Positions 1 through 64,000 of a DNA stretch of 64,000 bases are shown in pieces; the stretch's first letter is position 1, and each line of letters starts with the position of its first letter. The notes under the pieces are model-generated. The model made no database searches and had not been told where the DNA came from. It was given only the letters and a program-made list of their open reading frames with translations. This DNA is from Perkinsela sp. CCAP 1560/9 (lineage: Eukaryota; Protista; Euglenozoa: Kinetoplastea). The stretch spans positions 124,001 to 188,000 of the forward strand of contig CBFFSA010000018.1 of the NCBI GenBank assembly GCA_965644495.1, given 5' to 3'. A program made the translations under genes and the position numbers.

Positions 1-3000
1 CCGGAGTAGGACATGACCCCGAGCACGGGGTTCAGACACACACTGCTGTGGTCCATTACCCCGTGGGTCTCGAAGGCGGAGGTACGCACGAGGCTGCGGT
101 GGGTGGAGGCCATGTGGTAGTACTTGGTGTCGGTGCGGTACGATGTGGTCGCGAGTGCGGGTCCAATGGATTGTTTCGTAATCCCACATTGGAACAGGTT
201 ACGCGGGGAACAGTTGTGTTCAAAGAACGGGATGACGCTCGCGGTGAGACTAAGGAGGTGGGTGGAGGGACGGGGCTCGGTGTAGTCGTGGGTGTGGGCC
301 TCCGTGCGGGCGTCGTGGAGATCGGCATAGACGGAGGCGATGTTTAGATAGGTCTGTTCCCATACCCCGATGTGAAGCTTGTCTCCGGTGGGGAGGTGTT
401 GGATGGGTCGCATCAAACGCCCCGGTGTGGTGAAGAGGTACAGAACGGAAAAAGTGGCGGAGAGGGAGACGGCGACCACCTCAATGTGACACAGCGGAGA
501 ACCACGGCGTCGTTTCTCTCCGCGTAGGATCTCACAACACGAAGTCACAGAGGGGGTGGATACGAACCCCAAGAGCGCGCCGTCCAACATGACGGTTGTC
601 ATCCCCTCGTAGCGCTGCCACACAGGTGTGAGCTCAGTTGGGTACAAATGCTCTCTCAGTAACTGCTGGACGGCATCCCCTACATCGTATTCCACCGGTT
701 TCCCATTGGACGTACTGTCCGATAAACTCACGCGGGCGCCAAGCGTGAGATGGTTCTGCACCCCACAGGCCTCCCCATCCGGGGTGTGGACCACACAGTA
801 GAATCCCCAAGACTCGGTACGGCACCGTCGGACCTCTGTGCTTCGCATTTCGAGGATATGCCGACCGCGGTGTACCCCACGAAGGAGTTCCGCGACACGA
901 TAGAAATTTAACCGCTCACAGCTCACCGAGAGACCCATGACTTGGGGCACAGGGGTGGGGAGGGAGCGGTCGGGGGTGTAGGACCCAGTGGTGAAGATCC
1001 GGGACAGTGGTTTCAGAACCCCACGTAGCGGGGTGCGCAGTATGGTGGACAGCTCCGGGAGCAGCACTGTTTTACGGTCCCGCCCACGAAGATGGGTGAG
1101 ATGGGGGGAGGAGCACACCGCGGCGACGTTTCGCGCCCCACTGGCGAGTCCACGTAACACACAGCTCTCTAACACCCCACTGAGGAGGTTGCCCAATGTA
1201 AACACCTCCTGGTGACTCGGGAGGTCGAGGTTGTCCTTGGGGAGGGTGTCGTCCACGAAGGCGTAGAGCTGGCGTAGGAGGTGGACGAGGAGCTCAAATT
1301 TTCGCTCGCGTTCAGCGCATGCACGTGCCAGGACGTCCTCGTTGGGGTCTGGAAGAAGCTCGCGCTCAAACGAATCCTCGGAGTTCAAATGGGGGAACAG
1401 ATAGCGGTGCAGCACGTAGCGTCCGTACCACACATCCGGGTGTTGTGGAGGCGCATGGGCCCCAGAGGGCTCACACTCCGGCAGCAGTGTTGTCGCGCCC
1501 AGCGGATTACCAAACTTTCGACGGTGCTGAGTCTGAGCCTCGCGGATGAGTCTGCCGAGCAGCATTGTGTGCGGAAGAGCCCCTAGGACTTGGCCGTAGG
1601 TCTGGGCGAGATGGTGCCGTAGCAGTGCCTCCACACGGCCCACCGTGATTTCGGATGTAATTCCCGCGGAGAGGATGTGGAACACCCCCGCATGAGTCAC
1701 TTCTCGTAGAGCACACAGCAACAACAAAAATGGGACGTATTGTACTTTTCGACCCAGGGGAAGAGAGACAACCACCTCGGCACTGCGCAGGTAGTGGATA
1801 AAAGTAGGAAGAACGCGGCCGGAGCGTGTCTTGGAGCGGAACTGGATCGCTTTCTCGGAGAAGTTGTCGCCGTGTTTGCACAGCCCGGGGCGTTGGGTAA
1901 GTAGAGGGGTGTTGCTACGCGGGACACTGAGCAGTCGGAGTATTTTTTCTGAACCGTTGATGACAAAATACCCCCCAGCGAGCATCGGCTCGTGCTGGGC
2001 CTCGCGCCACGGGATACCCAACGCCTTCATGTGGGTGAGAACACAGTGGGCACTCCCGACCATAGTCGGCACTTCTCCTGCCTTCATCCAGAAAAAGGCG
2101 CTAGGGGGAATCAGTTCAGTAGGATAGCGGTGACCTTGGGAATCTACCACACGCTCTGAGTGCTCCACAGTGGCGGAAGTAAAAAACCTCTCGGAATCGT
2201 TCGCTGCGTCAATCCCCAAGTCAACCGAGATCGCATGGGGTACACTCGATAAAGGGGAGTCCCGTCGTAGCTGAAAGCGAAACGCAATTCTCCAGTACAG
2301 AGGCTCCTGGTAGGAAGTGCCAAGCCGGACATGACGTGCGGGAGCGAGATAGCCAGCGGCTACACGCAGCAGACTCCCATAAAGCGTCTCCGATGTGCGA
2401 ACTAGCTGACCCCAGTCTGTGTGTCGTCGCGTAACCAGGTGTTCGTATACTGTTGCGGGGTCACGTGTGTGTTTGGGGATTTCGTACCGTCCATACGTAT
2501 CCGCATCCCACGCATAAAGATGCTGTGCGTCAAACCAAATCTTATTTGATTTCGCCTCGAAGGCCGTCGTTAGGTCCGACCACTGCTGATGGAGATCTGC
2601 CACGTTTTGTAAAGTCGTTGTGACGTGCAGCAGGTTTTGTCGTACCTCATCGCATTTTTCAACCGAGACATGTGTCCCGACGTGTGTGGTGTATCGCTCC
2701 TGGAGCGCACGGAGGTGATCCTGCTCCTTCTCTAAAGACGAAAACACGGTACGAAACTTTTCTGTCATTGATTGAACGTAGCACGCGGAGGTCTCCAGGG
2801 AGGGGTGACATATGCCGACAGCTACACGGTTGCACTGAACGCTAATCGTGGAGCCGTCCTTGCCAAGGGGTTGGGTAGCCATGACGCCTTGTTGGGTGTG
2901 CTCGGTAATCAGTCGGGGGAGGTCATGACGTAAGGCATCGTCCCACATGGAGGTGTGTAGACTACAGAGCTCGGAGACACTCTTGTCCACATCTCCAAGA

Positions 3001-3425
3001 ATACCATTGAGTGATGAGTCGACAGGGGACGAGGTCGCGCCCGAAGACGCGTATTGAGGTTGCAGGAGGAGTAGGTTTTGCAACGAACCCTGTATTTGAA
3101 GCAGGAGATTGTACTTGTGAGAAATTGGGAGTGTGTGGGGGTCCGGGTCTCGTTGAAGGCTATGTATCTGATCCAGTAATTCTCGTGCAATAGGAGGCAC
3201 TTCCTTTTTCCTTGGCGAAATGTACTTCACAGCCCTTTTGCGATCCGGCAATTCCCCTCTGGGCAGTGATAAACGGGTCCGGAGACTTATCACAAAGTCA
3301 TCCAATTTGGGTGTTTTTTCCAACTCCAGTATTTGATCAAAAGATTCAATTTGCTCACGAAGAGTGAGATCAATCCATTGCCAAGCTCTGTCCTCCTGAG
3401 AACTTGTGTCACATGCTGAGCTCAT
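1..3425 (-). CDS. RPA2: RNA polymerase I second-largest subunit (3' end runs off the window), with long N-terminal extension
   Basis: Not in the ORF track. Manual translation from ATG 3425 is stop-free to base 1 (~1141 codons). It contains GEVPTMVGSAHC, AGGYFVINGSEKILRLLSVPRSN, DNLDLPSHQEV, ERLNFYR..HRG, ESWGFYCVVHTPDGEACG, PFFEHNCSPRNLFQC and VMSYSG, which match Pol I-type Rpa135 blocks. Confidence 0.93.
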   Translation of the reverse strand, partial: MSSACDTSSQEDRAWQWIDLTLREQIESFDQILELEKTPKLDDFVISLRTRLSLPRGELPDRKRAVKYISPRKKEVPPIARELLDQIHSLQRDPDPHTLPISHKYNLLLQIQGSLQNLLLLQPQYASSGATSSPVDSSLNGILGDVDKSVSELCSLHTSMWDDALRHDLPRLITEHTQQGVMATQPLGKDGSTISVQCNRVAVGICHPSLETSACYVQSMTEKFRTVFSSLEKEQDHLRALQERYTTHVGTHVSVEKCDEVRQNLLHVTTTLQNVADLHQQWSDLTTAFEAKSNKIWFDAQHLYAWDADTYGRYEIPKHTRDPATVYEHLVTRRHTDWGQLVRTSETLYGSLLRVAAGYLAPARHVRLGTSYQEPLYWRIAFRFQLRRDSPLSSVPHAISVDLGIDAANDSERFFTSATVEHSERVVDSQGHRYPTELIPPSAFFWMKAGEVPTMVGSAHCVLTHMKALGIPWREAQHEPMLAGGYFVINGSEKILRLLSVPRSNTPLLTQRPGLCKHGDNFSEKAIQFRSKTRSGRVLPTFIHYLRSAEVVVSLPLGRKVQYVPFLLLLCALREVTHAGVFHILSAGITSEITVGRVEALLRHHLAQTYGQVLGALPHTMLLGRLIREAQTQHRRKFGNPLGATTLLPECEPSGAHAPPQHPDVWYGRYVLHRYLFPHLNSEDSFERELLPDPNEDVLARACAERERKFELLVHLLRQLYAFVDDTLPKDNLDLPSHQEVFTLGNLLSGVLESCVLRGLASGARNVAAVCSSPHLTHLRGRDRKTVLLPELSTILRTPLRGVLKPLSRIFTTGSYTPDRSLPTPVPQVMGLSVSCERLNFYRVAELLRGVHRGRHILEMRSTEVRRCRTESWGFYCVVHTPDGEACGVQNHLTLGARVSLSDSTSNGKPVEYDVGDAVQQLLREHLYPTELTPVWQRYEGMTTVMLDGALLGFVSTPSVTSCCEILRGEKRRRGSPLCHIEVVAVSLSATFSVLYLFTTPGRLMRPIQHLPTGDKLHIGVWEQTYLNIASVYADLHDARTEAHTHDYTEPRPSTHLLSLTASVIPFFEHNCSPRNLFQCGITKQSIGPALATTSYRTDTKYYHMASTHRSLVRTSAFETHGVMDHSSVCLNPVLGVMSYS

Positions 3426-3879
3426 AGGATATTGTATTCTGTTTGATGTATTTGATATGCAGAAAAAAAGAAAACTAGAGAACAAAAAATAATTTAGAAG
3501 ATGTAAGGTAATATTTTGTGAGCTATAATTCAACGAAAATTTATATTTTTCGTTAAAATTGGATGGGTAATCTGCCTGTTTAAGAAAACTTAGGCTTGAA
3601 GAATAATACGCGTAACTTAGGCGACCTAAGGGAGATCTGGAGCCCCGCAACCGACTACAGCACTAAATTTTGACTTCAAATACGTTCTTGCAACGTTGGT
3701 CTGTTTTGGTATGCATATACGAAAGGGGAGAAGTGATCTTTATCTACGTAGAAAAAAGGTGTCGGAAGAAAGTGGTATCGGGAGAAAATGCGTCCCACGT
3801 TTCGAGCTGTGATGTCGTCCCGAACACCAAATCGTGTTTCAAATATCGATTCCGGAGACCATCCATTCTTCTTAAGAAG

Positions 3880-5247
3880 CTACTTTTCCGGCGGCGTGTT
3901 TGCCTTCCCGTTCGATTCCACTTCAGGGGGATAATATACCAGATGGACCCCAAGCGGGGTCTCCACGACATCTGACAACGACCCTGGGGAAAGCGCCCAC
4001 AGAACATCCCTTAGAATATTGAGCGAGGGACCATACTCCCTTTTCGCCTCCAAGGGAGGCATTTTCCCGCCCTGTGTTTTCCCACTCGAACATTCGGAGT
4101 ACTGGGAGGCATAATCCGCATAGTGCTCTTTATCCTGAATCAAACTGTACCGTATGGTTTGTAGACGCCAGTGTGCCTCAAAAGGGGACCGGGTAACGGG
4201 CTGCGCTCCCCAAGTGGGGCGCAGACTTTTGGTGTGCTTGAGAAGAATGTGGTATCCCACTCGTGTAGGTCCGGTAATCATGGACTCGGGCGCCAACAAC
4301 ACAGTACACGAGCTTTCTGGCTGTGAAACCTCCAACAAAGGGCTTGCAGCAACAGGGGCCGTGTTCGACTCCTCCTTCACCTCAAAAACAGAACCCGGTA
4401 CCCCACCCAAATCCACACCTCCCTCTTTTCCCACCTCCACCTTCCCTCCCTCCCCACTCCCCACCCCCGCCTCCCCCATCTCCCTTATAAACCCCTCCAC
4501 CTCCCTCCTCACCCCCCTCCCCCCACCCCCCCCTCCCCCCCTCCGCAGCCGGTACACCCGGCTACTCCCGCCGGTGCGCACCCACTGCCCCTCCGGCCAC
4601 AGCACCGGGACCGCGGGCGCCACCCGCACCCCGTTCACGAAGGTGCCGTGGGTGGAGCGCAGGTCCACGAGGTAGACCCCCCCGGCGCGGTGGTGGACGA
4701 GCGCGAGGTGGACCCGGGAGCAGCTGGGGTGGAGCAGCGGGATGTCGCACACCGCGGGGTGGGTCCCGAGCAGGTAGGTGCGGTGGGCGTGGAGCGACAC
4801 GGTGGCGACGCGCTGGGGGGCGGGGGCGCGGGAGCCGGAGCGGAAGACCTCGAGGGAGGGCGCGGCGGGGGAGGGGGGGGCGGGGGGGAGGGCCGCCCAG
4901 GGGGGCGGGGTGAAGTACGGCGACTGCAGGGCGTGCTTGCGAGAGGGGGGGAGGGGGGAGGGGGAGGGGGTAGACGGGGGAGGGGAGGGGGAGCGTTGGG
5001 GAGGAGGGGGTGGTGGGGTTGGGGATGAGGGGGGTAGGGTGGGAGAAAGGGGGGGGGTTGGGGTGAGAGTGGGTTGTGATGGGGGAGGGTTCTGGGTTTT
5101 TGTTTTTGTGGCTTTATTGTGTTGTGGTGGGGGAGGGGTAGGGTGGAGGGGACGTGAGGTGAGAGGTCGGGAGGGACGTAGTTGGGTGTAGAAAGGGGTT
5201 TGACGGAGAGTGGCCCAGTCGGGTTCATTGGGACCAGAGGCAGACAT
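3880..5247 (-). CDS. FHA domain + parvulin PPIase protein (Par45-like) with Pro-rich N-terminus
   Basis: FHA motifs (YLLG..CDIPLLHPSCSRVHLAL, LVDLRSTHGTFVNG) are followed by a parvulin domain (HILLKH..RP..VTRS, ASQYSECSS..GG, LSDVVETPLGVHLV). This is the architecture of trypanosomatid Par45. Confidence 0.85.
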   Translation of the reverse strand: MSASGPNEPDWATLRQTPFYTQLRPSRPLTSRPLHPTPPPPQHNKATKTKTQNPPPSQPTLTPTPPLSPTLPPSSPTPPPPPPQRSPSPPPSTPSPSPLPPSRKHALQSPYFTPPPWAALPPAPPSPAAPSLEVFRSGSRAPAPQRVATVSLHAHRTYLLGTHPAVCDIPLLHPSCSRVHLALVHHRAGGVYLVDLRSTHGTFVNGVRVAPAVPVLWPEGQWVRTGGSSRVYRLRRGGGGGGGRGVRREVEGFIREMGEAGVGSGEGGKVEVGKEGGVDLGGVPGSVFEVKEESNTAPVAASPLLEVSQPESSCTVLLAPESMITGPTRVGYHILLKHTKSLRPTWGAQPVTRSPFEAHWRLQTIRYSLIQDKEHYADYASQYSECSSGKTQGGKMPPLEAKREYGPSLNILRDVLWALSPGSLSDVVETPLGVHLVYYPPEVESNGKANTPPEK

Positions 5248-5411
5248 GGTAGGGAAGGAAAGGAGCTACGGTAGGTGTAGGGTAGGGTAAGTTTTACGAG
5301 TCGAATTCAAAGGAATATTTTCTATGGATGGAAGAAGAGTTGTTTTTAGCGAGCATAAAATATAAATTGAACTTTGCAATTTCTACAAAAACGGGAAAAG
5401 TAGATAACGCT

Positions 5412-6590
5412 TTAGATTTTCGTATCATGAACATTTTCGTCCTGTTTATCGTGTAGCGCAACCACATCCTGTATATCGTCTAAAATAGGAAGGATTTGCT
5501 TTATCAAAATATTCCTGGAATGGTGACACGCATCGTCATAGATCGTGTGTTTTCGGGATTTGGTCCCATTTCGAAAAGTTGAATTTTCCGTTTTCTCAGG
5601 TGAAGGTGCGAAAACTACGCTACTTTGTTCTGCATTCGAAGTCTGTAACACATCGTCCATGAGAACTTTTTTTGCATTGACGCTTTCCATCCATTGTATT
5701 CCTTTTGTGGTCGTACATAGAAATAACAAGAACTCAACCTGAGCGCTGCACAGCTCCGCCCAACCCTCGTAGAGATCACGCCGCAGAAACTCCAAAACAG
5801 AGTCTGGAATCGCGGCGTCAATCATGGCACTATGGTATCCCTCATGTTTGTGAAGTGCTATGTTACGAAAAAGAAGAAGCAAATGCATTATCCCCGGAGG
5901 GTTAGGGGCCACGCAAGGTTTGGCCCAAAGTTTGAGGAGGTTATGGAAGTGGATCAGGGCGTTGGGATAGGACAGTAGAGTGTCCACACCTACCCGTTCG
6001 CACATTAAATTGGATATAATCTGAATTCCCCATCTCACGCTCGGCATTTCCATAGTAAGACAGAGAAGTACTTGCAACAATTTCTCAAGATATTGCCCCT
6101 GACGATCAGTCGAGGTTACTTGGAGAAAAGAAGGCACTACGGAGGCACCATCGACACTTGTGATATTATTAAGTAACATAAAAATGAGGGACAACGAAGC
6201 ATTGTCGGAATAAGAGCTTTTCGTTGTAGAATTCTCAGGAGAATCGTCCAGATCACCTTCACTTTTTGGTTGATGACTGGATATAAATTCTAAGAAACGC
6301 ATAAGCTTCGCGATCCCATGAGATTCGGAAATGATACGGGCAGTACGAAGGCAGTACTCCGGGTGAGCGGTTAGGTTGGTCAGTGTAGTTAACAGCGTTC
6401 CGTGAAGCAGCATATTTTCTGGTGTTAACAGATGCAGAAGCTTCTCTATGATTTCCGGTTGCAACAGAGCTTCAAAAAGTGTCACAGGTTCACAAGAACT
6501 AGAACATACAGCAAGTATGTCAACTGCACGTTTGCGTAACTCAATGCGCGAGCTGGAAAGCATTTGAAGTACGACGTCGTGATCGCTCAT
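5412..6590 (-). CDS. ARM/HEAT-repeat protein, HGH1-like
   Basis: 392-aa helical ORF with LTNLT, MLLNNIT, IISNL and LFRNIA armadillo-type helices; size and MLLxN motif resemble Hgh1. Confidence 0.55.
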   Translation of the reverse strand: MSDHDVVLQMLSSSRIELRKRAVDILAVCSSSCEPVTLFEALLQPEIIEKLLHLLTPENMLLHGTLLTTLTNLTAHPEYCLRTARIISESHGIAKLMRFLEFISSHQPKSEGDLDDSPENSTTKSSYSDNASLSLIFMLLNNITSVDGASVVPSFLQVTSTDRQGQYLEKLLQVLLCLTMEMPSVRWGIQIISNLMCERVGVDTLLSYPNALIHFHNLLKLWAKPCVAPNPPGIMHLLLLFRNIALHKHEGYHSAMIDAAIPDSVLEFLRRDLYEGWAELCSAQVEFLLFLCTTTKGIQWMESVNAKKVLMDDVLQTSNAEQSSVVFAPSPEKTENSTFRNGTKSRKHTIYDDACHHSRNILIKQILPILDDIQDVVALHDKQDENVHDTKI

Positions 6591-7004
6591 AACAAAGAGT
6601 AAATCAAGCAGGGTTAGATTTGTAGATGCGAAAAAAATTTCTGTAAGTGTGCAAGTGGGTTCGTTCCATTAAATGAATTTTACACACGAAGCATACACGT
6701 TGTATGCTTCGTGTATTTCACATGTACAGTAAAAATAAGAATTCTGAGGATCACTAAAAATCCGAATTCGGCTGTCAACGTGCAACTAGGAAAAATGAGA
6801 ATGTGATTTCGAAAGTGAGAATGCGGCTCGGAATAATCGTATCAACGTGGAACTCCATTTGAGTACCAAAAATGAGAATACTTAGACAAATTCTTGACTA
6901 GTTTTACCATGCATTCGTGAGTACGGTACTTAGGTACTCAAATGAGTACCTAGGGCCTTACTTTTTTAATCGCTTCGTTAAACGCGGTGGTTGTTTTCAA
7001 CATA

Positions 7005-8563
7005 CAGGGGTGTAAATTTGGATGTGGGGGGGTCTAAAATTCGTAAAACTTGGCCAATTGTGGAAAATAATAGCGCATTCGAGAGCTCTCGAACAGGGCT
7101 CATGAACGCAACATGGCCGCGATAGGCACAAGGGGGTATTGCCCCCTCGACAAAGGGCCCCCGAATGCGATTTGCAACTTTCTAAAGCACGGGAAAAAAT
7201 AGAAAAAAAAATTAATAATTGCAGTTTCCGCCGTTCTTTTCAAGCACAATACGGCATCGCTTACGAAAGCTTACGAAGCTCTTCATAGCGTTTTCAGAGG
7301 CTATAGAATGTGTCGTTTGAAGATCTTGAAGCGCTGCTTCGATCGCAATGATCAAATCTGTACGATTTCTAGGGGCCAAACCATTTTTGAAATTGTCCAT
7401 TATGGACCATAAATTTTCAACGGGCATGAGATCAGGTGATTTTGCTGGCCAAGGAAGAACAGTAATTCCTGTCTCTTGAAAGCTTGTCCTGGCCAGATTG
7501 TGCACCGTACAGTTATCCATTGCAATAACGCTAGAACGGTGCCGCTTAAGGTAAGAAATTAACCCTCCGCGCTTCTTCATGGCTTCATCAAAAATAGCCC
7601 CCGTCACTGTACCTCGGTTTCCTTGAGAACGAACAGAAGGAAAAACGTGAAGGTGAAACCCATGCTTAAGGCTCGCTGCCATCCAAACCATAACACCAAT
7701 CCCCCCATGCCATGCATCCAATTCACCTTGCTGCTCCTTGGGAGCGTCAGTTTTGCGGCAGTGGTACGTGATGTGCCCCCCACTCTTCCCACAGGTAATT
7801 TTTTTTTCATCCATCCAAATGATATTGGACAGTTCCGCGTCACTCCACGTTAGCATTTCTTCACAGAAACGTACTCGTTTCTCTTTATGCACTGAGGTAA
7901 GTGCAGAGGATTTCCGGACTGTGCGCAAGACGATGCCATGTGATTTCATGTGGGTCGTCAAAGTTTGACGAGAGCAAGTGAACCCAAGATTTTCCATTAA
8001 CCGATGGAGCTCACTCCAGCTCCTGATGCCATAGGGTTGATCTCGAACACCCTCGTCTATAGCTTTCAAAGCAGCCTCACGTAGTTCAGGTGTCACAGCG
8101 ATGTTCGTTGGGGCGTGTTTCTGGTTCTTGGAGTCTACTTCTCCAGTATCACTATAGCGCTCAACCCAGCGCTTCACAGTAGCTTCATGAACTTGAAAAT
8201 TGCGCGCGGTTAGGGAAAAAGACTGTTGCTTCGTAATCGGCAACAAGAAGCATGCGCCAGCTTGCTTTTATGTGCCCAGGCGAGGAATAAGCCCTTTCGG
8301 AGTGCTTATGTTCCGGAGATCGTCCACAATCCCGTCGTTGTGGCATGAATAAGGGCAAAAAACAGAAAAATTGTGAAAATTGCAGGATTTTGTCTTCCAA
8401 AAAACTAAGTTTTTTTATGTGCATCCGAAAATCTAATTAACACGGATACGGTATATGCACGTTCATGAGCTCTGTTCGAGATCTCTCGAATGCGCTATTA
8501 TTTTCCAAAAATAGCCAAATTTTACGAATTTTGGACCCCCCCACATCTAAATTTACACCCCTG
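7005..8563 (-). mobile_element. Tc1/IS630-type DNA transposon with ~105-bp TIRs, inserted into the terminal hairpin of a family A fragment
   Basis: TA|CAGGGGTGTAAATTTGGATGTGGGGGGG at 7005 and CCCCCCCACATCTAAATTTACACCCCTG|TA at 8563. The flanks rejoin to give the family A hairpin (6967-7004 + 8564-8617). Confidence 0.93.
7212..8346 (-). pseudogene. Tc1-like DD32E transposase, frameshifted near the N-terminus
   Basis: HTH (FQVHEATVKRWVERYSDTG), WMDEKKI, AMDNCTVH and WPAKSPDLMPVENLW. The probable ATG at 8346 (MPQRR, also preserved in the derivative at ~55380) is out of frame with the main ORF by one base near 8250. Confidence 0.85.
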
Positions 8564-8973
8564 TAGAAGTCACTCATGGTGCGAGCTTCGCGTACCTCCG
8601 CGTTTAACGAAGCGACTAAAAAAGAAAATTTGGCCTGAAAAGCTGAGGAAAACTGAAGGATTTAAGCCGAAAATAGCCAATTTTCCAAAATTGGTCAACT
8701 TAAACGAATTTTAACGCCCCATTTTTTTGTCCACCCCTGTATCTACACAGTATTCCAGTTACTTCGATAATCTAGGTTACTCTCAGGTTGAAAATATACA
8801 TTTACATATTTAATAGTCTCTTATAATAGTCTCTTATAATAGTCTCTTATAATAATATCTGTGTATAATCTCTGGCACAAAGAAGTTATTGCCGCTTCAC
8901 TGTGGCTGTAAAAAGTTGAAAAAAACGAGTTTTTCAAGGAAAAGAAAGATACTAATCATAAGTTTGCTGCACA

Positions 8974-9639
8974 TCAGCTCACCATTTGAATTTTGGTCTC
9001 TTGAAAGGCCTTGTACGTCAGGCTTACCGGTAGCATGCGTACATGTAATGTCCCCGTAAGTTGGGCGTTGTTGCGAAGTGACAAGCTGATAAGTCCAGAA
9101 GGAAGATCACCGAACGTTACATCACCACTTAGCATATTCACCGACAATATCAAGGAAGTTAAGCTTGAAGGAAGATGAGAAAGATCAACACTTCCCGTAA
9201 ATTGATTGTACGACGCATCAAGAGAAGACATAAGTGGCGGAAGATCAACGAGATCAATTTCCCCCGTAAGTTGGTTAGTGTATACTGAGAATCGATGTAG
9301 AGACCTTGGTAATGCATTCCACAAAATTATACCACACAAACTTCTTCGTTCAATTTCAAACCTTAAAATCTCTCCTTCGTCAGAACACGTAATCCCTTCC
9401 CACTTATGCGCAGGTACGGATGCATTCCAAGAGGGCAGTGGATTCACTATGTTACTCACCAAACGCTCAAGATCATACTCTTGGGGTAGTAGCACACCTC
9501 TTACTCTTGCAGCTTTTCGGCGCTCACCCGTTGAGTCGGAAAACTTAAAGTCGGGATGATAGGACACGGGTAACGATTTCGTCACGCGGTAAAGGACACT
9601 AACACACAACGTAATACGATCCATTGCAACATCGTACAT
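8974..9639 (-). CDS. Leucine-rich repeat protein (paralog 1)
   Basis: RVRGVLLPQEYDLERLV..WEGITC cap, then 24-aa repeats NxL/FxGxxDLxxLP. Confidence 0.88.
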   Translation of the reverse strand: MYDVAMDRITLCVSVLYRVTKSLPVSYHPDFKFSDSTGERRKAARVRGVLLPQEYDLERLVSNIVNPLPSWNASVPAHKWEGITCSDEGEILRFEIERRSLCGIILWNALPRSLHRFSVYTNQLTGEIDLVDLPPLMSSLDASYNQFTGSVDLSHLPSSLTSLILSVNMLSGDVTFGDLPSGLISLSLRNNAQLTGTLHVRMLPVSLTYKAFQETKIQMVS

Positions 9640-9898
9640 CTTAAAGCGACTAATTTTAAAAGTCAGAATTTAGGAGTCAACGTTAATCAAAAAATATTAT
9701 CGAACGTGACCTGAATATTACGTACCTGAAGATTATCTGTTCAGTCCTACAGAAGGCACATTCATCAGCGTGAAATGAATCTGTACGTCTGAATTCGTTA
9801 TAGTTTGTTCTGCGTTTTGAAACGTTCCTTTCAGCAATCTTTTCAGATCTCGCAATCCAATTCAAATTTACGATCAATCGTATTCGTTGATAAAATTA

Positions 9899-10221
9899 CT
9901 CCCCCTCTCATTAATAATTATAATTTTAATCTATAAATCTTTTTAGTTTATAATTATAGTTATAGTCTATAATTATTAATGAGATTCGATAAGTGATTTT
10001 TTTTTATGGACTTCAATTTCTTGATTTTCGAGACACTTCGTTCAACTTGGAAACAATTTTTAGTGCAAAGTATGTGGTACAGATGTCTTTCTAGATAAAA
10101 AATGAAGAATTTGACGTTTATAATTGTAAAAGTGAGACTCAGAATTATTATCTCATTAAATTTCTATAAACAATCCCTTTAATGATGTTTGGAGGTTTAT
10201 AATTATTAATGAGAGGGGGAG
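9899..10221. mobile_element. 323-bp MITE with TA TSD
   Basis: TA|CTCCCCCTCTCATTAATAATTATAA ... TTATAATTATTAATGAGAGGGGGAG|TA; a second, interrupted copy lies at 56090-57801. Confidence 0.9.
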
Positions 10222-10236
10222 TACTCGTTTATAATA

Positions 10237-11929
10237 AACCGGGGGTCAGTCTAATATTAAAATTGAAAATGCTAATATTAAGATTGGAAAGGTACTAATA
10301 TTAAGATTGGGCAGTGAATCTCAATATTAAAGTGACATCTTAATATTAAATTGTCCAAAAAATGAATCTTAATATTAAAGTGTCGCCATTATAATATTAA
10401 GATTGTAGAATCGTTTTGAACGGTTGTAGACCCAGTAGAATAAATTTACAGTATTTTATAAGAAATACGTTTACGAAAGGGAAAAACAAGACGAACTCTA
10501 AGATATCACGAAAAAAAACCCTCCGTAAAAACAAAAAAAACATTTCGCATTATATATATTATTGTTATTTCGACTATCGCAATATTATTTCGCATAGCCT
10601 AAAAATAACTATTTTCGCATAGGAATCCACTTTTCGAGACCCTTTTTTGATTTGTTTGTTCCAGCCCCGCGGGAAAACGCATTTTCAATTCGCTCTGCAT
10701 AATCATCTTCAATTACTACGGGAGCTTCAAATTTATAATTTTGCAAAGCCTCACAATGATTCCAAACAGCGAGTTGCGGATCAATATATCCTAAACGATT
10801 AAATTCATCAATAACGTTAATACATGCAGGTTTCGAAGATTCTTGCATGCTATTTTTAGCGTTTGCAACTCTTTCGTGTGAACGAGCCACAGCTTGGTGC
10901 ATCCATTCCCTCTTTTGACGAGCGGTGCGTGGTGCATCTTGTTCTCGATCCCATATTTTTTCTTGTTCACGCTTGTATGCTGCAGCATAAAACACATCTA
11001 TCCATTAGATCCACGACGTAGTACCAGCAGGGATGATAGCGCTGTAGCAATGGGCTTGGGTTGCAAAAGATTTAATGACACTCTTATTGACATGCGACCG
11101 ACAAGAATCGAACACTAAAAGTGTTGTGTTTACACTGTGCACGCGCAGTTGTGATTGTTTGCGCTCGTGTCGCTTGCGCTTCTTAATGCCACGCGTTAAT
11201 TCGGAATAGTTTTGCAACTGATTTTCGTTGCTAATATGAATACGGGAGTTTGGGAATTTGTCTTTGATCCATTTGTTTAACACTTGCATGGAACCATACT
11301 TGCGTTGTTTCTCTACACTCCAGCTATTCCACTCACGTGAGATCGCCCGTTTGATTTTTGCCGTAGGTTCCACTCGAACGCGAACACCATTATCTTTTGC
11401 TCGCTTCTCGTAAGGGCAAATTTTAGTTCTACCCCCATTTTTTGAAAGTTTACCCGAATCCTCTGAATCACTGGAATGTGATACATCACTGTCATTCGAT
11501 TTTTCATCCGATTCTTCGGAACTTTCATAACCATTATCTTCTTCGGACTCGGCACTGTCACTTGGACCACTTTCAGAGTTACAGTTTTCAGATTCATAAG
11601 GCAGAGAATCGTTTAAGTCGAAGGGTTGCATAACACCTTCGTCATCCTTAAGAGAGCAAACCTCATCAACATAATCTTCGACAGCTCTATAACATTCGTT
11701 GATTGCCTCTCCGTGGCTACGCGGCGACAGTGCCGTTAATTGCGAAGCAATAAGGTCCATCAAAAAAATCAGAAAAGTTAAAGAACCAAAGAAAATCCTT
11801 AAAAAATCGAATCTTAATATTAAAGTGAATCTTAATATTAAAGTGTCATTTTAATATTAAAGTGTCAATCTTAATATTAAAGTAGATCTTAATATTAAAC
11901 TAACCTTAATATTGAACTGACCCCCGGTT
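10237..11929 (-). mobile_element. pogo/Tigger-type element, internally deleted
   Basis: TA|AACCGGGGGTCAGT ... ACTGACCCCCGGTT|TA, with arrays of CTTAATATTAA subterminal repeats at both ends. Confidence 0.9.
10609..11760 (-). pseudogene. pogo-type DDD transposase remnant
   Basis: The two listed ORFs are one frame: LLVFDSCRSH...IIPAGTTSWI*WIDVFY. TAA at 11005-11007 replaces the conserved Gln of the xQxxD motif. The first-Asp region is missing. Confidence 0.85.
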
Positions 11930-12036
11930 TAATATTCGTTTATAATTCCGCAAGATAAAAAAACTTTAATTGAACCGATCCGAGCAAAACTAAAATTTGA
12001 AGCAAAACTGAAATTGAAAAGTTGATTTCTACAACC

Positions 12037-12708
12037 TTAGTTCTGATACTGCTCGCCTCGTACCACGCAAGCTGGTGACAACTCAGGAAGAAATTCCGAG
12101 AACCGATTTCCGGCGACATTGATAACTCTGATTGAAGGGGGAAGAGTTCGAACATCCAGCGCTCCATGCAATTGATTCTCATTAAGATACAGGCTCCTCA
12201 AACCATGCGGAAGGGAAGTAAGATTGACGACACCAGAAAATTTGTTCTTTGAAAGGAGAAGCACTTCGAGTGCAGTCGGAAGTTCAAACAAATTTAACGT
12301 ACCGTACAGACGGTTAGAAACAAGCGAAAGCTTTACCATACCCGAATGTAAAAATGGCAGATGGACACAATCTTGTAGTTGATTTTTTGAATACCAAATT
12401 TTGGTAACACTAGTAGGCACATCTTCCGCCTTAAAAGAACCTTGGAGCTGATTCGACGAAACATCAAAACTCAATATAGTTGACGGAAGAAAACGTAGAT
12501 TAAACTCCCCACGCAGTCCTAGGTTTGCCCATGAGAGATGGAGGACATGACCTCCTTCGCAATCCACACCCCGCCATTTGCAAACATCAATATTGGAGAC
12601 CCAACTGCGAGGCGTGTTCTGTAATGGTTGTACGAGCCGCGAGAGAGAAAATTCGGGTGAGAAACTCACGTGACGTGTTTTACCCATTCGAGAGAAATGA
12701 ACATCCAT
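12037..12708 (-). CDS. Leucine-rich repeat protein (paralog 2)
   Basis: SPEFSLSRLV..W....VCKWRGVDC cap and NxLxGxLxLxxLP repeats. Confidence 0.88.
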   Translation of the reverse strand: MDVHFSRMGKTRHVSFSPEFSLSRLVQPLQNTPRSWVSNIDVCKWRGVDCEGGHVLHLSWANLGLRGEFNLRFLPSTILSFDVSSNQLQGSFKAEDVPTSVTKIWYSKNQLQDCVHLPFLHSGMVKLSLVSNRLYGTLNLFELPTALEVLLLSKNKFSGVVNLTSLPHGLRSLYLNENQLHGALDVRTLPPSIRVINVAGNRFSEFLPELSPACVVRGEQYQN

Positions 12709-12987
12709 TCGGAAGCGTATGCCTACCCAATTAAAGTTTACATATTTTTTTCTTAATATTCGTTTTAACCTGTAGTCATTGCGGTGGTTGTATAACTACC
12801 GCTCTACCCTCGATTTTTGAAAAAAAAGTGAAAAAAAACAGTGAAAATATAAAGAGGAACACATTAATATAATAGAAGAAAAAAATATAAAAGGGGGCTT
12901 CGGTGGTCCAAAATTGAAAAAGAAAATTGAAAAAAATGGGGGGTCCATGGGGGGCGTCCAGGGGGGGGTCATGGTCGAGCAAATTTT

Positions 12988-15900
12988 CAGAGGTCCCTAA
13001 AACTATTTATAGATAGTTTATAGTGTTTCAAGAAAACTTATAGTACTATAAACCTCGTTTATAGTACTATAAACACTATACATGTATAGTACTATAAAAA
13101 CTATATGGTGTTTATCAGTGTTTCATGTCCAGAAAGGCGCGCGGTAGACAGATCGGTCGATGGGCCTGGAGGAATTTCGCGGGGCAGGAGAGAGCCGATG
13201 GAGGTGTAGAGGCTTAGAGGGGTCACGTGATGTTAGGTGGAGCAAGTGGTATGGATACGCTGACGCGTAGAAAAAAGTGAAAAGAGTAGTAGTTTTTGTC
13301 AGAAATGGAAAAAGACGGGATCCTATAGCTCACAACAAGTTCTTCCCATAATGCTCTTTCCTTGTAGCGTGCAAAACGCATTACAGTTATCCTTCAACGA
13401 GTTCCCGTTACATCACTCGTTGGATCCTAGACGTGGCGGATTCAACGGCAAGATAAAACACAAAAACACACCGCAGAGCCTGCAAGATTCAATATCTGCA
13501 AAATTCATAATATTTTAAAGAAATTTGAAGAATCACTTACCCGCTATTTCACATTTACACATTATACTTCGGCAGGAAAGGCGACCTAAGAAGACAAGGC
13601 GTCTGGGCTGGAACACATCTGAAATTAAAGTACGTCGACTTCCCCATCGACTTCAACGAAGTGTGAAAAAACGATTTGAGCTTGACCACGACGCTTGTTG
13701 GGCATAATGATGAGAAAAATAGTGAGAAATCTTTCAAGAAAACGGGAGTGACAAAAAGAAATTGCGTCGAGTCGGCATTTCAAGCAATAATTTCAGAAAA
13801 AATTTACTAAGAAAAATATTAAAAAAATATAGTTTTTATATATAGTGTTTTAAAGTTTATAGTACTATAATAGTACTATAAAATAATTTTTGTGGCACTT
13901 CCGCCGGCAGAAGAGGTTACAGTTCAAGTGTATTGATTTATGTATTGAGTTCGGTGGGGTGTAGCAAAAATCCATTATTTCATAGATGGAAGGTCATGAA
14001 AGTGAAGGATGAAGATAGGTGGAAGGTCAGGAAAATGTGGTTCACCGACGGGAATGGGTGAAAGCATAAAAGCGCGAGAGGAGTGTTCTGGGGGGAAAGG
14101 TGGAGAAGAAATCTCAACTGGTATGCTCTTTAGCCGAGAAGTGCAACATAAAGTTGGAATTGCAACAGAAAGGTGAACGACAACGACGTGCTACTAATAA
14201 TTTTTGAAGACATTCATGATTTTTGCGATTGCACTTAAAGGAAGGACATGTTATATTAAGTTTTTTAGTAAGTGCCAACTTTACTGAGTAGTGACTAACT
14301 TTACGTTTTTTATGCATAAAACTGAAAATGGGGTATACGTCAAAGAGAGGAAATTCAACCCTTTGACTTAACGTCAAAAACCGAAAAAGAGGGAAAACTC
14401 AGGGGGGGGGGGAGATCAGTCAGGGAGGAGGTGTAGCGTTGATGAAGGTGCAGAGTCGTGCGTATTTTTTAACCTATGAAGACAAAATTAGGAACCTAAT
14501 CTTTAATTTATCCTTTACGTATTCCTTTAACTACTGTTTTTACGAAATGTTTCTTAAAAAGCGAATTCTCCTTTGCCTCAACGGATTACAGAGGAACATT
14601 TTCCGCATTCTCAAAGCCGTCTACTTCTATTCGCGAATCTCTATTCGGACATTTACGTCCTCTCTTTTTTCTAGCATCCTCTTTTGCGCGAAGCTCGCCC
14701 ATTATCTCATCATGCGACTTCACGTCCTCCGCGCATTCCTTGTAGCAAAGTCTGTTCTGATACGCAACCAGTAACTGATTAAAATCTCGAGGAAATCTAT
14801 ACTGGTCCTCATTTTCTTTGACCACGGAGCTGAATCTTGATAAAACTTTCGGCCAAGGTATGTGCCTCGAAGATTTGTCGCGCACTTCATCGATGACACA
14901 TTGCAGGAGCAAGCGCACTTCAAGGGGATTGAATTTCACGATCACGTTTCTTTGGCGAGGATCAATTCTTGGAGCATGTAAATGTGTTGCCAGGTGACAT
15001 GCGTTGCTATTTCCTGTCGCGGTAAAATGTTGTACAGGTAAGTCATCAACCATTATGATCTCCTCGTGCGCCCCCAAACCTACATCAAAATCTGTATCAA
15101 AAGTTTTAAATATTCCTGCACCAGGGATATCAAGTACGCAAACACCGCATATTCTGTGCCTCTGCGGAGTTGGTGATACGGAATCGAAAGGAACCACTAG
15201 ATATGGTACGTGTGAAAGCTCGTGCAAAACGAGTACAGTGCTTGAAATGACATTGGCAAGAGAGCGAACTAGGGGAAGAAATAATTGCCCGTGTGAAACC
15301 TTGGTTATAACTTCCTCGACGTCGTTCTCGGGCTTGCTCAAGTGTTCAAGAACTCGTTCGAACGTCGTATCTTTGTCCACCCGCGATGTATCGCACCGCA
15401 GAATACAGGGATCTCCCGCACACAAGTATTCAAGTGTGCTCATCATTGACGCTGCAGTGCACTCTCCACCTAGGAAACGCACCTTTTCCTCGTGCTTAGT
15501 TGGTGTAGCCGAAAGTGCGAAGTTAAATTCCACATCGTCTTTGCCAAGAAATACGGGCTCGCAACCAAACTTATTTTGCGCCCAGCTGCGAACATTACTC
15601 AGCTGATTGTCAGACAAGGAATGTGGGATAAGTGCATATCCATCCCCAGATTGAACAGGGTGAACATATTGTGTGAAGAACAGTTCATGAGTCGTTAGTT
15701 GTTTCGCCACAGGGAGAAGTGCAAAAGGACTATTACATAATCTTGCATCGTCCGCCCCCAGGAAGAGAGAAGAGAAGGTTTCTTTCAAGGTTCGAAACAA
15801 CAGAGCGTCGAAACACATCATATCCGGCGCTGATTTGAATCTCACAGCACATTTCACATTACTTCGATAAATAAAGCTCCTTGTCAGCGCGTCTACAGTT

Positions 15901-17981
15901 TCTGCTGAGCTACGCGCGCGAAGCTTCACTTTAGCTTTCAAACGAGAATGAAAACTTTCACAAATGTTGGTTCCTCGGCTGGAACGATACACCATATTCT
16001 TATCCACGCGCGTCAAATTCACATCTGTAGGGCCACTGAGGCAGTCCCGCTCGATGTGGGCTATTGCGTACGGCCAGAGAGAAGCTAACTTGGGGTTCCA
16101 TGTAAAGATGTCCGAATATTTTTCCTTCAGGAGTTCCATTTTAGAAAGCAATTTTGCCGGACGTGGAATAACTTTCTCATGCGCATCAAGATGTTCCTTT
16201 TTTGACAAAGCGATAGTAAGAGGCTCTACTACAGATCGGCAAAGCTCGGTGTAAAACATTTTCTGCCGATTTGATGCTGAAGTGCGTGGGATAACAGCTG
16301 CGAAACGGTGCAGCCAATGCCATAAATCGCATTTAATATGTGCAGATGGAAAGTGGCGTTGTATTTTAGAACGTACTGTGCAACAGTTGTCAGCATATAT
16401 AACCATTGCTTTGCTTCCTGGACGTGATGCTATGTTTGAAAGAACATTGTGCAAAGTGTCAAAACTTTCATTTCGAGTGTATACGGCAGCCAAAATCTCA
16501 CCAATTTCATTGTGAACAACAAAGTGAGAACGAAACGGTGCTTCCCCACGCAGTCGAATGCACTTTGCGGTCTCGAAAGTATGATCCATTGCAAGCACTG
16601 TACCAGTCAGCTCGGACATATAGTTGTCACACTCCACCTGGCGCTGCTGGAGTAATGAAATCAAAACATCCTGAAAATGATCCACTGATGGAGTCATCCA
16701 TTCTTGTGAAATTCGATTTGAAATCGCTTCCACGCAATTAGGATCCCAGCGAAATCCAAATTTTTCCGTGTGCTTTAATTCAAAAATGTGTCTTTCATCG
16801 CGCTTATTACTCAGATACTGCAACGTCCGCTGATGGTAATCGACGGCATACACTTCTTGCAGAATACCTTGAAATTCACTCATATTAGAACCACTAGTTC
16901 CTATTGCCATAATGGCCGTTGAAAGTCGTCTAGTCATCCCCAATTTCTCAGTTTTAATAATAGGAAAGGAATTTCGTGCCTTGTGGGATAGGCTGGAAAT
17001 TAAGCTCTTTTCATCACTTGATATTACCTTACGACACTCAGTGCTACGACATTGATACACTTCACAAAAATAGTACATTGGTGTCGAAAGATCAAAAATC
17101 CGACGCACAGGAGAAAGCTTCATGAAAGTCAATCGCTCTTTGCAATGAAGACAGTGTAGGTTTTCTTTTTCGCCTTGGCGCATGGGCGCCCATATGATCC
17201 ATGGCAAGGTAAAAAACGTTTCCAATGAACTCCTAGGCTCCGGAGAAAAGAACCAAAGGGAAGTACATGTAGTTTTTGTTTTTAATTCTTCGTACGCCCT
17301 TCGAATGCCGTGACTTGATGTGAAGACATTCCTGTTTCGAGCAAATGCGTCCAATATTTTGTCACTTCTGTTCGTTCGTGTGTGGTTTCTTCTGGGCGAG
17401 AAGCGAACCGACAAAGCTCCGAATTTTCGGCTACTACACGCGAAAGGGTGGTTGAAAGTTCGTTGTTCCTTTTTTCCATTTCCTCAATTTGTGTTTCTAG
17501 CTTTTTGATGCTTCCCGTAAGTTGCTTCTTTTCCTTGGCCATTGTTTGGATGACGTTCAGTAGGTCCGTTTCACAAGACATGACTTAAATAATCAGAAAT
17601 CTAGAAATGATTTTTAGAGTACCAGGAAGGTTCAATAGTTTTGCTTGTAAAGTGATCATCTTGAACAGTCAGGGTACAATAGCTGAGGCTTTAAACTCTC
17701 AAACATGTACTAGAAATCGCTTCTGGGAAAACGATTTTGACGAAATCAAAAAAAATTATTGGACTACAAAAAAATTAGGTATGAAGTTCAGACTCAATAG
17801 TACACAAGTTTCATAGGAACTATTAAGTTCAGACTCAATAATAGAAACACACTTCAGTCACTATTGAGTTTTAGCAATCCAGATACGTGCAACTCAATAG
17901 AGAACTCACTAGTGACTCTTCAACCCAATAGTTGCTGTCACTATGGCGGAACTAACATTTTTGTAGTTTTACGGACCTCTG
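12988..17981 (-). mobile_element. 5-kb DNA transposon with 18-bp TIRs and an 8-bp TSD; superfamily unassigned
   Basis: CAGAGGTCCCTAAAACTA / TAGTTTTACGGACCTCTG (17/18 match); flanks CAAATTTT / CAATTTTT (7/8). The empty site is visible in other family A copies. Subterminal TATAGTACTATA repeats. Confidence 0.9.
14586..17581 (-). CDS. Large DDE transposase with DxxH motif, Cys-rich N-terminal domain and Myb/SANT-like C-terminus; the N-terminal coiled-coil ORF (17282-17581) is in a different frame
   Basis: AMDHTF..VVHNEIGEI..IYADNCC..KCDLWHWLHRF..SRGTNICESFHSRL; CLHC..YQCRSTEC; KFNPLEVRLLL..IPWPKV..RDFNQL. The 942-aa frame has only a TTG start and overlaps the ATG-initiated 99-aa ORF. Confidence 0.8.
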
Positions 17982-18951
17982 CAATTTTTTTTGAAAAAAA
18001 TATTTTTCGAAAAAAACTCTCGGAAGGGGTAGCCGGGGTCTTGGCGCGCATTTTCCACCCCCCTACCTGGGGGTGACCCCCCCGCGTATCCGCAGGACGG
18101 GTTCGCCAGGTTCGGATTTTTTCGGATTCTTTTTTTGAAAAAAAATTCAACTTGGCAAAAAAAATATTTTTCCAAAATCGTTTCCCCTATTGTATTGTGA
18201 GAGTTTGGGACCTATACTAGCTTTCTACGCAGTTGTTTTCGCAAGGTATCCCTTCTTCGAGACTTGGTGCGCCCCTCAAAATGACTCATTTTTGACTAAA
18301 AAAGGTGAAAAAGTATTTTTCGGCCCCAAAGGGCCTTTTTTGTGTCTAAAGAATGGTGTGATTGGAGTCGTATTCCCCACGCAATACGTTCGGCAGGCTT
18401 TCATTCATGCCTACGAGTGATTTCCCACGCGCAAATGTCGGATTTAGTGCTCTGAGAGCAAAAATACCCAAAATTGACCCCATTTTTTCCCGAAAATCGG
18501 CTATTTTTGGCTACAACCTTTCCGTTTTCTTCAGCTTTCCAGACCAAATTTTATTTTTTAGGCTCTTCGTTAAACGCGGTGGTAGTTTTCAACGCGAAGC
18601 GCGCAGCATGAGTGACTTCTAAGTTGAAAACAACCACTGCGTTTAACGAAGAGCCTAGAAAAGATTATGTAATATTACAATAGGCAGAAAATTGTGTTCC
18701 TTTACACAAGTAGGCGTTCGAAAACGTAAAACCTTATAAAATTACCGTCGATCCCCCCAATTGTAATAGACCTCCCAGTAACAAGGATTTGACCTTTTTT
18801 GGGATGCCACCAGTAACATCGGGCAGTAAAAAGGAAAAATCGGGCGTCTCCTGCTCAAGCCCTTATCAAGAAGGACAATTAATTAGGGGGGAGGGGGCTA
18901 TGACAATTAAGTGGGGGTGCAGTGTTTTGTGCTCGTCGGAAAAATAGAAAA

Positions 18952-20643
18952 TGGGGGTGCAGCTAAATCTTGGGGGGTCTAAAAGTTGTAAAACTTGACC
19001 AATATTAGAAAATGATAGCGCATTGGACGGCTTTCCCTCTGGTAGAAAATAGATCGTTTCCTGCTGTTTCGAGCCTTACCTTTTTTAAAATTGGGGGAAA
19101 AAAGGGAGATGCCACCTAAATCTCTCTTACTGGGGGGTATGCTTTTCTGGTCAGTTTTCTCTTTTCTCCCAACTTTTTTGACAATTCGTTTCTATTTTTT
19201 CTTCTGAAAACGTGTTAAAACGCTTATTTGGGTTACCGCCGAGGCTCCCGACATCCGGACACTCACCCCCTACGCCCTATACGCCTCCTGTGGGGCTCCT
19301 GGGTCAAATCTCTCTTACTTGGGGTCAGCACAAAAAGGGCCAAATCTCTCTTACTGGGGGTGGTACCTCACTGGGGGGTATACGGTATTTTTTAAAATTG
19401 GCCAAGTTTTACAAATTTTAGACCCCCCCAGATTTACTGTGGCCCCCCCCCTTTATTATGGACACTTTTTCAGCTTTTGTCCATAATAAAGGGGGGGGGG
19501 TGATGAAAAGGGTGTGGAAAAAAAATTCCATGTTTTCTCATAATACGGCAAAAAATATCTAAACTGTAAAATGCATGGCCACGAGAGCGGGCAAGGATCC
19601 TTGCGGAATTCTCGAAGTTTAACACCAGGGGCAGACGACCTCGCGCCTACCGAGCCGTTGCCCACCCAATCTTTAAATCAGTTGTGTACAGTCGTTAGAA
19701 AAAAAATTGATGATTGCGACAGGCGAACGGCCAGTGGTAAGAGTGCGTGCGGTTTTTCGTCGGAAAGACGAGCCCAACGAGCCCACGCAGATGGTGGAGG
19801 GAAAGATTCGGAAACAAGGGTTGGAGCTGTGGGGGATGTGGTCTGACGAGCCGGATAAGGAGTTTAACGAGTTAAACTAACTAACGCAAGGGGGCCATGA
19901 TTTCTTTCATTCTTGGACAAGATAAGTTTCCACGACAGCTATCGCGTAGCACGACCATTTTCGCATCTACTGCGCATATCATTTCATTCTTGTTTTTTGT
20001 ATATCCAAGGGTGCGTGATGTACGATACTTTTGTCGGATATGCATCTGAGTCATATCATGATAACATCATAAAATTCAAAGAGCGTATGAGCGAGCATTT
20101 CAACGTGCGCCCCGAAGATTCGTTGGAATATTAGCAAGCAATGGGTTCCTCATGATTTCTGAAAAAAAAAACAAGAATAAACAGGGCGTGCATTCAATGT
20201 TACTGGGCGATAATATATCAATGTTACTGGGCAATACGTACTATTGCATTTAATTACTTCTAAATTAAGCAATTCAATGTTACTACTACTGCTACAAATA
20301 AGTGGGGGGGGCACAGTAATAGTAATCTAAACAAGCTCATTGTTCTTTGTTTTATCCCGTCCTGGGCGCACAAAATTCTCTTGATGAGATCTGCAAAGTA
20401 CAACAAAGTGGGGGGTCACTTTTCGTGAGCCGGGGTTAATTAAGCTCAGTTCGTCCCCTTTTCTCCTTTGTGTGATTTGAAAGCTGACGAAATTAGCTAG
20501 CTACAGATGCCCTAAAAAACGAAAAAGTGGGAAAAAAAATTGGCGCCGCTCCGCGGCGCCCGGTCGGATTTGTCCATAATAAAGGGGGGGGATACCCCCT
20601 GTCCATATTAAAGGGGGGGGTCACAGTATCTGCACCCCCCCTG
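18952..20643. mobile_element. Degenerate MITE with TIRs related to the 7005-8563 Tc1, carrying nested insertions
   Basis: GGGGGTGCAGCTAAATCTTGGGGGGTCTAAAA at left. At right TTTTAGACCCCCCCAGATTTA (19436) resumes as TCTGCACCCCCCCTG|TA (20643). Confidence 0.7.
19437..20626. mobile_element. Non-autonomous TA-flanked element with CTGTG termini
   Basis: TA|CTGTGGCCCCCCCCCTTTATTATGGACA ... TGTCCATATTAAAGGGGGGGGTCACAG|TA. Confidence 0.82.
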
Positions 20644-20701
20644 TATGTTTGGGTAAAAAAATTGGCACAGAAATCTTCCTTTTTGATCTCCCTTTCTTCA
20701 G

Positions 20702-22402
20702 TCATTCAAACCTTACGATATGAGTTTGTTCAATGCTAAGTTGCCTTCCCTTCGCGGTCCCGTGCAGCCCCGGATTATTGCTTAACGAGACAACCAAACC
20801 AGGAGTAGATTGCAAATTCAGCTGGATGTTTCCCTCTAAACAGTTATCGTTTGCCATAATCTTGCAAAGACGGTCGGATATACAGTCGGGTATGTCTGAA
20901 AGATCAGGAACACCAGTAAAGTGATTATGACTCAGGTCTAGACTGTGAAGCGTTGCCGGTATACCTTCTAACAGGATATCCCCCGAAAATTCATTATGGC
21001 TGGCGTCGAATTCGATGCAATCTTTCGGCAACGCACTGAGGTCAAGATTCCCTTCAAAATTATTGTGTTTTATTCGTAAATGCCGTATCTCCGACGTTGT
21101 TATTTTTCCCAAATTTAGCGAACCAGAAAACTTATTTTTGCTAATATCGAGCGCATTTAATTCGCCGGGTACCTCACCGAGATCCAATGAGCCAGATAAA
21201 TTATTGTCACCCAATATGAGACGCGTGAGTGCACCAGGAAGATAACGAAGATCGACGTCTCCTGTGAAATTGTTGCAGTATAGATTGATCTCTCCAATAT
21301 AATCTGGTAAATGCCTCAAAATTCACGCTCCGGTAAATGCATTTTCGCTGACATCCAAGTCGTACAGTCCAGCGGGCAAATGGTCTAGACTCAAACCTCC
21401 TGTAAACGTGTTATTCGTCGCTCTAAATGATTCAAGACCTTCAGGAAGTGTATTGAGTGTGAGAGGTCCATTAAATCGATTGTCTGAAAAATTAACGTCC
21501 TCCAGTCCGTCTGCCACATATAAATACTTCAGATCTAATGTCCCTGTGAGGGAGTTCTCCTGAACTAAAAGACGTTCAAGAGTGCTTGGCAAATTGTTGA
21601 GGAGTAATTTCCCCGAAAATTTGTTGCACGAGGCATCAAATACTTCCATGTGACCCGGAAGTGAACGAAGGTCCAAGCCGAGCTCGGACTGATCGTCGGT
21701 TGAATAGATCATATGCGGAATTCTCGGCGAATGAAGAACTGTACAGCCTGTGAACTCGTTGGAACTTATATCTAAATCTATTAAACGTTTCGGCAAATCA
21801 CACAAATTAATTTCGCCTGAAAAAGAATTTCCGCTTATTTTCAATATGTTTAGATCCGCTGGAAGGCTACCCAAATCTACGCCGCCTTCAAAGTGGTTGC
21901 TGTCCAGAATAATAACGCTCAACGTTGATGGAAAGTGAGAAAAGTTTATAGTACCAGAAAATTCATTGTAGCCAAGATCAAGTTGCTTGAGGTCAGGAGG
22001 CAAATTGCTTGAAATATCGGACCCAGAAAAGCAGTTTGCCGAGGCAGATACTCGTAAAACGGTTCTGGGAAGATACTCTAAATGCAATGGACCTGTAAAT
22101 TCTCCGTTGAAGCCAAGTTCTAATTCAGCGTCAAAAGTTAGTTCCGTCACTTCTCCTTGCCCATTGCAAGCCACCCCTTCCCACTTACACGAAAGTGTGG
22201 CTACCGTCCAGGATGAATGCTTGTTCAATATTTCGGCAACAAGTCTTTCCAGTTCATATTCTTGGGGGAGAATGGTACCACGTATCTTTCCAGGATGGCC
22301 CGATTGACGCTGAACATCACTGCTGCTTGGGGTGTCTATGTGCTGCTTCCGACGCTTTGTAGGAGGCGGCTGATCATCACGAGCTTGTAATATACAAGAC
22401 AT
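20702..22402 (-). pseudogene. Long LRR gene (paralog 3) interrupted by one in-frame TGA
   Basis: ORFs 21323-22408 and 20702-21319 share a frame: ...NAFTGA*ILRHLP.... It has the same GKIRGTILPQEYELERLV..WEGVAC cap; ATG at 22402. Confidence 0.82.
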
Positions 22403-22708
22403 GTGCAAAAGAAGAGAATGTCCAAAAGAAGAAAATGTATCAGAAAAGTAGCAGAAAGTTTACAAACAATAGCATTTTTTTCGTTTATATAAAAATGCTA
22501 AAAATGCAATATCAAAAACGCTAAAATAGAGATGCTCACAAGGGAGACCCAAAGGTCAACTGAATGAAACACTTATGAAAATTGATGAAGAGAGGGATCG
22601 AATTGAACACTATTCAATTGTGCTCGAATGCCACAAAGGAAATACAGCAGAAAGGTCCAACATACATGTACATGCATGTTTCTGTATGTATTCCATGTAA
22701 TCGCTTTA

Positions 22709-24379
22709 TTACGTTGTATTATTAGAAGAAACACTGGCATGTGTAAGAGATTGTTTCTGCCGTAACCGGGAGTATTCCAACACCCATAGAAATTCCTGGT
22801 GGTAGTGCTCCACTACCCTTTGCGGGACTCTATCGGACATGAACTCAATTTTATACAGTTTGCGTTCGAAATCACTACTGTGGTGCCACAGTGGACCCCA
22901 TCCCATCCCCGAGAGCTCCCCAGAGTTTACCAGAAAGCGAAGGAATGCACGGTATTCATATTCATCGAAACGGTCTACAGTCATGGGGTGAAGTAGAGTG
23001 TCTTGGTGCACGTGGAAAGGGGTATACTCGTCGAGGGCAGTAAATCGACGGTCTTTGGTACGTTCGCTGAATGCCAAAGCGTGCCGGTTGGGTTTTCTCC
23101 AGTACGTAGTACAGGCTAGAATCGAGTGATTCGGCAACTGTCCTTCCGCGATCTCCATGGTGAGTTTGTTCAAACCTCGCACAAAGGCAAGGCGGCTACA
23201 TGGAATTCGCGGCATTTCCTTTACGTAAATGTCAATATCTGTACGATCTTCTTCAAAATTGGTAATGTTTCGAAGAAAATCCGGATGAGGATAACGAAAA
23301 TGACTGTCCATGGCCAGCAAGTTAATTCCGTCCACAATAATCAGCACCGGGCGATCCCGGATTGCCCGAATCTCATCCACTAGATATTTCGTTGCTATAC
23401 TTTGCCTCTCAATGGAGCCTGGGGCACTTCCGTGACACCCCCATATACACAAATCATACAAGCACCGCACCGGGGACTCCCCTCGTTCCAGTGGTAAGTC
23501 CCGCGGAGTGACTTGAAGCACACACTGACGCAGCACACTCCCATGCGCTCGAGCAAAGTACTGCAGCATCGGGCGTGAGGCATCCGGGACATCAAAAAAC
23601 CCCGGAAGGGTGAGGCTAGGCCAGGCGTACTCCCCATGCGACCACACCGCGGCGTCCGGAATGTACAGCGTCAGCACGTCATGGGCCCGGGCGTAATGCG
23701 TGGCCTGGGCGAGCAACGCACTCTTCCCCACCCCCGTGGGACCGTCCAGCACAATCCCGGCGCGCCCCCCTCGGAGCATACGCGCCACCTCGGGTTTCCT
23801 CTGCGCCACCTTCTCGACGTACAGCCTCAGCGCGTGGGACTGCTTGCGGTAGAGAAACCCCCGGGGGTGGCCGGGGACGAACAGCTGAGCGAGTCTCCCC
23901 CCCACCCCCTCGGGGAAGTAACCCCGGAGGTCATCGTTGGAGATGCAGTACATGGTGTTAAGGTGATGGTGCGAGAGCTCCCGCGGAGGGATCTCCCGGG
24001 GGTGGTCGTACAATGGGGCCTCGTAGGTGAGACCCCCCGGGGGAGCAGCACGGGTACCGTCCTTGTGTGACGACGACACGGCGTGTCGTACAATCCCTTG
24101 GTGACGGTACATCATGGGGTGTCCCTCACACGCCTCCGTGTAGCTCTTTGGAGTTTCCATCCGTGCTGTGTTGGGATTATACCGGTGGAAAGGCTGGTAG
24201 GGGAGGTACTTGGAGGAGGCTCTCGCGACGGAGGTACGTAGAGGAAAGGAGATTTTCGCCTCGGCCCCTGTCGTGCTTGTGGCTTGTGTTGCTCTGGAGT
24301 ATGCGAAGAGGGTACCGAAAGAGTGTGTAGCCGTCGTATGGACCGGGGGCTTGCACCCCACTGCGGTATATTTTGGCAT
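22709..24379 (-). CDS. DAP3: Mitochondrial ribosomal protein mS29 (DAP3-like)
   Basis: P-loop VLDGPTGVGKSALLAQATHYA..LYIPDA, PVLIIVDGIN, and a targeting-peptide-like N-terminus. Confidence 0.87.
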   Translation of the reverse strand: MPKYTAVGCKPPVHTTATHSFGTLFAYSRATQATSTTGAEAKISFPLRTSVARASSKYLPYQPFHRYNPNTARMETPKSYTEACEGHPMMYRHQGIVRHAVSSSHKDGTRAAPPGGLTYEAPLYDHPREIPPRELSHHHLNTMYCISNDDLRGYFPEGVGGRLAQLFVPGHPRGFLYRKQSHALRLYVEKVAQRKPEVARMLRGGRAGIVLDGPTGVGKSALLAQATHYARAHDVLTLYIPDAAVWSHGEYAWPSLTLPGFFDVPDASRPMLQYFARAHGSVLRQCVLQVTPRDLPLERGESPVRCLYDLCIWGCHGSAPGSIERQSIATKYLVDEIRAIRDRPVLIIVDGINLLAMDSHFRYPHPDFLRNITNFEEDRTDIDIYVKEMPRIPCSRLAFVRGLNKLTMEIAEGQLPNHSILACTTYWRKPNRHALAFSERTKDRRFTALDEYTPFHVHQDTLLHPMTVDRFDEYEYRAFLRFLVNSGELSGMGWGPLWHHSSDFERKLYKIEFMSDRVPQRVVEHYHQEFLWVLEYSRLRQKQSLTHASVSSNNTT

Positions 24380-24595
24380 TGAAATGCGATACTTACGGTA
24401 ATAGGGTAATATGCTTTTAAAGGATGTTTTCGCCTTCTATGTAAATTGTTTATCTCTTTACATTCATACCCTCTTTATAAGCTTGGACCGTTTAGATCGG
24501 AAAAGGTATAAAATAAAAGGGGGGAGATTCCAAAAGTTTTATCCTTCGTAAAAGCGTACAGCTGTGTTCTTCAACAAGCTACAGGGGAGAGATTA

Positions 24596-24656
24596 AGTTG
24601 TGTCAACAAAAGTCGTGTTAATCCCGGAAATTAACACGACTTTTGATGACACAACT
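24596..24656. repeat. 27-bp-arm inverted repeat
   Basis: AGTTGTGTCAACAAAAGTCGTGTTAAT-cccggaa-ATTAACACGACTTTTGATGACACAACT. Confidence 0.8.
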
Positions 24657-24946
24657 GCAACTTGCTCTCCAATCCCCCCAAATTAGAGTTCCGGGTACGT
24701 CTCTACTTCGTTGATTAATCAACGAATCCTATGAGAGGATCTCAGTTCCCCACGAGGCGCATAACAGAATCTACTCCTTTTCTACACCTTTTTATTGTTC
24801 GAACACGATTTCTTCTGCGTCATAGTCGTACAAGTCACCAAATTCATAAAAGAAGCAATTTTTTCGAAAAAACCTACGAAATTTTGTACTTTGAAAATTC
24901 AAGTTTGGTCAAAGGGAACCGGTTTTGCGCCAAAAAAAAATATCTA

Positions 24947-25488
24947 AAGGGGGGGCTCGTTTATTGTTAACAATAATCGAACTTTTACCCCCCAATGTTA
25001 ACATTGTACGAGCTGCAATGAGAGTTCGAATATTGTTAACAATGAGGAGTATTTGGGCACTCTCTGGAGGTCGCTGAAGGTTCTGGCAATCGCCGGAGCT
25101 ACTAACGACTTTCCAATGACACCTCTTTAGGGAACTACGCAGTTTTCAATTGCCATACAGTTTCATCCAAAACTGAGTTATGCGAATCGAAGTACGATGT
25201 CGGGTGAGGTACCGTTTACTTGCCTTCTCGACGTTTTATCTCTGGAGACTGCCATCGTCGAGCGACTGAAAGTCTGTTGTTTGAATAACATTGTTTCGCA
25301 TATCGTTAGGCGCATCATTTTCCCTATCATGAGCGCTATAAAACATGACCATAAGGAACAAAAAACTTCATAAGCCACACGAAAAAACCGAAATTAATTC
25401 ATTGTTAACAATAATCGAATGTTAACAATAAATGAATTTATTGATTGTTAACAATAATCGAAAGTGAACAATAAACGAGCTCCCCCTT
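24947..25488. mobile_element. MITE with TTGTTAACAAT subterminal repeats, nested within a larger inverted-repeat element (~24910-25840)
   Basis: TA|AAGGGGGGGCTCGTTTATTGTT ... AACAATAAACGAGCTCCCCCTT|TA. Outer IR: AAGGGAACCGGTTTTGCGCCAAAA / TTTTGGCGCAAAACCGGTTCCCTT. Confidence 0.8.
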
Positions 25489-26109
25489 TAAAAAATTGCC
25501 AAGAAGTCTTACTTTTTCCTCTTCTTTTCTCATCACTAATTGAATGTTCTACTTTACTCATGGCTCAAGGCTTTTAGCACACTCTACACGTTGGTATACA
25601 AGCTTGTGGTCCAATAGCCATTGAATAATGTCCGTTTCGCTTATCGCTGCCAAGACTGTGTATGACCAGTTGTCGGTACAAGAAAAATCAGTGCAATGCC
25701 GGCAATTTATGTCCAAAGTAGCCAAAAAGGTGGAAAAGTATCAGATAAACTGATGTATTTGCTTCAAAATGACTCTTTAGAATAATTATGACTCTTTTTC
25801 GAAAAAATATATCTTTTGGCGCAAAACCGGTTCCCTTTCACCTCAAGTTTTTTTAGAATATTTTACAAACTTTAAAAATGCGGGAAACGCATTATCACAT
25901 GATAAGTAACTTTGCGAGAGCTCTCGAATGCGGTTCTACTTTCCAAAAATTTAACGAATTTTTCATTTTTTAGACCCTCCCCATATTTTCGTTCACCCCC
26001 CTGTATAAAAAAGTTATTGCGGGGGTTGTATAACTACCGCTCTACACTCGATTATTGAAAAAACAGTGAACAAAAACAGTGAAAATATAAAGAGAAACAC
26101 AGTAATATA

Positions 26110-26370
26110 CTGTGATCTCCCCCTTTATACTTCGCTGGTCAGACCCCCCCTTTATACTTCGTTTTTTGTGTGCCCCCCCGAAGGGGGGAGGATTTTTTTA
26201 AAATTTTCGTATTTTTTCAAAATTTTTAGAAAAAAACAAGAACGTTCAAATTCTTCCCTTCTAGAAATGGAAGGTGATATAAAAAGAAAGACAGCGGGGA
26301 AAAAATTTACCACCGCCCTCTATACTTCGTTACTGCTCAAAATGGGCGAAGTATAAAGGAGGTGTCACAG
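26110..26370. mobile_element. MITE (CTGTG termini)
   Basis: TA|CTGTGATCTCCCCCTTTATACTTCG ... CGAAGTATAAAGGAGGTGTCACAG|TA. Confidence 0.85.
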
Positions 26371-26375
26371 TAATA

Positions 26376-26678
26376 AACCATGTTCCAGGATAGTATACCT
26401 AGTAGGTATACTAAGTGGGTACGGTAAACTAAGTGGGTACGGTATACTAAATTTTGTCTAAAAAGCAAAAAAAAAATTTTGCGTCGCTTCGCGGCGCGTT
26501 CCTTATCTGTAATTGCTAGAACAATGGTGTTTTGACCTTAAAATGCGATTTCTTACCGTGTGATTGTTAGAAAAGTTGCTCTGTCGCTTCTAAAAAAGGG
26601 ACTTCTCCCGCTCCTTTTGTTGGGAGGGGGGGGTAGGTGTACTAAGTGGGCATGGGTATGCTATCCTGGAACATGGTT
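26376..26678. mobile_element. MITE (AACC termini)
   Basis: TA|AACCATGTTCCAGGATAG ... CTATCCTGGAACATGGTT|TA. Confidence 0.88.
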
Positions 26679-28523
26679 TAGAAGAAAAAAATATAAAAGG
26701 GGGCTCCGGTGGTCCAAAATTGAAAAACAAAATTGAAAAAAATGGGGGGACCATGGGGGGTTCCATGGAGGGGTCCAGGAGGGGGGCATGGTCGAGCAAA
26801 TTTTTTTGAAAAAAATATTTTCCGAAAAAAACTCTCAGAAGGGGTAGCCGGGGTCTTGGCGCGTATTTTCCACCCCACCGTATTTTCCACCCTACCTGGG
26901 GGTGACCCCCCCTCGTATGCGCAGGACGGGTCCGCCAAGTTCGGATTTTTTCGGAATTTGTTTTTGAAAAAAAATTCAACTTGGCGAAAAAAATGGCAAA
27001 AAAAATATTTTTTCAAAATCCTTTGCCCTATTGTATTTTGATAGTTTGGGACGTATACTAGGTTTCCGCACCGTTGTTTTCGCAAGATATCCCTTCTTGG
27101 AGCCGTGGTAGGCCTCCCAAAATGACCCATTTTTGACTAAAAAAGGGTGAAAAAGTATTTTTCGGACCCCAAGGGGCCTTTTTGTGTCGAAAGAACGGTG
27201 TGGTTGGAGTCGCATTCTCTACCCAATACTTTGGGTAGGCGTTGCTTCATCCCTACGCGTCATTTCCCACACGCAAATATCAAATTTGGGACCTAAACTA
27301 CCTTTCTACGACGTTGTTTTCGCAAAGTATTCATTCTTCGAGCCGTGGCATGCTCCCCAAAATGACCAATTTTTGACTAAAAAACGTGAAAAAGTATTTT
27401 TCGGACCCAAAGGGCCCTTTTTGTGTCGAAAGAATGGTGTGGTTGAAGTCGTATTCTCTACCCAATACGTTCGGCAGGCTTTCATTCATGCCTACGAGTG
27501 ATTTCCCACGCGCAAATGTCGGATTTCGTGCTCTGAGAGCAAAAATACCCAAAAATGACCCCATTTTTTTCCCGAAAATCGGCTATTTTTGGCTATAATC
27601 TTTCCGTTTTCTTCAGCTTTCCAGACCAAATTTTATTTTTTAGGCTCTTCGTTAAACGCGGTGGTAGTTTTCAACGCGAAGCGCGCAGCATGAGTGACTT
27701 CTAAGTTGAAAACAACCACCGCGTTTAACGAAGAGCCTAAAAAAGAAAATACGGGGAATTCACTGCATACCGTCACCCCCCCCTCACTTGTCCTCCTAGG
27801 TGACATATCCTCTTTTTACGATTGATGAGAGGATATGTCACCTAGTACGAAGACCCCACGTAGATCATAACTCTATGGAGCATTTTTCGTTTGTTTTCCT
27901 TACTATTTATCGCGTTTTTTCACTTCTATGATTTTTACTGGTGATATTTTTAACCTCTACTGGTAATTTTTGCTGGTAAACACTTTTTTATTCAAACAAC
28001 TTACCATACCTGTGACCTCGTATATACCATACCGGGCGGGGGGGTATGCCAAACCGGACCCCCGTTTAACTCTTTCTTTAGTATAGCAGGCCGAGAGTAA
28101 CTAATAGAAAAAATATTCACACTCGAAGTCGGTACTAGGTGACTTGTCCTCCTAGGTGACATATCCGCTTTTGGCCGTTTTGTTCCACTTTTGCAAGGAT
28201 ATGTGAGGGGCCGGGAGGGTGACGGTACATGTAGTAATACTACAATACTACAATACTACATTATGGAGCGTGACCATTGTTCAGTTGCTGCAGGACTCCG
28301 CATGTGGCTAGCAGTTCAAAGTCAGGCTAAGCCATCCCACCGACTCATTTTATATGACCGCTTGATTCGTGCTTTGCGGGTAGAGCACGTGATTATAGGA
28401 ATACTATCTCCGCTGATAGAGTGGTTGTCAATGCACATTCGAAATATCCGAAACCTACGGGAGATTTGTCTCCCCCTTTTGTGCTAATTGTCAGGCGACG
28501 TAAGCGGCAACTCCTAATACAAA

Positions 28524-28997
28524 GTGATCGATGAGGTGAATAAATGGTGTTGTGGTGACCATCAAAACGATGAAGTAGAAACTATCCGTCTATATAACGA
28601 CAAAAGCCCTTTTCAATCATTTTGGTCGGATCTTGTGACCCGACATACGTTTCCCCTTCTGTCACACGTTGCTCGAAAATTGTCGGTCGCAGTTACTTCT
28701 GAAGCAGCCTGTGAGCGCATATTTAGCTCAGTAGGCTTTGTGCACTCTGATCTTCGCTCAAGACTGAAGCCTGAACTTGTTGAGGCTGAAACTGCCATTC
28801 GATGTCGTGTAAAGCAACCTGTAGACGTCACAAATTGTGATGTGAGCAATTCTTCTACTATTTCTGAAGAACAGCCAGCTTCTATTGACAATTGCCGCTT
28901 TGAAGACTTTATCAGTCACGATATGCTATCTACGAACGAGTTGCTTCTTGTAGAGTCACTCTTTGACGCTGGAGACCTCTGCGGAAATTCAAAATGA
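28524..28997 (+). pseudogene. hAT transposase remnant (C-terminal dimerisation domain)
   Basis: FW...FPLLSHVARKLSVAVTSEAACERIFSSVGFVHSDLRSRLKPELVE; the upstream part is missing or decayed. Confidence 0.85.
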
Positions 28998-29187
28998 TAC
29001 CGAGTTGTGCACCGAAATACGAGATACTTCGGTAAGCAGAAAAACCATTACCTTCAACAAGGCCTACTCTCCCCGACCCGAGCACCCAGATTGCACAGAT
29101 TTCCCACCCGAATTTCACAAAAAGTCGACCTCTAAAAATATAGGTACATAAAGCTTTAAAGGTAGTATAGGTACTTTATAGTAACTA

Positions 29188-29500
29188 AACCACTGTTCGG
29201 GTTAATATTCCTATACCCTTGTATTATTCCTACCAGGAATATTAAGTGTCCCAATGGTGCTTAATATTCCTACCCCCCCTCTCCCCGACACCTACCCTGT
29301 CTTTGCCCGAGATCCACAAAAATCATCCTTCAATATTCCCTTTTTTTGATGATTTTTTCATCAAAATAGTAAGCCCAACGCGCACACAGTCCCTAATGAG
29401 CCAAAAACCTTTTCTGCTATTTTTTTAATATTCCTATACCTCTTAATATTCCTATACCCTCTTAATATTCCTACCAGGAATATTAACCCGGACAGTGGTT
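29188..29500. mobile_element. MITE (AACC termini) with TAATATTCCTA repeats
   Basis: TA|AACCACTGTTCGGGTTAATATTCCT ... AGGAATATTAACCCGGACAGTGGTT|TA. Confidence 0.88.
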
Positions 29501-29522
29501 TATATTTATTTTTTCTAGTATA

Positions 29523-31018
29523 CAGTAACTAACAAAAGTGTTGAAAAGTTTTCACAAATTTTAATGTTTTTATATTTTACAAAAGAGATGCAGAGGATAA
29601 TGAAGTAGTATATTACAGTAGTGTAGGCTGGAGTAGTGCTTACATTCCCACGTACATAGACTTCATCAACGATCTTACTACAAAAAACTATGAAAGATAT
29701 AATGCGAGCCCAACACTTGAACACTTTTTTCACTTTTTTGAGATTTTTTTTTTGACCAAAACTTTGCCTTACTTCACCCTTACCAAACCAAAATGACCAA
29801 AACTTAATACTTCGTAAGTCCCCCCTTCGCCCTAATTACTGCCCTCAAACGACGGGGCATGCTACGGACAAGAGGAAGACATGCACTCGGAGGAAGGCCT
29901 GCCCACGCTTTTTGGGCGCGTTCCCAAAGTTCCAACATTCCTGCGGGAGGATCTGGATGATCCGCAGTTGACTTTTTGAGCTCGCCCCATAGGTGCTCTA
30001 TGGGATTTAAATCGGGAGACTGCGGGGGCCAGTCTAGGGCACACAATTCTTGTAAACGAGTTTTTCTATAACAAGCCTACATAGATCACTGGGTGTACTG
30101 CGCATAAAAAGTATAGTAAATGGAGTAAGATTTTCTTTATTTACTTTGCGTTTCATTGCACTATGCGCAGTACACCCAGTGATCTACGTAGGCTTGTTAT
30201 AGGAAAACTAAAGAACGGATTATCAATTCGGAAGGTATCGTCAGATCTACAATTGAGCGTAGGAAATGTAAGTAACATTAAGAAAAAGTACCTACCCAAC
30301 TTAGTTAACAAACCGAAAACAGGTCGCCCTCGCAAGCTTACAGAGACATGCTCCAATCGCGTCCGACGCCTCATCACCAGCGGTGCAACTAAGGATGCAG
30401 TCACGACCAGTAAACGGTTGAGAGATGAGGGGGTTGCAGATGTTTCACCCCAAACCATTCGGGTTTCCCTTCGGAAGCGTGGTTTGAAGGGGAAGAAGAA
30501 ATTACGGAACCCCCACCTTACGAAGCGTCACAAAGCTCTACGTCTTGCTTTTGCAAAGAAGTACGAGCATTGGACGAATGCCGACTGGAGCCGTGTGCTT
30601 TTCACTGATGAAAGTAAGATCTACCGTTTCGAGTCGAATGGCAGCCGGTGGGCGTGGGTGAGCCTTGGGGAAGCACTTTCAGAGCGAAATACACACAGCA
30701 CCGTGAAGTACGGTGGGGGATCCGTCATGGTATGGGGGTGTATGATGGCTCACGGCGTGGGCTCCATAAGGCAAAGTTTTGGTCAAAAAAATAATAATCT
30801 CAAAAAAGCGAAAAAAGTGTTCAAGTGTTGGGCTCGCATTATATCTTTCATAGTTTTTTATAGTAAGATCGTTGATGAAGTCTAAGTACGTGGGAATGTA
30901 AGCACTACTCCAGCCTACACTACTGTAATATACTACTTCATTATCCTCTGCATCTCTTTTGTAAAATATAAAAACATTAAAATTTGTGAAAACTTTTCAA
31001 CACTTTTGTTAGTTACCG
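29523..31018. mobile_element. Rearranged Tc1 element with ~250-bp inverted ends and transposase halves on opposite strands
   Basis: TA|CAGTAACTAACAAAAGTGTTG ... CAACACTTTTGTTAGTTACCG|TA. The N-half is on + at 30163-30766 (TGRPRKL, WSRVLFTDESK, VKYGGGSVMVWG) and the C-terminus on - at 29804-30046 (WPPQSPDLNPIEHLW). Confidence 0.9.
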
Positions 31019-31075
31019 TATATTTCTTTTTCTAGTATTTAAATTCTTTTATAATAATTCTTTGTCTAGTATATA

Positions 31076-32004
31076 CACCCCCGCCAAAAAGTATTGTAAT
31101 TTATTAGTATCGACCACGAATATTTGGTCGATACTAATAAATACAATATTTTTTGTCGATTTCCACGAGTTGCTACTGGCTTCCAAAAAGTTGGACTTTA
31201 TCATATGGGATCCTTGTAAACGTATAGTGAAGCACAAAAACAGGTCGAATGGAAATTAGCACCATGGAAATAGCACAAATTAGCACAATGAAAATAGCAC
31301 CATGGAATTAGTAATTCAATTATTTTGACTACTCAACGCTAAAGTAGTGCGAGAGAGGAACCATATTCCAAACCTGTTCAAATCTTGCCTTAGCCTTCCG
31401 CGACATTCCAAGTGTCTCTTTACGGCGGGCTTCTGATTTTTCGATGGCTTCCCTGCGTGCCTCAATTTCCTGCGCAGAAAGCTTCCGCGGCCTTCCGCGT
31501 TTCTTTTCAACTGAGGTTCCTTCATTGAGGTTTGGGGAATTGTTTTCTTCTTCGCTTTCAGATACGGTAACAACAATCTCGCTTGCATCAGAGGACTCTA
31601 GCAGAGATTTGAAGGAACCCAATCGCGTAGTGCGAGTACAAATTTCTCCAAAGAGGACACGAGGAATTTCCGTCACATCCCAAGATGCAGTTACTTGACG
31701 CGCACGGAGTTCATTCATTGCCTGGATAATAAAAAGTACCTTGTTTTCACGACAAATACGCTTCGACACGGCGGTCGCCTTTTTGACAGCAGTATCAATA
31801 GAATTACGGGCGAACAGACGAGACACATAGTCATTTTACAGAGCCTTCAGTGGCCGCGTATATCAGAACTCATTATGTAAATTTATGGAAAGTTCGAGAA
31901 AAAAACTAAAATTCTGGTCAAAACTCAAAAAAATGGTCGATACTAATAAATACAATACTTTTTGTGTCGGCCATTTTTGTGGACAATACTTTTTGGCGGG
32001 AGTG
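31076..32004. mobile_element. Non-autonomous Tc1-type element carrying a 165-aa AT-hook ORF (31329-31826, minus)
   Basis: TA|CACCCCCGCCAAAAAGTATTGT ... ACAATACTTTTTGGCGGGAGTG|TA. The ORF contains KKRGRPRK and no DDE motifs. Confidence 0.8.
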
Positions 32005-32280
32005 TACACTAGCAATCAGATATAAGTCCCCCCCCTCGAAAATTGAAAAAAAGGTCTGTTTTTTATCATCTTTTTTTTGAACGTGTAGAGAATTTTACAT
32101 AGGTGCGTTTCCCGCTGTTTAAACTGGTTTTTCTCGACACATTAGGATCGAATTATTTTTTGAAAAAAAGAGCCGAACAAATGATTTTTTTACAAAAATG
32201 ATCCATTTTTTGATATATTTACCGGGTAAAACCCAATAAATACAATCACTGCAGGAATAGAAGATTACACAAAGACAAGC

Positions 32281-32990
32281 TTAATATCCAATATGCCATC
32301 CCCCGTTCTCCAACACCTTGTTCATACTTTTTAAATACTCTGGACACATTTTTTTTCCATCGTACATTTTTACCCATTTTCGTACCGTTTTTTTATTAAT
32401 TTTATATTTTTTATAGATGGAAGTGGTGGAAGCACCGCGTTTTCGTTCAAAAACAAACGAAATGCGCATTGCCAGCGTCGTACACTCCGAGTTTAGGTAA
32501 CTCGGCCTGTGGTTCCTCACCATGGGTATAAAAAGGGTAGTGTCAATGAGAAAAAAAGGGAAAATTTGACTGTACATTGGAAAATCTCATTTTTGAACAG
32601 TATTTCGAGTGCCAAAAGCGTATATTAAGTTCTTACAAAAAAAGAAGACCGGCAAAGATAGGCTAGGGATCGAGATCTCTCGTTTGCCGCTGGAATTAGG
32701 TCAAACGGACGAGCGACCGAAAAATAAAGGGGGGGTACTTATAGCTGAACGACAGTGTATAAACTACATATATAAAGTTATTCGGACCCCTGTTTGGAAC
32801 ATAGACCAGACGTTTTCTATGGGGGAAAGGTCTGGTGAATTGGGGGGGGGCAATTTTTCAATACATCTTTCGTTCTATTTGTAATATACTCCTTAGAGGT
32901 ATGGGCGGTGTGTGCCGTAGCCCCATCTTGTTGAAAAATAAAATTCTGGGGGAAAGGTACCTTTTTCAGCGTGTCTATGTAGGACATGCT
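32281..32990 (-). pseudogene. Scrambled Tc1 transposase fragments
   Basis: HTH-like SIYKKYKINKKTVRKWVKMY (32281-32523) and PPNSPDLSPIENVWSM on the minus strand at ~32797-32848. Confidence 0.65.
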
Positions 32991-33022
32991 TGTGATAGAC
33001 GAGTCAGAGCCCAGAATAACTA

Positions 33023-34635
33023 AACCCCCCCGCGCACATTAGTTACATAGGATTTTGGAAACTAATAGGTGATATGTAACTAGTAAGTGATTTTTCAAAG
33101 CGTCGAATTCCAACTTTATTAGTTACGAGTAAAAGTTTTCACAGAAGAAGTTTTAACGATACCTTGTCCATCCGCTCTTGCTTTAAATGTGCAATTTAAA
33201 CGGTAATCAGCATTTAGCAATATAAATATCACAATTCTGGACATCTGTTTTAGTTTGGGTCCAGGTTTCTCTCTCTTTGCAGAATTCCGCTTCATTTATG
33301 AATTTTGCAGTTTCTCTTCAGCACTCGTTTGGTGATTCATCGATCATTTCGAATATTGTTTCGTCGTCACTTTCAATTCGTATAATTCGCATGGTTGTGG
33401 GTGTTAGTTAGTTAGTATTACGTCCGTTTGGCCAACCAAGGGCTATGGACGCCTAAGAGCAAGCTGAGGAACCTTCCGCTCCGTCCCCGCGAGAGCGAAT
33501 CATTGCTGTTGAACGGTCAGGCGTGCGGTCGTGAATCTTAAAAGGGGGGTATAAAAAGGGGGGGTGATCAGCCCCCCTTTGGTTGTGGGTGTGGTGTGGG
33601 TTACGTGTGGGTGTGCAAAGGTAGTTTCTTTTCAATTCGTATTATTGGTTCCCAAATCCTCGGGTTACTCAGAGGCTAAGGCTGTTATCTCTTGGCGAAG
33701 AGAAGAATAAAATATGAAAATACGAATTTCCAAGAGGGAAGAAGTTCCAAGCAAAAAAAGAATTTTCGAATTAATTACTCCACGTAACTGATAAGTGATT
33801 CGCAACTAATAAGTGATTTTTATCGTTTTATGTAACTAATAAGTGATACGTAACTACGTACCTTATTGGTACTTGGCGAAGAGAAGAATAAAATATGAAA
33901 ATACGAATTTCCAAGAGGGAAGAAGTTCCAAGCAAAAAAAAGAATTTTCGAATTAATTACTCCACGTAACTGATAAGTGATTCGCAACTAATAAGTGATT
34001 TTTATCGTTTTATGTAACTAATAAGTGATACGTAACTACGTACCTTGTTGGTACTTTTTCCTTAGTTAATCCTTTCTTTCCCCGGCAACGGGCATACTCT
34101 TACTGTATTTTTATGCCCGTTGCCGGTCGGTACTAAGGCCGGAACTGTCCCTCTCTATTGTTGAAGCAGGGGACGCGCTTCCACCCCTTCATCCCTTCCC
34201 GACTCACTCCCCTGGAGTGAGTGTGCTTCCCTCTCTCGGCTTCCCCTTCTCTCGCAGTTACCTTTCCGAAGAGGCCATGCGTCACGGTGGCCTCCCTTGA
34301 GGACCACTAGGCGTGTCCTCCGCCGACGAGACTCCCGGCTCTCCGCACCTGGGGGTCGCCCAGCTCTCTGCACCTCGGCTCTGTCGCAGCTCTCTGCACC
34401 CGGATTGCCCCCGAAACTGTAATATGGGGATCCGGCTCTCTGCACCTGCACATGACAACCGAGCTCTCTGCACCTGGGACTCCAGCTCTCTGCACCCGCA
34501 CACCTCCGGCGAGGGCGAACCCTCACTTGATCCACCCGTCGTATGCGGGCACGGACTTTGTGAGCATAATCCCTGCACTATAAGTGCATGAACGAACAAT
34601 AATAAGTGATGTAACTAATGTGCGCGGGGGGGTTT
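33023..34635. mobile_element. Non-autonomous element (AACC termini) with a 181-bp tandem duplication and GCTCTCTGCACC repeats
   Basis: TA|AACCCCCCCGCGCACATTAGTTACAT ... ATGTAACTAATGTGCGCGGGGGGGTT. Duplication at 33691-33871 / 33872-34053; five GCTCTCTGCACC motifs at 34360-34500. Confidence 0.82.
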
Positions 34636-34794
34636 TAAGTGTTTCCACCCTACTCCTATGGCACCCCAAACTTGGCATCTCGGCGCCATGGAAGCAGATT
34701 GGGGTGGTTCCCCAAGGAAATAGATTAGGGTGGTTCCCCATGGAAATCACAGTAATGCTTGACTAAATGAGGGAAACAATAGTTTTGGAGAAAA

Positions 34795-35544
34795 GGGACC
34801 AGAAGTGCGCATTTTTGTCATAAAATATTTTTTCCGCTGTTTTTTACAAAAGACGAAAAGTGACCATTTTTCGAGCGAAATAGAGTGCTTTATACGTATT
34901 CGCCGCACCATGATACATGCGCAGCGAAAAAATTTAGTAGATTATCATCAGCTTTTACTATTCTTCGAAGCGGGGCGGTAATAATCGTGTACGTCGACTC
35001 CGGGCCGATGGTTCACAGTGGGTTAATGTGGTCGTGAAGACCAATCGCTATCATAAGGCCGAGGAAATCTTTGTAAGCTCTCTCGCTGATCGTCGTGCAG
35101 TGACCACTAATCCCGAAGTGCTGGACTTGGCAGTAGGCCCTAGGACCGTTGATGGACCGTTGATGGATGGTTGGCGAGGAAGTGCTGCGTGAGGTGATGG
35201 TTTGCGTCACGGAGCCGTGAATCATCGACGTCATTGGGTCGATCCAGAGACAGGAGTCCATACGCAGACAGTTGAGTGCATGAATGGACACCTTAAAAAG
35301 CAAGTACGCACTCGCGGCACAGGCACGCTTGGAAGTGAAGACAACGCCCGCAGCGCTCGCTTAAAGTTTAGTGGTGAGGTTGTGAACGGGAAATTAAAAC
35401 GAGGGGAGCACTGCGGGCATCCTCTACGTAGACTCTTGCTGGAAGTGCAAATGTACTGTAGACATGTAGAAGTTAGTTTAGAGTGAAATGTTTTATAAAA
35501 TGGTGAAGTTTAAAAAAATGTGAAAAATGCGCACTTTTGGGCCC
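34795..35544 (+). mobile_element. Merlin (IS1595-like) element, internally deleted, with a transposase C-terminal remnant at ~35130-35486
   Basis: TIRs GGGACCAGAAGTGCGCATTTTT / AAAAATGCGCACTTTTGGGCCC. MDGWRG...HGAVNHRRHWVDPETGVHTQTVECMNGHLKK is the Merlin/IS1016 signature. No TSD preserved. Confidence 0.85.
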
Positions 35545-35926
35545 TTTCAACCTAGTTTTTTACAACAACAAACAATAAAATATTTTGGAATAAGAAATGC
35601 ATTACGTTCGGCGAGTACAAAAAAAGCTGCCACGCGTACTAAGAGAGAACCTCATACCGCGGTATTCTTATACTGCATAGCTAGGGCATGTGTAATCACT
35701 TGGATATGCGCGAAACAAAAAAGGTTTATTAAAAATAATCAACATGTTCGTGGGATGTGTACCTCCCCGAAAAGTGTTCAATGCGTTCTATGTGTTCAAT
35801 GAACAAAAAAAAGTGTTCATAGAACACATAGGTATGTAGTATGAATATGCTTTGATATTTCTTCGTCAGTACTATCTTTCGAAATGTGTCCTGTAGGATG
35901 AAACTATTAGCACTGTCAACTGAGTG

Positions 35927-36736
35927 CTACAGGCTGACAAACCATGGTGGTGGTGAAGGTGTGACAAGTTCGAATTCATTTTCTGCCAAGTATACCCATT
36001 CCATCGAATCACTTAAATGGTCCAAGTGAAGACTTCCCGAAAGCAGGTTGGTGTGTAAATCTAATCGTTTCAGTGAAGCGGGAAGATGTGATAAATTTAA
36101 ACTTCCATAAAATCGATTGTTTCCCAAATAAAGTCCATGCAACGAGTCGGGAAGCTTGTCTAGATGAAGTTCTCCCGTAAACTTGTTGTCATTCAAAGCG
36201 AGATAAAATATGTTCGTTGGCAAGGTTGTGAGGTCTAAATGGCCATGAAGAGAGTTGTAGCCTAAATTTAGTCTAGATATTCCTTGAGGTAAAAGAGCAA
36301 GAACTATTTCAGATTTGAAAGTGTTTTCAAAGGCTACGAACTCTTGCAGGGCAGTTGGGAAATCTTGGCAACTTATTGTTCCTTGGAACATATTTTCATT
36401 AATATAAAGGAGTGACAAGACAGTCGGCAGAGCACAGAATGTTATGTTCCCTGATATCTTGTTTCGGCTTAGTATTATGCGCTCTATTGTATGAGGAAGA
36501 AATTCCCAAGAAAGAATCCCTGTAATTCCACTTGATGCTCGATCAATGGCTATGACATTCATGCCTTCATCAAGACCAATTCCTTCCCATTGTGACAAGC
36601 TTTTCGATGAAGTCCACGAACGTGGTGCGTAAATCAATTTTTGTACCACTCTTTGCATCTGAATTTCAGGCGGTAAGATGCCATTGCTTACTTTGCCGCG
36701 CAGCGAGCCAAATTCTGACCCCAAAACACATTTCAT
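35927..36736 (-). CDS. Leucine-rich repeat protein (paralog 4)
   Basis: GKVSNGILPPEIQMQRVV..W....LSQWEGI cap and 24-aa LRRs. Confidence 0.88.
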   Translation of the reverse strand: MKCVLGSEFGSLRGKVSNGILPPEIQMQRVVQKLIYAPRSWTSSKSLSQWEGIGLDEGMNVIAIDRASSGITGILSWEFLPHTIERIILSRNKISGNITFCALPTVLSLLYINENMFQGTISCQDFPTALQEFVAFENTFKSEIVLALLPQGISRLNLGYNSLHGHLDLTTLPTNIFYLALNDNKFTGELHLDKLPDSLHGLYLGNNRFYGSLNLSHLPASLKRLDLHTNLLSGSLHLDHLSDSMEWVYLAENEFELVTPSPPPWFVSL

Positions 36737-37008
36737 GATTTCGTTTCGACACTTGATGATTCGTTAACACAAAAAAAGAGAACTAATTAGCTAGTAAAAA
36801 ATAGTAAAGATACCTTCAATATCATGTCTCAAGTTGATACCACTACTCCTCGGAGAAAAAAAGAGTGACATGGTAATACACAGTATCCATATTTTAAATA
36901 TGGATGTTAAATAAAAAAATACTTCGTAATTAACAAAAAATACTTCGTAGTTAGATATCCTGTGTAGGCTGAAAGTCAGATCCGCTAACAAAAAATACAT
37001 TGCAATTA

Positions 37009-37165
37009 CAGTGGTGATCAGCGTCTTACCCCCTCAGGGGGGGGGGTAGGGGGTCGCTCGGATTCGGAACGATTGAGTCGAAAAACGGTGGTATACCAAA
37101 TATTTCCAAAAATCTGACAAAAATACAAGACCTGTGGGGGGGAGCAAAGACGCTGATCGCCACTG
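37009..37165. mobile_element. 157-bp MITE
   Basis: TA|CAGTGGTGATCAGCGTCTT ... AAGACGCTGATCGCCACTG|TA. Confidence 0.85.
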
Positions 37166-37422
37166 TAGATATTCTGTGTACGCAGCGCGTGACTCTTTGT
37201 GATGTGACTTCCGTGACGTCCAAAGTTGCAGTGCCGTAAATGCGACACAATGGCTAGCTACGGGCACTGGTACAATTAAAAGTCACGAGAATAACAAAAA
37301 CCAACAAAATGAAGAAGAAAAATTACACCGCTCCGCGGCTCCGTATTTACATGTGTAAATACGTGTAAGGACATTTTTTCGTTGACTTATCTGCAGGATA
37401 ACTGTTATTCAGGGGTCAAGAA

Positions 37423-40400
37423 TCAGAAACGGAGGACCTCAACACCTTGTCCTGTTACAACAAGTGTTTGACGTCGAAGTTTTTCAGACAATACCGCAAC
37501 CTGAGCTTGTGCTACTTCCGTCCAACATAACTTCGTGTTAACGAGTCGTGTACGAGTGGAGTGGTGCTGACTTGTGACATTGTTGTCCAAAGAATTCCCC
37601 CAAAAAGTGAAAACATGTACCCGACGGTCCGCGCCGACAGACCACGCCGCGCACGGAGAGTGAAACCCAACACTACGTACTGCCGCACAATGAATACGAA
37701 ACAGTCGCATAGTGTTGTGAAAATGGAGATGAAAAACTAGCTCGGTACATTTGGTGTTTGCTTCGTAAAGAGGCTTCACTGATATACTAAACACGGAGAG
37801 CGTTACTGTCTCGTCCTCGGAGCCTGTAATCATTTGATAGTACGCATTCTCATTTTCCGGGCACGTAGATTGTGTAATTTGCAGAGAAAAGACGGGACCA
37901 CGATGAGCCGAAAACAGTATCATATCGGAGCTCTCTGCAGATGTTAGGAAAGGAAACATGCTCGACGAATCACGCCATCGCACCTTACTAAGAGAAATAT
38001 CTTCGAATACGTCGTTCATGATCAAAAACATAATATTTCCACTACCTGTTCCAGCTGCAACCAAATAGTAAGACTGAAGTTCATTTGAATGCCCCAGCAC
38101 GGATTTATCTCCGTATAGATCACGGCATGCGGTGCAACGTATGGGACCTGTAGGAAAAGTGCGGGACCATGAAATATTCTTCTCAGGTTCGGCCTCGGGA
38201 GAAAGCGATATACGTATCACTGCAAGAGTTCCCTGCGATGTTCCTATCATAGCTTTGTACGTGAGTGGTGAAGTAATGCCCATTCTAAGAGAAATCTCGC
38301 TTGCGCATTTCGAAGGAATTTCACAAAGAGTAAGAATACGGTTTAAAACTTGGGACCCGGAAAGCGTAAAACTACGAATGCACTCCAGTGAAACTGCATT
38401 AATAACGTCTGTTCCAAGTTTTGTATCTACATAGCTCACATTTTTAAAGTCATTCGTATTTTGTAGGCAGACTTCCCAGAGTTGCACACGCTCTTGACCC
38501 CCAGCTGTAAGAAAGTGCCTTAGGTGTCGCCGTGTGGAACTATCGTCTGCGTTGGTGTGGTGGTATGAGTGAAGTGCGGTGACACACAATGCGGCACTGC
38601 GCCCTGTGTAGCGTAAACAAACGGGTTCCAAATGGAGACTACCTAAATGTTCAGTCAGCGAAAGAAGACCTACGGTACTGTCCTCACTAACACATGCCAT
38701 AAGCTCCACATTCTGAGACCCTCGCAACTGGATAGGTTGCGACAGACAGCAAACATCATGAATCATGTGTCCTTGAAAGCCCTCCTGGAAAGACTCAACG
38801 AACCCTGCGTTCGAGCCTATATTTTCCAATGAACCACTATCCTGTGTAATAAACCTCGCCTTGTTACCATTTTGAACACACACTACGGTGTACAAACCTG
38901 TTGAGCAAAATTTTGTACGTAGAGTGCGGTAACTTCTGGTTACAGTGTGACTCGCCCTCTCACGTAATGTATGGGAGTCATACACTTGCATGCGGCTGCC
39001 TGTGACTCCCACAATACAGCCCTCATGATGAAAATTATCGCAATGCATCGGCGCCCTTAGCAAAGGGCGATCAGAGAAGTGCAACACAGAGGACATCAAA
39101 GCACTTAGTTCTACTCGGGAGTGAAAAACCCAGGGCAGTATAGAATCATGATATTGCGACGCTCTGTGATGAATCACAGCTCGTTGTATTAAACTTACGG
39201 CACCGTCACTACCACAGATAGCAACTCGGATTACGTCGCATTCGGGATGAATCTGCTCCAACATATAGCGAACACTGTTGATGGCCCCTTGGTGGATGCG
39301 GGAAAAGCTTGATACTGGAGCAGAAGGTGTAGAAGGTAAAGGGGACTGAGCTTTTCTTGCGTGCGACACGTTGCACAGATCATGAAAAAATACAGATCCA
39401 TTTTTGGTGCCTACACAAAGCATGTACACCACTCTTCCAGAAACTGTGAAAAGATTATTGGTGTAGCAGTCGGCATGAATACTTCCTTTGCGGAGGGAAA
39501 TGGACCATAGAGCGACGAAGCGTGCAGAAGGAAAACGTGGTTCATCGTTGCGCGTATTGGATTCGTCGTATTGATAAGACGCAACGGTATCGATTGGGTC
39601 TAGCACCATTAGTTTATCCTCGTCGTAAACGTTCATGCGACATACTTTTCGGGAAAGAAGAGGAAAACAATGGAGCTGTATGGAGTGAGTGGTGCAGTCT
39701 TCTACGCTTTCCTTGGTCGAGTCGAGCGAAGAAGTTGGAAAGCTTTGGTGTGCGCTGCCCCGATTAGTGTCACATATTGAGATAACGTCCACTGTTCCGT
39801 TTGAGTACCCAACAATGCCAAGGAAACGTACGTGGGAAACCGACTTGTGTAGCCACATTGTTGTCAAACAAGTAATTTCCTTCTGAATCATTGTTATTGA
39901 ATCACTCTTCTCATTCAAAGCAGAGACTTTTGTGGTACTGGAGTACGCGGAAAATAACATGGCCTTGACAAGATTCGTTTGACTACTTTTTTCATGCACC
40001 GCGAAATCGAAACGGGAAGTGGAGAATTCACATCTTAGTAAATCACTCTGAAAGTCACTTTTCTCATCTGGACATAAAAACACATCAATGGCACAGAGCT
40101 TTGCTCCACATGGTTCAAGACCAACGTACGGAGTTTCGGAAAATACTGCCCATGGTATACCAGTAAGATATAGTCCCCCGTCAAAGCCTGCAGTGCAGAA
40201 GTAAGCTTCAAACGTGACATCATCATTAACGTCGTTCTGAGAGTTAAAAGAAAGGCTGAGATCCACGGACCGAATTCCTCGTGGTCGGTGTTTTTCCCAT
40301 CGATGAATCCTTTGCTGACGAGTAAGGTCCCACAAATTTGCTGCACCGTCTTCTCCTGCACTCAGCGCACAAAGACAACCGTGGGCCTGCACCCAAAACA

Positions 40401-41556
40401 GAACTACATCCCAGATGCGACTACGGTGAGGGTCTTCCAGTACATTACCAGATGTCCACGAGAATACTTTATTATTGTCGTACTCGGTATTGAAGTACCA
40501 CACTATAATTCTGCGATCGTCTGCACCAGAAGCAAATGTTTTTTGCATATCCAAGGTCCCGCTTTCGGGTTTTATCCACCGTATAGTTTCCACTCTTCCT
40601 GTATGCCCTGCAGCAGTTGAGTTGTTCCATGATTCGTAAGGCCGATAAATGGGACACACTGCATTCTGAGCGTTCTCCGTGCATCGCAGATGTGATGCGT
40701 TATTTTCGAGTGCCGTCAACGTCTCAATTCCCTGGCCTACTGTGTTGTAAGCATAGATATTTCCGAAGAAAGAGCCCAGCAATACGATTCCTGTAAGCGA
40801 CACCGATGCAGTTGCGAAAACCCGACTCGGGCAGCTCGGAAACACGTGCCGCGAACGTCTTAAAGAGAATTTCTCTTCCTCGTAAGACACGTCAAATATG
40901 ATGCAGGATCCCCAAGTAAATACAGAAAGCAATCGCAGTGGAGCAGTTTTTTCCGCACGATTGACAGAAGTTGTGAACTCAGTGGCTACTACCCGGCCAG
41001 GAATGTGCACATCACTGATTTCGACCATGTAGAGTGTGTCAACAAGTAACTTGATGTTGCTTGCACTATTTGATCCGACGTTTTCTGTGCAACGCTTATG
41101 TGCACGAACGCAAAATAAAAAAACGCATTGTTCCCCAAAAGCAGCACCTAGCGCACAAATATTGCTTTTCGGCATTTCTATCAGAGATATTCCACTCTCA
41201 TATGGCATGTAAAGATTTGAAAGTCCACATAACTGTAGAGGTTGAGTGCCAAAGGAACAATAGCTAAGGGCGCTAAAGCTAAAAGTAGCTTGCATTGGGG
41301 TATTTTGTGTTTGCGTACTTCCAGAGACACTCGGCTGAATATATTCATGTCCTGTGGTCCCACTACTACTCAGCGGAATATTCGAACAGTATCGATAACT
41401 GTATTTAACACCACATCCTGATGTAGCGATAACGAAGTCGTATTCGAAAGAGATCATTTCATCATCAATTTCTAGCAAAGAGCATAGAAAAGAAGGTAGA
41501 GGCTTCAGGATAGCGCAGCGCACACACGTTATTGTTCCGTGAAAGCTGCTATCCAT
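37423..41556 (-). CDS. WDR6: WD40 protein, WDR6/Trm734-like (tRNA 2'-O-methyltransferase regulator)
   Basis: GHTGRV, SGADDRRIIVW, HRSRIWDV, SAGEDG..LW, HRPRGIRSV, AGFDGG, SEDSTV, SVGADRRV and the C-terminal VTGQGVEVL follow the WDR6 layout. Confidence 0.78.
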   Translation of the reverse strand: MDSSFHGTITCVRCAILKPLPSFLCSLLEIDDEMISFEYDFVIATSGCGVKYSYRYCSNIPLSSSGTTGHEYIQPSVSGSTQTQNTPMQATFSFSALSYCSFGTQPLQLCGLSNLYMPYESGISLIEMPKSNICALGAAFGEQCVFLFCVRAHKRCTENVGSNSASNIKLLVDTLYMVEISDVHIPGRVVATEFTTSVNRAEKTAPLRLLSVFTWGSCIIFDVSYEEEKFSLRRSRHVFPSCPSRVFATASVSLTGIVLLGSFFGNIYAYNTVGQGIETLTALENNASHLRCTENAQNAVCPIYRPYESWNNSTAAGHTGRVETIRWIKPESGTLDMQKTFASGADDRRIIVWYFNTEYDNNKVFSWTSGNVLEDPHRSRIWDVVLFWVQAHGCLCALSAGEDGAANLWDLTRQQRIHRWEKHRPRGIRSVDLSLSFNSQNDVNDDVTFEAYFCTAGFDGGLYLTGIPWAVFSETPYVGLEPCGAKLCAIDVFLCPDEKSDFQSDLLRCEFSTSRFDFAVHEKSSQTNLVKAMLFSAYSSTTKVSALNEKSDSITMIQKEITCLTTMWLHKSVSHVRFLGIVGYSNGTVDVISICDTNRGSAHQSFPTSSLDSTKESVEDCTTHSIQLHCFPLLSRKVCRMNVYDEDKLMVLDPIDTVASYQYDESNTRNDEPRFPSARFVALWSISLRKGSIHADCYTNNLFTVSGRVVYMLCVGTKNGSVFFHDLCNVSHARKAQSPLPSTPSAPVSSFSRIHQGAINSVRYMLEQIHPECDVIRVAICGSDGAVSLIQRAVIHHRASQYHDSILPWVFHSRVELSALMSSVLHFSDRPLLRAPMHCDNFHHEGCIVGVTGSRMQVYDSHTLRERASHTVTRSYRTLRTKFCSTGLYTVVCVQNGNKARFITQDSGSLENIGSNAGFVESFQEGFQGHMIHDVCCLSQPIQLRGSQNVELMACVSEDSTVGLLSLTEHLGSLHLEPVCLRYTGRSAALCVTALHSYHHTNADDSSTRRHLRHFLTAGGQERVQLWEVCLQNTNDFKNVSYVDTKLGTDVINAVSLECIRSFTLSGSQVLNRILTLCEIPSKCASEISLRMGITSPLTYKAMIGTSQGTLAVIRISLSPEAEPEKNISWSRTFPTGPIRCTACRDLYGDKSVLGHSNELQSYYLVAAGTGSGNIMFLIMNDVFEDISLSKVRWRDSSSMFPFLTSAESSDMILFSAHRGPVFSLQITQSTCPENENAYYQMITGSEDETVTLSVFSISVKPLYEANTKCTELVFHLHFHNTMRLFRIHCAAVRSVGFHSPCAAWSVGADRRVHVFTFWGNSLDNNVTSQHHSTRTRLVNTKLCWTEVAQAQVAVLSEKLRRQTLVVTGQGVEVLRF

Positions 41557-42616
41557 AGGTTCTATTTACACAATGGGGAGTATGCCGCACCTTGGATATC
41601 GGGGCAGGAAGCTTCCGATAGGGGGTTAACTAATACCTATTGTAAATGAACCTATCAAAATAAGCTTGTAATGTCTCGGGATCTTCGTCTATTCACTCCC
41701 CGATCGAACCTGTGATCATTTTCCACATTTACAGGAGTCTGTGCGCCAAAGATTGATTTTCATCCGTCCATTTTAACAAAACCCAGCAGCGTTTAGGCAT
41801 AAATGAATGAATCACGCAGAAAAAATATAAATAGAATTGCGTAGTTTGTGTAATAAGCTTTAGATGCGATTTCTCATAGGTACATTACTTTGTAATAGGT
41901 ACATGTACTTTGTCTCTGATATTAAACGGGGGTCTGGCTTAACATACCCCCCGGTATGTTCCCCAAAAAAGATGCGAAGAATTCTTCTTTTATGAGTAGC
42001 AACAAAAGAGTCGTAGGCAGGTTGGCAAAATGCCTTCGGGTTAAAACTAAACGAGGGCACGGGTTAACATGCCTATAGCACCATAACATGCCCCCCGGCA
42101 CGTTATAGTGAAATAGGGTCATACCATAGGGTCATAACATGCTCCTCCTTCTGATTTTCTCGGCGAAGCCGAGCTTTTTTTGGTACCCTGTATTTCACTC
42201 TTGTTTCTTTAATATTTATTTCTGTTAAGCCTTTCTTCAGGATAATACTGTGTTACTTTTTCAATGTCGAATCAGGGCCATACTCGTGAAGAATCCTCTG
42301 AAGAAGAGTTCTCTGAAGACGAGGAGGGGGTCGAGGAAGAGGAAGACGAGCACGAAGAAGAGGATGATGATGAGGAAGACGAAGCTGCTGATGAAGATGT
42401 TGAGCTACTGATAGTAGACTCTCTTCTCTGACCTTTTTCATGAGGAAAATACTGAACCGGGGGATGACACCTCCCAACTCACTCCCGAGCTCGACAATGA
42501 TCAGAGGAAAGAAGATCTTCTTGTGGAGTTCAAAAAGAAAAAAAACCGCTCCACCCTCGATTATTGAAAAAAAAGTGAACAAAAACAGTGAAAATATAAA
42601 GAGGAACACAGTAATA

Positions 42617-43955
42617 AACCCCTGGCCACCAATAAGGCACCCCCCCTTATTTTTTGCATGAGGGGGTATGGTAGGGTTCTCATACCATGTTTTCGTTCAA
42701 AATTTTGAGATCTGTACGTTCCCGCTGTTTTTAGCTCATGAAAAATAAAAAAATAAAAAAATATTTTACCACTTTAACATTAGGGTCGATTTATGAAAAA
42801 ATCATTCCGCAGGCCTCCGAAAGGTGGCCTCAGCCCCCTGGGGAAGGAACTCATGCTTTTAAGGTTTCAAGATGGCATCCCAAAGAAACGAATAGCACAT
42901 AAATTGAATGTAAGCGTGAAATACATTCGAAAATACCTCCGTGATCACCCCAAAATTGAGACGAAAAAAAGCCTAAAGAAATCCCCACAGAAAAAAAAAA
43001 TAAAGTCTCGTAAAAAAGGATTGAAACCATTATTTCTAAGAAAGATGCGGCAGGGGTGCCAAAGTACAACAGTTCAAAGCGTATTTCTGTTGTTTTGTGC
43101 AGAAAGGGTGTTACTGCAAGCCCTCGAACTGTTCGTCGACATTTGAGGCAAGCAGGGCATCAATATAGGCCACGCCCAATTTCACAAGGGCTCACCGCTG
43201 TACAAAAAGAAAAACGCGTACAGTTTTCTTTAAATTACAAAGAGGACACATCGAAATTGATATTCTCAGATGAGAAGGTGTTTGCTACAAACGATAATCG
43301 AATGAAAATGTGGGTAAAAAAAGGAGAGACCCCTGCAAAGAGACTAAAGGTGCGCTGGGCGCCTAAGTGTCAGGTGTGGGGTGCTATAGGAATTAACTGG
43401 AGATGCTTAAACATTTTATCCAGCAGGACCTCTATTATCCACGAAACATACATAGACACACTAAAACATGTTTATTTCCCCCGCAAAAGAATATTTCAAC
43501 AAGATGGTGCCACCGCTCATACGGCCAAGGCCACCATAAATTACCTGAACAAACGAAAAATTAATCTACTAAAAAATTGGCCCCCAAATTCTCCCGATCT
43601 TTCTCCCATTGAAAACATATGGTCAATGGTACAACAAGACGTAAATGAAAAGCTACCATCTACAGTTTCCGAACTGCAAAGATGTATTCTAAACACATGG
43701 AGTTCTTTACCGACTGAGATGATAAATGATACCATCTTAAGTTTCGATCGTAGACTGAAGGCCTGCGTCGAACTAGGTGGCGAAAAGGTAAAATAGTGGT
43801 AAATAGTTTCCACTTTATAAATAGCTATAGGACTAGTGACCAAGTGTGGGAGGACATAAATCCCGAACTGAGATCTGCAAAATGCCATTGAAATTAGCTC
43901 AAACAAACAAAGCATCGAATTTTTAGAGGGGGGTGCCTTATTTTGGCCAGGGGTT
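42617..43955 (+). mobile_element. Tc1/IS630-type transposon (AACC termini) inserted in a family A fragment
   Basis: TA|AACCCCTGGCCACCAATAAGGCACCCCCC ... GGGGGGTGCCTTATTTTGGCCAGGGGTT|TA. Confidence 0.92.
42793..43796 (+). pseudogene. DD35E transposase split by a -1 frameshift at or just after the A6 run at 43012-43017
   Basis: The HTH is in ORF 42793-43146. IFSDEK, FQQDGATAH and WPPNSPDLSPIENIW are in ORF 43056-43796. One extra A fuses the two. Confidence 0.87.
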
Positions 43956-44161
43956 TATAATACAGGGCCGTTTATGTCAAAGTTGAACAATTCCACAGGT
44001 TGCACATAATGTCGAATTCAAATAAAATGTGGGGATAGCGTTAGTTTAGAACACAAGCAGATAGGGAAAAATATTTTCTACGCACATGGGCCCCTGTACC
44101 CAAAAGATGCAACGGTCCAAAAAGGCAATCTCAGGCAAAATTGACCAAGTATTTTATCATT

Positions 44162-45107
44162 ATTGCGGTGGTTGTAAAACTACCGCTCTACACTCGATTA
44201 TTGAAAAAAAGGTGAACAAAAACAGTGAAAATATAAAGGGGAACAAAGTAATATAATAGAAGAAAAAAATATAAAAGGGGGCTCCGGTGGACCAAAACTG
44301 AAAAATAAATTTGAAAAAAAAGGGGGGTCCATGGGGGGGGGTCCAGGGGGGGGGTCCAGGGGGGTTCCATGGGGGGGGGTCCAGAGGGGGGGTCCAGGGG
44401 GGGGTCCAGGGGGGGGGTCATGGTCGAGCAAATTTTTTCAAAAAAATTAGTTTTCGAAAAAAAAACGCAGAAAGGGTAGCCGGGGTCTTGGCGCGCATTT
44501 TCCACCCCCCTACCCGGGGGTGACCCCCCCGCGTATCCGCAGGACGGGTCCGCCAAGTTCGGATTTTTTCGGAAAAAAATTTTTGAAAAAAAATTCAACT
44601 TGGCAAAAAAAATGGCAAGAAAAATATTTTTCCAAAATCGTTTCCCCTATTGTATTTTGATAGTTTGGGACCTACACTAGCTTTCTCCGCAGTTGCTTTC
44701 GCAAGGTATCCCTTCTTCTAACCGTGGTGCGCCCCTCAAAATGACCCATTTTTGACTAAAAAAGGTGAAAAAGTATTTTTCGGACCTAAAGGGGCATTTT
44801 TGTGTCGAAAGATTGGTATGGTTGGAGTCGCATTCTCTACCCAATACGTTCGGTAGGCTTTCATTCATGCCTACGAGTGATTTCCCATGCGCAAATGTCG
44901 GATTTAGTGCTCTGACAGCAAAAATACGCGAAAATCACCCCATTTTTACCCGAAATTCGGCTATTTTTGGCTACAATCTTTCCGTTTTCCAGGCTAAATT
45001 TTCTTTTTTAGGCTCTTCGTTAAACGCCGCGGTAGTTTTCAACGCGAAGCGCGCAGCATGAGTGACTTCTAAGTTGAAAACAACCACCGCGTTTAACGAA
45101 GAGCCTA
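44162..45107 (+). mobile_element. Family A, uninterrupted 946-bp reference copy with an expanded G-run minisatellite
   Basis: ATTGCGGTGGTTGTAAAACTACCGC ... G-run-TCCA repeats at 44322-44420 ... 99-bp hairpin at 45009-45107. Confidence 0.9.
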
Positions 45108-45854
45108 ATTTATTATTCAAAAAATCAAACCATTAATATTATTAATAATTCAATATGCATTTACACGAGGGGCTGCGAGTGACACATGAGGAGCCCCTCG
45201 CATGTAGACATATGGTCGGCGTCATTTGCAGCAGTATGATGGCAGCACCAGGGAAGACCGCCAGGAGATCCAGAAAGCTCATTTTCGTTGCTACACATCA
45301 TACAAATACAGAGTTTGGCATTTCCCGGCTCTCGATATCAGCACTCCACAAGGAGTTGTTGTTGGTACAGCCCATTTACCTGCGTCAGGCGTAGGCTCCT
45401 ACTTCCCGCGTAGGTTGAGGTGCATATAATGATGCTCGAAGCATCAGCATCGACTCCATAAGGAGATCTCCATCAATGCTCCTTTTCGGCATGAAAATAC
45501 TGTTTGGTACAAAATTAAGGGGGAGAAATTTGAGTGTAAAAGCCCAATAATAATTTATTAATAAACTATTAATAATTTATTAATAATCTATTAATAATAA
45601 TTATTGAGGGAGATACGGAGTATCTAACTCGCTTACTAAGGTTAATTCCAAAACTTGAAAATGCCCCTCAAAAAAGCGAGAGATCGAGTTTTTTCAAAAT
45701 TTTAAAACGTAGCAGTAGCTCATTAGATGAACTCTTTAATACTCGAAAAATCATCTACAACGACCTCATTTCCCAAATTGTAGAACACTTTTGGTAAAAA
45801 AAAGTGCGTCTGCAAAGGTCTGCGATACGACAAACTGGTTGACTAAGGAGAGTC

Positions 45855-45928
45855 CTTTGAGTAGTCCAGTTGGTAAAGGGGTTCCATTTTGACGCTGGAT
45901 GTCCGCGGTTCGATTCCCGGCATCGACA
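45855..45928 (+). pseudogene. Decayed tRNA-like sequence (A box, B box, oligo-T)
   Basis: TAGTCCAGTTGGT (A box), TCCA..TGGA anticodon-like stem, GGTTCGATTCCC (B box), then CATCGACA-CTTTT. The acceptor and T stems pair poorly. Confidence 0.65.
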
Positions 45929-46091
45929 CTTTTGAACAAAAAAAATTATATGCTCAAAATCGCGAAAAAAACAAATTCGGAACGATTTTTTTTTAGATTT
46001 TTTTTTCTTGAAAAAAGTGGCCAGCTGGCCACCAAAAACACGGTTTGCATTTTGTATATATATAGAGAGAAAAATAATGTGCAGGTCCGAG

Positions 46092-47375
46092 TGGTACAGT
46101 GTGTAGCTACAGTGGCCCTTGAGAGAGTGAGAGCAGTGCCACGTGAGGCAGTGATTGCACAGTGATGCAGTGCAGCTGCAGTGGCACGTGCCAGAGTAAG
46201 TGCACTGCCATGTGAGGCAGTGACTGCAGTGATGCAGTGTAGCTGCAGTGGCACATGAGAGAGTAAGTGCACTGCCATGTGAGGCAGTGACTGCAGTGAT
46301 GCAGTGCAGCTGCAGTGGCACGTGCCAGAGTAAGTGCACTGCCATGTGAGGCAGTGACTGCAGTGATGCAGTGTAGCTGCAGTGGCACATGAGAGAGTAA
46401 GTGCACTGCCATGTGAGGCAGTGACTGCAGTGATGCAGTGCAGCTGCAGTGGCACGTGCCAGAGTAAGTGCACTGCCATGTGAGGCAGTGACTGCAGTGA
46501 TGCAGTGTAGCTGCAGTGGCACATGAGAGAGTAAGTGCACTGCCATGTGAGGCAGTCACTGCAGTGATGCAGTGCAGCTGCAGTGGCACGTGCCAGAGTA
46601 AGTGCACTGCCATGTGAGGCAGTGACTGCAGTGATGCAGTGCAGCTGCAGTGGCACGTGCGAGAGTAAGTGCACTGCCATGTGAGGCAGTGACTGCAGTG
46701 ATGCAGTGTAGCTGCAGTAGCACGTGAGAGAGTAAGAGTAGTGCCACGTGAGGCAGCGACTGCAGTGTAGATACAGTGGCACGTGAGAGAGTAAGATTAC
46801 TGCCACGTGAGGCAGTGACTGCAGTGATGCAGTGCAGCTGCAGTAGCACGTGAGAGAGTAAGTGTACTGCCACGTGAGGCAGTGACTGCAGTGATGCAGT
46901 GCAGCTGCAGTAGCACGTGAGAGAGTAAGTGTACTGTCACGTGAGGCAGTGATTGCAGTGTAGATACAGTGGCAGAGTGACAGGCAGTGCCACGTGAGGC
47001 AGTGACTGCAGTGATGCAGTGTAGCTGCAGTAGCACGTGAGAGAGTGAGAGTACTGCCACGTGAGGCAGTGACTGCATCGGCACTGTACCTACAGTGGCA
47101 CGTGAGAGAGTGAGAGCAGTGCCCCGTGAGGCAGTGATGCAGTGTAGCTGCAGTGGCACGTGCGAGAGTAAGAGTAGTGCCACGTGAGGCAGTGACTGCA
47201 GTGTAGCTGCAGTAGCACGTGAGAGAGTGAGAGTACTGCCACGTGAGGCAGTGATCGCAGTGCAGCTGCATTGGCACGTGCGAGAGTAAGAGTAGTGTCA
47301 CGTGAGGCAGCGACTGCAGTGTAGATACAGTGGCACGTGAGAGAGTAAGTGTACTGCCACGTGGGGCAGTGACTC
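46092..47375. repeat. 67-bp tandem satellite (~19-20 units) with alternating variants forming a 134-bp dimer
   Basis: GAGTAAG recurs at 46194, 46261, 46328, 46395 and onward. Units alternate GTGTAGCTG..CACATGAGA and GTGCAGCTG..CACGTGCCA, and degenerate toward the right. Confidence 0.95.
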
Positions 47376-47419
47376 ACGTTGAGTGAGTCCACTGAGTGAG
47401 TCCCACGGGGGTGGGAGAG

Positions 47420-47625
47420 TGTTGTGGAAGAGTGGCCAGCTGGCCATGTTGTGGAAGGGTGGCCAGCTGGCCATGTTGTGGAAGGGTGGCCAGCTGGCCA
47501 TGTTGTGGAAGTGACCATGTTTTGGAAGTGGCCATGTTGTGGAAGTGACCATGTTTTAGAAGTGGCCAATTTGTGGAAGGGTGGCCAGCTGGCCATGTTG
47601 TGGAAGGGTGGCCAGCTGGCCACCA
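47420..47625. repeat. 27-bp/17-bp minisatellite built on the palindrome TGGCCAGCTGGCCA
   Basis: GGCCAGCTGG at 47434, 47461, 47488 and later copies, interleaved with GTG(G/A)CCATGTT(G/T)TGGAA units. Confidence 0.88.
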
Positions 47626-47833
47626 AAAACACGGTTTGTGCTTCGTCGAAAAGTGGCCAGCTGGCCACCAAAAACACGGTTTGCATTTTGTATATATGTA
47701 GAGAAAAAAAACGAGCAGGGTCATACTTCAAGAAAAAGATTTCAGAAGCTTGTTTCCTTCAAGATTACTTGTCACGAGGTAAAGCACCACCCGCGCCAGC
47801 GGGTCTACACCGCCTCGAACGGCCCGCCGTATA

Positions 47834-48036
47834 ACCCATATTGAAAGGGGAGAGGGAGATACGAAGCAACGGGCGTGGCAGATCCCCACTGAAAAGAAAT
47901 GGTATCTCCCGCACGAAGTTTGTCTCCGAGCTAGAAAGCGCAAAGGCTTTTCTCGTGCGGGGAGATACCATTTCTTTTCAGTGGGAATCTGCCACTCCTG
48001 TTGCTTCGTATCTCCCTCGCACCTTTCAATCTGGGT
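47834..48036. mobile_element. Foldback MITE (~85-bp arms)
   Basis: TA|ACCCATATTGAAAGG..GGTATCTCCCGCACGA loop TCGTGCGGGGAGATACC..CCTTTCAATCTGGGT|TA. Confidence 0.85.
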
Positions 48037-48442
48037 TATTACCGAACTGAATTATTAATAATCCTGCAGCTATGGATGCGGCAAGGGATGCGATGAGGAG
48101 TGTGAATGCGATCAAGTGTTGTGGACAAGAGACTGGTCTAATTGACTTTAGCCGGGCCATGTCTAATTAAAAGGATTAAAAAATGATGCAATCAAATTAT
48201 ATTTTGATAATTTCATTAGAAAATTATGTTCCATCACACAAGCAAGCGTTCGTAAAAGGAAGACTTCATAAAATTATGTTCTGTGCACTTGGGTTAACGA
48301 AGCGACTCAAAATGAAATTATTTCGAAGATAATAATTTCATATTTTGGGAAGAATATGACCACAAGAAATGAATGAAAAAAAATAAAAGAAAAATAATTG
48401 CCGCTTCGCAGGACGGACTGTTCAAAAGCAACGCTAATTTCT

Positions 48443-49160
48443 TAGGCTCTTCGTTAAACGCGGTGGTTGTTTTCAGCTTAGAAGTCACTCATGCTGCGCG
48501 ATTCGCGTTGAAAACTACCACCGCGTTTAACGAAGAGCCTAAGAAAGAAAAATCGCGAAAAGATCATGCATAATCTATTTTTCGGGGGGAAAAACCTCGA
48601 TTTTTCGGCAAAAAATGCGAATTTTTAACCCGAATTTGGGCCGTTTTGGATGCCTTGCCAGTAGGGCTAAGAGGCGAATCGGTCGAAAAAAACGTCGTGG
48701 AATGGTAGCTGGGGCCTCAAGCTCTTAAAATACGTTTTAGGAGTCGATTTTGGAAAAATAATATTTTACCTTTTTTTGGGTCAAAAAAAACATTTTTGGT
48801 CACCCCAAAAAATTCGGAAATTTTGGTCTTATCGGACCCGTCCTGCGCGTACCAGGGGGGGGGGGTACCCCTAGGTGGGGTGGAAAATTATCGCCGCGGC
48901 CTACTCTACCACTTCCCGGAGCTCGATTTTGAAAATCAGAAAATTCTAAAAAAAAATTCGCGACGTATGCTCCCCCTGGACCCCCCATTTTTTTCAATCT
49001 TGTTTTTCAGTTTTGGACCACAGGAGCCCCCTTTTACATTTTTTTCTTCTATTATAATTTTTCTTCTATTTATTACTGTTTTTCTCTTTATATTTTCACT
49101 GTTTTTGTTCACTTTTTTTTTCAACAATCGGTAGAGCGGTAATTATACAACCACCGCAAT
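48443..49160 (-). mobile_element. Family A diverged subfamily (same ends, different body)
   Basis: 99-bp hairpin at 48443-48541 and the end GCGGTAATTATACAACCACCGCAAT at 49160. Related partial copies lie at 49200-49443, ~54670-54945 and ~61740-61820. Confidence 0.85.
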
Positions 49161-49459
49161 AAGGGGGGGTACCGGGACAACGCTAGGATAGGGGGGGATA
49201 GTATTTTAAGAGTTTGGGACCTCAGCTACCATTCTACGACGTTTTTTTCGGCAGATTCGCCTCCTACCCATACTCGTAAGGCATCAAAACGGCCTAAATC
49301 CGGGATAAAAAAATATTATTCACGATCTTTTGACGATTTTACTTTTTTAGGCTCTTCGTTATACGCGGTGGTAGTTTTCAAGGCGAAGCGCGCAGCATAA
49401 GTGACTTCTAAGTTGAAAACCACCGCGTTTAACGAAGAGCCTAAAATATACCCCCATGC

Positions 49460-50731
49460 GGCTGTAAAATTTCGCTCCACGGCCACACTCCCTCTCGCAT
49501 AGATTTTTCCCAATGCCCCGAACCCTTCTCTACCGCCTGCTTCAAATACCCCACCGCGGCCACCCCATGCTGCTCCAGCCCTCATAATCCAACGGCAACA
49601 TGTAGGCGTACCCCAACGACCGCAGCGCGGGACCGTTTCCCTTGTTACCTTCCCCTCCTAAGGCCTCATTCGATGCCGCAGTCCCCCATTTCCCTGCCCA
49701 CCACCTTCTGTGCCTCCTGCACCCTTGTCTCCCTGTGCAACAGCGTCACCCCCTGCGCTGCGTGGGACCACGTAGGTGTGTAGGCGTGGGGGAGGGGGGC
49801 GGCGGCTTGCCGGTACAGCGCGGCGGCCCGGCCACAGCTGCGGGTGACGCCGAGGCCGGTGGCATGGCGGTGGGCGAGGAGGCCGCGGATGTCACCGGAG
49901 GCCGTGGAGAGGGCGAAGTGGAGAAGAAGGGGAAGAGGTAAGGTTAAGGGGGTGCGTGCGTTGTTGGGAGATGCTGGTGTGCTGTAGGGGTTGTGGTTGT
50001 GTGGGAGAGGAAGACACGGGGGAAGAGGTAAGGTTAAGGGTGTGTGTAACCCGGGGGGCGACATTATATTCAAATATGATTTGAATATAATGTCGCAACA
50101 AAAAACGATTTGCATATAATCTTGCAATCGAGATTATATTCAAATTACCAGTTATAACTTTAAAAAATGTTATAAACCCCAGATCACTGGGGTTGTCGAA
50201 CATGAAAAAACTATCCAAAGGGTCGCGTTTTTTTTGCTTACCGCACGATTTGTATCGTTGAAAATCAAAGCGCTAATGGCCGTTGATAACGGTCGTCACA
50301 CGGCAGGTATCTCTCTCTGCAGGCCTTTGCCTGTATGAAAAACAATGGTAAGGAGGAGGCTCTTTGGTGAGAGAAAGATACAGTTCTGGGGGTTGAAAAA
50401 ACTCCCCATCCGGTGGAGTGCAGAGCGCCCACAACGAACTCAGCGAAGGGGTCTCCGGCGTTCGCACGTGTTTTGGCGACCTGTGCCATAGTGGAAACCC
50501 CGTTGGTACGAAGGGTGTCCTCGAGAAGAGATTCCAAGGGTTGTCAGTGATCAGATACCGGAAGCCATGATTTGGAGGGAGTAATGTTCAAGTCTCCAAG
50601 GAGGAGATTGTGGGTCACCTTTTTGTGAGATGTAATTTTCTGTTTTTAGCCATTACTGTATAACATGGGGTACTGTGTGTACTGTATACCCGCAAGGAAA
50701 ACCGCAAGAATGGCACAGGAAGCTAGAGCAT
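49460..50731 (-). pseudogene. Sel1-repeat (SEL1L/Hrd3-like) pseudogene
   Basis: ANAGDPFAEFVVGALHSTGWGV, HRHATGLGVTRSCGRAAALYRQAA, SLGYAYM and GALGKIYARG occur in different frames, with stops and inserted DNA at ~49950-50400. Confidence 0.65.
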
Positions 50732-50932
50732 ACCTATAAAAACGTGTTGTAGATATTTACATTCTAATATTTACATTCTGCACGAGAATGATAGAATTTT
50801 TAGCAGCAATATTCGAAAAAAATATTTTTCACTGAAATTGCAGTACTGGTGTATTATAGAACAGGTCAGTAGCATTCATCCCTGATACAGTATATCCCGT
50901 TGATACATGTTTGGAGAGCAAAATCATTGGAT

Positions 50933-51856
50933 TTATATGAAGTAGTCTGTGACTATGCTTTTTGTATGATGCTCTCTCGTTTCGTCAGGAGCAGCTTCGA
51001 ATATCTTAAAATTTTTATTTGCGTGTTCGTCCAACTCCAAAATGGAAGCAACATTGCCGCACCGATAACAATAATTCGGCGCACTCCATACCGTGACCAA
51101 AGTATCATCAAACATGGCCTTGTATCCTTCCATTACGAGCTGGTGGGAGCGAGCAATTAGTTCCAGTCCATTAGTAGCGTTAAACTGCTGAACAACGTCC
51201 GCCCCAAAGAGATATCCTGCACCTCGAGGGCTCAGCCCCCATCCTTCAATATCTTCCGGATCACTCCACATTAGATCACACATAGGGCCCTCATGCGGGA
51301 TCTCCATTTTGCGGTCTAACTTGCGTAAATCTTCTAGAGTATTTATAGAAGGAGACAACCCTGCATGGACACAGAGAATACGTTCCGCAACCAGTGCTGC
51401 CAACGGCAAATGGTCAAATACCTCGGTGCAGTACCGCCAAACATTGACGTTACCATATTTTCTCAAACATTCGTCGTAGAATCCATAGACTTGAGTGATT
51501 TGACGGCTCTCATGGTTTCCCCGAACCAAACATACACGTTGCGGAAAGCGCACTTTCAGTGTTAGGAGAAGCAAAAAAGACTCAACGCTGTGATAGCCAC
51601 GATCGACAAAGTCACCCATAAAGATATAGTTCGTGTCCGGCACATCGCCTCCAATACGGAAGAGTTCCACAAGATCATAAAACTGTCCGTGAATATCACC
51701 GACAAGAGTACATGGCGCCGGCATGCAGTGTACGTTTGATTCGGAGCTTAACAAATCCTTTGCCCACTCACATAATTGCTTCACTTCTCGCTCTTTTATG
51801 GTACGGCACTGAAAAAGCGTTTGCAGATGATGCTCGAGGAGAGCGTGATCGGCCAT
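50933..51856 (-). CDS. PPP4C: Serine/threonine protein phosphatase 4 catalytic subunit
   Basis: GDIHG, GDFVDRG and RGNHE, plus PP4-type [42 protein letters not shown] and FEAAP. Confidence 0.92.
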
Positions 51857-51880
51857 CTAAAAATCAGTAAATAAAAGGTG
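51857..51880 (-). promoter_or_regulatory. Putative trans-splice acceptor immediately before the PP4 ATG
   Basis: Minus strand reads CCTTTTATTTACTGATTTTTAG|ATG. Similar pyrimidine tracts with AG lie upstream of RPA2 and the LRR genes. Confidence 0.5.
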
Positions 51881-52039
51881 TAGTGGTTTGGTCCAGTAAT
51901 GGATAAAGATCAACATTCGTTGAATAGATTTTTACAAGCTTTTCTTTGCCGTTCTCGGGGGCTCACACCGAGTCTGGTATAGTGAGAAAGTGTAGTGAAG
52001 ATTTAAACCTATAAAAGATGATACGAAGATACATTGCCT

Positions 52040-53362
52040 TCACAATCCAAAGTCATCTGCATAAAGAAGAAGCTCCTCATTTTCAGATATCAGGCCGGAT
52101 TCGTTTGTGAGTCGTTTTAATCCAGCCCAGTATCCTTTCAGCATGATTCCTTCCACCTCTGCCGCAGACTTTGCGTTCGTATTCTCCACCAGAGAAGATA
52201 TCAAACTGTAGTAAATATCATCTTTCGACATGCCGTTGTTTTGTGACGACAACCCTAGCGAAATTCTTTTCATGTATCGAGAAATAATTTCCTTTCGGTC
52301 TTTTACGTCGGGAAGAGGAATAAAAATTTTCTTATCGAAACGGCCGGGGCGCGTAATCGCGGGATCTAGTTCATCCAGCGCCTTATTGGTGGCTCCTATA
52401 AAAATCACACCCGAGTTATTTTGTTCAATGCCGTCCATTTCAGTCAATAAAGTAGAAAGTATGGAGGCAACCACATCGTGACTTCGATGTTCCGATGATG
52501 TTCGTGAGGTACGTGCGCTCGCAATCGCATCGACCTCATCAAAAAAAACCACACATGGGGTACGTCGCCGGGCGTCACTAAACACTCTCCGGAGATACTC
52601 CTCAGAGGAACCGACGTACTTGGAGAAAATGCTTGCGCTATCCACATGCTGAAAGGAAACCCCAGCGTGCCGCACCAAAGCACGAACCAGAGAAGTCTTT
52701 CCGCAGCCAGGGGGGCCGTAGAGTAAAACCCCTCCGGCGTAGTTAAGACGAAAACGAGTAAGCGCCTCTCGGTGTAACAGAGGCCACAACACTGCTTGCT
52801 CGAGCGCGACCTTCGCTCGGGAAAGTCCAACTACCTGATCCCAGAAATCAGCAGTTCGGGTAGGCGATGAGACACGCTGGTCTTGTGTATCACTGTCCGT
52901 GACATCTAAAAAAATGCGATTTCGTATGTGTAAGCTAAGTTTTTCCGGGAATTTGGTGAGCAAAAGTATGAGTTGAGTAAACTCTTTATGTGTGCAACAA
53001 GATTTGTCAAGCATCTTCACTGTGTCATGAATACGTTCCGCTTGTGCTGTATCGTAAGGATGAAATGGTAACCAAAATTCCGCATCTTGCAAGATAAGAA
53101 TCTCTTGTGTTGGCCCCTCAGTACTGCATTCTTGCAATATTGAATTATCAAGAGAAGTGGACAGAGACATGTGTTGAAGAAGTTCGGACAAGTTGTTAAA
53201 TATTTTTACGGAGACAAACTCCGGAAGAACGTTGATTGTGTTCTGTATTGCAGAGTAGGTATCCAAGGTCTGATAGAGGAACAAGACCGAATTTAGTGTA
53301 AATGAAGACTTCAAGTTCCGTAGACTGCAAAGCGTACGCAGGGTTTGTAAGGCAGGATCCAT
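52040..53362 (-). CDS. AAA+ ATPase, AFG2/SPATA5-like D2 module with degenerate D1
   Basis: WDQVVGL..AK..LEQAVLWP, GVLLYGPPGCGKT, SKYVGSSE, VFFDEVDAI, LLTEMDG and LDPAITRPGRFD. Confidence 0.82.
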   Translation of the reverse strand: MDPALQTLRTLCSLRNLKSSFTLNSVLFLYQTLDTYSAIQNTINVLPEFVSVKIFNNLSELLQHMSLSTSLDNSILQECSTEGPTQEILILQDAEFWLPFHPYDTAQAERIHDTVKMLDKSCCTHKEFTQLILLLTKFPEKLSLHIRNRIFLDVTDSDTQDQRVSSPTRTADFWDQVVGLSRAKVALEQAVLWPLLHREALTRFRLNYAGGVLLYGPPGCGKTSLVRALVRHAGVSFQHVDSASIFSKYVGSSEEYLRRVFSDARRRTPCVVFFDEVDAIASARTSRTSSEHRSHDVVASILSTLLTEMDGIEQNNSGVIFIGATNKALDELDPAITRPGRFDKKIFIPLPDVKDRKEIISRYMKRISLGLSSQNNGMSKDDIYYSLISSLVENTNAKSAAEVEGIMLKGYWAGLKRLTNESGLISENEELLLYADDFGL

Positions 53363-53675
53363 TAATTCATTAGTTGCACCTCTGTATAGAGGTACAAAAG
53401 GTTGCTACAGCGCAAAGCTCTTCGTATTTTACACCATTTCGCAATGATATAATGTGACAATAAAGAATCTGATCTGGAACTTTATTAAAAATTGTCAAAA
53501 AATAAGCGTTTCGATATTTTACGCAAGATCTATTGTTTTACGAAAAGAGTGCTGCAAAACTTTATAAAAATAACTTTTCAAAATTTGCACAATAATAAAG
53601 AGTAGATCATTTTACTCATGAATCTTGATGAATCAAGAGCATTTTTATTTTCTAGACATTTTAAGGTTAGGCCTT

Positions 53676-54503
53676 TCAAAGTACGACGCGGACGGAAACA
53701 GGTGTATCTTTAATTTTCAAAGGTTCGCTGTTGTTCGAAATATTCAACGTCGTGAGAGAAGGAGGCAAATCCTTGAGGTGTACTTCAACGAAACTATTTG
53801 AACCAATATAAATTTTCTGAAGACATTTCGGAAGATTCTGTAGAATTAGTGCTCCACTCAAAGAATTCTGCGACAGATATAATGTTTTTAACCGAGCCGG
53901 AAGGTGCGTCAGATCCACCTCGCCCGAAAATCGATTACGATACAAAAAGAGTTCTACCAAAGATGAGGGAAGACTGGTTAAATCGAGTTTGCCTTCAAGC
54001 TTATTTTCCATTAAAGAGATCGTATGCACTATGGGCGGCAGTGCTGTAAGGTCAAGTAACCCGGAAAAAAGATTACTTGCCGACCAGAGCATTTCTAGCG
54101 CTACGGGTAGACATGTAGCATCGAAATCTCCATGAAAAGCATTATACTCAAGGCTTAAGTAGGACATTTCTGCAGGCAGGAGTGCCGTTGGAACAACACC
54201 TGTGAGACTATTGTGACCTACGTTAAGCCATGTGACTGTAGAAGGTAAAAACTCCCATGTAAGATTTCCGATCAAATTCAGACTACCCCATTTGATCGAC
54301 TTAACTTGGGACTGGTAGTCGCAAGTAACGCCCAACCACGAGCACACGGAAGCTTGTTTGAAGACAGCAGACTGCTCGGTGGAGCAAACATGTGAGATAA
54401 AATTATCCATTTGCATCTCGGGAGAAAGCATGGCCCCTCTAACTTTCCCCAGACGAGAGCTAGCAGTCAGATCACTGTTGTTAGCTAGTATAATGCACCC
54501 CAT
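53676..54503 (-). CDS. Leucine-rich repeat protein (paralog 5)
   Basis: RLGKVRGAMLSPEMQM..VCSWLGVTC cap and 24-aa LRRs. Confidence 0.88.
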   Translation of the reverse strand: MGCIILANNSDLTASSRLGKVRGAMLSPEMQMDNFISHVCSTEQSAVFKQASVCSWLGVTCDYQSQVKSIKWGSLNLIGNLTWEFLPSTVTWLNVGHNSLTGVVPTALLPAEMSYLSLEYNAFHGDFDATCLPVALEMLWSASNLFSGLLDLTALPPIVHTISLMENKLEGKLDLTSLPSSLVELFLYRNRFSGEVDLTHLPARLKTLYLSQNSLSGALILQNLPKCLQKIYIGSNSFVEVHLKDLPPSLTTLNISNNSEPLKIKDTPVSVRVVL

Positions 54504-55061
54504 TCTGCCAAAATTAAACGCTTTTAATTGACCAGTAACAAAAACTAAACGTGTAAAGTAGTAAAAAAGTAAAAAAAACGTGTGAATTTAATTACTGTAC
54601 CCCCCCTAGTTATCTGCCGCTACTTTTTGAGAAAAGGTGACAGATAATTATTTTTATCTGTTGGTTATTTTTTTAGAGGAAAAAAACGTCGTAGAATGAT
54701 AGTTGAGATCCGAATCTCTTAAAATGCGTTTTAGGAGTCGATATTTTGGAAAAGATATTGTCTTTTCTTTTTTAGAAAAAGTTTTTTTGGCCAAAAATAT
54801 TTTGTTTTCGGGCATCTCAGAAATTTCGGAAATTTCGAACTTGACGGACCCCTCCTGCGCATACCAGGGGGGGTGGAAAATCATCGCCGCGGCATACTCT
54901 ACCACTTCCCTGCGCTCGATTTTGAAAAGCAAAACTTTCGAAAATATATGGCTCATCGCTCCCTGATGGAATGTGGAGATCGAGAGCTCTTTGTACAGGC
55001 GGTCCATGGTTGGGGTGCTTCATCCTTTTCCTTACGAGGACAGGAAGCACCAGCTGATATA

Positions 55062-55595
55062 CAGGGGGGATCAGCTAAATCTGGGGGGGTCTAAAAATTG
55101 TAAAAAGTGGTCAATTTTGGAAAATAATAGCGCATTCGAGAGCTCTCGAATAGCCCTCTTGTGGAATCTATGTCGTTTCCCGCATAAATAAGATTTTTGT
55201 AAAACGACAGGTGGCTCAAAAATGTCAATTGCAAATTTTTCTAGAAAATTGCAAAAAGGCGAAATGACGAATCTTGGACCAGCAACATTCTGTGCGTTAG
55301 TTTTGTTTAATCTGAGGGTGAGAAACGGCTCTCGGAGAATTTCCTTCGAGAAGAATGTGAGTGCACCCGTCTTTGTGGCATGAAAAAAACAGGAAAAAAA
55401 GCAAGAAAATGAGAAAGAATACAAATTTTGCGCCCCGAAAAAACGTAAAATTTCTCTAAAATGCGATGTCCGTAAAAGCACGGGAAACGGCGTATATTCC
55501 ACAAGAGGGCTATACGAGAGCTCTCGAATGCGATATGACTTTCCAAAATTGGCCATTTTTTTGCAAATTTAAGACTCCCCCGGATTTAGCTGGTC
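55062..55595. mobile_element. Deletion derivative (MITE) of the 7005-8563 Tc1 family
   Basis: TA|CAGGGGGGATCAGCTAAATCTGGGGGGGTCTAAAA..GCGCATTCGAGAGCTCTCGAA and its inverted copy. It retains the MPQRR start region (CCCGTCTTTGTGGCATGAA). Confidence 0.82.
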
Positions 55596-56089
55596 ACGAT
55601 CAAAGGGTACGTCTCTACTTCGTTGACGGGTCAACCAATTGGCTGCCACTTCGTTGACAGTAAATCCGACTGCCAACGAAGTGGCTGCCATTTGGTTGAC
55701 CCGTCAACGAGTGTGAATTTTCTGCTCACGAAACGCAACTATGAAAAAAAATGTCTCTGTGTCGATGAAGGATTTTCAGGAATTCTATCTAAGGTCCTCC
55801 AAAGTCGCGAGTCCTAAATCGGGCCTCGCAAATTGCTTCCCACGAATGTCATGCAGGGTACGGCTCAGGCCCGCTCACGCGTGCCCTCGCCGTTCTGTCC
55901 TTATCCTTTCCTCCCCCCACTCCGTAGATTCCCGGCATATCCTAGGGCTCTTTACTGATTCCCATGCGAGGAAGTCGTCGTCGCTACGGCAAAAAGGCAG
56001 AAGACTACGCCTTCTGCTTTTTGACTTGCCCCTCCTCCTTCCTCTACAGTTTTTCAGATTACAAATGTAACAGGTCTTAGCGTTGATTA

Positions 56090-57801
56090 CTCCCCCTCTC
56101 ATTAATAAATTTCTAGGCTCTTCGTTAAACGCGGTGGTTGTTTTCAACTTAGAAGTCACTCATGCTGCGCGCTTCGCGTTGAAAACTACCTCCGCGCTCA
56201 ATGAAGAGCTTAAAAAAGAAAATTTAAAAAAGCGCTAAATAGTGAAAAAAATGTATGAACAAAAAAATTCGAATCACAAAAATAAGAACATGCGATTTTC
56301 ATCTCATTTTAGAGGATCATTTTTTAGAGGATCTTAGAGGTCACTCATGCTGCGCGCTTCGCGTTCAAAACTAGCACCGCGTTTAACGAAGAGCCTAAAA
56401 AAGAAAATTCAGCCTGGACAGCTAAAGTAAGACAAAGATTATAGCCAAAAATACCCGATTTTATGGTAAAAATGGGGTATTTTTTGGGTATTTTTGCTCT
56501 CAGAGCGCTAAATCTGATATTTGCGCGTGAGAAATCACTCGTAGGCGTGAATGAAAGCCTACTGAACGTATTGGGTATAGAATGCGACTCCAACCACACC
56601 ATTCTTGACATAAAAAGACCTCTTTAGGTCCGAAAATTACTTTTCCGCACTTTTTGGTCAAAAATGGGCCATTTTGGGAGGCGTGCCACGGCTAGAAGAT
56701 GGGGTATCTGGCGAAAACAACGGTGTAGATGGCTAGTATAGGTCCCAAACTCTCAAAATACAATAGCGAAAAAAATAATTTTTTAACCATTTTTTCCGCC
56801 AAGTTGAATTTTTTTTCAATTTTTTTTTCCCGAAAATATCCGAACTTGGCGGACCCGTCCTGCGGATACGCGGGGGGGTCACCCCCAGGTAGGGGGGTGG
56901 AAAATGCGCGCCAAGACCCCGGCTACCCCTTCTGCGGTTTTTTTTCGAAAAATATTTTTTTCTAAAAAATTTGCTCGACCATCTTTTTTTCCATTTCTGA
57001 CAAAAACTACTACTCTTTTCACTTTTTTTTACGCGTCAGCGTATCCATACCACTTGCTCCACCTAACATCACGTGACCCCTCTAAGCCTCTACACCTCCA
57101 TCGGTTCTGTCCTGCCCCGCGAAATTCCTCCAGGCCCATCGACCGATCTGTCTACCGCGCGCCTTTCTGGACATGAAACACTGATAAACACCATATAGTT
57201 TTTATAGTACTATATAGTGTTTATAGTACTATAAACGAGGTTTATAGTACTATAAATTTTCTTGAAACACTATAAACTATCTATAAATAGTTTTAGGGAC
57301 CTCTGAAAATTTGCTCGACCATGACCCCCCCACTGGACCCACCATTTTTTTCAATTTTTTCAATTTTGGACCACCGGAGACCCCTTTTATATTTTTTTTT
57401 CTATTATATTACTGTGTTCCTCTTTATATTTTCACTGTTTTTGTTCACTTTTTTTTCAATAATCGAGGGTAGGGCGGTAGTTTTACAACAACCGTAATAA
57501 TTATAGTCTATAAACCTTTTTAGTTAATAATTGTAATTATAGTTTATAATTATTAATGAGATTCGATAAGTGATTTTTTCTTATTGTGGACTTCAAATTC
57601 TTGATTTTCGAGACACTTCGTTCAACTTGGAAGCAATTTTTAGTGCAAAGTATGTGGTACAGGTGTCTTTGTAGATAAAAAATGAAGAATTTGAGGCTTG
57701 TAATTATAAAAGTGAGACTCATAATTATAATCGCATTAAATTTCTATAAACGATCCCTTTAATGATTTTTGGAGGTTTATAATTATTAATGAGAGGGGGA
57801 G
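56090..57801. mobile_element. Second copy of the 323-bp MITE, split by family A
   Basis: TA|CTCCCCCTCTCATTAATAA (56090-56108) resumes at ~57499 and ends GAGAGGGGGAG|TA. Confidence 0.85.
56114..57498 (-). mobile_element. Family A copy (reverse) with a duplicated hairpin end and a 323-bp left-end fragment of the 5-kb transposon (56983-57305)
   Basis: Hairpins at 56114-56212 and 56340-56397 (partial). The body is colinear with 44162-45107, and 56983-57305 is the reverse complement of 12988-13315. Confidence 0.87.
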
Positions 57802-58795
57802 TACACTCGTTGACGGGTCAACGAATTGGCAGCCACTTCGTTGACAGTCGGATTTACTGTCAACGAAGTGGCAGCCAATTGGTTGACCCGTCAACGAAGT
57901 AGAGACATAGCCCGATCAAACGTCCTCAGCGTCCTTCACTCTCGGGACCGACCGCACAGCATTTAGGTCGTCACGGATTCCGTGCGGGGGTGAATTCATT
58001 TCGACTAAGGTGCTACAGTTGTGTCGAAGGTCACCGTAAATCTGAATGCCCAGCAATGTTGAAGCAGCAGTTAATATTGAGCAAGCCGAATTCAGAGCCG
58101 TTTTATTCCTTAAATAAGAGGGGAGGCAACTGGCTATTCTGCCATATTCTGCCGATCGCTGGTCTTATTCGGCCTTTCCGCCGCGAAGCGGCGAAATTTC
58201 TTTCGGTGGGCATATTGTTTTGCATAAAAATCTTTCTCCTTCTCCTGTTTTTTATTGCTTTTGTATTGTTGCCTTCACCTTCCACTCTTGGATTTACGTT
58301 CTTGCATCCTCATAAATAGTTTTTTCACCAATGTCCATTTTTCCCATTACGAGTGATGCGGAGTGCCTCGCATTTACGGGTTTTACATGCTCTCTGGTAG
58401 CATAGTTTATGTTCCAGATTATATGTTCCAGATGCTTATGGTGTCATTGCAGCATTCATTGCAGTCCATATGAATTTCACTGATGAGCAAATATGTTTGT
58501 TCATGCTTGTGTTGCGCGAAGCGGGTGTCGCCAAGTTGATACTCGACCTCATCGCCTTTCGTGGTGGGTGGCTTGGTGCCGAGCACGTGCGGGATGGATT
58601 CATTAGCGAAACGGGGACGAAACTTCGTGCCATTGTTGGGGCCCAACACGGATTCAATTCTACTGATCCCGATGGAGATGTAAGTCCTTCGCCGGCCGTG
58701 TTTGGGCATAACTTGCTGGGCATAGCGTCCGAGTTAATCGGCGTATCCCTATACAGAATATCAAATCGGAAGAAAGCAACCGAGGAAGCATAACT

Positions 58796-58987
58796 GAGGG
58801 GCTGCGAGTATGATCTCGCGTGATCTCGCATGGTCTCGTGTAATCTCGCTTTGAGGTCGTCCGACCACCGTCCCGAGCCAAATCCACTCTAGAGAGATCT
58901 CGCGTGATCTCACGTGATCTCGTGTGATCCCGCATGATCTCACGTGATCTCGCGTGATCTCATATTGGGCCTCACCCGCAGCCCCTC
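58796..58987. mobile_element. Small element with GAGGGGCTGCG termini and internal 10-bp GTGATCTCGC repeats
   Basis: GAGGGGCTGCG ... CGCAGCCCCTC; related termini at 60970-61090, 45167-45199 and 61447. Confidence 0.72.
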
Positions 58988-60364
58988 AATTGTAAACCCA
59001 ATAGAGGCCACAGTTTCGCCCTCCGATCCTCTTCATTTAACCCGCCCTCCCATGCCAGTGAGTGTCAAAGTGCCCGTGCAGTCCCCAATAGTCCTCCACA
59101 CTGCAAGCAATGCTCCTTCTCCACGTACGAAGAAAAGTGGACGTCCAGCCGGCTCACAGGCTCCCCCACGTACGGTTCAAACAACAGATTTGAACGAAAT
59201 CTGAGTTTGAGTTGAGTACAATGCCGGAAAGTGTATGTATCGAAAGTAAGATAAGAAAGTCTCGAAGAAAAGTTTGCCCTTGTGTAAGATTGTAGATACA
59301 CTGCATGTATTCAAAGTTGTTATTATCAAAAGGTTTTTGATTTCAAGTACGTAATATTCTGTCAATGCTACACGTTTGTAAGGCGAAACAAACGGATTTA
59401 AAATTCTACAAAAAACGATTTTTGTAAGTATTAGAAGAAAACAATTAATGATAGTGAATTTTTTACGTAAAAAATTTACCAAATGAGTCATCTTGCAGCT
59501 TTAGCACCACCACCAATCCTGTCCATACGCCACACGTTACGAATACAACACATAAGGGGGAAAAACATAGGCCCCGTGAAGCGGCTCCGAAATTTGTTTG
59601 CGGTTCACTTTCGAATTCTGCCAATCACCACAGACGCGTTGCCCCCACTCTAAGTAGTTGCTCGTCTCCGTCAGTAAAAAAATCTAGGTTATCTTTTAGT
59701 TTACAGTGAAGTATTCAAATACGAGTGGATTATATTACGGTTATTTTTAATTACGGTTATTTTTAATTAAGATTATTTTTATCCACGAAAAAAAATACCT
59801 TTTTTCACGTCTATCACCATCGACCTCACTTTCATACGAAACATAAACCTTTATAAAATGATCACAGACGAAACCAGTGGCTTGGGCGCTTAAAAGGTAC
59901 TCAAAAAGTGTGTTCAAAACTTATTAATTTACGAGTGGATTATATTACGGTTGATTTAATTAAGATTAATTTTAGCCCAAAAATAACCTTAAAAGCGTAC
60001 TTAAATAATACCGTACTTAAATATACAATGTAACACTGTACGTGTATTGTTGGTGAAAACAAATGTCGCATCAAAATTCTTTTAATGTATAAGTGCAAGA
60101 GCGATGGGCTTGCAAAACCATTCGGCGGTGATACTTAAAAAAGGTCATTCTCTTCTACTCCCCATCCGATTAACTTTGATAATGATAAAAGATGATGATA
60201 AATCAAATCGACTTACCGTATACCCCCCAGTAAGAGAGATTTGGTCCTTTTTCGGCTGACCCCCAGCAAGAGAGATTTTTCTCGGGAGGCGTATAGGGCG
60301 TAGGGGGTGGGTGTCCGGATGTCGGGAGCCTCGGCTACCCCCCCGGCTACACCCCCCGGCTCCC

Positions 60365-60653
60365 TCCGGCTACACCCCCCGGGTAGGGGGGTGGAAAATA
60401 CGCGCCAAGACCCCGGCTACCCCGTCTGCGGGTTTTTTTCGAAAAATAATTTTTTCAAAAAAAAAATTCGTGCGGTATGCCCCCCCCCTAGACCCCCCAT
60501 TTTTTCAATTTTTTCAATTTTGGACCACCGGAGCCCCCTTTTATATTTTTTTCTTCTATTATTTTACTGTGTTCCTCTTTATATTTTCACTGTTTTTGTT
60601 CACTTTTTTTTCAATAATCGAGTGTAGAGCGGTAGTTATACAACCACCGCAAT
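60365..60653 (-). mobile_element. Family A partial copy (small-hairpin end only)
   Basis: Ends GCGGTAGTTATACAACCACCGCAAT and is fused to a TA|CCGTATACCCCCCAGTAAGAGAG element (60216-60340) that is also seen at 19230-19385. Confidence 0.8.
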
Positions 60654-60969
60654 TTATTTTAAACGATGTGCGCTTAAAAGAGGCGTCTGATTCACTACAT
60701 GATAAAAAATTTGGCGCCGCTTTGCGACGCCGGAATCTGCACCTGGACTCTATGTGCGCTTAAACGGGGAGTCTGACTGGGTGCGCTTAAGGGGAGGGGG
60801 GACACTAAGAACCAAAAACAGCTTTTAGGCGTCCGATTTATAGGCGAAAAAGGTAACTTTTTCCCCCAGATTTGGGTCATTTTCGGTGTTCGAATTGTAA
60901 AATTTGTGACTTCGCTGTTCTAGAGAACGAAATATGTTTCAACGAGGGAAAAAAATTGATTTATCATTT

Positions 60970-61090
60970 GATGGGCTGCGGGTGGCTAGGTTTTACGAGG
61001 TTTCACCGAGATTTCGCGAAGTTTCACGAGGTTTCACCGAGGTTTCGCGAAGTTTCACGAAGTTTCGCGAGGTTTCACCTGCAGCCCCTC
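60970..61090. mobile_element. Small element of the same terminus type with internal 10-11-bp GAGGTTTCAC repeats
   Basis: GATGGGCTGCGGGTG ... CACCTGCAGCCCCTC. Confidence 0.7.
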
Positions 61091-61919
61091 ACTTATCAAA
61101 AAAATAATTTTTTAATGAATCATTAGTTGGGATAAAAGATAAAAAAGTCCATTTATCAAAATTAAACAGATGGGGAGTATACGTTTTTTTGGGAATCACT
61201 TTTGAAATCAATTGCAGTCTTTTGTGCGAATTATAGAAGGCGCTCGGAAGAATACGCTTTATATGGCGCGACTAAAAACAGCTACATCGGGAGGATGGGT
61301 AGAGTGCTCAACTGCTGGTCTACAAATGCTGCGGAACCAATTTGCAGAGCACCCTTCTCTTTTTCCTCGCTGTGTAGGAACTCGTTTATCAAAACTCTTG
61401 TCACAGGAAAAGGAAAACCTGGATTTTCCGCAATGTAAATCTATTGAGGGGCTGCGGATATACATCATCGAACCCGCGGCGAACCCGCGCTTTCTATTTG
61501 GTGTCAAAATGAACCATTTTGGTCCGAAAAAGTACGTTTAACGAGCAAAATGTAACGTAAAACGCAGTGTTTTTGCGCTTTACATGTACTCTAATAGTTA
61601 TTACAAATCACACTTGACGTTTCGCGACTGTTTTTCAGGCACAAAAAAACTTGAGCTCGAGAAGGTCTCCGTCTCAGACGATGCCGAACCCGCACCGATT
61701 TTTTTTGCAATTTGGGTGGGGAATCTGTGCAGTCTGGGTGCTCCGGTCCCAAACCCTCAAAATACGCTTTAGAAGTCGATTTTGGAAAAGTAATATTTTA
61801 ACTTTTTTTTTTGGTAAAAAAAAAAGGATAAGTTACGTACTAGGATAAGTCTAGGGAGGTAACGGTAGGGGTAATGGTAGGGGGAGGGTAACGGGGGGGA
61901 TAATCTCCTCACACGACAA

Positions 61920-63461
61920 TCAACACCGAACGCCAGTACCTAGCCTCACTCCCTCCACGCTCATCATTTCCTCCGCGGTCAGCTGTGGGGACTGAAAGTC
62001 TCTTACACTCAATGACCCACAGTACTCCCACATTTCCTCCATCGAGGTCGAGTTCCACAGATCACGCAGGATAAACCGCTGAGACACAGGAAACGGATGT
62101 CCCTCCGTGCTGAACACATACGGACGGTGATGCAAGACATTATCCTCGTCGAACACAAGATAGAGATACAACAGCGTCTCGCTGAGCACAAACGACTCCA
62201 TGTGATCGCTGTAAGTGTTATTCCGCACATCCGGTAACGCACTCAACCCGCACCTCACACGGGTACGGTTCCGCAGGGTGTGGACAAGATACGTCGCCTG
62301 GGTACGATAGTAGGGGTCCCGTGTGGTACGGTAGAGGTGATAGAGCGACTCGGCTAGCTCCGGACGCAGGGGATACCCCTCCTGGCCCTCTGCAGGCTCC
62401 CCGGCCCATACATCCCACCCCTCTGGAGTGGCCCCAAACCGTTTCCACACCCCTAGAGGGGCTTCAACGGTGTCCCACACACACCGTGGCGACACCCCGG
62501 CAAAGGCTCGGAGTCCGGGGTAAAAAAATCCGAGGGCGTTGGCAACGGGACGGTTAAGAATTCCAGACTCCATCTCCACATCCAGGTACCACCCTCCACG
62601 TCGAAGATACCTCTCGACTGCGGATGTGAGGTTACGGTACATACACAGGAATTCGACCTCCTCAAAAAGCACATAGGCCTTGAAGAGGTACTCGAGGTAA
62701 CTGTCTACGGAAGTACCGACGGTGGCGACCGTCTGGGTCCATTCCCCGGTGGTGATGTTTATGTGATTACCGAGAAGCCCCAGCGGACTGCGGAAGTAAA
62801 ACAACGCCTGGGAGGCCCTCCGCGCGGCCTCAGCGTATCGCATATCCCCCGTGAGCGCACTCAGAACACCAAACTCCAGCAGGAATGTCCCACCCGCCGC
62901 AGTCGCAGTCTCAGAGGTCTCCCGTACATGAACACCATGCCGCAGGTTCACCGAACCAAACGGTATCCCCGTAGGGGTGTCAAACGCGCGCAACAGACGA
63001 TTCGCAAGATCTTTCGCTAACAAAAGCAGTCCTCCCTTGTAGTCATCCACCCCGGGGTCCACAACCACCACCCCCTCCTCATACATCAAGTGTGCGCTCA
63101 GCAGTCCACCCAGGACTCGAATATTCACCTCGAACACCGAGACCTGCCGGTTCTGGTCGAAACGCACATTCTCCGTGACCCATTTCACGTCGTGCCGGAA
63201 CGCCTCGTGTCGCCCCACCACGGCCAGGGAGGGGAGGGCGTCGATGAGCGTCAGCGCACACCCGCAGAGGGTGTCGACCCCGCGGCAGCTGCAGGGCCGG
63301 ATCTCATCGAAGGGGAAGCCGTGGGACTTGTAGCTGTCGTACGCGTGGTTGAAGAGCTCGAGAACCTCGGCGCGGGTGTCGGGGGGGTGAGGCTGGGCGG
63401 GGGAAGAAACGTCGCTGGACAGAAGAAGGGGTAGGAGGAGGAGAATAAGATAGGGCCGCAT
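61920..63461 (-). CDS. EDEM-like alpha-1,2-mannosidase (GH47) with signal peptide
   Basis: FNHAYDSY..FPFDEIRP, LTLIDAL, VSVFEVNIRVLGGLLSAH, AFDTPTGIP, DSYLEYL, YPLRPELAES, MESFVLSETL and STEGHP. Confidence 0.93.
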   Translation of the reverse strand: MRPYLILLLLPLLLSSDVSSPAQPHPPDTRAEVLELFNHAYDSYKSHGFPFDEIRPCSCRGVDTLCGCALTLIDALPSLAVVGRHEAFRHDVKWVTENVRFDQNRQVSVFEVNIRVLGGLLSAHLMYEEGVVVVDPGVDDYKGGLLLLAKDLANRLLRAFDTPTGIPFGSVNLRHGVHVRETSETATAAGGTFLLEFGVLSALTGDMRYAEAARRASQALFYFRSPLGLLGNHINITTGEWTQTVATVGTSVDSYLEYLFKAYVLFEEVEFLCMYRNLTSAVERYLRRGGWYLDVEMESGILNRPVANALGFFYPGLRAFAGVSPRCVWDTVEAPLGVWKRFGATPEGWDVWAGEPAEGQEGYPLRPELAESLYHLYRTTRDPYYRTQATYLVHTLRNRTRVRCGLSALPDVRNNTYSDHMESFVLSETLLYLYLVFDEDNVLHHRPYVFSTEGHPFPVSQRFILRDLWNSTSMEEMWEYCGSLSVRDFQSPQLTAEEMMSVEGVRLGTGVRC

Positions 63462-64000
63462 TTACATGTAGGTAAGAAAGTGGAAGGGGGAAGGGGGGGA
63501 TGTGGGGGTAGGGGGAGAGGATAGGGTAGTCGTGGAGTATTACGGAGAGGTCATGAGGTGGGTAGGGTGGTTCCGTCGTGCATGTGTGAGATAAGGAAAG
63601 CGTAGTCGTGCTATTTGTTTTTGAAATTATACGATGAAAATAGAGTAATTTTGAGAACGGAATGTGCCAAAACACAAAATACTTCTACAAAATACTTGAT
63701 TAAAACGTAGTGCTATAAACGACACCCTTTTAAGGTTTAACTAACGATTCATCAACAATAGAAGTGTATGCACATACTCTACCGTGTACACGTACAAAGC
63801 AGCTACTGTGAAGTTTTTTGTATTTTGAAAACACCAACGTAATGGTTAAATAGAGAGAATTGAAATACAAATACTTACATTTTCAAACATTAGCACTGTA
63901 CCACGCATGAGAAACATAAGTCCTATGTACACCTCTGAGTGCCACAACAGACCATTTTTATTTATGTACACTCTTCTTATCTGCAAGACCACTTCAAAGG

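Follow-up and report, generated by a model that had tools for sequence, protein, structure and literature searches.

Among eukaryotic DNA transposons, the Dada superfamily was named by Kojima and Jurka (2013, PMC3706591; see also Kojima, 2022, PMC8869645) and was stated to be distantly related to MuDR, hAT, P, Kolobok and IS256 (PMC3706591). Many Dada families, although not all, insert into small-RNA genes, and the 2013 families with defined ends were all located in U6, U1 or tRNA genes (PMC3706591). A target motif near the insertion sites was reported for Dada-U6 and Dada-U1, and target-site duplications were given as 6-7 bp, with a one- or two-base ambiguity noted by the authors (PMC3706591). 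Published alignments of the transposases contain the strings DHTF, VDNCC and HIESDCLSDP...RGTNYTE together with the Cys4 pattern discussed below (PMC3706591, Dataset S1), and a CP-x-C ... Y-x-C pattern is present in Dada-1_LB and Dada-2_LB (PMC3706591). The catalytic spacing of Dada-U6_DR is D-68-D-176-E, the Laccaria and Ectocarpus members carry an exonuclease right after the second Asp, and a C-terminal CCHC finger occurs in all 2013 families (PMC3706591). A Dada copy lying within a non-autonomous hAT element has also been published (PMC3706591; PMC8869645).

Here, we analyzed positions 12988-17981 of a window of 64,000 nucleotides from Perkinsela sp. CCAP 1560/9. The original prediction, made from this window, was that the region is one near-complete 5-kb transposon encoding an unclassified transposase. 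However, a genome search revealed that the 4994 bp are broken at 906/907 into two repeat families. Positions 1-906 plus the final ~24 bp form a separate short repeat (element M), and positions 907-4969/4970 form a second, independent element (element B) that has ends and duplications of its own. The insertion point of B is the inner edge of the right repeat of M, and intact, uninterrupted M copies continue across this point (...GTTTTTGTAGTTTTACGG). We consider it very probable that the region consists of two nested DNA transposons, with B, a member of the Dada superfamily, inserted in the hAT-type non-autonomous element M.

Analysis of the outer element confirmed the 18-bp CAG..CTG repeats as well as the 8-bp duplication with an empty site that had been claimed for the whole region. 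The inverted repeats of M (12988-13005 and 17964-17981, the latter on the minus strand and with its first base overlapped by the duplication of B) match at 17 of 18 positions, and the left 906 bp (12988-13893, plus strand) include the left repeat and TTATAGTACTATAAAC sub-terminal palindromes. The flanking 8-mers, CAAATTTT (12980-12987) and CAATTTTT (17982-17989), are identical at seven of eight positions. An empty site for this insertion, with a single copy of the 8-mer, was found at 26790-26815 (plus strand) in another copy of the surrounding repeat; the match is exact, and none would be expected by chance. M is ~0.93 kb in length, has ends of the form CAGAGGTCC[C/G]TAAAACTA, is located in a dispersed repeat and contains no gene. 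More than 15 short copies in the genome correspond to its left part (88-93% identity), and perfect 8-bp duplications were observed in all five complete short copies. M is a member of the hAT superfamily, as indicated by its 8-bp duplication, its ends starting with CAGAG, which fit the hAT YARNG rule, and its kinship with a hAT-encoding element. The latter (contig C5, L039:101-3443) has ends 16/18 identical to those of M and a sub-terminal motif in common with it, and contains a 630-aa open frame with a Dimer_Tnp_hAT domain above cut-off, in contrast to M, which encodes nothing. This element, and not any DUF6729-encoding one, is the partner of M. An autonomous partner encoding a DUF6729 protein was rejected, all nine genomic DUF6729 matches being copies of B.

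The inner element B (13894-17956, minus strand) was delimited by copies in other flanks, empty sites and a conserved terminal motif. It is 4063 bp long (4064 bp if the A at position 17957 belongs to it), intron-less, and encodes one 997-aa transposase. Independent copies are 98-99% identical and have other flanks and their own duplications. The full-length copies on contigs C1 and C11 and the left and right B ends on C4 contain no M sequence. The coding unit is without CAG..CTG ends in its other copies, which refutes the original prediction on its own terms. In the window the duplication is A+TTTTTGT (13886-13893 and 17957-17964), and the C1, C11 and C4 copies, in differing flanks, have (A)GTTTTTC, (A)GTGTGAC and (A)CACACAC. 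Overall, at least four insertions in unrelated flanks share precise boundaries and 7/8-bp duplications; at four independent insertions the duplication comprises 7 bases plus an A assignable to either side. It is probably 8 bp, because of the register of the end motif and the variable base at the A position in a relative. In a metagenomic relative, no duplication was readable since its contigs pair different flanks. Empty paralogous sites for three B insertions are missing exactly B and one copy of the duplication. B had inserted into a hAT MITE, into a dispersed repeat, into a low-copy region and at the border of an older copy of itself. No tRNA genes were found in six B loci searched and no Rfam families in five, and inspection of the flanks by eye revealed no consistent target motif near the insertion sites. 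On C1, B-containing units form a five-unit tandem array (period 6485 bp), and on C11 B lies in a 12-kb duplicated pair. The B gene is on the same strand as all large neighboring frames.

The terminal motif of B is GGCACTTCCGCC at the gene-3' end (13894-13905, plus strand) and, as the reverse complement, GTTAGTTCCGCC at the gene-5' end (17945-17956, minus strand). The two ends are identical at nine of 12 positions, with TTCCGCC / GGCGGAA at a distance of 5 nt from either terminus (8-bp register), giving the consensus G-NNNN-TTCCGCC in inverted orientation. For three elements with proteins that are ~33% identical, five ends could be aligned without gaps as G-NNNN-TTCCG(C/G)C, and G1 as well as the TTCCG of positions 6-10 show no variation. 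Sub-terminal repeats of the ACTCAATAG type are present in both orientations at 17780-17940, with a partner at 13931-13951.

The transposase gene of the window copy is split into a main frame of 942 aa (14586-17414, minus strand) and an ATG-started, coiled-coil-like N-terminal frame of 99 aa (17282-17581, minus strand), which is severed from it by a 1-bp deletion after 17305 in comparison with two other copies. An intact 997-aa gene is present on contig C11, where the frame is unbroken at L003:2196-5189; frameshifts were observed in some B copies. The predicted protein of ~1000 aa belongs to B. The main frame contains the DUF6729 Cys4 domain (C144, C147, C178 and C183; 997-aa numbering here and below), the catalytic residues D333, D398 and E542 (spacing D-65-D-144-E) and the DxxH motif D419xxH422. 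The coiled-coil-like segment, the Cys4 cluster and the DHTF, DNCC, DLWH and RGTNICES motifs were all present as described in the original prediction, and the resemblance to DUF6729 that it suggested proved real (Pfam E 6e-17 for the window frame and 1e-14 for the intact copy). No Pfam support was obtained for a C-terminal Myb/SANT-like module. In agreement with the original prediction, Pfam searches found no BED finger and no hAT dimerisation domain (PF05699, no match at E<=10).

A word-index protein search detected three relatives of B only, and an exhaustive search was needed to recover 462 (E<=1e-3). In an alignment of 40 core sequences, D398, H422 and E542 are invariant, and at least 90% of the sequences retain D333 and D419. 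Among 44 DUF6729-domain sequences, no variation was found at C144 and C147, and C178 is at least 90% conserved; C183 is invariant in B and its three closest relatives. Analysis of 47 relatives revealed DUF6729 in 33 and a 3'-5' exonuclease in 10, directly after the second Asp in all four carriers mapped. The N-terminal coiled-coil-like segment and a C-terminal region of ~350 aa occur only in B and three relatives (~35% identity). The core model (pLDDT 86) adopts an RNase-H-like fold with an inserted helical domain carrying the DxxH motif. Its best PDB match is the IS256-family transposase ISCth4 (6XGX; Foldseek E 1e-6, Z 13.8, 243 residues), which scored better than the next matches, Hermes (Z 10.4) and the P element (Z 9.8). 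The fold is thus IS256/Mutator-like, in keeping with the distant relationships published for Dada (PMC3706591). A PDB sequence-profile search with the core alignment gave nothing meaningful. For the DUF6729 domain model (pLDDT 85), the fold search returned no significant PDB match; the look-alikes that it did produce were weak zinc ribbons, with a large serine integrase ranking first (E 0.14). A literature search for DUF6729 yielded no papers.

These data uphold the placement of the protein among the DDE transposases of the (C/D)xxH group, apart from hAT, P, Mutator and Kolobok. On the other hand, the protein type does not appear to be unclassified, as its motifs and architecture fit the named Dada superfamily (PMC3706591). 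This assignment is based on motif strings, architecture and the Pfam DUF6729 match rather than on an alignment score against published Dada proteins. B resembles Dada in its DDE triad, the DxxH after the second Asp and the N-terminal Cys4 finger, and the published Dada strings DHTF(K), VDNCC, H-x3-[GD]CLSDP, RGT-x3-E and LD-x2-H match B and the consensus of its family. Its relatives carry a DEDDy exonuclease right after the second Asp, as do published Dada proteins. Like Dada, B lacks long terminal repeats and instead has short inverted repeats in sub-terminal positions, at equal distances from the two ends, as well as a short duplication (6-8 bp range) with the same end-base ambiguity, and it is intron-less, as are the Perkinsus Dada families. 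It differs in that it lies outside U6, U1, 5S and tRNA genes, in its duplication (7 bp, probably 8 bp, versus 6-7 bp), in its coiled-coil-like N-terminal segment and ~350-aa C-terminal region, apparently in its host, a kinetoplastid-like protist, and in the absence of a C-terminal CCHC finger. The sole C-terminal Cys/His cluster of B is not conserved in the three closest relatives, and no CCHC exon was found in the 690 bp 3' of the stop codon. We treat the finger as a common accessory and not as a basis of the superfamily, yet its absence is a real departure. Dada itself is a little-studied superfamily known since 2013, of which B represents a divergent lineage; therefore, B extends the superfamily and adds no new kind.

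Other placements of the protein were compared with this assignment. Zisupton/KDZ elements resemble B in their large transposase, which is rich in Cys, and in the 8-bp length of their duplication, but B has no KDZ or CxC match (Pfam, E<=10), no KDZ was found among the 47 relatives, and the motifs of B match Dada. With hAT, the likeness is at the fold level only (Hermes), and B lacks both the dimerisation domain and the BED finger. Membership of the B protein in Zisupton/KDZ, hAT or MULE was rejected, as the respective Pfam matches are absent or sub-threshold; a Pfam ISL3 match was also weak and below threshold. It is nevertheless conceivable, though improbable, that B is a divergent Mutator-like (MULE/IS256-like) element or belongs to a separate unnamed superfamily. 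The top structural match, ISCth4, shares with the B core the RNase-H fold, the inserted helical domain and the C/DxxH motif; weak MULE matches were found for B (E 0.01-0.02) and one relative (E 3.5e-5); and neither a CCHC finger nor targeting of small-RNA genes is seen in B, whose duplication may be 8 bp. However, the MULE scores of B (15.6-16.8 bits) are under the Pfam cut-off (27.6), IS256/Mutator proteins gave no significant sequence match, and their N-terminal domain is different from DUF6729. Mutator elements typically have long terminal repeats and 9-10-bp duplications, neither of which is seen in B. Moreover, published Dada proteins have the motif strings, the Cys4 pattern and the exonuclease after the second Asp in common with B and its relatives, and Dada itself was published as distantly similar to MuDR and IS256, all of which favors the Dada assignment.

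Regarding the structure of the region, it might be argued that a single 5-kb autonomous element with CAG..CTG ends is present and that the ~0.93-kb copies are its internal-deletion derivatives, given that the coding region of the window copy is in fact bracketed by the repeats and the 7/8 duplication and that an internal deletion could yield the short copies (1-906 plus the last ~24 bp). This is very hard to reconcile with the genome, in which no other coding copy has CAG..CTG ends, the coding unit has its own junctions at 907 and 4969/70, and the empty sites fit B alone; on these grounds of copy structure, junctions and empty sites the single-element model was rejected. In addition, the short copies are 88-93% identical to the window copy, as opposed to 98-99% among B copies, the end motif of B is kept in distant relatives, and an element coding for a hAT dimerisation domain has matching CAG..CTG ends and a matching sub-terminal motif. 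We attach almost no probability to the idea that the B-type genes belong to the host, or have been domesticated, and owe their spread to segmental duplication. Duplication did spread some copies (the C1 array and the C11 pair), and the agreement in strand with neighboring frames would suit a host gene, but the insertions in unrelated flanks have precise boundaries and 7/8-bp duplications, extended flanking homology is not common to all copies, empty sites exist, end motifs are conserved and some copies carry frameshifts. The reading as Dada-type B nested in hAT-type M accounts for why the window copy does not tie the protein to CAG..CTG termini and their 8-bp duplication, as had been proposed, since both belong to M.

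For DNA-binding roles, the chemistry (cut-and-paste versus copy-out) and current activity, we rely on what can be inferred from these features. From N to C terminus, the B transposase comprises the coiled-coil-like segment, the Cys4 (DUF6729) domain, the DDE core with its helical insertion and the ~350-aa C-terminal region. It may recognize G-NNNN-TTCCGCC, inverted at both ends, together with the sub-terminal repeats, and the DUF6729 Cys4 zinc domain could be the part that binds the element ends. Integration would involve staggered target cuts of 7 or 8 bp, and small-RNA genes do not appear to be preferred. The window copy would be movable only by transposase supplied in trans from intact copies.

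With corrected boundaries, defined termini and a duplication of 7/8 bp can be assigned at this locus to a transposase of the Dada type. This matters for annotation, since a Dada-type transposase would be given hAT-type termini if the coding element were taken to end at the outer repeats. The locus also provides an element of the Dada type that lies outside small-RNA genes and whose ends are exactly defined, whereas in the 2013 description ends were definable only for Dada families in RNA genes (PMC3706591). These ends are supported by empty sites and by a motif kept across ~33%-identical relatives, and an intact 997-aa gene is present in the genome. A further, tentative reading, which we think somewhat less probable than its opposite, is that B and a few relatives constitute a non-targeted lineage of their own at the margin of Dada. 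Such a lineage would be characterized by G-NNNN-TTCCGCC ends, a true 8-bp duplication, the absence of CCHC and a clade-specific coiled coil and C-terminal region, and may be nearer to an ancestral unspecialized state from which the small-RNA-gene-targeting families arose. In that case, DUF6729 would be an end-binding zinc domain superfamily-wide, a link not found in the literature searched. More generally, DUF6729 gains a working meaning, namely that of the Cys4 domain at the N terminus of Dada-type transposases, which should aid the annotation of its many unnamed eukaryotic carriers.

The original prediction described a single near-complete 5-kb transposon; its observations were real, yet they came from two elements. 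The 18-bp inverted repeats were present at window positions 12988-13005 and 17964-17981 (17 of 18 positions identical), and the flanking duplication and empty site were confirmed: CAAATTTT and CAATTTTT lay on either side, whereas a single CAAATTTT occupied an exact empty site (26790-26815) in another copy of the surrounding repeat. When the 4994-bp unit was searched against the entire 21-Mb assembly, two disjoint sets of matches were obtained. Positions 1-906 had more than 15 short copies (88-93% identity), and positions 907-4970 had a separate set of copies (98-99% identity) that carried nothing of the first 906 bp. The CAG..CTG repeats are therefore not the termini of the coding unit, as had been assumed by merging an outer element (M; ~0.9 kb, with the same 18-bp repeats at both ends) and an inner element (B; 13894-17956/7, minus-strand gene).

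The boundaries of B were constant in unrelated flanks (GGCACTTCCGCC ... GGCGGAACTAAC(A)), and each insertion had its own duplication: (A)TTTTTGT in the window, (A)GTTTTTC on contig C1, (A)GTGTGAC on C11 and (A)CACACAC on C4. The C11 flank has a 93%-identical paralogue on C9 in which both B and one copy of the duplication were missing, and the same held for three copies of the dispersed repeat into which B had inserted on C1. On the strength of these boundaries, duplications and empty sites, B is a mobile element in its own right, lying within M. Uninterrupted M copies read continuously (...GTTTTTGTAGTTTTACGG...) across the insertion point of B in the window, where the duplication of B shares one base with the right repeat of M (its first).

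The predicted protein of ~1000 aa is indeed encoded, but the window copy is split into two overlapping minus-strand open reading frames, one of 942 aa (14586-17414) and one of 99 aa with an ATG start (17282-17581). It has lost 1 bp after 17305 and 12 bp at 17857, and the copy on C1 lacks a single base at another position. Two identical copies on C11 possess an intact, ATG-started frame of 997 aa. The three full copies compared were 28-50 substitutions apart over 4 kb. On C1, B occurs in a tandem array (G000:C1:2641604-2671630; L002, L005-L008) of five units with a 6485-bp period, four of which contain ~3.4 kb of flank together with a B copy cut short at its position 1047, with full B in the last unit; since the right flank is common to all units, the array represents segmental tandem duplication rather than transposition. 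On C4 (L009/L011, G000:C4:983700-989600), a young, internally interrupted B copy lies beside an older B fragment (85-96% identity to B), with only five bases (CACAC) between it and the right end of that fragment, an arrangement reminiscent of the tandem insertions described for Dada-U1.

With regard to M, tabulation of the duplication length showed a perfect 8 bp in all five complete copies (L012, L013, L015, L017 and L018), and its 18-bp repeat occurred 31 times genome-wide. Among 16 genomic matches to the hAT dimerisation domain, we examined a hAT element on C5 (L039:101-3443, G000:C5:322900-326242). Its 18-bp repeats are perfect (CAGGGGTCCCTAAAACTT) and agree with the M repeat at 16 of 18 positions; it also has the sub-terminal motif TTATAGTACTATAAAC in common with M, a 7/8 flanking duplication, and a 630-aa open frame with Dimer_Tnp_hAT over the cut-off. 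Its ends, sub-terminal motif and hAT-domain frame identify M as a hAT-type non-autonomous element, and the C5 element is likely a relative of the M family's transposase source. M copies seem to be frequent insertion targets of other transposons; one of them (L022, G000:C15:157380-161219) contains a Tc1-type element, itself with a transposase frame of 324 aa, which extends the copy to 3.8 kb. A truncated M copy retaining only its first ~326 bp was present at window 56986-57305 on the minus strand, adjoining an intact site of the dispersed repeat family A at 56955-56980. A dimerisation domain match (37 bits) at 28608-28799, within a 159-aa frame, indicates a hAT remnant in the same window as B.

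The two ends of B had 9 of 12 bases in common, with TTCCGCC and GGCGGAA each 5 nt inside, as well as further ACTCAATAG-type sub-terminal repeats. For one relative, five metagenome contigs diverged precisely at the element boundaries; a second had the same motif at the element end that lies 3' of the gene, where the boundary was not delimited. Although their proteins were only ~33% identical to B, the ends of these relatives (GTCGGTTCCGCC, GGCTCTTCCGGC and GGCTGTTCCGCC) aligned with those of B without gaps as G-NNNN-TTCCG(C/G)C at all five ends. Only 7 bp of the B duplication is unambiguous, as the next A could come from target or element. However, the gap-free register requires B to end at 17956 and the base outside the relative's end is variable (T, G, T), which argues that the duplication is probably 8 bp rather than 7 bp.

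As predicted, the transposase belongs to the (C/D)xxH DDE class, neither a hAT dimerisation domain nor a BED finger was found in it by Pfam, and the suggested DUF6729 was matched over the cut-off (E 6e-17); MULE (E 0.01) and ISL3 matches were sub-threshold. In the intact protein we identified a Cys4 set (C144, C147, C178, C183) and D333 (DHTF), D398 (DNCC), D419xxH422, H509-x4-CLSDP and E542 (RGTNICES). In a 40-sequence core alignment D398, H422, H509 and E542 were invariant, and D333 and D419 were kept in at least 90%. A word-index search yielded 3 relatives and an exhaustive search 462 (E<=1e-3), only three of them full-length (~35% identity); in the remainder conservation was limited to B residues ~100-650. 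DUF6729 was found in 33 of 47 relatives scanned and a DNA_pol_A_exo1 3'-5' exonuclease in 10 of 47; in the four carriers mapped, the exonuclease lay within an insertion of ~400 aa that immediately follows the second Asp, and named carriers were Agaricales and Mucoromycota. Two of the three close relatives (P0002, L021; P0005, L044) have an extra ~300-aa C-terminal extension, absent from B, with a conserved ...ASNDCG...LQNL... stretch and no Pfam family at E<=0.001.

The protein had been regarded as unclassified; its type fits the published Dada superfamily. Dada transposases are described as having the DDE triad and DxxH, with fingers at both termini (CCCC at the N-terminus, CCHC at the C-terminus); in Laccaria and Ectocarpus a DEDDy exonuclease separates the second D from DxxH. 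Perkinsus members are intron-free, the elements have short sub-terminal but no terminal inverted repeats, and a remote resemblance to MuDR, hAT, P, Kolobok and IS256 was noted (PMC3706591). The Dataset S1 motifs DHTFK, VDNCC, LD-x2-H, HIESDCLSDP...RGTNYTE and CP-x-C...Y-x-C (PMC3706591) all fit B and its family consensus. On the other hand, B lacks the CCHC finger, and departs from published Dada in having a coiled-coil-like segment at the N-terminus and a long region at the C-terminus, common only to B and its three close relatives. Dada duplications are 6-7 bp, with 8-bp readings acknowledged as ambiguous (PMC3706591), compared with probably 8 bp for B. No tRNA genes (six loci) or Rfam families (five loci) were found around B copies; a later survey (Kojima 2022, PMC8869645) reported relaxed target choice in some families, and one Dada copy within a non-autonomous hAT element. 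B most likely belongs to the Dada superfamily of Kojima and Jurka, as a divergent and non-targeted variant, an assignment based on motifs, architecture and DUF6729.

All nine frames of at least 350 aa in the window were on the minus strand, which fits kinetoplastid-type one-way gene clusters. A minus-strand frame at 3880-5247 encodes a fusion of FHA and parvulin-type PPIase, a trypanosomatid feature, and one relative of B came from the prokinetoplastid Apiculatamorpha. All three are consistent with a kinetoplastid-like genome.

Precise ends, 7/8-bp duplications and an intact gene are established for B, and its core (residues 280-680) was modelled by AlphaFold (pLDDT 86) as a DDE fold into which a helical domain is inserted. 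The closest fold was that of ISCth4, a transposase of the IS256 family (Foldseek E 1e-6, Z 13.8 over 243 residues), followed by Hermes (Z 10.4) and P element transposase (Z 9.8); the DUF6729 model (pLDDT 85) had no significant match in PDB, only weak zinc-ribbon look-alikes. The Cys4 domain and coiled coil may bind and pair the G-NNNN-TTCCGCC ends, at which the DDE site would cut and join with a stagger of 7 or 8 bp, and the frameshifted window copy would rely on the C11 copies. This chemistry could follow either the cut-and-paste route of hAT, P and Mutator or the copy-out route of IS256; no footprints of excision were seen. The value of the B locus lies in its exactly defined ends, its intact gene and its link to DUF6729.

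Follow-up and report, generated by a model that had tools for sequence, protein, structure and literature searches.

Family A, the most abundant repeat of the window (the whole 64-kb stretch of DNA analyzed here, C18:124001-188000), very probably belongs to the non-autonomous Helitron-like elements, is of the Helitron2/HLE2 type, and depends for its copying on RepHel supplied in trans by an autonomous element, 12.9 kb long, of the same genome. A preliminary description of this DNA had proposed a non-autonomous rolling-circle (HUH) element, and this is borne out by two 12.9-kb RepHel-coding elements that start and stop at the exact termini of family A. On the basis of published descriptions and domain content, family A is placed as a new, HLE2-like family of Helitron-like elements.

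Family A copies in the window and the genome

Self-BLAST detects about 11 family A copies, full or partial, within the window, in good agreement with the approximately ten first counted. The principal features, with positions given in the window, are as follows.

44162, plus strand: host A, forming the 5' side of the A|T target
44163-45108, plus strand: reference family A copy, 946 bp, with its 3' tail shortened at CCTAA and a host T at 45109
44165-44186, plus strand: 5' hairpin, a 9-bp stem including one G-T pair, with a 4-nt loop
44165-44175, plus strand: 5' asymmetric terminal inverted repeat (TIR) GCGGTGGTTGT, part of the 5' hairpin
44322-44419, plus strand: G-rich minisatellite, 13-nt unit x 7.6, differing in length among copies
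44999-45108, plus strand: 3' palindrome, with 5' arm 44999-45043, loop 45044-45072, and 3' arm 45073-45108
45043-45051, plus strand: C-GCGAAGC-G mini-hairpin motif at the palindrome tip
45080-45090, plus strand: 3' asymmetric TIR ACAACCACCGC, within the 3' arm; in full-length copies its distance from the end is 27 nt
12779-12988, plus strand: 5' fragment, about positions 1-275
17981-18664, plus strand: 5'-truncated copy with 3' palindrome
26017-27749, plus strand: full copy with complete tail, split by an unrelated 570-bp insertion at 26110-26678
42539-42616, plus strand: short 5' fragment, positions 15-92
48438-49159, minus strand: second-subfamily copy sharing its ends with family A, with a different body
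49338-49446, plus strand: 3' palindrome without a family A body upstream
56106-57497, minus strand: deletion derivative of the autonomous element, whose positions 1-180 and 899-1779 are joined to the terminal palindrome (12747-12860)
60376-60652, minus strand: 5' fragment

These rows agree with what had been reported of copies that keep one end, seen here as 5' fragments and 5'-truncated copies, of two subfamilies with common ends and different bodies, the second of which has now been identified, and of a G-run minisatellite of variable length. The lengths of family A elements cluster at about 870 to 950 bp. Within the window, GCGGTGGTTGT or its complement occurs 19 times with at most one mismatch, against 0.96 expected, and CGCGAAGCG occurs 8 times against 0.39 expected, 5 of these lying in family A hairpins and 3 outside family A. 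The 570-bp insertion at 26110-26678 has its own CGCGAAGCG motif (26485, minus strand).

At first look, a search of the whole 21-Mb assembly gave 695 palindrome candidates, the palindrome being scored on either strand, and 659 candidate left ends; 60 loci were retrieved. From these first-look counts, we estimate several hundred copies, or roughly 2 to 3% of the genome. An Rfam scan of the window gave no match, the 3' palindrome searched against Rfam gave only a meaningless sub-threshold match to a miRNA precursor, and a metagenome scan with the 5' hairpin pattern returned no match.

Termini and conservation of the palindrome

In the junction alignment, conservation at the left end begins at A-TTGCGG, with the TT invariant. 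This end had been described as ATT followed by a small hairpin; the hairpin is confirmed, and the usual leading A is to be assigned to the host, because the L050 copy and its empty sites both carry G at that position. As single-stranded DNA, the 5' hairpin has a folding energy of -8 kcal/mol (z -4.3 against shuffled controls). The reverse complement of its 22-mer (44165-44186) equals the middle of the 3' palindrome minus the tip, and both ends of family A carry one common 9-bp stem, in opposite orientations. The two 11-mers recognized earlier as subterminal inverted repeats are present as asymmetric TIRs, complementary at 11 of 11 nt; the distances first given, 3 and 17 nt, become 2 nt for the 5' TIR and 27 nt for the 3' TIR when measured from the refined ends.

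At the right end, the 99-bp cruciform of the preliminary description is retained in its 29-nt loop and in its arms (45008-45043 and 45073-45108), with the last base of the element at 45108 rather than 45107, and is extended in its full reach. Most genomic copies continue past CTAA into ...CCTAAAAAAGAAAA, and in these copies the palindrome gains 11 pairs through an A-rich tail (AAAAAAGAAAA) that pairs with a T-rich run. Because the tail complements the T-rich run that immediately precedes the 5' arm, each arm measures 45 nt. The full palindrome, as single-stranded DNA, has a folding energy of -51 kcal/mol (z -12 against shuffled controls). The 3' arm of the reference copy is shortened, complete copies having 9 further tail bases.

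The whole tail is found in only 24 of 66 unique 3' junctions. Shorter tails cluster after TAA, after TAAAA, and one base below full length, and CTAA is the exact end in 8 of the 66. The reference copy is itself 3'-truncated at CCTAA, and it follows that the CTAG/CTAA finish noted earlier represents a shortened end and not the canonical one, the full tail ending in ...GAAAA.

Covariation in the stems, put forward earlier as a check, is detectable. In an alignment of 42 distinct palindromes, 93.7% of cells are paired, and double-sided changes occur at 7 stem pairs, some of them in the tail, a count that includes some tail-edge pairs that are chance matches to the flank in truncated copies, against 2.6 +/- 1.2 in shuffles; this value was reached by 1 of 500 shuffles. 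Compensatory changes are clear in five copies (L041:737-855, L080:6386-6504, L048:496-618, L027:560-678, and window 48433-48551), in three of which they lie within the tail or next to it. At hairpin positions 36 and 84, all or nearly all of the 42 distinct hairpins keep the A/A mismatch, as had been observed on a smaller scale, and a small internal loop around the 3' TIR persists across copies in the same way. The persistence of both irregularities indicates that the arms are not simply re-copied from each other in each cycle, a point in favor of selection acting on the transposing lineage. The C-GCGAAGC-G motif, correctly located at the start of the loop in the preliminary description, is kept in a divergent hairpin with a different loop (L048:496-618). 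The stability of the GCGNAGC mini-hairpin has been described (PMC13037366).

Insertion between A and T without target duplication

The junctions point to insertion of family A between A and T, without target duplication, as the preferred assignment. Of 59 unique non-tandem junctions, 57 have A as the host base at -1. At +1, the host contributes a T in 23 of 24 junctions with a full tail and in 31 of 42 with a short tail, against a background T content of 26%; the short-tail junctions without T at this position mostly belong to tails with a point mutation.

The absence of a constant target site duplication (TSD), already noted from the window, is supported here by exact nested insertions and by paralogous empty sites. 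In L051, a host family A copy is split at reference positions 110|111, and in L060 at 39|40, in both cases at A|T and with nothing duplicated or lost. The paralogous empty site at window 9860-10010, corresponding to the copy at 56106-57497, and those for the L050 copy (window 59680-59830 and L002) agree with no TSD. A model in which ATT is duplicated as a TSD was rejected, as no more than about 60% of copies with a full tail are followed by ATT, and the host site in L051 is ATA. Position 39|40 of family A (...GATTA|TTGAAA) is repeatedly hit, and is similar to the element's own 5' junction.

Contigs from sequencing runs were also compared with the reference copy. Contig X4 spans its left junction, and in X1-X3 one contig stops matching at 44164, beyond which its sequence no longer resembles the window. 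This is where divergence would be expected for an empty A|T site, because the right flank also starts with TT, and a presence/absence difference at this locus is possible. This right flank (window 45109-45220) contains an A/T-rich stretch and a GC-rich inverted repeat (approximately 45166-45205) and may be another small element, and it makes an empty-site reading from contigs harder. Joints in the sequencing-run contigs that "go back" to the element were considered as circles and rejected, since they reflect genomic tandem and nested copies.

The autonomous partner and its RepHel protein

The preliminary description placed the HUH enzyme outside the window, and the genome agrees: Helitron_like_N has 17 matches in the assembly, and the genome-wide search for this Helitron Rep domain found none within the window coordinates on C18. 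It had also suggested looking for long elements with the same ends that encode Rep and helicase. Two such elements were found, on C8 and C4. The C8 element (C8:151113-163973) is 12,861 bp long. The two are 96 to 99.7% alike, extend exactly from TTGCGG to the palindrome tail, and have unrelated flanks; over 10 kb they are 99.7% alike, and the C4 copy carries a frameshift.

The RepHel gene of the C8 element appears from its sequence to be intact. Its open frame of 2965 aa (L079:412-9306) has Pfam matches to DUF6570 (PF20209; residues 1350-1475; 43.5 bits against a cut-off of 24.3 bits), Helitron_like_N (1601-1821; 76 bits), and PIF1 (from 2509; 88 bits). The motifs HFH at 1813, YLIKY (YxxKY) at 2031, and Walker A at 2539 bring HUH, two-tyrosine, and PIF1-family helicase motifs together in one protein, as is characteristic of the Helitron-like superfamily. 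A Pfam search of the 2965-aa ORF gave no match to Exo_endo_phos at E <= 0.01. When RepHel is compared with solved structures, only the helicase domain aligns, with PIF1 structures at E 6e-24 and a weak match to the Helraiser structure at E 2e-7; the Rep domain is too divergent for phmmer alignment to Helraiser, and the structures did not help to sub-classify Rep. The N-terminal 1350 aa (L079:412-4460) consist of tandem 89-aa Cys/His-rich, zinc-finger-like repeats, and the number of the corresponding 267-bp DNA repeats differs between the C8 and C4 copies.

Upstream of the RepHel gene, the autonomous element contains nearly two family A units, the first of which is 94% identical to the reference copy over positions 1-895. 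Family A retains only the two ends and leader sequence of the autonomous element. Both internal units are without the palindrome 3' arm, one being fused to the next at position 40 and the other continuing into the gene leader, so that only the terminal palindrome is complete. This is what would be expected if the complete palindrome is the stop signal.

Two further observations concern this locus. Inside the autonomous element, 42 nt past the RepHel stop, lies a weak full-length match to a type-P1 twister ribozyme (RF03160; L077:1851-1921, plus strand, equal to C8:161851-161921), with 24.4 bits against a gathering threshold of 67.2 and E 0.03 in 2.4 kb. The conserved blocks are retained, the substitutions C to A and G to U could be compensatory in a pseudoknot pair, and the match lies outside family A. 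A cluster of six tRNA genes is found some 2 kb downstream of the autonomous element (L080:3344-4059, equal to C8:165844-166559), which includes a selenocysteine tRNA (62.8 bits).

Tandem arrays and alternative readings

An array on C2 consists of 4 to 5 family A units, head to tail at a spacing of about 940 bp, with the junction GAAAA|TTGCGG. Genomic tandem arrays thus carry the same junction as would be expected of a circle. As the C2 units differ mutually by 1 to 8%, they do not represent newly made rolling-circle concatemers and are no substitute for circle junctions; either the array is old or copies have inserted repeatedly at the A|T junctions formed by the element's own ends. On C15 (18700-54800; L007-L016), family A palindromes recur every 3420 bp in what looks like a higher-order tandem array, and the one unit examined (L009) contains a 5'-truncated family A copy and other sequence.

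Such arrays, with their spacings of about 940 bp on C2 and 3.4 kb on C15, would be accommodated if family A were a satellite-like repeat spread by recombination or segmental duplication, with its association with a Helitron gene a matter of chance nesting. We regard this as very improbable, given that dozens of solo copies have identical, precise ends and unrelated flanks, that nested insertions are exact, that the two autonomous copies at different loci have exactly the same boundaries, and that the internal terminators are specifically disabled. Scarcely any weight can be given to the idea that an independent palindromic MITE, mobilized by a DDE transposase (for example, that of the Merlin or Tc1 elements of this genome), became fixed within an older repeat. 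Some hairpins do lack an upstream family A body, such as that at window 49338-49446, and the preliminary description had recognized that a hairpin occurring mostly alone with TA TSDs would speak for an ordinary MITE. However, the family A body lies directly upstream in 48 of 62 distinct hairpins, most of the others having the recurring body of the sister subfamily; nested insertions and paralogous empty sites reveal no TSD; the ends of the element are asymmetric; and the foot of the palindrome is the element's 3' end in RepHel-coding copies. The combination of inverted repeats at both tips and a fixed-length TSD, by which a MITE or DDE transposon would be identified, is not found in family A.

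A different question is whether the same element and enzyme should be given boundaries by the usual HLE2 rule, with insertion at T|T and an element reading TGCGG...GAAAAT. HLE2 elements generally insert at T|T (PMC11417382), family A starts with TT and is usually followed by a T beyond its 3' end, making a one-base shift possible, and the host base at +2 is T in 14 of 24 full-tail junctions. This frame nevertheless seems unlikely to us. It leaves the A two bases upstream, conserved at 97%, without explanation, and requires that all copies with shortened tails keep the terminal T while losing internal A's. The A|T assignment is preferred over AT|T because the latter leaves a 3' host base that is T in only 58% of junctions and fails in L051, where the nested insertion would lie at T|A. 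The comparisons below therefore take family A as an HLE2-like element inserted at A|T.

Comparison with known Helitron types

The terminal architecture of family A, which the preliminary description did not recognize, matches that published for Helitron2/HLE2 and related elements (PMC3627910, PMC5148889). In Helitron2, the 5' TIR is found 0 to 2 nt from the end and makes up a 5' hairpin, the 3' TIR lies 20 to 30 nt from the 3' end, and a 3' hairpin and a 5' T are present (PMC3627910). The closest likeness is with the elements of Bao and Jurka (2013; PMC3627910), exemplified by Helitron-1_CRe with Helitron-1N1_CRe. It comprises the 11-nt asymmetric TIR located 2 nt from the 5' end and within the 5' hairpin, the partner TIR 27 nt from the 3' end, the 3' hairpin, the 5' terminal T, a RepHel without endonuclease, abundant short non-autonomous derivatives, and DUF6570, which is a reported marker of HLE2 transposases (PMC11417382). 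The family A TIRs fall within the range of 8 to 18 nt given for the group, with the 5' one 0 to 2 nt from the end, and the 5' hairpin includes the 5' TIR as it does there. The differences concern mainly the 3' end and the target. Whereas the 3' TIR of Helitron2/HLE2 precedes a separate short hairpin, that of family A lies inside the 3' arm of a palindrome of approximately 120 nt, and the last base of the element is the foot of the palindrome stem. Where T|T would be the usual target, family A is inserted at A|T (in 97% of junctions on the 5' side and 96% on the 3' side with a full tail), and the 3' ends vary in length, unlike those of usual HLE2 elements.

FoHeli1 and FoHeli2 of Fusarium oxysporum (PMC5148889) likewise have hairpins at both termini, a 3' inverted repeat within the hairpin, GAA-loop mini-hairpins, an A/T-rich, homopolymer-like 3' end, and no TSD. 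They differ in having 3' repeats 38 to 51 bp from an ATTTT end, a reported target of TNAT|T (or A), short hairpins, and a fungal host.

The suggestion of a Helentron-like system holds in so far as family A is of Helitron type, and fails for Helentrons in the strict sense. Helentrons and HINE/DINE-1 elements (PMC4067079) share with family A subterminal inverted repeats, a 3' palindrome, internal micro- or minisatellites, a bias toward T-rich targets, deletion derivatives that match the partner at more than 90% identity, and terminal homopolymer runs of copy-dependent number. They differ in the C-terminal AP endonuclease of their RepHel, in a TT target, and in 3' palindromes of only 5 to 10 bp. 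As no AP endonuclease domain was found in RepHel, assignment as a Helentron was rejected.

Canonical Helitron1 elements have a 5' TC, a 3' CTRR, and a short hairpin 10 to 12 nt from the end. Family A begins with TT instead of TC, and its full-length 3' end is ...GAAAA instead of CTRR; as its ends are not TC...CTRR, this assignment was rejected as well. Family A also differs from Helitron1 in having TIRs and a 5' hairpin, and in a 3' hairpin that is far longer and reaches the terminus. Similarity to Helitron1 (Helraiser, PDB 7LCC) is found in A/T insertion without TSD, in a RepHel with HUH, two tyrosines, and PIF1 helicase, in a 3' hairpin as the presumed terminator, and in a CTAA motif near the end.

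A proposed transposition cycle

When these results are placed alongside established Helitron biology, a cycle can be outlined. Its starting points are established above: the termini and target of the element, insertion without a TSD, a same-ended partner with open catalytic motifs, and the maintenance of the stem; the chemistry, the circle, and the role of the hairpin as terminator are what we infer for the steps between. RepHel would recognize the 5' hairpin and TIR and nick the top strand between the host A and the element TT, after which its PIF1-type helicase would peel the nicked strand off in the 5'-to-3' direction. The long 3' palindrome could then fold back and mark the end of the element, and the second tyrosine would cut at the A/T-rich foot of the stem, either after ...GAAAA or, with a frayed foot, a few bases upstream. 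Joining of the ends would give GAAAA-TTGCGG, and the copy would enter an A/T-rich site between A and T, with no duplication. Heterogeneity of the 3' end is unusual for Helitrons, and fraying of the stem foot would offer an explanation for it.

Host context and implications

Several observations bear on the identity of the host. A full-length KMP-11 gene is present on contig C1, which also carries family A and Rep matches, and this linkage argues against contamination. A spliced-leader-like 19-mer occurs at 5 genome loci, against 0 for a control, a result that serves as a lead only. All 15 window ORFs of at least 250 aa are on the minus strand. Together, KMP-11, the spliced-leader-like 19-mers, and the one-strand ORFs indicate that the genome is euglenozoan and most likely kinetoplastid. 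The search of the genome for the paraflagellar rod (PF05149) gave no match, with the gene either absent or missed, and the host may be aflagellate.

The kinetoplastid-like host is the most surprising aspect of the family A finding. Class II elements were absent from 57 trypanosomatids surveyed in a 2025 study, which cited Merlin in Bodo and Perkinsela as the only known DNA transposons of the group (PMC12278014), and Helitrons have not been reported in kinetoplastids in published surveys. An open RepHel frame of 2965 aa, together with two autonomous copies 99.7% alike over 10 kb, would revise this picture. We propose, tentatively, that family A and its partner are the first documented Helitron system in a kinetoplastid-like genome, possibly still active, and represent an HLE2 lineage that takes the foot of an extruded palindrome of approximately 120 nt as the reference point for its 3' end and has the A|T target typical of HLE1.

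With the partner, the ends, and the target rule of family A defined, annotation of this genome can be improved. The long, covarying palindrome that reaches the terminus, together with variable cuts at an A/T-rich foot, makes family A a convenient natural system in which to study the recognition of Helitron stop signals. If the proposal is correct, it would provide a model, open to direct testing, for the way in which RepHel locates its stop signal, as well as a candidate DNA-transposon tool for a group thought to be free of Helitrons.
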